Below are positions 1-64,000 of a stretch of 64,000 bases of DNA, piece after piece. Each line of letters begins with the position of its first letter. The stretch's first letter is position 1. The notes beneath the pieces were generated by a model that saw only the letters and a list, made by a program, of their open reading frames with translations, was not told the DNA's origin and made no database searches. The DNA comes from Macrostomum hystrix (taxonomy: Eukaryota; Animalia; Platyhelminthes). Where the stretch lies: the NCBI GenBank assembly GCA_950097015.1, contig CATNEN010000003.1, positions 3,906,001 through 3,970,000 on the forward strand, written 5' to 3'. Both the position numbers and the translations under genes were made by a program.

Positions 1-595
1 TCTCACAATGCGCTGCAGACCAACTTTCACTGCGAATCCTTTGGGAACATATGGACATCACAGTGGGGATTCTGTCTCCGTTTGACTCCTTGTATTATAT
101 GGAAATCTCGCGACAGACTGTAGACAGACAGACTGGCTGGCACAGGTAGATATCCTAATAAATAGTGTTTTTTTTCACTAAATTTGTCCCATCGGGACAA
201 TTTTTTCCCATCGGTGACACTTCAATTGTTGTAACAAATCATTCTGTAGTATTAGGCTTCACCATTGGCTTGGACCTCTAACTGAGCTGCTGAGCAAACA
301 CTCGCGCGTGTAGCCAATAATAATTTTCTCTCAGATTTTTTTCTCTGGCCTTTTATTCTTCGCATTTGACACTTGCTATTCTGCTTAGTGGGAACAGATT
401 GTTCAACTTTATTAGCTGGCTTATTGTTAATTTGGGACAGATTAACATTCTTTATTTAAAGCGAATGTCTGATGAGAATTATTAATTGGGAAGCTAAGAT
501 ATTGTTCGCTGAATAGCAAGTATTCTGGTATAATTTTTTCATTTCAGATTTTTTCTGAATTCAATTTTGTCTGCCTTACTAATTGCTGCTCCCAC

Positions 596-2100
596 TGTTC
601 TCCTCTCACCCCACTTCTCCTCTCTCCCTCTCACCCCACTTCTCCTCTCACCCCACTTCTCCTCTCACCCCACTTCTCCTCTCACCCCACTTCTCCTCTC
701 TCCCTCTCACCCCACTTCTCCTCTCTCCCTCTCACCCCACTTCTCCTCTCTCCCTCTCACTCCACTTCTCCTCTCTCCCTCTCACTCCACTTCTCCTCTC
801 ACCCCACTTCTCCTCTCTAATTCTCCTCTGACCCCACTTCTCCTCTCTCCCTCTCACCCCACTTCTCCTCGTCTCTTTCCCTCTCACTCCACCCTTCCTC
901 CCTCTCAACCCACTTCTCCTCTCTAATTCTCCTCTGACCCCACTTCTCCTCTCTCCCTCTCACTCCACTTCTCCTCTCACCCCACTTCTCCTCTCTCCCT
1001 CTCACTCCACTTCTCCTCTCACCCCACTTCTCCTCTCTCCCTCTCACCCCACTTCTCCTCTCTCCCTCTCACTCCACTTCTCCTCTCTCCCTCTCACCCC
1101 ACTTCTCCTCTCTCCCTCTCACTCCACTTCTCCTCTCTCCCTCTCACCCCACTTCTCCTCTCTCCCTCTCACTCCACTTCTCCTCTCTCCCTCTCACCCC
1201 ACTTCTCCTCTCTCCCTCTCACTCCACTTCTCCTCTCAAATTCTCCTCTGACCCCACTTCTCCTCTCAAATTCTCCTCTGACCCCACTTCTCCTCTCTCC
1301 CTCTCACCCCACTTCTCCTCGTCTCTCTCCCTCTCACCCCACTTCTCCTCTCTCCCTCTCACTCCACTTCTCCTCTCTCCCTCTCACCCCACTTCTCCTC
1401 TCTCCCTCTCACTCCACTTCTCCTCTCTCCCTCTCACCCCACTTCTCCTCTCTCCCTCTCACTCCACTTCTCCTCTCAAATTCTCCTCTGACCCCACTTC
1501 TCCTCTCAAATTCTCCTCTGACCCCACTTCTCCTCTCTCCCTCTCACCCCACTTCTCCTCGTCTCTCTCCCTCTCACCCCACTTCTCCTCTCTCCCTCTC
1601 ACCCCACTTCTCCTCGTCTCTCTCCCTCTCACCCCACTTCTCCTCTCTCTCCCTCTCACCCCACTTCTCGTCTCTCTCCCTCTCACTCCACCCTTCCTCC
1701 CTCTCACCCCACTTCTCCTCTCTCCCTCTCACTCCACTTCTCCTCTGACCCCACTTCTCCTCTGACCCCACTTCTCCTCTCTCCCTCTCACTCCACTTCT
1801 CCTCTCACCCCACTTCTCCTCTCACCCCACTTCTCCTCGTCTCTTTCCCTCTCACTCCACCCTTCCTCCCTCTCAACCCACTTCTCCTCTCTCCCTCTCA
1901 CCCCACTTCTCCTCTCTCAATCCACTTCTCCTCTCTCCCTCTCACCCCACTTCTCCTCTCTCCCTCTCAACCCACTTCTCCTCTCTCCCTCTCACCCCAC
2001 TTCTCCTCTCTCAATCCACTTCTCCTCTCTCATCCCACTTCTCCTCGTCTCTCTTTCTCTCACTCCACCCTTCCTCTCTCCCTCTCAACTAACTTCTCCT
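596..2100. repeat. Pyrimidine-rich minisatellite (~25-bp unit CTCTCACCCCACTTCTCCTCTCTCC with variants)
   Basis: Tandem repetition is directly visible; the overlapping ORFs are periodic artefacts. Confidence 0.95.
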
Positions 2101-2595
2101 CTCTACCTATCCCAAGATTTTCACTCCTATCCGCTCTATGACTGAAAGGTTAATAACAATTGCACCAAGACGGGAGTTAGATGCGATAGCTAGCAACAAA
2201 TAGCTAGCATTCTCTACACAAGCACCTCTGAAAATGCCTATCGAGAGTAGGTTTGAGACTCGATTTTATCCATTCCATCGAATGAAAGAAAACAAAGACC
2301 CAACTAAACTGCGTGGGTCTTGGCTGGGAAATTATTGCAACGTCAGCCAGCTGCACCCGGGCTCCATTGGTGGCTGGTTGAAGAACGATGGAGAGCAGAG
2401 ACTGGGATATGAAGCAGCGAGCTGAAGTGGCACTAGTGAAGGGTAGGGTCAAACCTCTCCTGATAATACTGCCAAGGACTGCCTACTCATGAATGCGTAG
2501 ATCTGGGGCAACTCAAATAGTCCGCTATAGGAGATCTAAAGGATTCCCTATTTTCAACATTTCCTGGCTTTGCGTGACGTGTGAGTCAGTTTAAA

Positions 2596-3695
2596 AGAGA
2601 AGGGTGAGAGTCAGTGAGAGAGAAGGGTGAGAGTCAGTGAGAGATAAGGGTGAGAGTCAGTGAGAGATAAGGGTGAGAGTCAGTGAGAGAGAAGGGTGAG
2701 AGTCAGTGAGAGAGAAGGGTGAGAGTCAGTGAGAGATAAGGGTGAGAGTCAGTGAGAGAGAAGGGTGAGAGAGATGGGTGAGATTCAGTGACAGAGATAA
2801 GGGTGAGAGTCAGTGACAGAGATAAGGGTGAGAGTCAGTGAGAGAGAAGGGTGAGAGAGATGGGTGAGATTCAGTGACAGAGATAAGGGTGAGATTCAGT
2901 GACAGAGATAAGGGTGAGAGTCAGTGACAAAGATAAGGGTGAGATTCAGTGACAGAGATAAGGGTGAGAGTCAGTGACAGAGATAAGGGTGAGATTCAGT
3001 GACAGAGATAAGGGTGAGAGTCAGTGAGAGAGAGATGGGTGAGAGTCAGTGAGAGAGAAGGGTGAGAGTCAGTGACTGAGATAAGGGTGAGAGTCAGTGA
3101 GAGAGAAGGGTGAGAGTCAGTGACAGAGATAAGGGTGAGAGTCAGTGAGAGAGAGATGGGTGAGATTCAGTGACAGAGATAAGGGTGAGAGTCAGTGACA
3201 GAGATAAGGGTGAGAGTCAGTGAGAGAGAGATGGGTGAGAGTCAGTGAGAAGGAAGGGTGAGAGTCAGTGACAGAGATAAGGGTGAGAGTCAGTGAGAGA
3301 GAGATGGGTGAGAGTCAGTGAGAGAGAAGGGTGAGAGTCAGTGACAGAGATAAGGGTGAGAGTCAGTGAGAGAGAGATGGGTGAGATTCAGTGACAGAGA
3401 TAAGGGTGAGAGTCAGTGACAAAGATAAGGGTGAGATTCAGTGACAGAGATAAGGGTGAGAGTCAGTGACAGAGATAAGGGTGAGATTCAGTGACAGAGA
3501 TAAGGGTGAGAGTCAGTGAGAGAGAGATGGGTGAGAGTCAGTGAGAGAGAAGGGTGAGAGTCAGTGACAGAGATAAGGGTGAGAGTCAGTGAGAGAGAGA
3601 TGGGTGAGAGTCAGTGAGAGAGAAGGGTGAGAGTCAGTGACAGAGATAAGGGTGAGAGTCAGTGAGAGAGAGAAGGGTGAGAGTCAGTGAGAGAA
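2596..3695. repeat. Purine-rich minisatellite (~23-25-bp unit GGGTGAGAGTCAGTGAGAGAGAA / ...GACAGAGATAA)
   Basis: Tandem repetition directly visible. Confidence 0.95.
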
Positions 3696-4794
3696 GGCGA
3701 TAGGAAGGTCACGGAAGCAAAGAAGTTGAGAAGAAGAATAGGACAAACTGCAATGAGAAGATGGTTTTCAAATGGCCAATGAAACTATTTAAAAAATGAC
3801 AAAGAATTAGACGAGCCCATAAAAACGTTCCAAGCGGCCTAGCTAACAGTTTTATAAATAATTTTCTTCAGCTTCCAGAAAATTTAAGTTTTTTTCTCCC
3901 TCTTAAAAAATGCGGCTAGCCGAAATGCAAAAGCAACATTTCCCATTGCTGTATAATTAATTCAAGTTCTCATTGGGGAAAAAGCACACGCGCGCTACCA
4001 ATGGTTTTCCCCCAAGGCTGAGAAGGAACTCTAAGGCCAGAAAACGGGAGGGATTTCTGCAGATTCCTCCCAAGTTTGAACTCACGAAAGCTCCTGCTCA
4101 GTATAGTTTAGATTGGAGTAGCGGTGAGTGTGTGCCTAGACTCAAATAGCCTTAACTTTTATATTATAAAACCCCCCCCACCAGTGTGTGTGCTGTGAGT
4201 GGGAATGCCACACACCTGTGAAATATTAATGTTTTTAGCTCTCCAGCATTTTTTCCGCCTCCCTACCTACACGCAGCGCGGGGCGGCAATATAATAAGTA
4301 TATAGACAGACGGGCTGGTTGAGGAAAAGACGCGGCCTTACTAACGCCCATCTTCCCTCTCTCTCTCTCTTCCTCATCCCTACTCCCCAGCACTCCTCTG
4401 CGAGACCTGATGCAGTTGAGGCGGGTGATTCAACATTGTTCTACCGAGTATTGTTAGAGGGCTTTGAGAAATCCTCTATAGTGGACTGTCGCGTTTTACA
4501 GTCTATTTTGTGAGTTGGTCTAGCTCGTACTCCAACTTTCACATACTTGTGGCCGACTCAAATGAGAGGAAAATTTTGAAGTTGCCATGAAACTCTATTT
4601 GTTTTTTTTAGATTATGAATGCTGTTAATAGTGCTTAATTTTTTATGGTGTCAATAAGCCGGTAATAAACTGCTTCTTATTCCCATTTCCAGCTGCAGAA
4701 TATCTAGCTGGGAATCTGTTACGGATCTCGATAGGATCTTAATTATTGTTTAGAATCTACATATAACTCTATATGTATGATCTATATGATCTAT

Positions 4795-5965
4795 TTGGGG
4801 ATCTAGATGGGATCTAGTTGGGGATCTAGTTAGGGATCCATTTAAGGATCTAGTTGGGATCTAATTGGGGATCAAGTTGGGATCAAGTTGGGGATCTAGT
4901 TGGTATCCAGTTTACGATCGAGTTAAGGATCTAGTTGAGGATCTAGTTGGGGATCTAGTTGAGGATCTAGTTGGGGATCTAGTTGTGAATCTAGTTCGAA
5001 ATCTAGTTGAGGATCTAGTTGGGGATCTAGTTGGGGATCTAGTTGTGGATCTAGTTAAGGATCTAGTTGGGGATCTAGTTGGGGATCTAGTTGGTATCCA
5101 GTTTACGATCGAGTTAAGGATCTAGTTGAGGATCTAGTTGGGGATCTAGTTGTGGATCTAGTTGGGGATCTAGTTGAGGATCTAGTTGGGGATCTAGTTG
5201 GGGATCTAGTTGTGGATCTAGTTAAGGATCTAGTTGGGGATCTAGTTGGGGATCTAGTTGGTATCCAGTTTACGATCGAGTTAAGGATCTAGTTGAGGAT
5301 CTAGTTGGGGATCTAGTTGAGGATCTAGTTGGGGATCTAGTTGGAGATCTAGTTAAGGATCTAGTTGAGGATCTAGTTGGAGATCTAGTTGTGAATCTAG
5401 TTGGGAATCTAGTTGAGGATCTAGTTGGGGATCTAGTTGGGGATCTAGTTGGGGATCCAGTTAAGGATCTAGTTGGGGATCTAGTTGGGGATCTAGTTGG
5501 GGATCTAGTTAAGGATCTAGTTAAGGATCTAGTTGTGGATCTAGTTAAGGATCTAGTTGAGAATCTAGTTAAGGATATAGTTGAGAATCTAGTTGGGGAT
5601 CTAGTTAGGGATCTAGTTGGGGATCTAGTTAAGGATCTAGTTAAGGATCTAGTTGAGGATCTAGTTGGGGATCTAGTTGAGGATCTAGTTGGGGATCTAG
5701 TTTGAGATCTAGTTAAGGATATAGTTAAGGATCTAGTTAAGGATCTAGTTGAGGATCTAGTTGAGGATCTAGTTGGGGATCTAGTTTGAGATCTAGTTAA
5801 GGATATAGTTAAGGATCTAGTTAAGGATCTAGTTGAGGATCTAGTTGAGGATCTAGTTGGGGATCTAGTTAAGGATATAGTTGGGAATCTAGTTAGTAAT
5901 TTAGTTGGTGATCTTGTTGGGGATCTACTTGGGGATCTAGTTAAGGATGTAGTTTGGGATCTTGT
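4795..5965. repeat. 12-bp minisatellite GGATCTAGTT(GG/GA/AA/GT)
   Basis: Tandem repetition; produces the DLVG/DLVE pseudo-ORFs. Confidence 0.95.
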
Positions 5966-6752
5966 TGATTATGAAGTTGAGACTTAGTTTCGTAATATTT
6001 TGGGACTGAATTTGTGTTTTTCTACATTTCAGAACTACTTTAAGGTAAAGTGATGACGGACATGTAGCAGTAGCTCATTCGGCACAGTTTCGTTGAAACC
6101 TTAAAACTGTTTCGTTGCACCTGCTGCTTCTTTCGAATCATAACGAATGAACTTCAATTACCAAAAGCAATTAGATTTGTTGGTTATCCTTACAGCTATT
6201 TGTGAGTGAGTGTGCATCATTTTTCTCCTATCTATGACGGGTCAAGTATATTGGTGAATAGTTAATAGAATCACAGTGTTTTACAAAAAAGCAATCTATA
6301 CTTATACGCTAGTATAATAACGCTTTATTATATCTTCTCGGTTACAACTAGCTGCAATGCCATTATGTACAGTGTGCTCAAAGCCAGACACATGCGGGAT
6401 GCAATATACACAAGTATGTGAGTTTGCTTCAATTTGCGTGAGAAAAAAGCGTTTGAGAATCTGTTTACACAAACAAACTGCGGGTTGCTCTGACTTGCTA
6501 GAAAAAAACACGAGCAAACAAGCAAAAAAAAACATAATTTGCTTGCACAAATTGAGTTCAGCGAAACCAGACACTATAATTTCAGCATGCAGCGCAGTTC
6601 ATTGTCATTTTGGAAGCTGCAGGAAATGTTTGTTGTATTCTAACAATCTCCTGAATCATTTATCAACTATCTCAACAGCGTCCTTAAAAATCTTCCAGCA
6701 CTTCCTGAAGTCACCTTCTGAAGGGATCTTCTCGACGACGACACGGGACCGA

Positions 6753-8517
6753 TCAGTGCGGGCTTGGGTGCATTCCTGGGGTTGCGAATTTCATCCGCTT
6801 CTGCTTCTGGCGCTGGTTGCAGAACCAGACTCGCACAACGTTCTTCTTCAGGTTGAGCTTCTCAGCGATCTGGGCGATCTTCTCCGATGATGGCCGCGGC
6901 TGCACGTGGAAGTAGGCCTCCAGCGAGCGCTTCTCGGCGTCCGTTATCGACGTCCGCTTGCGCTTCTTGTCTAGACCGTCGCCGTAGACGTCCGGGTTCT
7001 TCTGACGCTCCATGGCGACGTGCTCGGCCTCCTCCAGCCAGGCCTGCAGCACCGGCTTCAGCGCGATCATGTTGTTGTGGCTCAGGGTCAGCGACTCGAA
7101 CCGGCAGATGGTCGACTGGGACAGCGAGCCGACGCCGGGCAGCTTGAGGTTGCCGAGGGCCTTGCCAACATCGGCCTGAGTGACGCCCAGTTTAATGCGC
7201 CTCTGTTTGAATCGTTCAGCGAAGGCTTCGAGTTCGCGAGGATCATAGTCCATGAGTTCCACGGCGGTGGCCGCCGCGACACTGGCGTAGTGAGACGACG
7301 GGCTCATACACTGCTGCTGCTGCTGTTGATGCTGTTGCAACTGCTGCTGATGCTGCTGGAGCTGCTGCTGCTGCTGCTCGTGCTGCTGCTGGTGATGATG
7401 CAGCTGCTGATGCTGTAGCTGCTGATGACCTGCAGCGACCATATGTGGATTCGTTGGATAGGCCAGATTTTGATAGCCGCCATAGCCCACCATCGCCTGC
7501 ATGTGATGATGATGGCCCAGCTCCTGCTGCTGCTGCTGCTGATGCTGCTGATGATGATGATGCTGCTGATGATGCATCTGGTCCTGCATGTACAGCGTAT
7601 GCGGCGGCTGCATCTGGGCATAAAGGTTCTCCTGGTGATGTCGCAGGAAGGCTGGCATGCCGCCGCCATTCCCGGGCTTGACATCCGAGCAGACACCGCC
7701 ACCGCCGTCAACCAGACTGTTGGCTGCGGCGCGAGCCAGAAGCTGATGATCGTCCAACGAGAATGGAGCCCCAGGAACTGCAGCCTGAGTGGAATGGTCG
7801 TCAGGGAAAGGCTGGTTTGTTTCTCAGGCTATAACAGTAGAGCTTTAGTGCAGCAAGAAATCTATAATTGATTATTATGCTGCCTCAGACGCCGCGACTA
7901 CACGCATTTAATTTATTTATAACGAGAAGAAGGCGACTCAAACTCCGGCGCCAGTAGGTTTTGCGAGTGCAGGTCAGCATGTGCTTATATTCTAAAGGGC
8001 GTCAGTTTTATGGCCGTTAAATTATACAAAATGAGCATTATGAAAAATTCAATGCTTTCGGGGCCATGAGTTCAGCTTTCAGTTTGGTGTGGAAATTCTG
8101 CTCCCTAATAGCGGGACAGAAATCAGGTATATAGGCCATGCAGTCATGCAGGCTATTAACGAACGGTCAGGACTGGTTGCCAGCCCCAATCCCTCACACA
8201 CTTTCCTTCGCTGCCGCGCGAAATGCCACCGAGCCTCTCCATGCTTTCCCTACCTGGAGACCAGCTGACTTCAATTCTGTTCTCCCACGCATATACTATA
8301 GAGAAGTTTGTTGACTTTTGTCTGTCAGATATCAGTGTTAAGCAGGAGTTCATGCGTTCTCACAATATGTGGTACTCACCGTTGCGTTGCCGCATCGCCT
8401 GACCGCCATGTCCCAGGGTGAGCCGCGATACGACACGGACTGGCCATAGAGGCTGTCAACCATCGCCAGCTCGTGCGGACTGCCCGCCGAGCCAGCCGCT
8501 GTCGTTGATGAAGCCAT
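6753..8517 (-). CDS. pou4: Class IV POU homeodomain transcription factor (Brn3/POU4F/unc-86 family), 2 coding exons, ~389 aa
   Basis: Exon 1 8517-8380 (MASSTT...WDMAVRRCGNAT|gtgagt) joins in phase 0 to exon 2 7784-6753 (acceptor ...cattccactcag). The junction rebuilds a POU-IV box (RRC...FSLDDHQLLARA). POU-specific domain DPRELEAFAERFKQRRIKLGVTQADVG...SQSTICRFESLTLSHNNM; homeodomain KKRKRTSI...VVRVWFCNQRQKQKRMK; polyQ/H tract. Confidence 0.95.
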
Positions 8518-9324
8518 GTCTTTCTCGGTCGCTACAAAGATCTGATTAGAATTCTATTCAACAGTTAATTAGGCTACTGATAGATAATTGTGTTTGATTG
8601 AACACACAGTCACCTTAGCTGGCTCTGTGTGTGTGTGTGGGGGTGTCTGAGGTATCCGGGGTCAATCTTCAGGTTCGGACTGGGTGAAACCTGAGGTGTG
8701 TGGTGTGTGCAGGAGTGTGTGAGAACGAGAGAGAGAGAGAGGCGGCCTAGGGCTCAGGTGAATAATTTAGCTAGCTTCAATTATTCAAACTTTCAACACT
8801 TTAAATTGCGGGAAGGAATGGGGATGCCCAACTTTGGGGACAAGAACTCACGGCTGGATGGCTGTGGCTGCCAAACTGGCCCTGGCCAATAGGACGCATC
8901 GACGATGCCGAGAAGCTGCTGCCGTGGACCCCACAGGTCTGAGCACTGTGTGCTCAAGACGGGAAGGAATGGATGTTGGGCCAGATGGGGGGAGAATTTT
9001 GCGGCGATCGGGCGTCCAATCAGAATTTTTTCGGGATTTTGTCGGGGGGGAAGAGGAGAAATTCAATGCGAATCCATGACCTGTCGACTGGAGCCCCACT
9101 TTTGGTGGATGCACGCTGAGGGCATATTTAAAATTAATGAAAAAAACTTCACCAATGCAGCCCTGCATTTATGCGTATATCTTGTGCTTTTTGTGTCCGT
9201 TATTTTAAACTAAACACTGCTAGCTGTTAGATACGTACGTAGAAAGTAAAGTTAATGCGTCTTATAAATCTGGCTAACTGACTCACATAACTATACCTAC
9301 TATATTTCCTTAGAAAGTAATACG

Positions 9325-9838
9325 CTTACTTACTTACTCACTTATTTACTTACTTACTTTACTTACTTGCATTGACTCACTCACTCACTCACTCACTAAT
9401 TCACTCACTCACTCACTCACTCACTCACTCACTCACTCACTCACTCACTCACTCACTCACTAATTCACTCACTCACTCACTCACTCACTCACTCACTCAC
9501 TCACTCACTAATTCACTCACTCACTCACTCACTCACTCACTCACTCACTCACTCACTAATTCACTCACTCACTCATTCACTCACTCACTCACTCACTCAC
9601 TCACTCACTAATTCACTCACTCACTCACTCACTAATTCACTCACTCACTAATTCACTCACTCACTCACTCACTAATTCACTCACTCACTCATTCACTCAC
9701 TCACTAATTCACTCACTCACTCACTCACTCACTCACTCACTCACTCACTAATTCACTCACTCACTCACTCACTCATTCACTCACTCACTCACTCACTCAC
9801 TCACTCATTCACTCACCCACTCACTCACTCACTCACTC
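9325..9838. repeat. (TTAC)n followed by a long (CACT)n tetranucleotide microsatellite
   Basis: Directly visible. Confidence 0.97.
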
Positions 9839-10174
9839 AACGCGCTATTTATTAAATTTTATTCTGGCAGTAGTGTACTTACCATTCTACTTATAGTATG
9901 CTGACTACGTAAAATATTGAATTTTACTGCATAGAATTTGTTATATCAGAAGCAAGATATTCTACACTACGTTTCTACATGTACATATATATATATTTTA
10001 GAAAAAAAACTAAAAATAAATTTCGTAGTCTGTGGCCCGACTGTGCAAAGTGCAATTTAATTATTTAACGAGTATAATACAAGACCAAAGTTCATAACCT
10101 CACGATAATTCTCTAATTATACTGCAAATCATTTTGATCTAATCAGTCAAATCTGCTACTCTCTTGCAGCCGCA

Positions 10175-10813
10175 ATGACTGACACAAAACTGTCCGTTAA
10201 GCAGGGCATTGTGAAGCGCATGTACGAAAATGAACAATACTGTCGACAGATACAACTGAACGAATTAAGTTCAGACTCAGATAGAAGTGAAGACTCAATG
10301 TTTGAGCCCAGGAAGCATCACCAGGCTCACAAGACTCAATCACAGGCTAGTGCTATAGGGCCAGTAAAGCATCAAATGAAGCCGAACGTCGCCAGCTCGC
10401 GTGTCCAAACTGTTCCCAACTTCTTTGTAAACAACTTTGGCACTTGCGACATCATCTCGCTCTGCTTGACCTTCGCTACTTGCCTGCTGTACGCTGGCGG
10501 TTTTTATCTGTGGCTGTTTCACGGATTGTTTCCAACGAAGACAGCCAAGCCTAGCTGGGCCTCGGCAGGTGTGTTCTGTATCTGCTGCTCCAGCAGCCTA
10601 CTGCTGCTGCACTTGCTTATTTGCTTCGGTCGAGTCGCTCTAAACTCGTCGCCGTCTCAGCGAGAACTAGAAATGTTTACAGCCTTCTCGAGGCGATGCA
10701 AAATGGTCGCGAACGTTGAAGAGGTTGAGACTGTACCATTCGAGTTATACGGCGAGTTTAACGAGGACATCGACCAATCGCCCACCTACATTTTGGACCA
10801 GTCGGGCAGGTGA
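10175..10813 (+). CDS. Hypothetical 212-aa membrane protein with two hydrophobic segments
   Basis: Non-repetitive 212-codon ORF, GC-richer than its flanks. An acceptor-like ctcttgcag lies 5 nt before the ATG. Two TM-like stretches: IISLCLTFATCLLYAGGFYLWLF and WASAGVFCICCSSSLLLLHLLICFG. No family recognised. Confidence 0.6.
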   Translation: MTDTKLSVKQGIVKRMYENEQYCRQIQLNELSSDSDRSEDSMFEPRKHHQAHKTQSQASAIGPVKHQMKPNVASSRVQTVPNFFVNNFGTCDIISLCLTFATCLLYAGGFYLWLFHGLFPTKTAKPSWASAGVFCICCSSSLLLLHLLICFGRVALNSSPSQRELEMFTAFSRRCKMVANVEEVETVPFELYGEFNEDIDQSPTYILDQSGR

Positions 10814-12004
10814 CGCGCTCTGCTCATTTTGGGGCCGGCTCCTGGTCGGTCATTTCACCGGATGTTCTGCATTTAATATTCATGTTCATTCATGGCATAT
10901 GTTAACGGTTTGATTGTCAAAGCTGCAGTTTTGATTGCTTTATTCAAAATTGACGAAATCAATGCGAAGTTAAATATATATTTTAGGCTGTCCCAAAATG
11001 GAGAAAACAGGGCGCGCGCACTTATACGTGGCGCAGGATATACATTAATATAGAATTATATGTATATTATGTATATTTATATATATATGTTATTATTGGA
11101 CAAATCCTTCGGACTCCATCTTAAGAGACTGTGTGATTCAAACAATGTAATTTTTACTAAAAACTGATCAGTACACGTTTTCGAATTCAAGTTTTAAGAT
11201 TCATTCACTGGTACGCTTGGAAAGTCGGGCATTTTAAATTGCGTGCATATCAGCATGTGCATAATTGAGGACGACGTCGTATTTTGATATGGACAGTACA
11301 TAAGCCATGTACTTTTAATTTGTATACTTTAAATTCGTAGCAAGATACCTAAGTGGATTAATTGCAGCAGCAGGAAAGTGGATACAATACTTAAAACATC
11401 TAATTTAAATAAATTGTGTTTGAAAAGTGTTTGGTATATGCAGGTATAACGATGCTGAGCATAAAAAATGTCGCCGTCGATCTTCATGTATGCATATGCG
11501 GTTTGATTGTTGTTCGAAGCAAAAGTGGTAAAAAAGCAAAAGTAGCAAGACGTGATCATTTACATTGCAACTGACAAATAGCAGTTTTTTGTAACCCAGA
11601 ACAAATGCTATTAGTACTTTCACGAATGAACGCCAGTTAAATTCATATTATTAAAAATGAGACGAAAATTCAATTCGCGACATAGTAAACATTTAAACGC
11701 ATTTTGCGGACTGTTCTGGGCCCTTCTGGCACATATAGAAGTTATTTCATGCAAGCAGTCTGAAATTAATTGGAAGCAATGCACGAAACATCATCAATTG
11801 AAATTACAATTCACGTTTAATATAACTGGAGTTTGAAAGACTAATACTAACAAGCTACTCATAATATTATAAGAGCTTAAGTCAAAGAAAGTCTAATTAA
11901 AATTCAGCATAAACTTTCCAATCGTACCTGCGTAGCCTTTTTCGATTTCTGTATTAGCTGTCGACTTTATTAAGTATTTCTTCGAAGTAACGACTGTCGT
12001 TATC

Positions 12005-12093
12005 TGTTTACTAATTGTGCAGAACATTCTAGAAACTTCTCTACCAGAATTTTCCAATACACCCACCCACCGTTTACGTTGCCTTTATATAAA
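12005..12093 (+). promoter_or_regulatory. Heat-shock promoter of hsp70 copy A: perfect 4-unit HSE, TATA box, forkhead-type site
   Basis: aGAAcaTTCtaGAAacTTCt at 12021-12040; TATATAAA at 12086-12093; TGTTTAC at 12005-12011; ATG at 12188. Confidence 0.88.
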
Positions 12094-12187
12094 GACACCC
12101 AAAGCGCACTCCAAGAACAATTTTAAACGCTGAGTTGTCCAAGCTGTCCATCGTTGCCATTGAGTGAAGCTAGCGTATACAGCAACC

Positions 12188-15100
12188 ATGTCGAAGGCTC
12201 CAGCTATCGGAATCGATCTCGGTACTACATATTCTTGCGTTGGCGTTTTCCAACATGGAAAAGTCGAGATAATCGCAAATGACCAAGGCAATCGTACCAC
12301 ACCTAGCTATGTTGCATTTACTGACACTGAGCGACTTATAGGAGATTCGGCCAAAAATCAGGTTGCATTGAATCCTTCCAATACAGTATTTGGTAAGAAC
12401 TTTTTCATTACATTACCATCTATAAACCAACATAAGAAAAAAGAATTATGTTGTCTGCAAGTCCTCATGGCTCAAATGTTTTTTGTCTGCTCAAATGCTT
12501 GACTGTCCGTTTTTTCCACAAATAAGTTTTACAAAGTCCAGTTTTAGTTGATGCCTTAATTAAAACATAAGAAAATTAATTTAAGAATTGTAACAAAAGA
12601 TTAAATCTATAGGTTGTTCAGATGGCCATGCAAGACAATAAAATATTATACCCATATTAAAATAGAGAAATAGGCCTAGAGATGCAATTGTGCTTAACAA
12701 AATTAAAACACACATTAGCTTTTTGCAACTTATTTCTTATTTTCAAATAAAATAAACAATATTTAAACTATAAACTATGTAGCCTAAAGCAAATTTCAAT
12801 TATAGGCCTAAAGCATGTCTGATTAAAATATCAGAATAAGATCTATCTATTTAGTCATTTAACATAATTTCTTTCTAAAAAAGTAAATAATAAGTGCTAG
12901 TAGAGTAGTATTCATGCAGATCAATTCCAAAATAACATTATTTATAGGCCCTAAGTTTATTGATATTTTTTTGAATTGTACTTAAACTTACCGTCATTCA
13001 TAACTTATAACTAAAAAATTCATTTACTTTTCTTCAATGTAGATGCAAAACGACTCATTGGCCGTAAGTTCGATGACACAGTTGTCCAACAAGACATGAA
13101 GCACTGGCCTTTCACTGTCATCAATGATGGTACTAGGCCCAAGATCCAAGTGGAGTTCAAAGGCGAGACCAAGACCTTCTTTGCTGAGGAGATCTCCTCG
13201 ATGGTGCTGACTAAGATGAAGGAGACTGCTGAGGCCTACCTTGGCAAAACTGTCACCGATGCTGTGGTCACTGTTCCTGCCTACTTCAACGACAGCCAGC
13301 GCCAGGCCACAAAGGATGCTGGTGCCATCGCTGGACTGAATGTGCTGCGCATCATCAACGAGCCCACTGCCGCTGCCATTGCCTATGGCCTGGACAAGAA
13401 AAGTGGTCACGAGAGGAATGTGCTCATCTTTGACCTGGGCGGCGGCACCTTCGATGTGTCTATCCTGACCATCGAGGAGGGCATCTTCGAAGTGAAGTCC
13501 ACTGCCGGCGACACCCATCTGGGAGGCGAGGACTTTGACAACCGAATGGTGACCCACTTCATCCAGGAGTTCAAGCGCAAGTACAAGAAGGACATGAGCG
13601 ACAACAAGCGCGCTGTGAGGCGTCTGCGCACCGCCTGCGAGAGGGCCAAGCGAACTCTGAGCAGCGCCGCTCAGGCCAACATCGAGATCGACAGCCTATA
13701 CGAGGGCATCGACTTTTACACCAGCATCACCAGGGCCCGCTTCGAGGAGCTCAACGCCGACCTGTTCCGCGGCACCCTGGAGCCAGTGGAGAAGTCGCTG
13801 CGAGACGCCAAGCTGGACAAGGCCTCCATCAACGAGATTGTGCTGGTCGGTGGCTCCACTCGCATCCCTAAGATCCAGAAGCTGCTGCAGGTGAGCCAGC
13901 CAAGTGCTAATAACTGGTTTATAAGGCTTGTTTAGGTGCTCCCTCACTCCAAAGCAGCTCTTCCCACTGTGCGACCTTCGGCATGATGATATTCTGTAAG
14001 GTATTCGCGGTTTCGACAGACGGACCTGCAGTGGGTCCTTTGATGTCCAAGACCTTCCTTAGTCTGATCCGAGTCGCACATCGAGCTGTTTTTAGTTGGG
14101 GATCAGCAAGTGGATTAGTGTCCAGTTTAATCTCACTAGGGATCAGTCAGTGGATTAGTGTTGGTTTAAACCCTCAGCTCACATGATGAAATTCTGCAAG
14201 GTATTCGCGGTTTCGACAGATGGACCTGTAGTGGGTCCTCTGATGCCCAAGACCTTCCTTAGTCTGAGCAGACTGCCCAGTTTGAGCACCCTGAGCTGGC
14301 AGTGACGAGTCCGCAGACGACTCACCCTGGCCTCTCCCCAACCACCGCGCCATTCCCGCAGGACTTCTTCAGCGGCAAGGAGCTCAACAAGTCCATCAAC
14401 CCGGACGAGGCCGTGGCCTACGGCGCCGCTGTGCAGGCCGCCATCCTCCACGGCGACAAGTCCGAGGCCGTGCAGGACCTGCTGCTTCTCGACGTGACGC
14501 CTCTGTCGCTGGGCATCGAGACTGCCGGCGGCGTGATGACTGCTCTCATCAAGCGCAACACCACCATCCCGACCAAGCAGACTCAGACCTTCACCACCTA
14601 CTCTGACAACCAGCCAGGTGTGCTAATCCAGGTCTACGAAGGTGAGCGCGCCATGACCAAGGACAACAACCTGCTGGGCAAGTTTGAGCTCTCCGGCATC
14701 CCGCCTGCTCCGCGCGGCGTGCCCCAGATCGAGGTCACCTTCGACATCGACTCCAACGGCATCCTCAACGTCTCCGCCGTCGAGAAGAGCACCAACAAGG
14801 AGAACAAAATCACCATCACCAACGACAAGGGCCGCCTCAGCAAGGAGGACATCGAGCGCATGGTCAACGAGGCCGAGCGCTACAAGGCCGAGGACGAAAA
14901 GCAGAAGGACCGCGTCGCCGCCAAGAACTCCCTCGAGAGCTACGCCTTCTCCATGCGCCAGACTGTCGAGGACGAGAAGCTCAAGGACAAAATCTCCGAG
15001 GGCGACAAAAAGATCATCCTCGACAAGTGCGGCGAGATCATCAAGTGGCTCGACGCCAACCAGACCGCCGAGAAGGAAGAATACGATCATCAGCAGAAGG

Positions 15101-15276
15101 AGCTCGAGAAAGTCTGCAACCCCATCATCACCAAGCTCTACCAGGCTGCCGGCGGAGCTGGTGGCATGCCCGGCGGCTTCCCTGGCGGAGCTCCTGGCGC
15201 TGGCGGCGCCGCTGGTCAAGGCGCTCGCACCGGCGGCGGTGGCGGCTCCGGCCCCACCATCGAGGAGGTCGATTAA
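12188..15276 (+). CDS. hsp70: Cytosolic Hsp70/Hsc70, copy A, 3 coding exons, 655 aa
   Basis: Exons 12188-12392 (205 nt), 13043-13890 (848 nt), 14362-15276 (915 nt), all GT-AG and in frame. Motifs [41 protein letters not shown] and C-terminal GPTIEEVD. Confidence 0.98.
13983..14067 (+). ncRNA. U14: U14 (SNORD14-like) box C/D snoRNA, first copy in hsp70A intron 2
   Basis: Box C ATGATGA 13983-13989 and box D CTGA 14064-14067. Domain A TATTCGCGGTTTC is antisense to 18S GAAACCGCGAAU. D'-like CAGA, internal hairpin GGACC/GGTCC, domain B ACCTTCCTTAG antisense to 18S ...AAGGAAGG. Long external stem TGTGCGAC/GTCGCACA. Confidence 0.88.
14183..14267 (+). ncRNA. U14: U14 box C/D snoRNA, second copy in hsp70A intron 2
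   Basis: Same 85-nt layout exactly 200 bp downstream, with identical domain A and B. Box D ends 94 nt before the 3' splice site. Confidence 0.88.
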
Positions 15277-16005
15277 AAGTGCACAAAAATTTCTAATGGC
15301 TGCTATTCAGTTTCAGAGTTTCACCTGACAATTATTTATTAATTTCGATCGAAATCAAGTCGATTTTTACACCGGTGTATCGACTTTACCAAGCAGCACT
15401 ATTTGACTGTCAATTGACTTCCCACACAATATTCTAACCAGGAAACTAATATCAGCGAACCTGAATAATTAATAAATACTTTTATATTCTCTTCCAAGTT
15501 TTTCTGGAATCTACTAAAAGAATAGACAGGTAGGCAAGTTTTATGCCCATTCCTAGCCAATTTTGTCTGTTAGAAACTCTGCTTTCATTGTAAAGATGCA
15601 GAATTTTTCCTAGTTTGCTTTACACGAGCTACAAAAAATCTACTGCTTTTCATTTCTTGACTATTTACCCATTCAACTGGTTCAGTTGCTACATAGCTAC
15701 TCATCGCCATTTGTCCGTTTTTACCTGTGGCATAGCAGAAACGGCTGGCGTTTTCTCGCCTAATAAACAGAAATAATACATTGAAGACCTGAAGTTTTAT
15801 TTTTCGATAGCAAAGCGTTTTGCTTATTTTTTAGGAGGCATTTTGCTTTTTGTTATTAACATCTGAATTTGGTTTTGGTTTTTCTTATTTAGTTCTGAAA
15901 TTCTAGCTTTCAGCATTGAACTGAATAACTCAGTCCTCAGGTTTCGCCCTTTAGACTGCTACATGTTCGAAAATGTTTAAATGTTTGAAACTCCCTAACT
16001 TTATA

Positions 16006-16840
16006 TCCTCAGCTACCCAATCCTCTCCTCAGCTACCCAATCCTCTCCCCAGCTACCCAATCCTCTCCCCAGCTACCCAATCCTCTCCTCAGCTACCCAA
16101 TCCTCTCCTCAGCTACCCAATCCTCTCCTCAGCTACCCAATCCTCTCCCCAGCTACCCAATCCTCTCCTCAGCTACCCAATCCTCTCCTCAGCTACCCAA
16201 TCCTCTCCTCAGCCACCCAATCCTCTCCCCAGCTACCCAATCCTCTCCTCAGCTACCCAATCCTCTCCCCAGCTACCCAATCCTCTCCTCAGCCACCCAA
16301 TCCTCTCCCCAGCTACCCAATCCTCTCCTCAGCTACCCAATCCTCTCCCCAGCTACCCAATCCTCTCCTCAGCTACCCAATCCTCTCCCCAGCTACCCAA
16401 TCCTCTCCTCAGCTACCAAATCCTCTCCTCAGCCACCCAATCCTCTCCTCAGCTACCCAATCCTCTCCTCAGCTACCCAATCCTCTCCTCAGCTACCCAA
16501 TCCTCTCCTCAGCTACCCAATCCTCTCCTCAGCTACCCAATCCTCTCCTCAGCTACCCAATCCTCTCCCCAGCTACCCAATCCTCTCCTCAGCTACCCAA
16601 TCCTCTCCTCAGCTACCCAATCCTCTCCTCAGCTACCCAATCCTCTACTCAGCTACCCAATCCTCTACTCAGCTACCCAATCCTCTACTCAGCTACCCAA
16701 TCCTCTCCTCAGCTACCCAATCCTCTCCTCAGCTACCTAATCCTCTCCTCAGCTACCCAATCCTCTCCTCAGCTACCTAATCCTCTCCTCAGCTACCCAA
16801 TCCTCTCCCCAGCTACCCAATCCTCTCCCCAGCTACCCAA
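16006..16840. repeat. 20-bp minisatellite CAGCTACCCAATCCTCTCCT
   Basis: Tandem repetition; source of the 255-aa pseudo-ORF. Confidence 0.96.
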
Positions 16841-17210
16841 AAAGTCTAATCATAATAAAAGGTCTAAATACTACAAACTCTGTTGTTCGCCAAAATAACT
16901 TGCAAATCCACAACGCGGTAGAATAAATTTTTGTCCGATCAATCATTTAGCTACTACCCTAACAGATATCCAAGTTAAACCGGCAACTATACGTGAATCC
17001 AATTAGCGCTAAAAAAATAAAAAGCTGTCTGCTGACTGCTTATGCAGCAACATCCGCACGAGAATTAGGGGACAATATAAATTGAGTTGCCTGCAGCTAT
17101 AATACAATCCTCTTGAGTTTAGCTGGCTGACAATAAAAGATTATTGAAGAGACACAGAACAGAACTGAAGCACACTGTCAGATACACACAAGCGGCCTGC
17201 ACAGTCAGAC

Positions 17211-17963
17211 ATGAAGGCCATCGGATTCCCAGCAACAATGATGCTGACCCTTCTGGTTCTTGCCAGAATTATGCCCGAAGCCTTCTCTGAGGCGTACGTC
17301 AACCTGCTGATGGGATATCTATGCGTCAGGAGCGACTTCATATTGACAGTCCAGGGAAGCCTTACCGATATTGAATGTGCCGTTTTGTGCGAACGAAACC
17401 AGCGCTGCCAGGCCTTCACCATGGCTGACGGTCCGTGTCAGCTGTTCGTGTTCGACAAGTGCAGCAAGTCGGTGAGGGACTGCAGCTGCTCCAGGAGAGG
17501 CCAGGTGTTTGTTAAGCAGCAGCCGGGACTCGAGGCTGGCCAGCTGTGTCCAACTGGCTACGGAGACGACCTGTGCGGAGTGAAGTACAAGCTGCTAGCT
17601 GGCACTGACTACTGGTGGCCGAGCAAGCAGAAGTGCGAGTCGGAGAGCGGTCTGGTGATCATGGCCGATGTGATCAACGCTACTGAACTGAGCCACATTG
17701 GGACATTGTACAGCCTAGTACCTTCCATCTGGCTAGGAGGTCTTCAAGCTCCAGGCAGTCCGGAGCCAGCTGGAGGCTGGTACTGGGTCGGCTGCAACAT
17801 CACCATGGACGGAAGCCTGTGGGGCACTAATGAGCCAGGTAACGAGAGTCCTTATGGCGAGAATGTGGTTGTTCGCTACCCAGCAGGTAGCAACCTTGTG
17901 GATTTGTGGCAGTCAGCTAATGTTTTTCGAGTTGTCTGCGAGTGCGTGTCGCCTTTTGACTGA
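17211..17963 (+). CDS. Secreted PAN/apple + C-type lectin domain protein, single exon, 250 aa
   Basis: Hydrophobic signal peptide. PAN-type cysteine pattern ECAVLCERNQRCQAF...CQLF. CTLD hallmarks WLGG, WYWV, WGTNEPG and terminal RVVCE. Confidence 0.8.
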   Translation: MKAIGFPATMMLTLLVLARIMPEAFSEAYVNLLMGYLCVRSDFILTVQGSLTDIECAVLCERNQRCQAFTMADGPCQLFVFDKCSKSVRDCSCSRRGQVFVKQQPGLEAGQLCPTGYGDDLCGVKYKLLAGTDYWWPSKQKCESESGLVIMADVINATELSHIGTLYSLVPSIWLGGLQAPGSPEPAGGWYWVGCNITMDGSLWGTNEPGNESPYGENVVVRYPAGSNLVDLWQSANVFRVVCECVSPFD

Positions 17964-19508
17964 GATGAACATTAATTTGACACTGTTAGAGAGGCGTATA
18001 CGAGTCACTAAATGAGCATGTTCCTATTGCTATTAGGTAACGAAATCGTTTCCAACTTTACCAGTAGTTATCTTATAATTTTTTAGATTTGCGAATAGTT
18101 TTTTATTTCGATTTTTTTATTTAAGCTTGCCCTCTTAGACTACAATTCTGTTTTTTACTAATTGCAAAATATTGTTTCTAAAAGCAAAAATAAACGCCAA
18201 GAATTGTTGCCATGAAATATTATAGATACAATCAGGAAAAAGGTTAACTGAAGTTAATTTAAGGCTAGACGTCATAAACTGCATGATAGTTTATTTCTTC
18301 AATAAGCTGTCTTTCCATTCCTAGTACGTAAATTCCGAGTAATTTAGTCTTTGATATGAGTATGAGTATGTAATTTAGTCTTTGATATGAGTATGAGTAT
18401 GTAATTTAGTCTTTGATATGAGTATGAGTATGTAATTCAGTCTTTGGTCTGAATTAATGGCAGAGGACTCGTTTCTCGGCCGAGGCGAAGCCGATGGTCT
18501 AAATTTATTAAGACCACAGACTAAATAAACGGAAATAATATATTTTAGCCCGTTCGGTATGTTGCCTGCTAGCGGGGATAAAGGGGCAGATTGTTCGCTG
18601 GGCGTCTGGGGGCAAAGCCCCACATTCTAACCATAGACGAAACAAGATTAAAAAGGCTTGGTACAGTTGCTGAAAAAGCGTCTAATTTATTTGGACAGTT
18701 TTAACATTTGACCATAGATTCATTTGGAGCGGCCAAAATGGGGAATATTAAATTATGCGATTTGGGGTAAAAATATTATTTCATCTGCATAGTCTATGGT
18801 GAAGACGACGTCCTTTATTTGTCGACAAGCATATCGATAAAGTTGGAAGCTTCTGCTCACGGTGATCGGTCAGTAACGGCTAACATTAAATAAAAAAGTG
18901 CAAGGACCTTTAAGATCGAAACGCCTCGTATAACAGCGTAATTTTATCACATTATCGGCGCAATTGTCGCTGCAGCACCTCAAATTAATTCTCGAAGTAA
19001 TGCATTAATTCACGTTCTTTTTATTCAACAAAAAAGGAATTGCCTTCCAACTGAAATAAACCACAAAAAGAAGCACTAACACTTAATACTAAGAGACGAG
19101 ACAGTTAGACAAAACGATTAATATTTTATAGCAAAGGCAATTGCATCAGCGACGCAATAGCCTTCCTAAACAACAAAACAAATTTGCAATAACATTATTG
19201 AAAGTATAAAGAAGAAGCCCTTTAAAAGCGGCACAAGTCTGATAAAATTGTTAAAGCCATGGCCTTCATGCAGCTTCCTTGACATAAATATCAACCTTAA
19301 CATATATGATACTCCAACCAGCTGATCAGCTGAATGTGAAATTAAGCTGAACCTACATGACCGTGAATGATATCGCCGCGCTGACAGGTAGGCAATGCAG
19401 GTATGTAAAGAATCGTTGTGCTTTAGAAAATTTTTACAGCTCAACTAAATCGAAAGCTACTGCAATGCCGCAAAAAGAACATTTAATCGATACTGCTTTT
19501 AAAGACTA

Positions 19509-20647
19509 CACCTTTTTTCAGGTCAAATTCAACGTTTTGCCAATCAGCTTAGCCAAGTTTCATTCAAGTTAGCCACTCTATGGTAATCGCAGTCGACGCG
19601 CCATTCAACTTAGACAACTATCGTTCAAGTTCACCAGCCATCATTCAAGTTCAACACGCCATGGCAGGGTGTGTTTTGTCTATGGCAAGAAGGGGTAACA
19701 AGCTCGAAAAACGATTTTCAAATTAGACAACTTGCAAGCAAATTCAACAAGAGCAGATCCCTTGAAAGCCGAAGTTTAACTGTTGCTCTGTGCCAATGGC
19801 TGATCATATGAACGAAGAGGAGCACGACAGTGTGGAAGAGGAAGACGATGCGGAGGATCGTGTACGCTATAATACGACTTCGAATGAGGATAGAGCCCGT
19901 CTGTTGGATGCACACGCAAACGGCGAAGACTTCGTCCATCTGGCGGGGCTGCTGAATATCTATAGAACTACGGCATACTCAATTGTGCGTTCCGGAAGGA
20001 GGGAGAAAAGACCGATGGATGGAAGAAATGCGAAATTTGACATCGAGATGGCGCAGTAGTGATCCGAACTGCTAGACGACAACAGTGTTCTAACTCAGGA
20101 GGAGATCAAGGAACAATTACGCGCCAGGTTTCCAAACAAGCCGACTGTCGCAATTTCGACACTGAGCCGTCAGTTGAACGGCCTGATGTTCACCGTTAAG
20201 CTCGTTCGCGACACACCCGCAGAAGGAAACTCACCGCGGTGCATTGCGCGAATGGCAATCGTCGGCGATTGACACGTCGATTGCTGACTCCTCAGCCGTG
20301 CTCAAGGATCTATCAGCTGGAAAACTCTTACACATTGTGGTGTACTTTGGCACTGTTGTTTTCCGCAATTTCTTGTTATAATTATTGTTCCACTATACAG
20401 TTCTGCTTTTGTTGAATTTGCTTGCAAGTTGTCTAATTTGAAAATCATTGTTCGAGCTTGTTACCCCTTCTTGCCATAGACAAAACACACCCTACCATGG
20501 CGTGTTGAACTTGAATGATGGCTGGCGAACTTAAACGATAGTTGTCTAATTTGAATGGCGCGTCGACTGCGATTACCAGAGTGGCTAACTTGAATGAAAC
20601 TTGGCTAAGCTGATTGGTAAAACGTTGAATTTGACCGGAAAAAGGTG
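19509..20647 (+). mobile_element. Internally deleted IS630/Tc1/mariner-superfamily DNA transposon with ~250-bp TIRs
   Basis: TIRs at ~19509-19757 and ~20402-20647 are reverse complements (CACCTTTT...AAAAGGTG), with TA on both sides. Interior encodes a stop-interrupted HTH-type transposase N-terminus (TSNEDRARLLDA...TTAYSIVR; LTQEEIKEQLRARFP...ISTLSRQL); no DDE domain. Confidence 0.88.
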
Positions 20648-21178
20648 TAATACTACTGCAAAGTCCAACATGTATATATAGAGCTACAAATGGAAGACAG
20701 CTTGAAAACATTTAATTACCTATGTTGATTTAATTTCGAATACAACCTACAACCTGGCGTAATACCAGTGTAAGCGCAGATCATGTTTATATTGATATAG
20801 CTTATAGATAATTAAACACTTCTCGACGCTTCATGTCACCACTTACATTTTAATATTATAAAAAGAAAGAAAACACGAAGGCAGCAGGATTTGCTTACTA
20901 AAAATTCGCGATGTCATTTATTAAATTGACCTAAACTGGATATTTGTGTATATTTAAGTTTAAAGCCGGGTGGAAAAGGCGGAATAAAGGAAACTCTCTA
21001 GTCAGTTAAGCAGAAAACGGTGGAAAGTTTATTTTATTACGAAACCGACATCCTTTCGAGCTAGAGGAAATTCGACAGTCTTGATGTTGATCAAACAGAT
21101 CCGAAATAGTTGAGCTCACAAGCAATTGGATTACTGGCAACAGTAAGACACTAAGACTCAGCACAAATTTTAGGAAGC

Positions 21179-24100
21179 TTAGTCGACCTCCTCGATGGTG
21201 GGGCCGGAGCCGCCACCGCCGCCGGTGCGAGCGCCTTGACCAGCGGCGCCGCCAGCGCCAGGAGCTCCGCCAGGGAAGCCGCCGGGCATGCCACCAGCTC
21301 CGCCGGCAGCCTGGTAGAGCTTGGTGATGATGGGGTTGCAGACTTTCTCGAGCTCCTTCTGCTGATGATCGTATTCTTCCTTCTCGGCGGTCTGGTTGGC
21401 GTCGAGCCACTTGATGATCTCGCCGCACTTGTCGAGGATGATCTTTTTGTCGCCCTCGGAGATTTTGTCCTTGAGCTTCTCGTCCTCGACAGTCTGGCGC
21501 ATGGAGAAGGCGTAGCTCTCGAGGGAGTTCTTGGCGGCGACGCGGTCCTTCTGCTTTTCGTCCTCGGCCTTGTAGCGCTCGGCCTCGTTGACCATGCGCT
21601 CGATGTCCTCCTTGCTGAGGCGGCCCTTGTCGTTGGTGATGGTGATTTTGTTCTCCTTGTTGGTGCTCTTCTCGACGGCGGAGACGTTGAGGATGCCGTT
21701 GGAGTCGATGTCGAAGGTGACCTCGATCTGGGGCACGCCGCGCGGAGCAGGCGGGATGCCGGAGAGCTCAAACTTGCCCAGCAGGTTGTTGTCCTTGGTC
21801 ATGGCGCGCTCACCTTCGTAGACCTGGATTAGCACACCTGGCTGGTTGTCAGAGTAGGTGGTGAAGGTCTGAGTCTGCTTGGTCGGGATGGTGGTGTTGC
21901 GCTTGATGAGAGCAGTCATCACGCCGCCGGCAGTCTCGATGCCCAGCGACAGAGGCGTCACGTCGAGAAGCAGCAGGTCCTGCACGGCCTCGGACTTGTC
22001 GCCGTGGAGGATGGCGGCCTGCACAGCGGCGCCGTAGGCCACGGCCTCGTCCGGGTTGATGGACTTGTTGAGCTCCTTGCCGCTGAAGAAGTCCTGCGGG
22101 AATGGCGCGGTGGTTGGGGAGAGGCCAGGGTGAGTCGTCTGCGGACTCGTCACTGCCAGCTCCGGGTGCTCAAACTGGGCAGTCTGCTCAGACTAAGGAA
22201 GGTCTTGGGCATCAGAGGACCCACTACAGGTCCATCTGTCGAAACCGCGAATACCTTGCAGAATTTCATCATGTGAGCTGGGGGTTTAAACCAACACTAA
22301 TCCACTGACTGATCCCTAGTGAGATTAAACTAAGATCACTAATCCACTGACTGATCCCTAATGAGATTAAACTAAGATCACTAATCCACTGACTGATCCC
22401 TAGTGAGATTAAACTAAGATCACTAATCCACTGACTGATCCCTAATGAGATTAAACTGAGGACACGTATCCACTGACTGATCCCTAGTGAGATTAAACTG
22501 GACACTAATCCACTGACTGATCCCTAGTGAGATTAAACTGGACACTAATCCACTGACTGATCCCTAACTAAAAACAGCTCGATGTGCGACTCGGATCAGA
22601 CTAAGGAAGGTCTTGGGCATCAAAGGACCCACTGCAGGTCCGTCTGTCGAAACCGCGAATACCTTACAGAATATCATCATGCCGAAGGTCGCACAGTGGG
22701 AAGAGCTGCTTTGGAGTGAGGGAGCACCTAAACAAGCCTTATAAACCAGTTATTAGCACTTGGCTGGCTCACCTGCAGCAGCTTCTGGATCTTAGGGATG
22801 CGAGTGGAGCCACCGACCAGCACAATCTCGTTGATGGAGGCCTTGTCCAGCTTGGCGTCTCGCAGCGACTTCTCCACTGGCTCCAGGGTGCCGCGGAACA
22901 GGTCGGCGTTGAGCTCCTCGAAGCGGGCCCTGGTGATGCTGGTGTAAAAGTCGATGCCCTCGTATAGGCTGTCGATCTCGATGTTGGCCTGAGCGGCGCT
23001 GCTCAGAGTTCGCTTGGCCCTCTCGCAGGCGGTGCGCAGACGCCTCACGGCGCGCTTGTTGTCGCTCATGTCCTTCTTGTACTTGCGCTTGAACTCCTGG
23101 ATGAAGTGGGTCACCATTCGGTTGTCAAAGTCCTCGCCTCCCAGATGGGTGTCGCCGGCAGTGGACTTCACTTCGAAGATGCCCTCCTCGATGGTCAGGA
23201 TAGACACATCGAAGGTGCCGCCGCCCAGGTCAAAGATAAGCACATTTCTCTCTTGACCACTCTTTTTGTCCAGGCCATAGGCAATGGCAGCGGCAGTGGG
23301 CTCGTTGATGATGCGCAGCACATTCAGTCCAGCGATGGCACCAGCATCCTTTGTGGCCTGGCGCTGGCTGTCGTTGAAGTAGGCAGGAACAGTGACCACA
23401 GCATCGGTGACAGTTTTGCCAAGGTAGGCCTCAGCAGTCTCCTTCATCTTAGTCAGCACCATCGAGGAGATCTCCTCAGCAAAGAAGGTCTTGGTCTCGC
23501 CTTTGAACTCCACTTGGATCTTAGGCCTAGTACCATCATTGATGACAGTGAAAGGCCAATGCTTCATGTCTTGTTGGACAACTGTGTCATCGAACTTGCG
23601 GCCAATGAGTCGTTTTGCATCTACATATAATGGAGAAAAGTGAAAATAAATATTAAATGTCACAAAGGTCAGGAAAAGTGAAGTCTTGGACTCTTAGTTA
23701 ATGAAATTAATTGGGTAGGCCCTACTAGATTTTTTAGTCTTACTTTACATTAGAGAATTTTTTATAATGGCACGATGCCCTTTGTTTAGCTAAATAATTG
23801 AGCTTTGAAGTTAGTCGAGTTAGCTAGCCATATAAAGCACATTATTGATGCACATTTTGTGATTTATAGTAATAGTTTGATTTTTAAGATATTATTATAC
23901 TTTTAGAAAACAAAAATAAGCATATATGAATTTTAGCAGTCTGTTTAAAATATCATAATACGTCAGTTAGTGAAATTTTACACAGTTTTGTTTGAACAAA
24001 TGTCTGATACTGATGAGATGTTAATTTATTATTATTAGTAATTTATTTAGATAAGTATTTTTGTTGTTAAGAATATATAAATAACTTACCGAAAACTGTA

Positions 24101-24294
24101 TTAGATGGATTAAGTGCCACCTGGTTCTTGGCTGAGTCACCGATAAGCCTCTCTGTGTCAGTAAATGCAACATAGCTAGGAGTTGTTCGGTTGCCCTGAT
24201 CGTTGGCGATGATTTCAACCTTTCCATGCTGAAAAACGCCAACACATGAGTAGGTAGTGCCGAGATCAATACCAATCGCTGGGGTTTTAGCCAT
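21179..24294 (-). CDS. hsp70: Cytosolic Hsp70/Hsc70, copy B, 3 coding exons, 655 aa, convergent with copy A
   Basis: Exons 24294-24090 (205 nt), 23620-22773 (848 nt), 22093-21179 (915 nt). Same motifs and intron positions as copy A. Confidence 0.98.
22188..22272 (-). ncRNA. U14: U14 box C/D snoRNA, second copy in hsp70B intron 2
   Basis: Reverse complement of 14183-14267, with boxes C/D and domains A/B intact. Confidence 0.88.
22290..22570. repeat. ~42-bp minisatellite between the two U14 copies of hsp70B (about 7 units)
   Basis: Unit CACTAATCCACTGACTGATCCCTAGTGAGATTAAACT...; fewer than 2 units at the matching site in copy A (14098-14160). Confidence 0.9.
22596..22680 (-). ncRNA. U14: U14 box C/D snoRNA, first copy in hsp70B intron 2
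   Basis: Near-exact reverse complement of 13983-14067, including the external stem. Confidence 0.88.
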
Positions 24295-24433
24295 TTTAAA
24301 TAAATATATAATAAAACTTAAAGAAAAATGTAAGTTGAATACTATAAGCTAACCTCTACAGGCACATACAAATACAAGAGCGTTTTATGGTTGAAAGCGT
24401 GAAGTAAGTGAATTTGTTTTCGAATTCGTGCGG

Positions 24434-24462
24434 TTATAAATAGCCAAAGAAAATTCTAGAAC
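24434..24462 (-). promoter_or_regulatory. Heat-shock promoter of hsp70 copy B: 3-unit HSE and TATA-like box
   Basis: aGAAaaTTCtaGAAc at 24448-24462; TATTTATAA on the minus strand at 24442-24434; ATG at 24294. Confidence 0.8.
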
Positions 24463-26199
24463 GAAATGTCTAAAATTACTGTAACGATTGTCGTGTTAGG
24501 TTTATTTTCCGGCATCTGGAAAGCTTACTGTCGGTTTTTGTACATTGTGCGTTACATTGTGCATTTTTAGGAGGACCAAAAAATTACTTATGACCACCTA
24601 TATTTTGACCATATGAAAGTAACGAATATTTTTTAAACATTGAAAAACGTGAATGGATTGTTTTTTCGGGAGTTTATAAGAGTAGTTTTTACTTATCATA
24701 TGATTGGCCTGGCTATCATAAGAGAAACCCGAAAAGTGCTCAAGTTAGGCAATCGAATGTGAAAATATAAGATTGTCACTCTAATGCGGTAGTTTGCTGC
24801 ACGTCATTGAATCTATTCGAAAGTTCGAATTGAATAGGTGAAAGCATAGTTGGCGATTATGCTTGACTGACGCACGCTTCCATAAAAAATCACTAAATTA
24901 TGTAATATGTCACTCTAACCAAAGTAGTTTAATAAATTGCTTGTCGACGATAAAAATTCATTTTTGACTGGATTATTGAACCTTTTTACACGCTGAAATA
25001 AAGAAGAAGTTTACATGCATGTTTTTTATAACAACGCAACAAAATCTAACTGCAAGTGTAGTTTAGTTGTACTTTGCTTTCTTTGCTTACATGTCACACG
25101 ATGTGGGTAGAGAATGACAGTGAATGGGAAGCAAGCAAGTGTTCGATGTTTTGTGCACGCAAGAATTGCGTACGGATATAGAAGCATATAATTTGCACAG
25201 CACATGCTTCGACCACATTGTTGATTAAATGCGTCATTATTTATAATCAGAATGATTTTCGAACTCATATAATGATGCATCAATACAAACAATTTTATTT
25301 ATTTAAATGTACCCTTTTATGTACACATACTACACATGTATATATAAGCATTACATAGGATACGTGGAAAAAATAATTAAGACCAGATTATCACATAATA
25401 AAAGGTAAATTTTGTCTTATAAAGAAGTTTTTCTTCTTGCATTCGAAAACTAAAAATATTCTCCGTGTGGAAAAGCGTGCGCAGTTATATTTTGCAAGCT
25501 AATGTGAGCAACACAATGCGATCAAATAATCTTTCTGAAAGCAGAATATTATTGTTAAAATATACTAACAGTAGCCGTAACGCGCATTAAGTAAGACTTG
25601 GAAAATTGGCAAATTAAATTACAAATCAAAGGTAAAGCACGCTTTATTAATTTAAAGGTAAAATATGAACTACTTTTTATTTCCAATACTTATTTCCAAT
25701 ACGAAAAAACACTGATAATTTATAGATAGAGAAATCTGAGTAATATCGACGACTAAACGAATCATAAAAAGGACTTCTAAACATAGCAAAAAAATAAAAA
25801 AACGTCACAATTCAGAAAATCTAGCTTTTACACTGTCGGATGTTTTATAAATAAAAAATATATACCTTTACCTTAATTGTTTCTCCTATTAGTTAGCAAA
25901 TCAAACTATAATAGAAATAATGAATCGCATGTAAATGATGTGTAGTTACATTTTCAGTGAATACCAAGTTTGGAAATTTAGTCGATGGCAAAAAATAGAA
26001 ATAGTTTTTTAATAAATCAAGGCAAAATGTCAAGAGTATACTCGTACATTAGTGGATAGAAATTATATTTTATATCTAGAAAAAGACAAATAAACATGTG
26101 CGTTGTTGGGAAATTGTCGCACCTTTTTCATCAGTGCAATATTAATTTTTACTGCAAACCAATATTAAAAATTACTCTTCTTACACTCACCTGGTCATG

Positions 26200-27165
26200 T
26201 ATTGAGGCTATCAAACTGCTTACACCCACCTGATTAGTTACTTAGTCTATCAAACTGTCATCACACCCACCTGGTCATTCAATGCGTCTATCAAACTGTC
26301 ATCACACCCACCTGGTCATTCACTGCGTCTATCAAACTGTCATCACACCCACCTGGTCATTCAATGCGTCTATCAAACTGTCATCACACCCACCTGGTCA
26401 TTCACTGCGTCTATCAAACTGTCATCACACCCACCTGGTCATTCACTGAGTCTATTAAACTGTCATCACACCCACCTGGTCATTCAATGAGTCTATCAAA
26501 CTGTCATCACACACACCTGGTCATTCACTGAGTCTATCAAACTGTCATCACACCCACCTGGTCATTCACTGCGTCTATCAAAATGTCATTACACACGCCT
26601 GGTCATTCACAGAGTCTATCAAACTGTCATCACACCCACCTGGTCATTCACTGCGTCTATTAAACTGTCATCACACCCACCTGGTCATTCACTGAGTCTA
26701 TTAAACTGTCATCACACCCACCTGGTCATTCACTGAGTCTATTAAACTGTCATCACACCCACCTGGTCATTCACTGAGTCTATTAAACTGTCATCACACC
26801 CACCTGGTCATTCACTGCGTCTATTAAACTGTCATCACACCCACCTGGTCATTCACTGAGTCTATTAAACTGTCATCACACCCACCTGGTCATTCACTGA
26901 GTCTATTAAACTGTCATCACACCCACCTGGTCATTCACTGAGTCTATTAAACTGTCATCACACCCACCTGGTCATTCACTGAGTCTATTAAACTGTCATC
27001 ACACCCACCTGGTCATTCACTGCGTCTATCAAACTGTCATCACACCCACCTGGTCATTCACTGAGTCTATTAAACTGTCATCACACCCACCTGGTCATTC
27101 ACTGAGTCTATTAAACTGTCATCACACCCACCTGGTCATTCACTGAGTCTATTAAACTGTCATTA
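26200..27165. repeat. 41-bp minisatellite CTATCAAACTGTCATCACACCCACCTGGTCATTCACTGCGT
   Basis: Tandem repetition with no unique spacers. Confidence 0.96.
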
Positions 27166-27396
27166 CAGCAGCTAATCGTTTCAATTAGTTTACTAATCAA
27201 CACAAATAAAAATGAAAAAACTCAACTTCTCTTTAGCATCCTTAAATGAGGCAGCATATAGACTACTCGTCAGTAGCAGTATTAGTACAGAAAGCTTTGC
27301 GGTTTGAATCACGTTTCTGTCTTTAAGGCCATTTTTGGTCTAATAATAAACAAACTGAGCGAGCACATTAGAAGCACACAGTTAAGAGAGAAAGTG

Positions 27397-30300
27397 TCAA
27401 ACCAGAGCAAAGCCTTCAGTCTGTTCAATAGCCTGTATTAGCTTTCGCTTCAAAGTGTCCCTATCCGGATAGACTGGCAGGTCTAATAGATTGTAGCAGG
27501 TGTGTGCCACAGGTAAATAGGAAGCGCCGCCGTGTACAGGTTGTATGCGAATCTTTAACGCGGACATGCCCTGCATTGGAACCCTGTCGCAGCCAGTCAG
27601 AAAGTGCAAGAATTTGCGCTTCTGCGACTCGGCCAGGTCGTGATGAAATACGGACCAGAAATTGACGATAACGTCGTGCTTGGCGTAATAGACGCCAAGG
27701 TATTCAGCGCTGCGTTCCAGCTCAGCCCAATCGAAATGATCCTCTTCTCCGATGAGCATAGCTCTCAGTTCGGCCGGCTCAAACATAGCCAGAACTTGGC
27801 CGCCGCAGACTTTGTGAAAGCCGTCGTGAAATGCGGCGTAGGACTCATTGCAGCTGGCGTTGAACACGAAATCTACGTAGGCGTCAGCGTAGCGCTGCCG
27901 ATTGGCCATGGTGACGGCTTCGTCAGGCCGGTCGCTAAGCGGTAACCGACGCAATTCACCATAATAATCCACTTCAACTTCAAAGTTCAGCATGAGAGAT
28001 TCCACATCGTCGGAAGATTCCGCTTCTAGTAGGTGCTGCAGATTCCGACCAACCACGGGGTCGAGCTCCTTGAGATCGTCGATTGTTGGCCTGCGATCTA
28101 GCAGCTTCTTGTACAGAGCCAATGGGAAGGCTACGCCAGCTAAGAAGCTATTGTAGATTGCAAGGCCGCACAGGATGCCAATGAGATGGAATAAGTTAGC
28201 GTCCTCCAGTGACACGGAATTAAACCAGATCAATCTGGAATCGTAGCTGCGAAACATGCCGTAGAGTGGGTCGAGAATTTCTCGGAAAATCAATTGGAAA
28301 AATTCTTTCGACACGCCGCCCTCATCTTGGGCCTCTTCGCCTACGAAATGAACGCGCAGTGGCTTGCGCAATTCGGCCGGCGGGAACTTGCTCAGGTGGC
28401 TGATTGCGTCACCAACTAAGTTGTTGCGCCGCACCTGCGGTTGTAGGGGGTACAAATTTAGTGTGGATTGTTGGAAGCTCTGATCGAGAAATCGGCGTTT
28501 GAAACTAAACAAGCCGAGATTTTAAGTTTGAAATGTAATTCTACGGATTTGAATTCTGAATGGCCTAGATTTCTATGGATGTGGATTCTGAATGGCCTAG
28601 ATTTCTATGGATGTGGATTCTGAATGGCCTAGATTTCTATGGATTTGAGTTCTGAATGGCCTAGATTTCTATGGATGTGGATTCTGAATGGCCTAGATTT
28701 CTATGGATTTGAGTTCTGAATGGCCTAGATTTCTATGGATGTGGATTCTGAATGGCCTAGATTTCTATGGATTTGAGTTCTGAATGGCCTAGATTTCTAT
28801 GGATTTGAATTCTGAATGGCCTAGATTTCTATTGATTTGAATTCTGAATGGCCTAGATTTCTATGGATTTGAGTTCTGAATGGCCTAGATTTCTATGGAT
28901 TTGAGTTCTGAATGGCCTAGATTTCTATGGATTTGAGTTTTGAATGGCCTAGATTTCTATGGATGTGGATTCTGAATGGCCTAGATTTCTATGGATTTGA
29001 ATTCTGAATGGCCTAGATTTCTATGGATGTGAATTCTGAATGGCCTAGATTTCTATGGATGTGAATTCTGAATGGCCTAGATTTCTATGGATTTGAATTA
29101 TGAATGGCCTAGATTTGTATGGATGTGGATTCTGAATGGCCTAGATTTCTATGGATTTGAGTTCTGAATGGCCTAGATTTCTATAGATGTGGATTCTGAA
29201 TGGCCTAGATTTCTATGGATTTGAGTTCTGAATGGCCTAGATTTCTATGGATGTGGATTCTGAATGGCCTAGATTTCTATGGATTTGAATTCTGAATGGC
29301 CTAGATTTCTATGGATTTGAATTCTGAATGGCCTAGATTTCTATGGATTTGAGTTCTGAATGGCCTAGATTTCTATGGATTTGAATTCTGAATGGCCTAG
29401 ATTTCTATGGATTTGAATTATGAATGGCCTAGATTTCTATGGATTTGGATTCTGAATGGTCTAGATTTCTATGGATTTGAATTCTGAATGGCCTAGATTT
29501 CTATGGATGGGAATTCTGAATGGCCTAGATTTCTATGGATTTGAATTCTGAATGGCCTAGATTTCTATGGATTTGAATTCTGAATGGCCTAGATTTCTAT
29601 GGATTTGAATTATGAATGGCCTAGATTTCTATGGATTTGGATTCTGAATGGCCTAGATTTCTATGGATTTGAATTCTGAATGGCCTAGATTTCTATGGAT
29701 GTGAATTCTGAATGGCCTAGATTTCTATGGATGTGAATTCTGAATGGCCTAGATTTCTATGGATTTGAATTCTTAATGGCCTAGATTTCTATGGATTTGA
29801 ATTATGAATGGCCTAGATTTCTATGGATTTGAATTATGAATGGCCTAGATTTCTATGGATGTGGATTCTGAATGGCCTAGATTTCTATGGATGTGGATTC
29901 TGAATGGCCTAGATTTCTATGGATTTGAGTTCTGAATGGCCTAGATTTCTATGGATGTGGATTCTGAATGGCCTAGATTTCTATGGATTTGAGTTCTGAA
30001 TGGCCTAGATTTCTATGGATGTGGATTCTGAATGGCCTAGATTTCTATGGATTTGAGTTCTGAATGGCCTAGATTTCTATGGATGTGGATTCTGAATGGC
30101 CTAGATTTCTATGGATTTGAGTTCTGAATGGCCTAGATTTCTATGGATTTGAATTCTGAATGGCCTAGATTTCTATGGATTTGAATTCTGAATGGCCTAG
30201 ATTTCTATGGATTTGAATTCTGAATGGCCTAGATTTCTATGGATTTGAATTATGAATGGCCTAGATTTCTATGGATTTGAATTCTGAATGGCCTAGATTT

Positions 30301-33300
30301 CTATTGATTTGAATTCTGAATGGCCTAGATTTCTATGGATTTGAATTCTGAATGGCCTAGATTTCTATTGATTTGAATTCTGAATGGCCTAGATTTCTAT
30401 GGATTTGGATTCTGAATGGCCTAGATTTCTATGGATTTGAGTTCTGAATGGCCTAGATTTCTATGGATTTGAGTTCTGAATGGCCTAGATTTCTATGGAT
30501 TTGAGTTCTGAATGGCCTAGATTTCTATGGATGTGGATTCTGAATGGCCTAGATTTCTATGGATTTGAGTTCTGAATGGCCTAGATTTCTATGGATGTGG
30601 ATTCTGAATAGCCTAGATTTCTATGGATTTGAGTTCTGAATGGCCTAGATTTCTATGGATGTGGATTCTGAATGGCCTAGATTTCTATGGATTTGAGTTC
30701 TGAATGGCCTAGATTTCTATGGATGTGGATTCTGAATGGCCTAGATTTCTATGGATTTGAATTCTGAATGGCCTAGATTTCTATGGATTTGAATTATGAA
30801 TGGCCTAGATTTCTATGGATTTGAATTATGAATGGCCTAGATTTCTATGGATGTGGATTCTGAATGGCCTAGATTTCTATGGATTTGAATTCTGAATGGC
30901 CTAGATTTTTCTCTCACCTGCAGCAGCAGCACAGGATTAACAATGCCGCCAGCCATAGTCATAGCGGAGAAGAAATTGTGAGTCTGTGCCTGCTGTATCG
31001 CCTGCTGCTGTTTAATCTGGGCGTCCGTGCGCAACAGTACAGTCTTGGCAATGCCGTCGAATACAAACGGATAGTCGCAGAATGAGAAGTACTCTCTCTG
31101 GCCTCGATTTTGGATCCACAGAACGTAGTCTCTGGCAGTTAACGGGTTGTTTGGTTGAACTATAAAAGCATTGCATTATTGATAAATAATGTTGAGCTGG
31201 AAATGAAGAAAAACCGAAAGACAGAAACTCGAAATGCAAAACTGAAGTCCGAAACCGAAATAGACGCTGAAACTGAAGCCTGAAACAAAGTCGAAAACCG
31301 AAATAAATGCCCGAAACCAAAACCCGAAACTGATGTCCGAAAATGAAGCCAGAAACTGAAGCCCGAAACTGAAGCCAGAAAATGAAGCCAGAAACCGAAG
31401 TCCGAAACAAAAGCCCGAAACAAAAGCCCGAAACTGAAGCCCGAAACCAAAGCCCGAAACCAAAGCCCGAAACTGAAGCCAGAAAATGAAGCCAGAAACT
31501 GAAGCCCGAAACTGAAGCCCGAAACTGAAGCCAGAAACTGAAGCCCGAAACTGAAGCCAGAAACTGAAGCCCGAAACAAAAGCCCGAAACAAAAGCCCGA
31601 AACTGAAGTCCGAAACTGAAGTCCGAAACTGAAGTCCGAAACAAAAGCCCGAAACTGAAGTCCGAAACTAAAGCCCGAAACCGAAGTTTCGGATCTAAAA
31701 TTCGAACTCCAGACCTCCCAGTCAAAAGCCTCACCTAGCAATATCGACTTTGCCATCGAGCTCAGGCAGGTAGAAACTAGTCCGAACCAGAGCAGCGTCG
31801 CCCCGCTCAGCATTGACCGAGTGCAGCAGTCGCATTGCCCGCATACAGTAGGTCAGGCCTCGCTCCTTGGCCATAGCCCCAGCCTGGCTAGTGTGAGCTG
31901 GCAAGCTGAGAATATGAGGCGTCACAGCTCTGAAGGTGCGCAATAGTCTAGCGAAGTGTCGAGTAGGCAGCTGGGCTAGCCACTGAGTCAGGACTCGGGT
32001 TGGCACCGGATCTAGCTGGGTCAGGCACTGGGCAAAGCCGGTGTGGACACTGTCGTACAGTTCCAACCGGGAGAACAGGTGCATGAAGGGGGCTATTAGG
32101 AAGAAGCGAAGGCACTCAATGTCCGGATAGTTGGTTCGGGAGCGCAGATCGGCTAGCAGGCTGATGAAGCCCGAGAGAAGCTGGAATGACCGATTTTTCT
32201 AATACCTTACTTTCTAAAACAGCCGATGACCAATTTTCCTAGACACTAAAATGACCGATTTCTTAAGCATTCAATGACCAATCATTCTTAAGCATACAAT
32301 GACCTATTCTTAAGCATACAATGACCTATAATTCTTAAGCATCCAATGACCTATAATTCTTAAGCATACAATGACCTATAATTCTTAAGCATCCAATGAC
32401 CTATAATTCTTAAGCATACAATGACCTATAATTCTTAAGCATACAATGACCTATAATTCTTAAGCATACAATGACCTATAATTCTTAAGCATACAATGAC
32501 CTATAATTCTTAAGCATCCAATGACCTATAGTTCTTAAGCATCCAATGACCTATAATTCTTAAGCATACAATGACCTATAATTCTTAAGCATACAATGAC
32601 CTATAATTCTTAAGCATCTAATGACCAATGATTCTTAAGCATCCAATGACCAATGATTCTTAAGCATCCAATGACCTATAATTCTTAAGCATCCAATGAC
32701 CTATAATTCTTAAGCATACAATGACCTATAATTCTTAAGCATACAATGACCTATAATTCTTAAGCATACAATGACCTATAATTCTTAAGCATCCAATGAC
32801 CTATAATTCTTAAGCATCCAATGACCTATAATTTTTAAGCATCCAATGACCTATAATTCTTAAGCATACAATGACCTATAATTTTTAAGCATCCAATGAC
32901 CTATAATTCTTAAGCATCCAACGACCTATAATTCTTAAGCATCCAATGACCTATAATTCTTAAGCATCCAATGACCTATAATTCTTAAGCATCCAATGAC
33001 CTATAATTCTTAAGCATCCAATGACCTATAATTTTTAAGCATCCAATGACCTATAATTCTTAAGCATCCAATGACCTATAATTCTTAAGCATCCAATGAC
33101 CTATAATTTTTAAGCATCCAATGACCTATAATTCTTAAGCATCCAATGACCTATAATTCTTAAGCATACAATGACCTATAATTCTTAAGCATACAATGAC
33201 CTATAATTTTTAAGCATCCAATGACCTATAATTCTTAAGCATCCAACGACCTATAATTCTTAAGCATCCAATGACCTATAATTCTTAAGCATCCAATGAC

Positions 33301-36300
33301 CTATAATTCTTAAGCATCCAATGACCTATAATTCTTAAGCATCCAATGACCTATAATTCTTAAGCATACAATGACCTATTTTTCTTAAGCATCCAATGAC
33401 CAATCATTCTTAAGCATCCAATGACCTATAATTCTTAAGCATCCAATGACCTATAATTCTTAAGCATCCAATGACCTATAATTCTTAAGCATCCAATGAC
33501 CTATAATTCTTAAGCATCCAATGACCTATAATTCTTAAGCATACAATGACCTATAATTTTTAAGCATACAATGACCTATAATTTTTAAGCATCCAATGAC
33601 CTATAATTCTTAAGCATACAATGACCTATTTTTCTTAAGCATCCAATGACCAATCATTCTTAAGCATACAATGACCTATAATTCTTAAGCATACAATGAC
33701 CTATTTTTCTTAAGCGTCCACATACCAATTTTTCCTATAAATTCAAAAACATATTGTTTAAACATCCAATGACCCATTTTCCTAGAAATCCGATGACTGG
33801 TTTTGTTTCTTAAACAATAATGATGAATATTTTTGAAACTTTAAAAACATTAAATGACCAATTTACTTTCATAAAAATTTTTAGTTTCGAATGTGGCAAT
33901 ACTGTATTCCCAAAAAGATAGAAACAGAAATTTGGCAAGTTCTCACCGAGTCATCCGCTTCCCTACTGATCTGTTTGCCCAGCTGTTCCAGCTTAGCAGC
34001 GGCCTGATCCAAATCGAGTCCGTGATCAGTTCTGCTCGGCGCCCCAGGCAGAGGCTGGCGAAGGAAGGCGCAGTTATAGCTGGCCAAACAGCTGGCCGAC
34101 TCGCCCAATCGACGCGCCGTAGCCGTTGTTGCAGCTGATTTGGCAGCCGACTGCAGACAGTCGTCGATGCGGAGCGGCTCAGCCGAGGCAGACAGCCAGG
34201 ACGGCCGCTCGCATCGAAAATCGTCAGGCGCCTGCGGTGCGTCCGAACGGACCGGCGCCGGCGCGGCCTGGCGCATGGGGGATAAAACAATTTTTTGGCG
34301 GTTTGAGGAAAATCATAGGAAATTAATTTGGGATAAATTTACCAGCCCAGCTTGTAAGGGATTAAACCAAATTGTAAAAAAAAAATAGGAATAATTTTGA
34401 GGATATTTGAACCGTTGGGGATAAAGTTGAGGATCGATGAACCATTGAGTATAAATTTGAGGAATAATGAACAATTAGGAATAAATTTGAGGATCTATGA
34501 ACCATTGGGGATAAATTTGAAGATCTATGAACAATTGGGGAAACATTTGAGGATCTATGAACCATTGGGGATAAATCTGAGGATCTATGAACCATTGGGG
34601 ATAAATTTGAGGATCTATGAACCATTGGGGAAACATTTGAGGATCTATGAACCATTGGGGATAAATCTGAGGATCTATGAACCATTGGGGATAAATTTGA
34701 GGATCTTGACTTAGCGGCAGGGAGCCTCCATGACGGACGCAGCGAGGAGGCGGCTGATGCCGCCCATATCGCAATTTGAGGATCTATGAACCATTGGGGA
34801 TAAATCTGAGGATCTATGAACCATTGGGGATAAATTTGAGGATCTATGAACCATTGGGGATAAATTTGAGGATCTATGAACCATTGGGGATAAATCTGAG
34901 GATCTATGAACCATTGAGGATAAATTTGAGGATCTATGAACCATTGGGGATAAATTTGAGGATCTATAAACAATTTAGGATCAATGAACAATTAGGGATA
35001 GATTTGAGGATCAATGAAAAATTGGGGATAAATTTAAGGACCTATAAACCATTAGGGATAGATTTGAGGATCAATGAAAAATTAGGGATAAATTTAAGGA
35101 CCTATAAACCATTAGGGATAGATTTGAGGATCAATGAAAAATTAGGGATAAATTTAAGGACCTATAAACCATTAGGGATAAATTTGAGGATCTATGAACG
35201 ATGGCGATATGTATGAGGATCTATGAACCATAGATGAACTGTTTAGGATAACTTCGAGGATCCACCAGATTAAGCATAAAATCTTAGTGGCTGAGAATCG
35301 AATTAACAAAATGCCCACCTTGACAAAGCTGACATTGCCGCAGGCGAACAGCACCAAGGGTGTGTGCTTCTCATCCAGGCCTTCGACACTGAGCCGACGC
35401 TTAAGAAACTCGCTGCTGCCGCTGACTGGCACCCAGGGACCCTTGACCACGCTAGGCGAGGTCTTGGGCTCATTCAGGCCGTCATCGCCGATGCCCAATT
35501 GACCTCTGGCAGCCATGCCGAAGGCGTAGATTCTTCCTGTGGCGGCAACGTAGGCTACGGTGTGCCGATGCCCGCAGGCCAATTGGGTGACAGCCGAGCC
35601 CATCAGGTCAGCCACCCGCCTGGGAAGGACCTCCATGACGCCAGGGGCGCAGCGGGTGCCGTGACCCAACTGGCCGAATTCGCCGCAGCCGAATGTGAAC
35701 ACGCCGCCGTCGGCGGTCAAGGCGGCGCTATGCTCTTTGCCGCAGGCCACGTGCCGAATCTGTGGTGGGGGGAGGCAGAGGCTAGATTAGTCCCGTGAAT
35801 GGCTAGATTAGTCCCGTGAATGGCTAGATTAGTCCCGTGAATGGCTAGATTAGTCCCGTGAATGGCTAGATTAGTCCCGTGAATGGCTAGATTAGTGCCG
35901 TGAATGGATATAATAGTCCCGTGAATGGCTGGATTAGTGCCGTGAATGGCTAGATTAGTTTGCTAGAAATACCAGACTGATTTCTTTGAATGACCATGTT
36001 CATTTCCTATAATGACCAGATTGTTTTCCTATAATGACCAGATCGTTTTCCTATAATGACCAGATGTTGTACGCGAGCTGACCTGCTGCCCGCGCAGTGT
36101 TTTGCACAGTACAGGCCAGGCCTGATTTTCTGTACTGCCGCAGCCCAATTGGCCCTTGTCGTTGGCGCCCCAGGCGAATAATACTCCGCTGTGCGATAAC
36201 GCCAGGCAGTGATGAGCTCCGCAGGCAATGCTAGACAATGGCAGGCCTTCCAGCGAGGCCACTGGCAGACAGGCGCCAGAACCTGCTGCCTGCTTCTGCT

Positions 36301-38147
36301 GCTGTTGCTGCGCAGCTGACAGAAAGTGGCCCTGGCCTAGTTGACCTCGGCTATTATCGCCAAAAGCAAATAGGCGATGATGCTGAGTTAGCACAAGACT
36401 GTGAGACTGCCCGGCTGCTACCTGAGCTACCCGATGATTAGACAGGTGGCGGACTAGGCGCACACTGCCGAATCCGTTGCCAGAAGCCGACGAATCGGCT
36501 GTTGTAGTTGCTGCTGAATCGTCGCGGCCCAATTGGCCGCACTGGTTGCGACCCCAAGCGTAGGTTTGACCGTCTTCGTCAACGGCTAACGAGTGACTGC
36601 CGCCTGAGGCTATGCAAACAATGCGCTTGCTCTCTAGGGATGTCACCTGTAGGATAAATAGCCAGCTGCGAATAAAGAGCTGCCCTGCTTAGAACAGCGT
36701 ACCACAGTGGACAACTGCACTCTATGGACATAGGCATAGACAAATACCATAGACATAGACAGATACCATAGACATAGACAGATACCATAGACTGAGACAG
36801 ATACCATAGACTGAGACAGATACCATAGACTGAGACAGATACCATAGACTGAGACAGATACCATAGACTGAGACAGATACCATAGACTGAGACAGATACC
36901 ATAGACATAGACAGATACCATAGACTGAGACAGATACCATAGACTGAGACAGATACCATAGACTGAGACAGATACCATAGACTGAGACAGATACCATAGA
37001 CTGAGACAGATACCATAGACTGAGACAGATACCATAGACATAGACAGATACCAAAGACAACGATAGATACCATAGACAGAGAGATACCATAGGCATCGTC
37101 GCGGCCCATGGTATCTCTCTGTCAAATACCATACCACAGTATAGACAAATACCATAGACAGACACCTTCGACATAGAAAGACACAATGGACAGACAGACA
37201 CAATGGACAGTCACTCATCAAATTGCAGACTTGCCTGCGCGAATCGTTGAAGGCAGCCAGCAGCCTCGCCACCGGAGCGTCCCCCGGCCCCGCCGAGCTG
37301 ACCGAAGCAGTCGGATCCGCAGACTCTGACGCAGCCGTCCTGACGAAGCAGCAGAGTGTGCCGGTCGCCGCCGTTGATAGCCCTGACTGTCGAGTCATCG
37401 TCTGGCAGACGCGTCGGCACGGTGACGGATTCGCGATTAACGGCAGAAGAGCCACCCCCAATGCCCAGTTGGCCATCGGAGTTTTCACCCCAAGCGAATA
37501 GGCTGACCTGGAACGATTTTTTTGGGATTTAAAGACATATTTTTTGTTTGAACTGTATTAAAATATAGCGCGAATTTGAAAAACGACGCGTAAGAAGGAA
37601 ACAATGAATAAGTAACGACGGGATAGTAAAAATTATTCTAATTTTATTAAATTAACCTACGTATTTACAAAACAAATAAAGTAATAACGAAAAACAAAAA
37701 ATAGCTTGAGTAGGGGGGAGTGGCAGTGTGGTTAACGCGTTTGCCTCTCTCACCAAGGTCCCGAGCTCGATTCCGCGGCGAGGCCACATTTATTTTGTGC
37801 GCAGCCGCGGAGAGAAGGCTTGTGGGCTTGTCGTGCAATTTACGGACCTTGAGGGCCAAACTCCAACGATGAGAAAGTCAGGGCAGGTGTACACACCTGT
37901 GTGAGTGTGTGCTCAGGAGTCAGCGGAATGGGCAGAATTGCCTCCTCGCTGGCTGCGGGTCTAGTGTCACCAAATGATGTGCCATTGCCCGGAGCTCCTC
38001 AGTAACTAATAATAATAATATTAATAATACAATACATACCGCAGCTAAATGATACTGTCTATGACGCTTTTGGGCACCCTTGCTGGGCTGATGATGAGCA
38101 GCAGCAAAGCCATTGTTGGAATTGTAGATGTAGTTCGACTGCCACAT
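27397..38147 (-). CDS. herc4: Small HERC family (HERC3/4-like) RCC1-repeat + HECT E3 ubiquitin ligase, 8 coding exons, ~1134 aa
   Basis: Exons 38147-38040 (least certain), 37507-37235, 36646-36083, 35759-35319, 34267-33947, 32180-31735, 31131-30918, 28434-27397 join in frame. RCC1 repeats (WGENSDGQLG, WGRNQCGQLG, FGDNSRGQLG), PDDFR, FCDYPFVFD, and a HECT domain with catalytic LPVAHTCYNLLDLP ending EGFALV. Confidence 0.92.
28545..30908. repeat. 32-bp minisatellite TCTGAATGGCCTAGATTTCTATGGATTTGAGT filling HERC intron 7
   Basis: About 74 tandem units. Confidence 0.97.
31205..31690. repeat. 13-bp minisatellite GAAACTGAAGCCC in HERC intron 6
   Basis: Tandem repetition, decaying towards the left. 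Confidence 0.9.
32270..33715. repeat. 25-bp minisatellite ATGACCTATAATTCTTAAGCATCCA in HERC intron 5
   Basis: Tandem repetition with degenerate copies at both flanks. Confidence 0.96.
34395..35230. repeat. 30-bp minisatellite GGATCTATGAACCATTGGGGATAAATTTGA in HERC intron 4
   Basis: Tandem repetition interrupted by a ~70-bp unique insert at 34706-34773. Confidence 0.93.
35780..35958. repeat. 21-bp minisatellite GGCTAGATTAGTCCCGTGAAT in HERC intron 3
   Basis: About 8 tandem units. Confidence 0.92.
36725..37095. repeat. 19-bp minisatellite GAGACAGATACCATAGACT in HERC intron 2
   Basis: Tandem repetition. Confidence 0.93.
37712..38028 (+). mobile_element. tRNA-derived SINE, copy 1
   Basis: Pol III A-box-like TGGCAGTGTGG and B-box-like GAGCTCGATTCC; body shared with four other copies in the window; (TAA)n tail. 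Confidence 0.85.
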
Positions 38148-38464
38148 CTTGGCTAATTTGAGTTGTAATTTAATAACTATATTATTGCTACTTCAAGGAA
38201 GTCACATTTGGCAGCATAAAACATTGAACTTCTTCATTTACAGTGAATTCCTAAATTATCAAGCACAAAATAAAAAATAACAAATGCTAGAGTAACAAAA
38301 CATAGAATGAAGGAAAACCTAAGCATATCATTTCCTTTAGCCCGAGTGCCCAGTTAGTGCCATAGACAGTGAAGTATGAGTCATGGTCGCTTATGGCAGA
38401 TGATGGCTGGTCAACGGTAAGATAGAATAATATAAATAGAATATAGAAAATCAACGATAGAGAA

Positions 38465-39660
38465 TAAAATCCGGCATAGCAACCGACGCTAGGGAGGAGA
38501 ACCTAGCATAGCAACCGACGCTCGGGAAGAAAATTCGGAAGAGCAACCGACGATAGGGAAGGGAATTTGGCATAGCAACCGCCGATAGAGAAGAGAATTG
38601 GCATATCAACCGACGCTAGGGAAGAGAATCTGGCATAGCAACCGCCGATAGAGAAGAGAATTGGCATATCAACCGACGCTAGGGAAGAGAATCTGGCATA
38701 GCAACCGCCGATAGAGAAGAGAATTGGCATATCAACCGACGCTAGAGAAGAGAATTGGCATATCAACCGACGCTAGGGAAGAGAATTGGCATAGCAACCG
38801 CCGATAGAGAAGAGAATTGGCATATCAACCGACGCTAGGGAAGAGAATTGGCATATCAACCGACGCTAGGGAAGAGAATCTGGCATATCAACCGACGCTA
38901 GGGAAGAGAATCTGGCATAGCAACCGCCGATAGAGAAGAGAATTGGCATATCAACCAACGCTATGGAAGACAATTGGCATATCAACCGACGCTAGGGAAG
39001 AGAATTGGCATATCAACCGACGCTAGGGAAGAGAATCTGGCATAGCAACCGACGCTAGGGAAGAGAATTGGCATATCAACCGACGCTAGGGAAGAGAATC
39101 TGGCATATCAACCGACTCTAGGGAAGAGAATCTGGCATAGCAACCGACTCTAGGGAAGAGAATCTGGCATAGCAACCGACTCTAGGGAAGAGAATCTGGC
39201 ATATCAACCGACTCTAGGGAAGAGAATCTGGCATAGCAACCGACTCTAGGGAAGAGAATCTGGCATAGCAACCGACGCTAGGGAAGAGAATCTGGCATAT
39301 CAACCGACTCTAGGGAAGAGAATCTGGCATAGCAACCGACTCTAGGGAAGAGAATCTGGCATAGCAACCGACTCTAGGGAAGAGAATCTGGCATAGCAAC
39401 CGACTCTAGGGAAGAGAATCTGGCATAGCAACCGACTCTAGGGAAGAGAATCTGGCATAGCAACCGACTCTAGGGAAGAGAATCTGGCATAGCAACCGAC
39501 TCTAGGGAAGAGAATCTGGCATAGCAACCGACGCTAGGGAAGAGAATCTGGCATATCAACCGACTCTAGGGAAGAGAATCTGGCATATCAACCGACGCTA
39601 GGGAAGAGAATTGGCATATCAACCGACGCTAGGGAAGAGAATCTGGCATAGCAACCGACG
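38465..39660. repeat. 31-32-bp minisatellite CTAGGGAAGAGAATCTGGCATAGCAACCGACT
   Basis: Tandem repetition. Confidence 0.95.
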
Positions 39661-40029
39661 GTTTAGTTACAATGATACACATAAAGCCAAATTAGAGCAC
39701 TACAATGGTGAAGTTAAAAAGCTAGCAACTAAACTACAAAGACAATGAAGATGACACTCACCCCTGGACAATAGGGCACCAAGCTGGTGCGATAAGCGGC
39801 ATACATAGATGATAGCAGGGCCCCACAGAACAGCTGAAACAGTCACACGTTTGCTTTGTTACAAAACCTTGTGTGCGCTTTACACATAATTAGTTATCGA
39901 TTTGAAACTATGCTTTGAGCTATCGTGACTTCTATTGCTAAATCCTTAAATCCTGTACCTGGTGATTTTTAATGACTCCAACCCGAATATCCTTAATAAT
40001 CTCCAACTGAAAAATTCTAGGGCACTATT

Positions 40030-40530
40030 TTACCTGAACATCTTTATGACCTGATCCTACCTGAACATCTTTATGACCTGATCCTACCTGAACATCTTTA
40101 TGACCTGATCCTACCTGAACATATTTTTATGACCTGATCCTACCTGAACATCTTTATGACCTGATCCTACCTGAACATATTTATGACCTGATCCTACCTG
40201 AACATATTTATGACCTGATCCTACCTGAACATATTTATGACCTGATCCTACCTGAACATCTTTATGACCTGATCCTACCTGAACATATTTATGACCTGAT
40301 CCTACCTGAACATCTTTATGACCTGATCCTAAATGAACATATTTATGACCTGATCCTACCTGAACATCTTTATGACCTGATCCTACCTGAACATATTTAT
40401 GAACTGATCCTACCTGAACATCTTTATGACCTGATCCTACCTGAATCATTTTTATGTCTTGATCACACCTGAACATATTAATGATCTGATCACACCTGAA
40501 GAGTTCTAATGACCTGATTCCACCTATGCA
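40030..40530. repeat. 27-bp minisatellite TACCTGAACATCTTTATGACCTGATCC
   Basis: Tandem repetition. Confidence 0.95.
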
Positions 40531-41004
40531 TCTTTAATGACCGCTTTTAGAATCATGATTATTGACACTAAGGTTTTAAGTTATTAAACTAATAAGTAAG
40601 CATCATTAGTAACGTGAGCGGTTATAGTTAAGCATGGATTATAAAACAGTGAAAACATATAAAACGGTAGTTTGTTCTTTACGTTACTTATTTTTGCTTT
40701 GCGCTCTTATTAAGAACAACGGACGATACTTTTACAACTTTTTAACGAACGTCTAAGTGGCTCAGTTAATATATAAATAAGTAAAATAATATGAAACCAA
40801 AATGTGTATATAAATTTGATACTCAAATAAACAAAATCGACTTCGTTTTTTTGTTTATTTATGTAAGAAACGCACAAGTTGTTCAATTGTTTGTCTGCTT
40901 TCGTGCTGTAGTTTTGTCTCAATGAAAATATTATATACGCAATCAGATGAGTCAAACAATATTGTATCAGAATCTGCTGTGAGTTAGCGAACATGGGAAT
41001 CTGT

Positions 41005-42543
41005 AGGGCTTGGTGGAAGGCGGAAACCAATCTACTGGAGGATTTGGGGGAAGGCGGAAACCAATCTACTGGAGGGTTTGGGGCAAGGCGGAAACCAATC
41101 TACTGGAGGGTTTGGGGCAAGGCGGAAACTAATCTACTGGAGGGTTTGGGGGAAGGCGGAAACCAATCTACTGGAGGGTTTGGGGCAAGGCGGAAACCAA
41201 TCTACTGGAGGGTTTGGGGCAAGGCGGAAACCAATCTACTGGAGGGTTTGGGGCAAGGCGGAAACCAATCTACTGGAGGGTTTGGGGCAAGGCGGAAACC
41301 AATCTACTGGAGGGTTTGGTGGAAGGCGGAAACCAATCTACTGGAGGGCTTGGGGGAAGGCGGAAACCAATCTACTGGAGGGTTTGGGGCAAGGCGGAAA
41401 CTAATCTACTGGAGGGTTTGAGGGAAGGTGGAAGCCAATCTACTGGAGGGCTTGGGGGAAGGCGGAAACCAATCTACTGGAGGGCTTGGTGCAAGGCGGA
41501 AACCAATCTACTGGAGGGTTTGGGGCAAGGCGGAAACCAATCTACTGGAGGGTTTGGGGCAAGGCGGAAACCAATCTACTGGAGGGCTTGGGGCAAGGCG
41601 GAAACCAATCTACTGGAGGGTTTGGGGCAAGGCGGAAACCAATCTACTGGAGGGTTTGGGGCAAGGCGGAAACCAATCTACTGGAGGGTTTGGGGCAAGG
41701 CGGAAACCAATCTACTGGAGGGCTTGGGGCAAGGCGGAAACCAATCTACTGGAGGGTTTGGGGCAAGGCGGAAACCAATCTACTGGAGGGTTTGGGGCAA
41801 GGCGGAAACCAATCTACTGGAGGGTTTGGGGCAAGGCGGAAACCAATCTACTGGAGGGTTTGGGGCAAGGCGGAAACTAATCTACTGGAGGGTTTGGGGG
41901 AAGGCGGAAGCCAATCTACTGGAGGGTTTGGGGCAAGGCGGAAGCCAATCTACTGGAGGGTTTGGGGGAAGGCGGAAACCAATCTACTGGAGGGTTTGGG
42001 GGAAGGCGGAAACCAATCTACTGGAGGGTTTGGGGCAAGGCGGAAGCCAATCTACTGGAGGGTTTGGGGGAAGGCGGAAACCAATCTACTGGAGGGTTTG
42101 GGGCAAGGCGGAAACCAATCTACTGGAGGGTTTGGGGCAAGGCGGAAACCAATCTACTGGAGGGTTTGGGGGAAGGCGGAAGCCAATCTACTGGAGGGTT
42201 TGGTGGAAGGCGGAAACCAATCTACTGGAGGGTTTGGGGCAAGGCGGAAACTAATCTACTGGAGGGTTTGGGGGAAGGCGGAAGCCAATCTACTGGAGGG
42301 CTTGGTGCAAGGCGGAAACCAATCTACTGGAGGGTTTGGGGCAAGGCGGAAACTAATCTACTGGAGGGTTTGGGGGAAGGCGGAAGCCAATCTACTGGAG
42401 GGTTTGGGGCAAGGCGGAAACCAATCTACTGGAGGGTTTGGGGCAAGGCGGAAACCAATCTACTGGAGGGTTTGAGGGAAGGCGGAAGCCAATCTACTGG
42501 AGGGTTTGGGGGAAGGCGGAAACCAATCTACTGGAGGGTTTGG
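41005..42543. repeat. 34-bp G-rich minisatellite GGCGGAAACCAATCTACTGGAGGGTTTGGGGCAA
   Basis: Tandem repetition; all three + frames give the same periodic pseudo-protein. Confidence 0.96.
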
Positions 42544-43409
42544 AACCCATAAATTTATTTTATAAATTACCATCTAAGTGAATTCCAACTAAACAATACA
42601 TGTAAAGATTATTGGTTAAAGCTGTTATTAGGTTAAGTGTCTGATTAAAACAGAAATTAGCAATTCATGTTTAAGGTGTACAATTAGAAAAGAATTACAC
42701 TAAAATTAAGGGGAAAGTTAGAGACAAGAAAAAGCACTGGCGCTCAATAATCGAAGGCCGATTCTATAAAAAATGAGACATAAAAACGAAACAAGATCTG
42801 TAAAATCGACCAACCAACGAGAAGGCTTCGGCGCTAAGAGTACCCTTCGCTACAGAGCTCGCGCTGTCTCTGTGTTTGACACAATGGGCGAGGCTTCAAA
42901 CTTTATAGAGACAATATTTGAGCAATTAGTTTACTTTGGTTTAAGTAAGACAGGTTTGTTATAGAGAGGAATTTAACAAGGTTAATAAATGATAAAATAC
43001 AGAAGCGAATGCATTAGGTTTCAAATAGTGCGTTTGAGACATGAAAAAACGAGTGAAAATATGCGCTTACTACTACTGCTGAGTTAGTAGCAAGTAGCTA
43101 GATGGGCATTTGTGACAAACTTTACAAGTGAGTATTAAAGGAAAATAACAATAACTACAACTAATTGATCCCGGAAAAACGTTTGCTGACTAAGTTTCAA
43201 GTACATTGCACCGTGCTAATAATATTGCAGAAAATTAGTAAGCAAATAAGAAACCATAAAAATAGACAAGAAAGAAAAACAAATGACTACTTCCCAATTT
43301 CAAACCTATGAAAAGTTTCAATTTGAGACTAGATTACGGACTTGCAAATTGAATTGAGTATAGTATTTTATGCAACTATTTTCACTGTTTTGTAATGGGG
43401 GCTAGTAGC

Positions 43410-43720
43410 AAGGTCGATGGCAGAGACGTTAACGCGCTTGCCTCTCGCACCAAGGTCCCTGAGCTCGATTCCGCGGCGAGGCCACATTTATTTGGGGTGC
43501 AGCCGCGGAGAGAAGGCTTGGGGGCTTGTCGTGCAATTTACGCCCTCCAACCTCCAAGGCACAGTGAGAGTGTACACTGCCTGACGATGAGAAAGTCAGG
43601 GCAGATGTACACACCTGTGTGAGCGCGTGAGTGTGTGTGTGCTCAGGAGTCAGCGAAATGGGCAGAACTGCCTCCTCATTGCCCGAACATAGTCCTGCAA
43701 CTATTATTATTATATTATTA
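43410..43720 (+). mobile_element. tRNA-derived SINE, copy 2
   Basis: Aligns with 37712-38028 and 54588-54935 (CCTGAGCTCGATTCCGCGGCGAGGCCACATT...); TTA tail. Confidence 0.85.
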
Positions 43721-43925
43721 AAGGGAACTTTTTTAAAAATAAAACAATACCTCACTCTTATCTTGAATATTTTTGTAAATAATACAATAATTTTTAGCAA
43801 ACAAATAACAGCCCAGTAAAATTGCAAAATCGGCACATGAGAAAATTAGCACAGTTGGCGGCGACATATACTACTCACTGCTTATCGGCAATGATAAGTA
43901 GTATAAGTTGAGTTAGCACCGATTT

Positions 43926-46900
43926 TCACTGCTGTCGATGGTATCGAAAAACAACAACACAGAGCACAACAAGAGCTGATAGGCCCGTGAGGTGGCGCCA
44001 CGTGATATTGACGCTGCTCAGCCTGTCTTCGCCAATTGAGGTGATGTGACGTAGAGAACGCTGAAAAAATCGAAAAAAAACTTCTTATTAGATGACAAGT
44101 GAAATCTACTATTGACAGGCATAGTTGAGGCAGGACTGAGCTTACCCATCCGCCGTGTTCAGCAATCCAGCTAGCAATGCGCTGCCTAACCAAGAACTGA
44201 CAGATCCAGGCCACGATCTGGCGGAGAAAACCAGACACACCGCTGCGAATCTTTTCTACGGCGATTCTGTAGCCGAAGAAGAACAGGGCCACAACGCGGC
44301 CCCAGTTGATGACTTGGTCGCGGAATAGGCGCAGAGCGACACGGCTGAACACCTGGACGGGAGGGTTTGAAGAACAACTCTAAATAGGCGAATCTATAAT
44401 TTATATACTAGATCATCGCGTCTACAGAAATTTAAGTATCTGTGAGACTAACACTCAAATATAAGATTTGGGAGAATGAGAGACAAAATCTGTGGATTTG
44501 GGATTGTGACAGACTTAGTCTGGAGATTTGGGATTGGGACAGACCTAGTCTGGGGATTTGGGATTGTGATAGACCTAGTCTGGGGATTTGGGATTGTGAC
44601 AGACCTAGTCTGGGGATTTGGGATTGGGACAGACCTAGTCTGGGGATTTGGGATTGGGACAGACCTAGTCTGGGGATTTGGGATTGTGACAGACCTAGTC
44701 TGGGAATTTGGGATTGGGACAGACCTAGTCTGGGGATTTGGGATTGTGACAGACCTAGTCTGGGGATTTGGGATTGTGACAGACCTAGTCTGGGGATTTG
44801 GGATTGGGACAGACCTAGTCTGGGGATTTGGGATTGTGACAGACCTAGTCTGGGGATTTGGGATTGTGACAGACCTAGTCTGGGGATTCGGGATTGTGAC
44901 AGACCTAGTCTGGGGATTTGGGATTGTGACAGACCTAGTCTGGGGATTCGGGATTGTGACAGACCCAATCTCAAGATCTGAGAGAGTGACAGACTCAATC
45001 TCAAGATCTGAGAGAGTGACAGACCCAATCTGAAGATCTGAGAGAGTGACAGACCCAATCTGAAGATCTGAGAGAGTGACAGACCCAATCTGAAGATCTG
45101 AGAGAGTGACAGACCCAATCTGAAGATCTGAGAGAGTGACAGACCCAATCTGAAGATCTGAGAGAGTGACAGACCCAATCTGAAGATCTGGGAGAGTGAC
45201 AGACCTAATCTCAAGATCTGAGAGAGTGACAGACCCAATCTCAAGATCTGAGAGAGTGACAGACCCAATCTCAAGATCTGAGAGAGTGACAGACCAAATC
45301 TCAAGATCTGAGAGAGTGACTGATCCAATCTAAGGATCTGGGAGAGTGACAGACCCAATCTAAGGATCTGGGAGAGTGACTGATCCAATCTCAAGATCTG
45401 GGAGAGTGACAGACCCAATCTCAAGATCTGAGAGAGTGACAGACCCAATCTCAAGATCTGAGAGAGTGACAGACCCAATCTCAAGATCTGAGAGAGTGAC
45501 AGACCCAATCTCAAGATCTGAGAGAGTGACAGACCCAATCTCAAGATCTGGGAGAGTGACAGACCAAATCTCAAGATCTGAGAGAGTGACTGATCCAATC
45601 TAAGGATCTGGGAGAGTGACAGACCCAATCTAAGGATCTGGGAGAGTGACAGACCCAATCTAAGGATCTGGGAGAGTGACTGATCCAATCTCAAGATCTG
45701 GGAGAGTGACAGACTTAATCTCAAGATCTGAGAGAGTGACAGACCCAATCTCAAGATCTGAGAGAGTGACAGACCCAATCTCAAGATCTGAGAGAGTGAC
45801 AGACCCAATCTCAAGATCTGAGAGAGTGACAGACCTAATCTCAAGATCTGAGAGAGTGACAGACCCAATCTCAAGATCTGAGAGAGTGACAGACCCAATC
45901 TCAAGATCTAGGAGAGTGACAGACCTAATCTCAAGATCTAGGAGAGTGACAGACCCAATCTCAAGATCTGAGAGAGTGACAGACCCAATATCAAGATCTA
46001 GGAGAGTGACAGACCCAATCTCAAGATCTGAGAGAGTGACAGACCCAATCTCAAGATCTGAGAGAGTGACAGACCCAATCTCAAGATCTGAGAGAGTGAC
46101 AGACCTAATCTCAAGATCTGAGAGAGTGACAGACCCAATCTCAAGATCTGAGAGAGTGACAGACCTAATCTCAAGATCTGAGAGAGTGACAGACCTAATC
46201 TCAGGATCTGGGAGAGTGACAGACCCAATCTCAGGATCTGGGAGAGTGACAGACCCAATCTCAGGATCTGGGAGAGTGACAGACCCAATCAGGCAAGTTT
46301 TAAGGATTAGAAGAGCATTTGCCGAATTCCGATGAAACAAACAATTTTTACCTCAAACGACGTTTCAGAATCTGTTAGTTGATGCTCTAAAGACTTGATC
46401 ATCTCGTTAAACTGATTCTTATAGCGCCTCTGTATGTCGTCCCCAATCTCGGCCAATTGTCGACCAATTCGGGCCTCCTGAGACAACGGCGGCGGTCGCT
46501 CTCGGGCCAGCTCTGGCGAGTCTGGCGTGCCGGGAGCAAGCCGGCCAGTCTCCTTGTCTCTGGCAAATCGTTCGAATACAAACGAACGAAAAATGGCATC
46601 AGCCTGGCTGCTGACATTCTCGACGGTGTCCGGTGGATCCTCGGGTTGGCACAGGAGACGCGGAGTGGACGGCGGATAAAGCCCGGCGCCGACGTCAGCA
46701 GCGGCGCCTGCGGCCGCCGCGCCCCCAACGTCGGTTGATGATGAATCGACAATCGTATTGGATTCGGCCTTTGAAAAAATAAAGAAAATAACTGCGTCTA
46801 TATTTGTTAACTTCTTGTGTGGAGGTCGGGAGTTCGAATCTTCATGAATTCGAATGGTAGAAGTTTAGGCGGGCGTGTTTGTCCTAAGAAACGAAAAGAA

Positions 46901-47347
46901 ACAGCATTACTTTGGCAAAGATTCGAACTCAAGACGTCTCAGCTAAAAGCTCTAACCCAGGGGTCGGCAAACTCCGGCACGCGAAGCTCCCGCATGGAAG
47001 GAATCCTGACTTTTGCCCTTTCGGACACCTATATTATCCGATCTCAACTCTAATGCGTCTCATCATGTGCCTCACCTCACCCCTATCTCATATTTCTACT
47101 GTGAATGCGGCCAATTGTCGTCTTTTAGGTTCTCTCTTTGGCCCGCTAGCTAATTATTTTGCCGACCCCTGCTCTTACCAATCGGCTAAAACTACTCGTA
47201 CAAGCAATAGTTGAAAATCTAAAGAAACTAAAATCTTACCTGAATATCAGTCGGGTCAAAGCTGAACACACCGCCTACATTGGCTCTGTTTCGATTGCTG
47301 TCTGCTGCTTGGTGACCGTCACCTTCGCTGCCATTACCATTATACAT
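43926..47347 (-). CDS. bak: Pro-apoptotic Bcl-2 family effector, Bak-like, 4 coding exons, ~288 aa
   Basis: Exons 47347-47240, 46768-46352, 44352-44146, 44060-43926, all phase 0 and GT-AG. Helix 1 QADAIFRSFVFERF, BH3 IGRQLAEIGDDIQRRY (human Bak: VGRQLAIIGDDINRRY), BH1 INWGRVVALFFFGY, BH2 WIAEHGGW, tail anchor LSALVVLCVVVFRYHRQQ. Exon 2 is not in the ORF track in this frame. Confidence 0.93.
44465..46290. repeat. Bipartite 30-bp minisatellite in Bak intron 2
   Basis: GACAGACCTAGTCTGGGGATTTGGGATTGT up to ~44960, then GACAGACCCAATCTCAAGATCTGAGAGAGT in the same phase. Confidence 0.96.
46958..47171. mobile_element. hAT-superfamily MITE (214 bp) in Bak intron 1
   Basis: TIRs CAGGGGTCGGCAAA / TTTGCCGACCCCTG; 8-bp TSD CTCTAACC / CTCTTACC (7 of 8 match). 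Confidence 0.88.
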
Positions 47348-49699
47348 GACCCAATATTACAGAAGTGACAAATGCGATTCCCAATGAAAGATGAAGTATG
47401 AATATAATCTCTCTTTGGTTATTTATTTGTTGAAGCTTCTTGACTGATATGAAATGAAAAGGCATTGGATCATTTATAATTAAATACGCAGTTACATAAC
47501 AAAAAGGTAGACTTGAAACAAAGGAACGATGAGAGAATAAAGATAAAAACATTAAAAGGTTAAAATTCAAACGAAAACTACATTTTTAGCTTGTTTTATC
47601 CAAATCATTACATTTTACCACAAATAGGTCAATTTAGTGTGGTGTCAGCTACGAGCTAAATGAGAAACTTTATGTAGTACTACTTTCTCCTGATAATAAT
47701 CCTTAAAAATGTTAATCTTCAAAACTAAACATACATGACTTTGATTATATATAATTACTAATTAACTGAAAAATGACAAGCTTCATTTACAACAAACTAA
47801 CATTTCAAAACACAAACATTTGAGATAGGCCTCGGTTTTTTATAATTCCTAGAAATCTTTTCCAGCGAAAACTTAGTATTTTGTTTAAACTTTACGTAAA
47901 ATTTGTTTAAATGCACCAATTTGTTTGAATGCACCAATTTGTTTAAATCGCACCAAAAATAAATTGTTTTAATGAAATCGCGGAGGTGAGGAGGAGAAGA
48001 AGTTTGAGTATGAGTATGAGTATAAGTTTGAGTACACACAAGCGAAAGAGACAAGAATATACCCCACCCTCGTCTGAGAAGGAGTTCAGAATAAAGAAAG
48101 CTTGAATCTTAAAGTGTTAGTGTTGAAGTTATTTGAAAGAGACATTGCGAAAGAAAAGTAAACAGAGTAAGGGAGAGCTGTAAATATAGATCCATTGGTA
48201 AATCCCAAGACGGACTGAAGATTGAATCGAAGGTTGAATTGAAGATTGAACGGAAGATTGAACTGAAGATTGAATTGAAGATAGATTGAAAAGTAATTGA
48301 AGAGTGATAAAGACTGATAAAGACTGATAAAGAAGGATAAGGACCGATAAAGAGTACTTGCAGAAATAAAACATCAAAGTTGTAAAAAGAAGTGAATATC
48401 GGCTATAGAAGATAAATATCGGCCATATTGAACATATAATGCTAACAGATTAAAATACATAAACTCTACCAATTTGAATTGAAATAAGAAGTGCATAAAG
48501 CGAATAATTAAAGACATTCATAAGATCAACATAAAGATAGTAGCCTATTTTAATCAGGTGTAAGCCCTAGGACAACTTTGGTAACAGCAGTAGGATTAAA
48601 TTAGCCCTACAACACATTGAAAATGGAAAGTCAGCTACATGTCTAAAACAGATTAGAGGGCCAATCTGATGCAAATCTTCATGATCTAGTGCCAATAATC
48701 CTAAATTACTCACTAGGTTTTGCTAATAAAACCAACCTGATCTACATAGTAGCTTGTCAGCACAATACCAGTACTTTAACCTCCATATTCTGTGCCAATA
48801 ACTGTAATGATCTAAACAGCTCTGTGCAATAATACTTTATCTTTAGATCTTCATAATGCTGATTCTGTTTGAAGTTAAAATACACTGAGTCTGAAAAGAA
48901 AAAATTAATATAGAATAAAGACAAACTAAAATGTATCCATGAAAGTATAATTCTTCATCTTTATAATATATTATATGATACATTAAAAATAACTATCACT
49001 CAAAAGTGCAAATTTGTAAGAGAGAGTTTTTGATGCATTTTATTTGATGGTCAGTTTATTATTATTTTGTAATTTATTGTCAAGGGGTAAGAATTTAATA
49101 ACATTTTGGTACCAAATACTAGCGTTAAATATTTATTGCTCACAGTAAAATTCTTTTCTTTTAACTCTTTTATCTCTAGAATACAAAAAAAACTATTTGA
49201 AAGATTCTAAAATTTATATTTATTGCTAATATTGGACTATGTTCTCAGAAATACATACAGAAAAACAGCACTTAACCTTTTTTTAAACCTGAATCAAGTA
49301 TAATTAAGTCTCTTGAATATTTAATAAATTAGCTGCATCTACATGTGTTCTTTTCCTTGTCCAATATAGGCTTTCCATTAGAACAGTATAAATCTATACA
49401 TGTCCATCTGCTACATAAATAAAATGATTAGCTGATACTTATCAAAACTGTATAAAATTTAGAAAAAAAGAGTATCATACTTTAGTTTTATTTATAGGAA
49501 GATATAAAAACATTTCTATATATATCACATAGTTGGGCAATATTCTACTTCACTTCCATTTGTTATATTATTTTTTTGTTTGAATTCGTGCTACATGTGC
49601 ATTCTGAGTTTGAAAAGTTGTGCTGATGTGGCTTTGCCGTGACTTGACACTTGGATCTATGTCTATGGCAAAATCTGGCAAATATGGGGGAACAGGAAG

Positions 49700-49890
49700 C
49701 TAAGGCACAGAAATTCTGCAGCTGAAGATTTTGCGAAGGCCAAGCTGTGTCAAATGCATGGCACGAGTGCTGCTTTATTCGGAAGGCACCTCGAAGAATT
49801 CTTATGGTGCTGTCGATACCCCAAGAATAGCTCAAGTTCAAGAAGTTCAAGAATGGTGCCCTCCTCTACTGGATTAGGCACTTAACCGGT
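49700..49890 (+). pseudogene. Probable degenerate Merlin/ISXO2 (IS1595-like) transposase C-terminal fragment
   Basis: One + frame reads AKAKLCQMHGTSAALFGRHLEEFLWCCRY (49733-49819), resembling the Merlin end motif K...HGTS..LF..YL.EF.WR.R. No intact ORF and no TIR pair found. Confidence 0.55.
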
Positions 49891-50084
49891 TTGAAAGAAG
49901 AAAGACTGACCAAGACTTTTCAGAACTGTCTGACCAAAATACTGACTTTTTGTTACTGTTAAACTTGTTTTTTTGTTGTTATCTGTTGTTTGCAAACAAA
50001 AAATAATATAACGAACGGAAGTAGAACATTGCCCATAGTTGTATTACCTAAATATTCGGTCAAACCTTGAGTTCACATAGTATG

Positions 50085-50441
50085 CCTAGCCCAGCAGTTT
50101 ATACATTTGCTTCTCACACCAAGGTACTTGAGCTTGATTCTGTGGTGAGGTTGCATTTATTTGGGGCATAGCCATGGAGAGAATGCTTGGATGCTTGTAA
50201 TGCAATTTATACCCTTGAGGGCCAACCTCCATGGCAGTGTACACTGCCTGACAATCAGAAAGTCAGTGCAGATGTACACACCTATGTGAGTGTGTGCCTG
50301 TGTAAAGTATCAATTATGTGTTTATGTTTGCCTCACAAGTCAGCAGAAAGGGCAGAATTGTTTCTTTGCTGGATGTGGCTCTTGTGTCACCAAAAGATCT
50401 CCCTTGGCCCACATTGGCCTAGCCCTTATTATTATTATTAT
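50085..50441 (+). mobile_element. tRNA-derived SINE, copy 3 (older, CpG-depleted)
   Basis: Diverged but collinear with the other copies; (TTA)n tail. Confidence 0.8.
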
Positions 50442-51474
50442 ACTTAGCTCTAATCTGATAATTTTTTATGTTCAAATTATTTTTTATTTTAATTTAAATT
50501 ATAAAAACATGTATGTAAACTGGCCAGCATAATAGAATTGTCTACTATATGATACTTATGTATATAATTATTACTTTTTTAGATTTTAAAGAATGCTATC
50601 TAAAAAAACAATTGGCTGACTTAAATGCTGGCTTAAGGTGCACCAAAATGACCTAAATATATAATGTAATTGTGCTAATAAATTAAGTTAGGTCTCTTTT
50701 CAGTAGGCATAGGCCTAGGCCTACTTAAGATTATTAGTAGGGCCTACCTTATCTGGGACTCTCTAATAGGCCGAATTAATCGTAGATATAATCTATAACA
50801 AAAACACATTGAATTTTTAATTTTAGGCCCTATTGTACCTATAGACTATGTCTATACTATAGTCATATGCCATGGCCTATGCCTATGGGCTATGGCTGAG
50901 TATTGCTATGGTCCTAGGTCCTTTGGTTTAGAAGACAAACCAAAAATTATTCTAGTTTTTTTAATTTAACTTATGAATATCAAGCAATTTCTGCCAACGT
51001 GGCATAATGTTGACATTATGTAGTGAAACTTTGTCAAACTTTGATCAGCTCTGAAGAATTTTCGAATTTTGGCTGTGGAGATAGATAAGAAAATAAGTTA
51101 CTAAATTGGAAAACAGCTCTACTTTTTAGCTCTGAAAATTCAAACACAAAAGCTTTTTTTAATATGACTTAAAGTACATAAAAGTATACAAACGTGCCTA
51201 TAAAAGTGTTTTGTAAGTGAGTGCGAATGCGAATATGCGATGTAACTCCGCGGATGCGATCGATGCGAAACGTAATTTTTTATACCTTAGTAATTTGTCA
51301 TTTAAATTTGTGCAAAATCCAAGGGCCTCAAGTACATTATTACGACATTTAGTTTGTTTAGCTTTTGATTTTGTAAATAGGTTAAACTAAACTTAAACTG
51401 CAGTTTAAGTTCATTTTCAGTTTTTAGCTACTCGAACGCACCCATTTGATACTCGTATTCGTAAGTCGTGCCGT

Positions 51475-51640
51475 TCTTATAAGACGTTTCTGTTGTGTAT
51501 TGCAAATGTATGCAACGCGTAGGAATAGTTCGGAGACAGGGTTTCTAGAAACTTCCACAGCAGGACTTGTTTACGCATAGTTCCAGAAGCTTCCTCTCCC
51601 CGTCTTTCTAGAACTCTCTTTCCCCGCGTGCATAAATATA
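51475..51640. promoter_or_regulatory. Cluster of three heat-shock elements with a forkhead (DBE) site and TATA-like boxes on both sides
   Basis: TTCtaGAAacTTC 51543-51555; TTCcaGAAgcTTC 51581-51593; TTCtaGAActCTC 51606-51618; TTGTTTAC 51567-51574; CATAAATATA (+) 51631-51640; TATAAGAA (-) 51482-51475. Confidence 0.75.
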
Positions 51641-54050
51641 CGAGCCGCCCTCCTATTGGCCAAGCTTACCGCGCCACGCAACACGGACTGGCTGTGTCAA
51701 CTGAGAACCCGGATAAATTATTTATTGTGTTTTTGTGTTAGTTAATTCAACAACAGAACAGTTTCGAAGTTTGCGTATAAAGAATTTTGACTTATTTGTT
51801 GACCTCTTTCAGCAAAGACAAATGCTTAAGGGGCCATTTTGCCATTCTTTTATATTCGTTTTTTGCCGGAGGGTTGTAAGAATTATCTTAAGAATAGTTA
51901 ATTTGCTGACAACAGTAATACCTGTCGAGAGGTAAATTCCGATTATTCCAGAACACACACACATCCATGCACGAGTGCGTGTTTTACGCGTAATAATATC
52001 TTTCTGCTACTTGTCGTCATCTTCAAAGTAAAACATTTGACTAAATAATGTATTATCATGACACCTCTTTGACGACGTTGCGTTCCTGTTTCGAGATCCG
52101 AATTGCTGGGCAGCTGGGCCGACTAAATAAAGATATACTTTCATTTTCCTGATCTCCCAGTCTCATCCAGTTAACATATCTCTAAATACGAAAACCGCGT
52201 GCAGTCGTTGTAAATTGAATTCAGTGCTGCAGCACCATTTGTACGATACCTAAATTTTAAATGGCTTAGTGCTGCAACTTAGTTAAGAATAGATAACGTT
52301 AATTATCTACGTTAACTAACGTTAACGTAGTTTTTACGTTAGTTTTTATGCATGTTATTAATTCCTATTCGATTCCTAAATTCAATTTTGGTAATTAACT
52401 CACAAGATTATTATATATCATGACTACGCTCGTATTTTAAACCATTGCTACTAAATAATAGATATTTAGAGTGCCTGCTGCTGAATAGTACTTCATTAGT
52501 ACATTAGTACATGCACTCGTACACTCAAGTAGATATAGTAATAGTGCTCTTTATTTAATAATCGAAATTGACGTAATGTACATTACTAGCAATTATTAAC
52601 AGTGCATATTGTTACGCTTAAGTTACAAAATACGAGCATTAATTTTCTTCCTAATTAAATCAAGCTAAACGATAAATTAAAAAAACATCATGAGGCGGTT
52701 AACACCAAAACTCTTCGGAGATATGCAGATCAATATTCGTTGTATCATTTTGGAGCGGTTATTTTTAATTTGGGGACTACTAATGAAGGCGTATTATCAA
52801 GTTGTATGTATTGAAATTCAATTTCCACGACTTGTAATTGTGCCTTGCTAAACTTTGGGCTATAGTGGGAGAGTGAGGTTGCATGGTACAACTGTCTATA
52901 TATAGGTAAGTCAAAGCTAGTAGGCTCCCAAAATCATTAAGTTGCCACTAAATTATTGTGACAAGATTGAAATTGATAAGAAATTTGCATTAAACGATAA
53001 AATTATGCTTTTGCTAAAGTTTAAATATCTAGAGATTCAATCCCTTCTTAAAAAGTCTGTGCCGCGCTTCGTTGGTGAAATGCTATAACCGCGGCTTTGT
53101 GTGAAAACTGTACTGCTATGAGTATTATTGTCCCGAATTTATATTAGAGGGTACATTATATTAAATAATTTTCTATAAAGTTAGCCGGGAATGAGGAAGG
53201 AAAGAATTATATTTAACTATTTAACAACCCACGAGCAGGCAATGGTTTATTGATGATGAGAAATGATGGGTGAATTGAGCTTGCCCTTGATTGAGCTTGA
53301 ATTGAGGAACAGGGAAAGGGGTCACTTTTCGGAGATAAACAATTCGGATTATATTGGGGATAAACCACGCATCACGCGCGTGAACCATGATGTAAAGTCT
53401 CCATCGACCCAGCCTTGACCCTGCGCAGTGTACAACCGAGCCCTGCCACGTTCTGATTGGCCCGACGTTGTACAATAGGCTTGGGGGAGGTGGGCGGGTG
53501 TTATTTCAAAATATCATTGCATAATAGGCTAATAAATTACGCATTCGCTAAATGATTACTTAAACTACGTATGATAATATTCATTTTTAAAGGCCAATTT
53601 GAAGAGATTGATAAATTCAAGTTACATTGCGGAAAAGTACTACAAAGTTCTCGTAAATTACAAGGACATTTAAAGGTTAAGCTTTTTTCATGCTTCAGTG
53701 AACCAGAACAATGGGAAGCGGATGTGGGGTGGGTGTTTCGAGGGGTCTGAGGGGTCTGACTCGTCGAGTCATGTGATTCGACCTTCCAGGCTGGCCTCTC
53801 AAGGCTCCCATTCACTTCTATGGTATGGGGAATTAAAAAGAGTAAATTTAACATTAAAATCTCTTTGGATCGAGTTTTGACTCCTCAATTACAACGCTTT
53901 ACGCTGCGGCAATTTGAGTAATCAAACCACTATTTAAACATTATGTAGAGCTAGCTCTAATTATTAAATTAACGTAAACGTAATTAAAAAACTCACAAAG
54001 CACGTATGACCGATCTCTCTTCATGTAAATGTACATGTAATCAGGAAATT

Positions 54051-57000
54051 TTAATTGTCATAGGTTGCGGGCGGTATTAGCTCAAACAGTCGTACACCAG
54101 ACACATCCCCAATTGTCATGCTGTTAGTCTTGTAGTGCGCCACCAGCTGATCTAGGCTGGCGTGCCACTGACCATTCTTCGCGTCGACGGAGTACTGCCG
54201 TAGCCCCGTCGAGCCTAACTGTCTCTGTTGCACAATCAGATGATAGGTCTCGTCTCGCTGCCATAGAATAGAGAGCACAATTTTTTGTCCCGCACTCTGC
54301 CTGAGTAGGAATGAGCCAGGCTTAGTATGCTTGAGCAGTAGCTCGGCTGTTTTTCGGTCAATATGGGTGTGCACCAGATGATCATAGTTCACCGTCTGAT
54401 TGCCTTCCGGGTAGGATACTGGTCTTTGTCGACGAAGCACTGCAGATAGGCATGAACGATCCAGCAGCTGGTTGCAGTGTTGACAGTAATAGCCCTGTGT
54501 TGGATGTTTGGGTAAAGGACATTTCTCTGGAATCAATTTTCTCAGGTGAAAACACTTCTAGCTTGAGAAGTTTCTATAGCCTGTTAAGGGGGTCACTGGC
54601 GGAGCGTTTCACGCGTTTGCCTCTCGTGCCAATGTCCCTGAGCTCGATTCCGCGGCGAGGCCATATTAAATTGGGGCGCAGCCGCGGAGAGAAGGCTTGG
54701 GGGCTTGTCGTGCAATTTACGCCCTTAAAGGGCCAACCTCCAAGGCACAGTGAGAGTGTACACTGCCTGACGACGAGAAAGTCAGGGCAGATGTACACAC
54801 CTGTTTGAACTCGTGCCTACGTACAGTATCTGTGTGCGTGTGAGCTCAGTAGTCAGCGAAATGGGCAGAAATGCCTCCTCGCTGGCTGCGGGTCTAGTGT
54901 CACCAAATGATGTGCCATTGCCCGCAGCCCTCTGCTAGTTTCTAGCTTGTAAAGTTTCCACAGCCTGTAGTGTTTCTAGCTTGTGAAGTTTCTAGGTTGT
55001 GAAGTATCTATATCTAGCTTGTAATGTTTCTTGACTGTGAGTTTTTTGTAGCTGCCGCGTTGGCCAGATTGTGAAAATAATTAAACAATGGAGTAATCGA
55101 GCCTAGCTACAAGGAATAGCCTAGCTCCATAAAATGCGAGTGTTACGTGCTGTATGCATATACGCTACTTTCGTCGTCCTTGCTTCACGTTCGGGTGAAA
55201 TTGGGCTTCTAGAAATCCACTTGAATACCGCCAGTCTCTCTCACCTGAAAGCACAGTCCAGAAAAAATTTCGTTACAACGCGAGCAGGCGCTCTCCTCAG
55301 GCACAGTGACCCGTTGGAAATAGTGTCCCGAGCTGTTGTAGCCGCTGGGAAAATTCGTTGCTAGGGTCTCAGCCAACTGTGTCCACAGATTTGAGCCGAA
55401 CCGAGTCGCCGAGTAGGGCTTCATCTTGCCACCGCCGCCGCCAGCCCGACTAAACTGAATGAGCCCGATGCCCGACTGTCTCAGCTGCAACCCGTCAGGA
55501 TCGCCGAACACGCACTCCAACTGCAGTTCGCCTTCGGTTAGAGGCACTTCGAATAAAAACTCTAGGCGAGGCTGCGTGCCGGTTGAAGAGGCCACCTTGG
55601 CTACGATGAGGTGCTGATCAGTCAGCAGGCAGTAGCAGTCGAACGAATTCCCGTCTTTACCCAGCTTCATTCGAAACTGGCCATCGCCGCGGTGAAGGCC
55701 GACGTTCTCCAAGCGTCCCAGATGCTCCGGCAGGCCGTACACCGACTGCAGTAGCTGCGTGGTGGCCGCGGCATGCTCAGACCAGCGCTTCTTCTCGTTC
55801 AGATGGCACAACAGTCGGCGACATTCCTGGAGGGCGTTCTCTACCTAAATGCAATTCGACTTTCTTTTGCGAGGTAGCATTATCAAACGCGCTGCAGCGT
55901 TTCTATTTCTATTAAAAATGCCTATTTGTTCACAATTTTATCCGACAAGCATTTATTACAAATGCACACTAGGCTGAAATTAAAGTTTATAATTGTAGTA
56001 CGGAAACTCAATTCTATTTTCAAGCGCACTGCAGTACAACGATTTTTGCATATGGTTATTTATAGCCTCAGAATGCCGACTGTTTGAACCATAGACAACA
56101 GATTCCATACTAAAATGAAGCCTGTTAAATATCCAATAAATAAGCAAACTGATTTTGTAATATAAAGAATAAGGCCCGCGAACTTAATCTATGGGTTTAA
56201 AGTTTCGTGCCTTAAAACTCAAGACAAGCAAGGCGAGACAAGACAGCGCAAGACAGCGCACCCACCCCACAGCCAGAGCACAAACAACCCCCGGGCACCG
56301 CTAACAGCGATTGGCCAGCCAATCTACACTCGTTTAAAAAATCTATCTTTGCCATAGACAATTCGGCCAATGGAGAGTTAAAGCTCGAGCCCCGAAAAAA
56401 TCGCCATCCCGAAAACTCCGACCCCAAAACTCTGAAGCAATGCAGAGTTAAGTGTCTTGCTAAAGGGCACATTATCTTGCTGTTGCTATTAGCCTTGCTA
56501 TAGGGTTGTAAATCACTACTAAACTATTATTTTCATACTACTCTAGTGAGTAATAAACTAGTCACGCACCGAGCTCATGGCTTTCTCGCACTCGGCTTTC
56601 GTTTCCAGCGACTCTTTTCCGAGCGTGCCTAGCAGCCTATCAAACAGCAGCTGGTAGTTGAACACCTGCTTCAACGGTGAGTCGTACATCAGGCTAAACG
56701 ATTCGGTCTTGAAGTGGGTCTCGAGCAGTCGCAGCTGCCTAGACAGGTGCGGATTAGCCGCGAACTCCTTATCGAGTTTCGCTTTGGCTTGAAGGTGATC
56801 AGAAAAGAATTTTCCATACACGGCCGATAATCCGGGTTTGATCTCGTTGAAGGCGCTGGAAAGGTTGACGCAGAAAGACAGAGCGCCTTGTTCGGCTAGC
56901 TTGTCCAGGCGTTCTTTAAACTGCGCGTGCACCTTCAGCAACTGTCCGGTGAGACGAAATGTCGACTCGACCAAGGCTGGACTCCACTCGGACAGAAGGC

Positions 57001-58141
57001 TCAGTAGTTCCTGATGAAATTTGCCGAGGTTGGTCAGCCGAACAACGATTTGACTCTCCAGGTGACGGATTTCGACGACAATATTTTCTAGCTGGCTGAT
57101 TGGCTGCTCCTTGATGTCAATTTCCGAATAGGTTTCTTCTGACAGTCGCCGCAACATCAACGTTGCATTGGGCTGCGAATCAGATACGAAGGACTCATGA
57201 GTTTCTTTGACAAATCATGAGAAATCATGCTTAGGCCAAATCAATTAATTTGGGGTGCAGACGCACTGAGAAGGCTTTGGGGCTTGTCGTGTAATTTATG
57301 CCCCATTAAGGGCCAACCCCAAGGTGTTAGCGGGGTACACTACCTGACAGTGGGAAATTCCGGGATGTACACACCCAAGTACGTTATCTGTGAGCGTGTA
57401 CTCAAACTCTGGACCCAATCACGACACGCACTCACCCTACCCCGAACCCGACCTGGACACCCTACCCCGAACCTGACCAGGACACCCTACCCCGAACCCG
57501 ACATGGACACCCTACCCCGAACCTGACCTGGACACCCCACCCTGAACCCGACATGGACACCCCACCCTGAACCTGACCTGGACACCCTTACCCTGAACCC
57601 GACATGGACACCCTACCCCGAACCTGACCTTGACACCCTACCCCGAACCTGACCTTGACACCCTACCCCGAACCCGACCTGGACACCCTGCCATGAATCC
57701 GACCTGGACACCCTACATTCGCTATAAGAGAGCCAGTGTCAGAAGCCAGCGTCAAACACTAACCTGCTTTTTAGGCAACAGCAAGAGCTCTTTCAGAGCC
57801 GTCAGCACTCGATTGGGCTGTTTCAGCAGCAGCAGATCGTCTGGTTCAAACAGCGCATTGTTTGGCAATTTAAAGTATTCTTTGCACTTCTTCAAAAAGA
57901 ATGCCACATTTCTGCGACCCAGCAGCTCCGAGTTGATTGAATAGAACGAGACCGTCCCGTCGGCATCTGGTGACACTTCGCCGTTGCTAAGGACGCTCAA
58001 CAGGCAGCAGAAAACCTCCCCGTCAGCCAGCAGTCGGCAGAGGTCCTCGGGTGAGTAGCACTGCTGACCGAAATCGTCATCTTTGTTCAACAGCCGACGT
58101 AGCTGCTGCAGGCAGTCTGACACCACTGACTGAGCTGACAT
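54051..58141 (-). CDS. vav: Vav-like Rho GEF (CH-DH-PH-C1-SH2), 4 coding exons, ~674 aa
   Basis: Exons 58141-57764, 57172-56570, 55844-55245, 54494-54051, all phase 0 and GT-AG. CH (LADGEVFCCLL...NVAFFLKKC...LFEPDDL), acidic Tyr site EETYSEI, DH (SPLKQVFNYQLLFDRLL...LNEKKR), PH, C1 (HYF...CSRC...QGYYCQHC) and SH2 (GSFLLRQS). Confidence 0.82.
54588..54935 (+). mobile_element. tRNA-derived SINE, copy 4, in Vav intron 3
   Basis: A/B boxes TGGCGGAGCG and GAGCTCGATTCC; longest copy of the family in the window. Confidence 0.85.
57232..57400 (+). mobile_element. 5'-truncated degenerate SINE, copy 5
   Basis: GGGGTGCAG...GAGAAGGCTTTGGGGCTTGTCGTG...AAGGGCCAACC...GTACACT matches the SINE body. Confidence 0.7.
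57430..57715. repeat. 25-bp minisatellite GACACCCTACCCCGAACCCGACATG in Vav intron 1
   Basis: Tandem repetition. Confidence 0.9.
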
Positions 58142-58584
58142 CGCAGTTGTTTGACTGCGCAGAATAACAAGTCACTCCCGGGTCTGTGGTTGACTTTCCA
58201 CCAAATTTACTGCAGCCTAAATACATTGGATTGGCAATGCACACGCTCTGGCACCTTATCAGCTGATATTTTTAAAGCAGACCGAGGGAAATGTGGAAGG
58301 TTCTGCTTCGCTTTTCGAGCTGCGAAATTCATGTACTACAGTTAAATTTAACTCTCAAAGTGTTATTCTTTGGGGGTTGCAAAGACCTGTAGATAACGTA
58401 GATAACAAAAAATTGTCCGTATGTTTGTTTGCGGATTCAAATAAGGTGAAAGACGTTTTTTTCGAATAAAAAAAGAGAAATTAGGATAGGATCTTTGCAG
58501 AAGAACTCTTTTAGGTAGCTGCTGAATAATGTCACAAAACATTTCACAAAACAAAATTACCCAAAATTAGTTACAAATTCACAA

Positions 58585-59340
58585 ATCTGCAGTGGCATTG
58601 CCCTAATCTGAGGTGGCATTCCCCTAATCTGAGGTGGCATTGCCCTAATCTGAGGTGGCATTCCCCTAATCTGAGGTGGCATTCCCCTAATCTGGGGTGG
58701 CATTCCCCTAATCTGAGGTGGCATTCCCCTAATCTGGGGTGGCATTCCCTTAATCTGAGGTGGCATTCCCCTAATCTGAGGTGGCATTGCCCTAATCTGG
58801 GGTGACATTCCCCTAATCTGAGGTGGCATTCCCCTAATCTGAGGTGGCATTGCCCTAATCTGGGGTGGCATTCCCCTAATCTGAGGTGGCATTGCCCTAA
58901 TCTGGGGTGGCATTCCCCTAATCTGAGGTGGCATTCCCCTAATCTGAGGTGGCATTCCCCTAATCTGGGGTGGCATTCCCCTAATCTGAGGTGGCATTCC
59001 CCTAATCTGAGGTGGCATTCCCCTAATCTGAGGTGGCATTCCCCTAATCTGGGGTGGCATTCCCCTAATCTGAGGTGGCATTCCCCTAATCTGAGGTGGC
59101 ATTCCCCTAATCTGAGGTGGCATTGCCCTAATCTGAGGTGGCATTCTCCTAATCTGAGGTGGCATTCCCCTAATCTGGGGTGGCATTCCCCTAATCTGAT
59201 GTGGCATTCCCCTAATCTGAGGTGGCATTGCCCTAATCTGGGGTGGCATTCCCCTAATCTGAGGTGGCATTGCCCTAATCTGGGGTGGCATTGCCCTAAT
59301 CTGAGGTGGCATTGCCCAAATCTGAGGTGGCATTGCCCAA
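58585..59340. repeat. 21-bp minisatellite CTAATCTGAGGTGGCATTCCC
   Basis: Tandem repetition; produces the MPPQIRG pseudo-ORF. Confidence 0.95.
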
Positions 59341-59586
59341 TTATCCACAAATCTGACTCAAATCAAAATACTTGTAGTAAACCCAAAAAATTGATTTCCA
59401 AATATTTCTGTAATCACAATGCAAAAAGACGGGGCACAGTAGATCATTTATGGTCGCATTTGGCATGAATGCGAAATGAACGCTAACTTCGATAATATCT
59501 TTCAATTCTTACTCTCTTTTTTAATGGTAGAGCTAGGGCAAAACCATATCTCGTGTCTTATCTTTACAGTAGATTAAATTCCAAAA

Positions 59587-61800
59587 TAGCCTGGGTGTCC
59601 ACCTCAAAGACAGCCAAGCTGTCCACCTCATAGACAGTCTGGGTGTCCACCTCATGACAGTCAGGCTGTCCACCTCATAGACAGTCTGGATGTCCACCTC
59701 ATAGACAGTCAGGCTGTCCACCTTATCAACAGTCTGGGTGTCCACCTCATAGACAGTCAGGCTGTCCACCTTATCAACAGTCTGGGTGTCCACCTCATAG
59801 ACAGTCTGGGTGTCCACCTCATTCACAGTCTGGGTGTCCACCTCATAGACAGTCTGGGTGTCCACCTCATAGACAGTCTGGATGTCCACACCTTAGACAG
59901 TCTAGGTGTCCACCTCATCAACAGTCTGGGTGTCCACCTCATCAACAGTCTGGGTGTCCACCTCATCAACAGTCTGGGTGTCCACCTCATAGACAGTCTG
60001 GGTGTCCACCTCATCAACAGTCTGGGTGTCCACCTCATCAACAGTCTGGGTGTCCACCTCATAGACAGTCTGGGTGTCCACCTCATAGACAGTCTGGGTG
60101 TCAACCTCATCAACAGTCTCGGTGTCCACCTTAAAGACAGTCTGGGTGTCCACCTCGTTCAACTCTAGGTACACACCAAAGACACTCTGGGTGTCCACCC
60201 CACCACCCTATGGACAGGCTAGGGTGTCTAATCTCTTCGGCATATTTTCTCAAAGCAAATATACTTTTAAAATGTAACATTTTCACAAAATCGAATATCG
60301 AATGGCAGTTCTGTTGGCTTTAAGCCGCACATGTAGCTGACTCCAATGATGGATAAAAGCAAAAGCAAACGTTGCAGCGAGTCCATTAGTCCGCAGGGCA
60401 AACGACTCTGTCGCTAGGAAATAAACCTATGGGTGACTTCTCTCCGCTGAGGGTTCTTGCATTATTGATGCTCGTCAAAAGCTGGGTCCCTCTCTCTCTC
60501 CAGAGCTTTGGGAGCAATGCTCTCCCGAGCTGGCAGCCGACGAAACTGGCGGCTTTTAAAAAAACCCTAAAAAATGAGCTCTGAGCTTAGCGGAGTACTC
60601 AGTAGGTGGACACCGATGTGGACACCCCGACTGTCCGTAGGGGTGGACACCCCGACTGTCCATACGGGTGGACAACCCAGATTGCATTTGGGTGGACACC
60701 CAGCTGTCTTTGGAGGTGGACACCCAGACTGTCTTTGGTGGTGGACACCCAGACTGAGTTTCAGGTGGACACCCAGACTGTCTTTGAGGTGGACACCCAG
60801 ACTGTCTTTGAGGTGGACACCCAGACTGAGTTTCAGGTGGACACCCAGACTGAGTTTCAGGTGGACACCCAGACTGTCTTTGAGGTGGACATCCAGACTG
60901 AGTTTCAGGTGGACACCCAGACTGTCTTTGCAGGTGGACACCCAGACTGAGTTTCAGGTGGACACCCATACTGTCTTTGAGGTGGACATCCAGACTGAGT
61001 TTCAGGTGGACACCCAGACTGTCTTTAGTGGTGGACACCCCGACTGTCTTTGAGGTGGACATCCAGACGGAGTTTCAGGTGGACACCCAGACTGTCTTTG
61101 GTGGTGGACACCCAGACTGAGTTTCAGGTGGACATCCAGACTGTCTTTGGTGGTGGACACCCAGACTGTCTTTGAGGTGGACATCCAGACTGAGTTTCAG
61201 GTGGACACCCAGACTGTCTTTGGTGGTGGACACCCAGACTGTCTTTGAGGTGGACATCCAGACTGAGTTTCAGGTGGACACCCAGACTGTCTTTGGTGGT
61301 GGACACCCAGACTGAGTTTCAGGTGGACATCCAGACTGGGTTTCTGGTAGACACTCAGACTGAGTTTCAGGTGGACACCCAGAATGAGTTTCAGGTGGAC
61401 ACCCAGACTGTCTTTGCAGGTGGACACCCAGACTGTCTTTGCAGGTGGACACCCAGACTGAGTTTCAGGTGGACACCCAGACTGTCTTTGGTGGTGGACA
61501 CCCCGACTGTCTTTGAGGTGGACATCCAGACGGAGTTTCAGGTGGACACCCAGACTGTCTTTGGTGGTGGACACCCAGACTGTCTTTGAGGTGGACATCC
61601 AGACTGAGTTTCAGGTGGACACCCAGACTGTCTTTGGTGGTGGACACCCAGACTGAGTTTCAGGTGGACATCCAGACTGGGTTTCTGGTAGACACTCAGA
61701 CTGAGTTTCAGGTGGACACCCAGACTGTCTTTGGTGGTGGACACCCAGACTGGGTTTCTGGTGGACACCCAGACTGTCTTTGAGGTGGACACCCAGACTA
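59587..61800. mobile_element. Foldback-like element: two inverted arrays of a ~24-bp unit around a ~370-bp unique core
   Basis: Left unit AGACAGTCTGGGTGTCCACCTCAT is the reverse complement of right unit TGAGGTGGACACCCAGACTGTCTT. Outer ends mirror each other (TAGCCTGGGTGTCCACCTCAAAGACAG / CTGTCTTTGAGGTGGACACCCAGACTA), and so do the inner ends. Confidence 0.72.
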
Positions 61801-63499
61801 GAACGAGCAAAACGATTTGAAAGTTTTAAAGAGTAAATTGAACTTCACACAGATGAAGCAAATCACAACACATGAGATCCTGTCAATCATAATTCCGTTC
61901 TGAATTCTTACCCTCCTACCCATGTGTCAATTTTTCCCTTCTATTTCCTTTAATCCCATTCAATGACTATATAGTCTTGCAGTACTCAGCAAATGTGCTC
62001 AAATAGAATAATGGGATTTTAACAGACAGAATCGGGACAAGTTAGTTTAGCTATGTGATGATGCTCTCACCGGAGCTCTATCCCCTGTACGTCAGGTGAG
62101 AGCTGCGATGCCGAGGGAAGAATTTTTTGTTAAAATACTCATTTCTCTCTTTACCGCCCATCCGAGAACTAACCGTCCATTTCCCTTTCCTCTGAGCCTG
62201 CACCCACCTCAACGCGCGGTTCTCAAAGCATTCCCCGCTAATAAAGCCTTCTCGTACTGGAGTTGAGGTCCTAGTTGAGATTTTCCTAGGCCTCTGCAGG
62301 TCTTTAAAGATGAGGCTTTCAAGGGGCTTAGCGACAACAACGACGAAGATGATGAGGATCCTCAGGACTAGGGGGTGGGGAAGCGGGCAGAGAATCATAT
62401 TTCCCGGCTCTTCAATCCTCACTCGCCTACCTGCCCTTTCCACGTCATCTTTACAGGCTTCTCTCCGCTGCAGTCTTTACGGCGCCCGGGCAAAGCAAAC
62501 AGGGCGTGCCTATACCCCTGCCCCTCCTGTCCTGTGTACCGCGGCCTCTCTCCTTGTTCCGCGGCCAATGCCTAGCAACTGTTGCTACTCAGCATAAAAG
62601 CCTTTTATATTAAGAATAATTCCCTATAGGGAAGATTCACCTCAGCTTTATAGCGTGGAGGGGATTTTTAGCGAGCTCGAATTTGGATTAGCAAGGCTGG
62701 GTACGTTTTAAGACTTACAGGGCGTACACGGCCCTATCGGATAAGGGACGCCACGGTACCTATGCAAGGATGATTACGAACAGTCCCTGCTTCCCCTTGC
62801 CTGCACACAGCGTGAGCTGACGGCGAGGTTGTTTGAGAAGACAAGAGGACGGGAACGAGACTGAAGAGGATCCTATTCCCCCTAGCTTAATCCCAACCAA
62901 TGGGAGACGGCCAGTGCATGCGATTCCATTGTTTTCAGTCCATGCATGCGGGGGGAGAGAAATAGTTACTCCCGAGAGAGGAAATTGAGGCGCTCCGTCT
63001 GACAGTCAGAGTCAGAGAATTTTCAGCGGAGTTTATTGGTGAGGAGTTGCCAGCAAAAACTACAGTTCCCAGCGGTAACACTGTTCTAGCTTCTGTCGCT
63101 GTTGTGTGCAATCCGCATTTCTAGTATCCGTGTAGGTGGGGTGGCTAAGTTCAAGCTGTCCCGACCCCTGTCTCTCCTCTCTCTCTCTATACTCAAGCTC
63201 AACCACCCCACGAGCAGGGTGTGCTCAAATAATTGGCGCAGTATGCATTTGGTGGAAGGGCAGTTCATTTGATTTTGTCGCAATTTTTGCGATAGCGCGC
63301 AGCGGTCTGTCACAGAACTGCAATTCTGTCCATTTGTGCTGCAGTTTGTGAATCAGCCACTAACCGTGGCAACTTCGGAAGACACGATAGCAAAGCAAGA
63401 TTGTAAGGTAAGTTAAGTTATTTCTACACACCGTTTGTCTTCCCAACAAAAATATTTAACGATTTAAACGAGTTTAATCAGACAAATGTAAGACAGGGC

Positions 63500-63965
63500 A
63501 GAGACAGTATAGAGATGAGACAGGAGATATTGAGACACAGGTGAGATAAGATATAGGAGAGATGAGACACGGGAGAGATGAGGCAGGGGAGAGATGTAAT
63601 GCGGGCTAGAGATATGACACGGGAGAGACGAGATGCGGGAGAGATGAGGCCGGGGAGAGATGAGACAGGGGAGAGATGTAATGCGGGCTAGAGATATGAC
63701 ACGGGAGAGATAAGACGGGAGAGACGAGATGCGGGAGAGATGAGGCCGGGGAGAGATGAGGCAGTGGAGAGATGAGATGCGGGAGAGAGATGAGATGCAG
63801 GAGAGATGAGACAGGGGAGAGATGAGATGCGGGAGACAGATGAGATGCGGCAGAGAGATGAGACAGGGGAGAGATGAGATGCGGGAGAGAGATGAGATGC
63901 GGCAGAGAGATGAGACAGGGGAGAGATGAGATGCGGGAGAGAGATGAGGCAGTGGAGAGATGTGA
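63500..63965. repeat. Purine-rich degenerate minisatellite (GGGAGAGATGAGATGC/ACA...)
   Basis: Tandem low-complexity repetition. Confidence 0.88.
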
Positions 63966-64000
63966 TATGTGACCCAACTGGGTTATGCTCAATAAAAAAT

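Follow-up and report, generated by a model that had tools for sequence, protein, structure and literature searches.

The window, by which we mean the whole stretch of 64,000 nucleotides analysed here, carries four 85-nt units, measured from box C through box D; a pair of them sits in one intron of each of two convergent Hsp70 genes. We consider it very likely that these units are U14 (SNORD14) genes, arranged as a tandem pair in intron 2 of each hsc70 host, carried by a duplicated block and probably the sole source of U14 in this flatworm. The U14 RNA family, intronic clusters of snoRNA genes and the hosting of U14 by hsc70 are already known. To our knowledge, no intron-encoded snoRNA was described before U14 in hsc70; in the searchable literature we found no report of a U14-hsc70 link outside vertebrates.

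U14-type units and their pairing with 18S rRNA

From the start of box C (ATGATGA) to the end of box D (CTGA), each of the four copies measures 85 nt; they lie at 13983-14067 and 14183-14267 on the plus strand and at 22680-22596 and 22272-22188 on the minus strand, and TATTCGCGGTTTCG and CCTTCCTTAG were found in each of them. A preliminary description of this DNA had placed 85-nt repeats 200 bp apart in intron 2, which was borne out to the base; the second pair that it had listed at 22188-22272 and 22596-22680 was recovered on the minus strand, and the boxes and the two internal sequences that it had named were all present in every copy. In a repeat search, the plus strand pair was returned as 91-nt direct repeats (13982-14072 and 14182-14272) which are 91% identical and exactly 200 nt apart from start to start, and the counterpart pair on the minus strand was returned at 22591-22681 and 22183-22273 with a spacing of 408. 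The upstream copy of gene 1 (13978-14072, plus strand), identified by cmscan with SNORD14, 18S pairing and sister-species contigs, comprises a terminal stem UCGG/CCGA, box C (13983-13989), domain A (14002-14015), a hairpin (14022-14038), box C' (14041-14045), domain B (14053-14062) and box D (14064-14067). The downstream copy of gene 1 (14175-14271, plus strand), identified by cmscan with SNORD14, its fold and its sequence, has box C at 14183-14189, domain A at 14202-14215, box C' at 14241-14245, domain B at 14253-14262 and box D at 14264-14267. On the minus strand, the downstream copy of gene 2 (22188-22272, box C to box D) is identical to that of gene 1, and the upstream copy (22596-22680, box C to box D) is 1 nt off its gene 1 counterpart. 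Upstream and downstream copies differ at 5-6 positions, none of which falls in any box or in either guide domain, and their similarity stops at the edges of box C and box D. The preliminary description had spoken of four copies; four units are indeed present, but they are copies of two genes, one upstream and one downstream, which differ slightly from each other (91% identity) and which gene conversion has homogenised between the hosts.

When 491 nt were searched with cmscan, SNORD14 was the top Rfam family for both gene 1 copies and was matched over model positions 1-111, albeit at sub-threshold scores of 24.2 bits for the downstream copy and 22.5 bits for the upstream copy (E 0.014 and 0.042, respectively, in this 491-nt search); at about 24 bits, the flatworm copies lie far below the curated gathering score of 64 bits for SNORD14 (Rfam RF00016). 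At the gathering threshold Rfam gave no match in the whole window, and a genome-wide search with Rfam SNORD14 at E<=10, in which 96 of 3282 candidates were scored, gave none. The Rfam check suggested in the preliminary description therefore came out in favour of SNORD14 as best family and against a match at the curated threshold. The cmscan alignment spans box C, domain A, central hairpin, box C', domain B, box D and terminal stem, with a central hairpin of other sequence than the model at an unchanged position. All four copies have box C AUGAUGA and box D CUGA, where RUGAUGA and CUGA are expected, and the terminal stem has 4 bp (UCGG/CCGA) in the upstream copy and three of these four pairs in the downstream copy, which has a 7-bp external stem in addition. 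The four copies provide almost no independent covariation.

U14 is a stable nucleolar RNA of about 90-130 nt which binds fibrillarin and whose depletion stops the making of 18S rRNA. In U14, domain A is a complementarity of about 13 nt to the 5' region of 18S rRNA which is needed in 18S maturation. Domain A of the flatworm RNA forms 14 bp (12 Watson-Crick and two G-U) with the organism's own 18S rRNA at nt 81-94, the canonical U14 site, and 18S C87 faces a G of the snoRNA where the Rfam SNORD14 consensus has A. The vertebrate 18S rRNA has U at the matching position, as the A in the SNORD14 consensus also implies, and the G:C pair at C87 is a compensatory change with respect to A:U. Domain B forms 10 Watson-Crick bp with 18S 421-430, the canonical second U14 site. 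When pairing anywhere on the 18S rRNA was allowed, just 2 of 1000 dinucleotide-shuffled versions of the RNA reached both. The complementarity to the organism's own 18S rRNA, which the preliminary description had named as a check, is therefore present in both domains, and together with the full-length SNORD14 alignment it supports the proposal made there that the elements are C/D snoRNAs of U14 type.

The spacing of domain B deserves separate attention. Box D is 1 nt from the domain B-18S duplex, 3 nt fewer than in the Rfam SNORD14 consensus, and at positions counted upstream from box D, position 5 faces A424 and position 2 faces C421. A conserved U14-guided 2'-O-methylcytidine is reported at the domain B site as human Cm462, yeast Cm414 and Drosophila Cm419 (PMC3511168, PMC11014333). 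Because box D is 3 nt nearer to domain B, the D+5 rule gives A424 and not the conserved C421, and any methylation guided by domain B should fall on A424. The earlier designation of domain B as a methylation guide hence holds for its complementarity to 18S rRNA but not for the conserved C421, which is not placed at position 5. The sister-species copy aligns without gaps, so this spacing between domain B and box D is common to both. A genome search with CCTTAGATG-N-CTGA, which would reveal another guide of canonical form that targets C421 and which covered one guide length and box D-linked guides only, gave three matches, fewer than the reversed control, and none of them was snoRNA-like. The flatworm is predicted to lack a 2'-O-methylation that plants, yeast, flies and humans share, or to carry it three nucleotides away.

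The combined pattern of domain A and domain B occurs at four places only in the 220-Mb genome, while the reversed-pattern control gave zero. Using BLAST, this pattern and a custom covariance model, we found no further U14 genes beyond the four copies in the 220 Mb; the covariance model search scored 150 of 37755 first-look candidates, and since the model searches scored a subset of candidates, a very divergent extra U14 may still exist. Contigs from three studies of a related species match 13983-14068 only, with three differences, no gaps and unrelated flanks, the similarity beginning at box C and ending 1 nt past box D; one of the differences turns a G-C pair of the hairpin into G-U. Among the sister-species contigs, one joins the end of exon 2 directly to the start of exon 3, and this spliced junction identifies that run as RNA. 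Support for expression consists of contigs from another species, which show neither RNA ends nor levels. Similarity confined to the interval between box C and box D, in unrelated surroundings, is the mark of selection acting on the RNA as such.

We also weighed whether the units belong to another or lineage-specific C/D family and act as an ordinary 18S guide for A424 with no role in 18S processing, the likeness to U14 being superficial. The sub-threshold SNORD14 score would agree with this, as would the D-box spacing, with which domain B fits the canonical guide geometry perfectly for A424 and not for C421. However, both complementarities follow U14 in order, spacing and rRNA sites, and no part of the model is left out of the alignment; the duplex of 14 bp that domain A forms at 18S 81-94, with its compensatory change, is the contact that defines U14; and our genome searches gave no other U14 candidate, though U14 is reported to be nearly ubiquitous and essential (PMC5122169, PMC7277114). 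We therefore regard another family as very unlikely. Least likely of all the alternatives is that the copies are inert relics, either snoRNA pseudogenes or an intronic repeat, passively carried along by gene conversion of the host. The identity between gene 1 and gene 2 copies is indeed due only to the conversion tract, and the RNA support comes from contigs of a related species and not from reads of the flatworm itself; but relics would hardly show a similarity to a related species limited to box C-box D between unrelated flanks, differences between upstream and downstream copies that spare all functional elements, or a complementarity that follows the organism's own 18S rRNA, in a genome where no other U14 was found. 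U14 genes remain the reading that we favour.

The hsc70 host genes

Host gene 1, on the plus strand, has exon 1 at 12188-12392 (68 codons plus 1 nt, ending ...NTVF/D; Pfam HSP70 E 5.7e-28), exon 2 at 13043-13890 (ending ...KIQKLLQ in phase 0; E 1.6e-129) and exon 3 at 14362-15276 (ending ...GPTIEEVD and a stop; E 5.5e-90), the Pfam searches having been made with the exons taken singly. Its intron 2 (13891-14361, 471 nt, GT..AG) sits after codon Q351 and contains both U14 genes. Host gene 2, on the minus strand, has exon 1 at 24090-24294, with about 80% DNA identity to exon 1 of gene 1, exon 2 at 22773-23620, whose protein is 100% identical to that of gene 1, and exon 3 at 21179-22093, which matches gene 1 without a difference throughout the conversion tract; its intron 2 (22094-22772, 679 nt) contains both U14 genes and an expanded minisatellite at 22295-22566. 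The block of exon 2, intron 2 and exon 3 thus occurs twice, in two convergent paralogues, which gene conversion has homogenised, and the sharp conversion tract keeps the U14 genes identical between the two hosts.

The C-terminus of the hosts has a GGMP motif and PTIEEVD, and among their closest database matches, most of those with a name are labelled 'heat shock cognate 71 kDa'. Another contig carries four intronless, HSE-rich hsp70 genes with 3-4 HSE arrays. Judged by these features, the intronless paralogues are of the inducible type, and the U14 hosts are of the cognate (hsc70) type, that is, cytosolic, intron-bearing Hsp70. Upstream of host gene 1, an HSE array at 12021-12055 (plus strand) has four perfect nGAAn/nTTCn units followed by three units with one mismatch, with TATATAAA at 12086-12093 and the ATG at 12188. 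Host gene 2 has an HSE of three perfect units at 24448-24462 (minus strand), upstream of TATTTATAA at 24442-24434. The 'HSE-driven hsp70' of the preliminary description is therefore correct as to the Hsp70 family and the upstream HSEs, but not as to a classical inducible hsp70, the hosts being cognate genes with modest HSEs. An origin of the HSE promoters from solo LTRs was ruled out, as both promoters are single-copy in the genome.

Layout and proposed release of two RNAs from one intron

The last intron base lies 94 nt past the end of the downstream box D, in agreement with the distance to the 3' splice site given earlier. A putative branch-like CTCAC, recognised by consensus only, has its A at 14324; the downstream box D ends 57 nt ahead of this A, and the 3' splice site follows it after 37 nt. 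The upstream copy has a long external stem, claimed before and now corroborated by fold and sequence, whose 5' arm (13951-13981, plus strand) pairs with 14069-14092 in both the MFE and the centroid fold, through AAAGCAGCUC (13951-13960) with GAGCUGUUU (14083-14091) and, on the inner side, GUGCGAC (13969-13975) with GUCGCAC (14073-14079) and UCGG (13978-13981) with CCGA (14069-14072). The 7-bp external stem of the downstream copy, CAGCUCA (14175-14181) with UGAGCUG (14292-14298), was absent from the preliminary description. Published rules concern long external stems and a preference of C/D snoRNAs for a site about 50 nt ahead of the branch point (PMC5519232); a branch-like site at 57 nt and the long stem support the earlier view that the layout conforms to them. 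The spacer between the copies (14096-14172, plus strand) consists of about two units of a 40-42-nt minisatellite, as against about 6.6 units in gene 2. A fold of the whole intron had no energy beyond that of shuffles (z -0.75) and gave no convincing spacer hairpin. The spacer repeat is unique to the U14 locus, which ruled it out as a mobile element.

The layout of one snoRNA per intron seen in vertebrates could be restored if an unannotated micro-exon in the spacer split intron 2, and the pyrimidine-rich ...GCTGTTTTTAG at 14085-14095, just past the upstream copy, does resemble a 3' splice site. The spacer has no good GT donor downstream of it, however, and is a minisatellite of variable length (2 vs 6.6 units); the sole junction seen in RNA, that of a related species, runs from exon 2 straight to exon 3, and a retained micro-exon would need to keep the Hsp70 reading frame. 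We judge a micro-exon to be even less probable than membership of another C/D family, and take intron 2 as one intron with two U14 genes.

The route we infer from this arrangement would begin with transcription of the host pre-mRNA and assembly of Snu13, Nop56, Nop58 and fibrillarin at each copy's C/D kink-turn. The downstream copy, about 57 nt before the branch-like site, would be in a position favouring splicing-coupled assembly, and the upstream copy would depend on its external stem of about 20 bp. Splicing and debranching would be followed by exonuclease trimming to protein-protected ends, and a cut within the variable minisatellite spacer would be required for one intron to give both RNAs. 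In the mature RNA, predicted at about 90-97 nt, domain A would pair with 18S rRNA at nt 81-94, where U14 makes the conserved chaperone contact that 18S maturation requires, and domain B with 18S nt 421-430, any guided methylation falling on A424. The locus offers a compact natural model for the release of two C/D snoRNAs from one intron, in which the splicing-coupled position of the downstream copy contrasts with the external-stem dependence of the upstream copy.

Comparison with known U14 systems

Vertebrate U14 introns probably interrupt hsc70 at codons other than Q351, after which the flatworm intron sits, so the introns may not be homologous in position. The flatworm pairing of U14 with hsc70 raises the question whether this link is ancestral to bilaterians or arose twice. 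The preliminary description took the link to be ancient in bilaterians and expected it to couple ribosome biogenesis to heat shock; both may hold but are conjectural. A wider reading, which we put forward only as a rather doubtful conjecture, is that the link predates the split of flatworms and vertebrates, that two HSF-responsive hsc70 paralogues are the sole source of U14 and that domain B has been retargeted from C421 to A424. If true, U14 and hsc70 would be among the oldest snoRNA-host pairs, and a methylation shared from plants to humans would have been lost or moved in the Macrostomum lineage.

In vertebrates, U14 (SNORD14C/D/E) resides in introns 5, 6 and 8 of HSPA8/hsc70 (PMC7277114; PMC2653536). 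The flatworm genes share with vertebrate U14 the order of box C, domain A, central hairpin, box C', domain B and box D, the identical two contact sites on 18S rRNA, the presence of several copies per host gene, and the sense-strand intronic position in an intron-bearing cognate hsc70, which in vertebrates is constitutively expressed. Unlike the vertebrate introns, each with one U14, intron 2 of each flatworm gene holds two copies, and the flatworm host block is duplicated and homogenised. The flatworm guide before box D is 10 nt long as against 14 nt in vertebrates and lies 3 nt nearer to it, and C421 is not its predicted target.

Yeast has a dicistronic snR190-U14 unit, and plants and Drosophila reportedly have snoRNA clusters of which some are intronic (PMC10557570; Liang et al. 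2002; Huang et al. 2005; the last two as cited in PMC2780460). The flatworm locus resembles these clusters in that one precursor would yield more than one snoRNA, which calls for a cut in the spacer besides exonucleolytic trimming. The yeast snR190-U14 unit is independently transcribed and RNase III Rnt1 cuts a defined hairpin in its spacer, whereas in the flatworm the precursor would be a spliced intron, and the spacer, a minisatellite of variable length, shows no conserved hairpin that is evident.

U14 identity and pairing with 18S rRNA

Intron 2 of each of two convergent hsc70-type Hsp70 genes, gene 1 on the plus and gene 2 on the minus strand, holds two U14 (SNORD14) box C/D snoRNA units, hereafter the upstream and downstream copy. 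The twin direct repeats claimed in the preliminary description were recovered by repeat search as 91-nt units at 13982-14072 and 14182-14272, 91% identical and 200 nt apart from start to start, along with the second pair on the minus strand (22591-22681 and 22183-22273). Scripted placement gave 85 nt from box C (ATGATGA) to box D (CTGA) in all four copies, and TATTCGCGGTTTCG, an internal TGATG and CCTTCCTTAG are present in every one of them. In 220 Mb of genome these were the only four places found by BLAST and by a pattern combining domain A and domain B, the two 18S-pairing segments, and a covariance model derived from all four units returned the same four places only, among the first-look candidates scored. 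The 5-6 differences between upstream and downstream copies fall outside all boxes and both guide domains, and their similarity ends at the box C and box D edges.

At curated thresholds Rfam returned no SNORD14 or other match in the whole window. When permissive filters were applied to the intron, SNORD14 ranked first among the families for each copy; it was matched over the full model (1-111), at 24.2 and 22.5 bits where the gathering score is 64. The alignment covers box C, domain A, box C', domain B, box D and the terminal stem, the central hairpin differing in sequence. Complementarity to the flatworm's own 18S tests identity more strongly than the Rfam score. At least 12 rDNA copies were located in the genome, with identical 18S in the three fetched, and both U14 contact sites pair as expected of U14: domain A with 18S nt 81-94 (UGAAACCGCGAAUG) over 14 bp (12 Watson-Crick, 2 G-U) and domain B with nt 421-430 (CUAAGGAAGG) over 10 Watson-Crick bp, which are the two canonical contact sites. 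Only 2 of 1000 dinucleotide shuffles reached both pairings, counted anywhere on 18S with the correct sites not required. Moreover, the 18S carries C87 and the snoRNA has G there, versus A in the Rfam U14 consensus; vertebrate 18S presumably has U at this position, as that A also implies, and this is a compensatory change across two molecules. The twin units pointed out in the preliminary description are a genuine feature.

The domain B duplex lies 3 nt closer to box D than in the Rfam consensus (CCUUCCUUAGUCUGA versus CCUUCCUUGGAUGUCUGA). Methylation falls on the nucleotide opposite position five upstream of box D; by this rule and the short spacing the predicted target is A424, and C421 faces position 2. 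Equivalents of C421 are human Cm462, yeast Cm414, Arabidopsis Cm416 and Drosophila Cm419 (PMC3511168; PMC11014333 Table 1). The short spacing is common to a sister species, organism A, known from assembled contigs of RNA-type runs, which aligns here ungapped. The 18S upstream sequence CCACAUCUAAGG, which we take to be the same as in Drosophila, would have allowed a guide of canonical form to pair. Nothing snoRNA-like emerged when a separate canonical guide for C421 was sought by pattern, which is a weak negative. This lineage may have lost the conserved Cm or shifted it; alternatively, domain B may act by pairing only. Separately, the CAGA right behind domain A (14017-14020, with counterparts in the other three copies) may represent a degenerate box D'. 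Were it used, the +5 rule would point to 18S A84, where no methylation is known to us.

Host genes and gene conversion

Gene 1 comprises exon 1 (12188-12392), intron 1 (12393-13042), exon 2 (13043-13890), intron 2 (13891-14361) and exon 3 (14362-15276), and gene 2, on the minus strand, exon 1 (24294-24090), exon 2 (23620-22773), intron 2 (22772-22094) and exon 3 (22093-21179). Every exon, queried singly and unjoined, matched Pfam HSP70. Each gene has a single HSE array, at 12021-12055 in gene 1 (four perfect and three imperfect units) and at 24448-24462 in gene 2 (three perfect units). The host had been described as an HSE-driven hsp70; the Hsp70 family and the upstream HSEs stand, but a classical inducible hsp70 does not, because the introns, the C-terminal end GGMPGG...PTIEEVD, the single array per gene and the nearest named database relatives, mostly "heat shock cognate 71 kDa protein", make the hosts hsc70-type genes carrying HSEs. 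Four intronless Hsp70 genes, 79% identical to the hosts, lie on another contig, C33, at 3868664-3869512(-), 3871641-3872489(+), 4230734-4231582(+) and 4642697-4643545(+), two of them forming a divergent pair. The three with a recoverable ATG each have 3-4 HSE arrays upstream and polyglutamine-rich tails ending in ...GP(T/S)VEEVD without the GGMP motif; a 5-unit array 188 nt before the ATG is common to them. These four intronless, HSE-rich genes are likely the heat-inducible hsp70 of this genome. Both host promoters are single-copy in the genome, which rules them out as HSE-bearing LTRs. Between the 3' ends of the hosts lies a 20-nt minisatellite, TCCTCAGCTACCCAATCCTC (16006-16840, ~42 copies, 96% matches), through which an open frame (15973-16740) passes.

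Between the first exon 2 base and the stop codon (~13040-15280 versus 23623-21175, minus) the hosts align with 98-100% identity, whereas exon 1 is only ~80% identical and no alignment is obtained for the promoters, intron 1 or the 3' flanks. The near-identical block is a sharp-bordered gene-conversion tract. Its GC content is 50-70%, versus 20-45% in the non-aligning regions, and the coincidence of this jump with the tract suggests GC-biased gene conversion. The sole length difference inside it is a 40-42-nt minisatellite between the snoRNAs, found nowhere else in the genome; gene 1 has ~2 of its units, gene 2 has 6.6. Thus, four copies are present as claimed, but they do not count as independent genes since both pairs lie inside the converted tract, and the informative U14 sequences are two, the upstream and the downstream copy.

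Proposed release of two snoRNAs from one intron

Human C/D snoRNAs favour a site that precedes the branch point by ~50 nt, and assembly can become splicing-independent via long external stems (PMC5519232). From the end of the downstream copy it is 57 nt to a branch-like CTCAC (A at 14324) and, as previously proposed, 94 nt to the 3' splice site (box D end to last intron base); this copy also has a 7-bp external stem (14175-14181/14292-14298). For the upstream copy the distance to the 3' splice site is 294 nt in gene 1 and 502 nt in gene 2, and it carries the long external stem predicted for it, 13951-13981/14069-14092, in three helical segments. Exonucleases alone would not suffice for two snoRNPs in one debranched intron, and we therefore infer a cut in the spacer, which would free both. 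No conserved hairpin was evident in the intron 2 spacer, whose length varies freely. SnoRNA clusters within introns are a recognised organisation (PMC10557570). Right behind the external stem of the upstream copy, GCTGTTTTTAG (14085-14095) looks like an acceptor for 3' splicing or trans-splicing; downstream of it no matching donor was found, and no RNA use was seen.

Related species and comparison with vertebrate HSPA8

A run-index search found 7-9% of the intron's sampled words in each of 16 small organism A runs from six studies. Three runs, from three studies, were compared with 13851-14400, and each contained one contig matching 13983-14068 only, from box C to 1 nt beyond box D, with 3 differences, no gaps and both flanks unlike the window. 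The listed difference, C>T at 14037, turns a central-hairpin G-C pair into G-U. In one run a contig starting at 14358 has the end of exon 2 directly in front of it, a spliced exon 2/exon 3 junction, which identifies the run as RNA and confirms the intron 2 borders in this relative. The contigs, as assembled sequence, carry no RNA ends or levels; they amount to a conservation footprint and to presence in RNA-type runs, and do not prove a stable 90-nt RNA. Two of them, X1 (199 nt; U14 tail, 83 nt, full U14) and X7 (200 nt; 41 + 86 + 73 nt), each equal one 169-nt cycle extended by an overlap of k-1 or k. In organism A, U14 is accordingly present as identical 169-nt units in tandem or, alternatively, on a circular RNA, for instance a stable lariat (compare PMC8609340). 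One run from a further source, organism B, has 14132-14300 nearly unchanged, plus gene 2-type minisatellite variants, and probably represents DNA from this species or a very close one.

No report of U14 in an invertebrate hsp70/hsc70, or of flatworm U14, was found in the searchable literature. The proposed ancient bilaterian origin of the U14-hsc70 link is a hypothesis; named database fragments suited to a comparison across phyla come from other flatworms, molluscs, a mite and, as a control, a fish. The suggested coupling of ribosome biogenesis to the heat-shock response is speculative. The host is of the cognate type. Intron 2 lies at Q351|D352, and the vertebrate HSPA8 U14 introns presumably lie at other codons; common descent of the intron is therefore not established. 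In vertebrates U14 occurs as one copy per intron, in HSPA8 introns 5, 6 and 8 (PMC2653536), whereas here two copies share one hsc70 intron. The locus is a flatworm case of the known U14-in-hsc70 arrangement, with three particulars of its own: each host intron carries two copies, the locus is duplicated and has undergone gene conversion, and the predicted domain B target is shifted.
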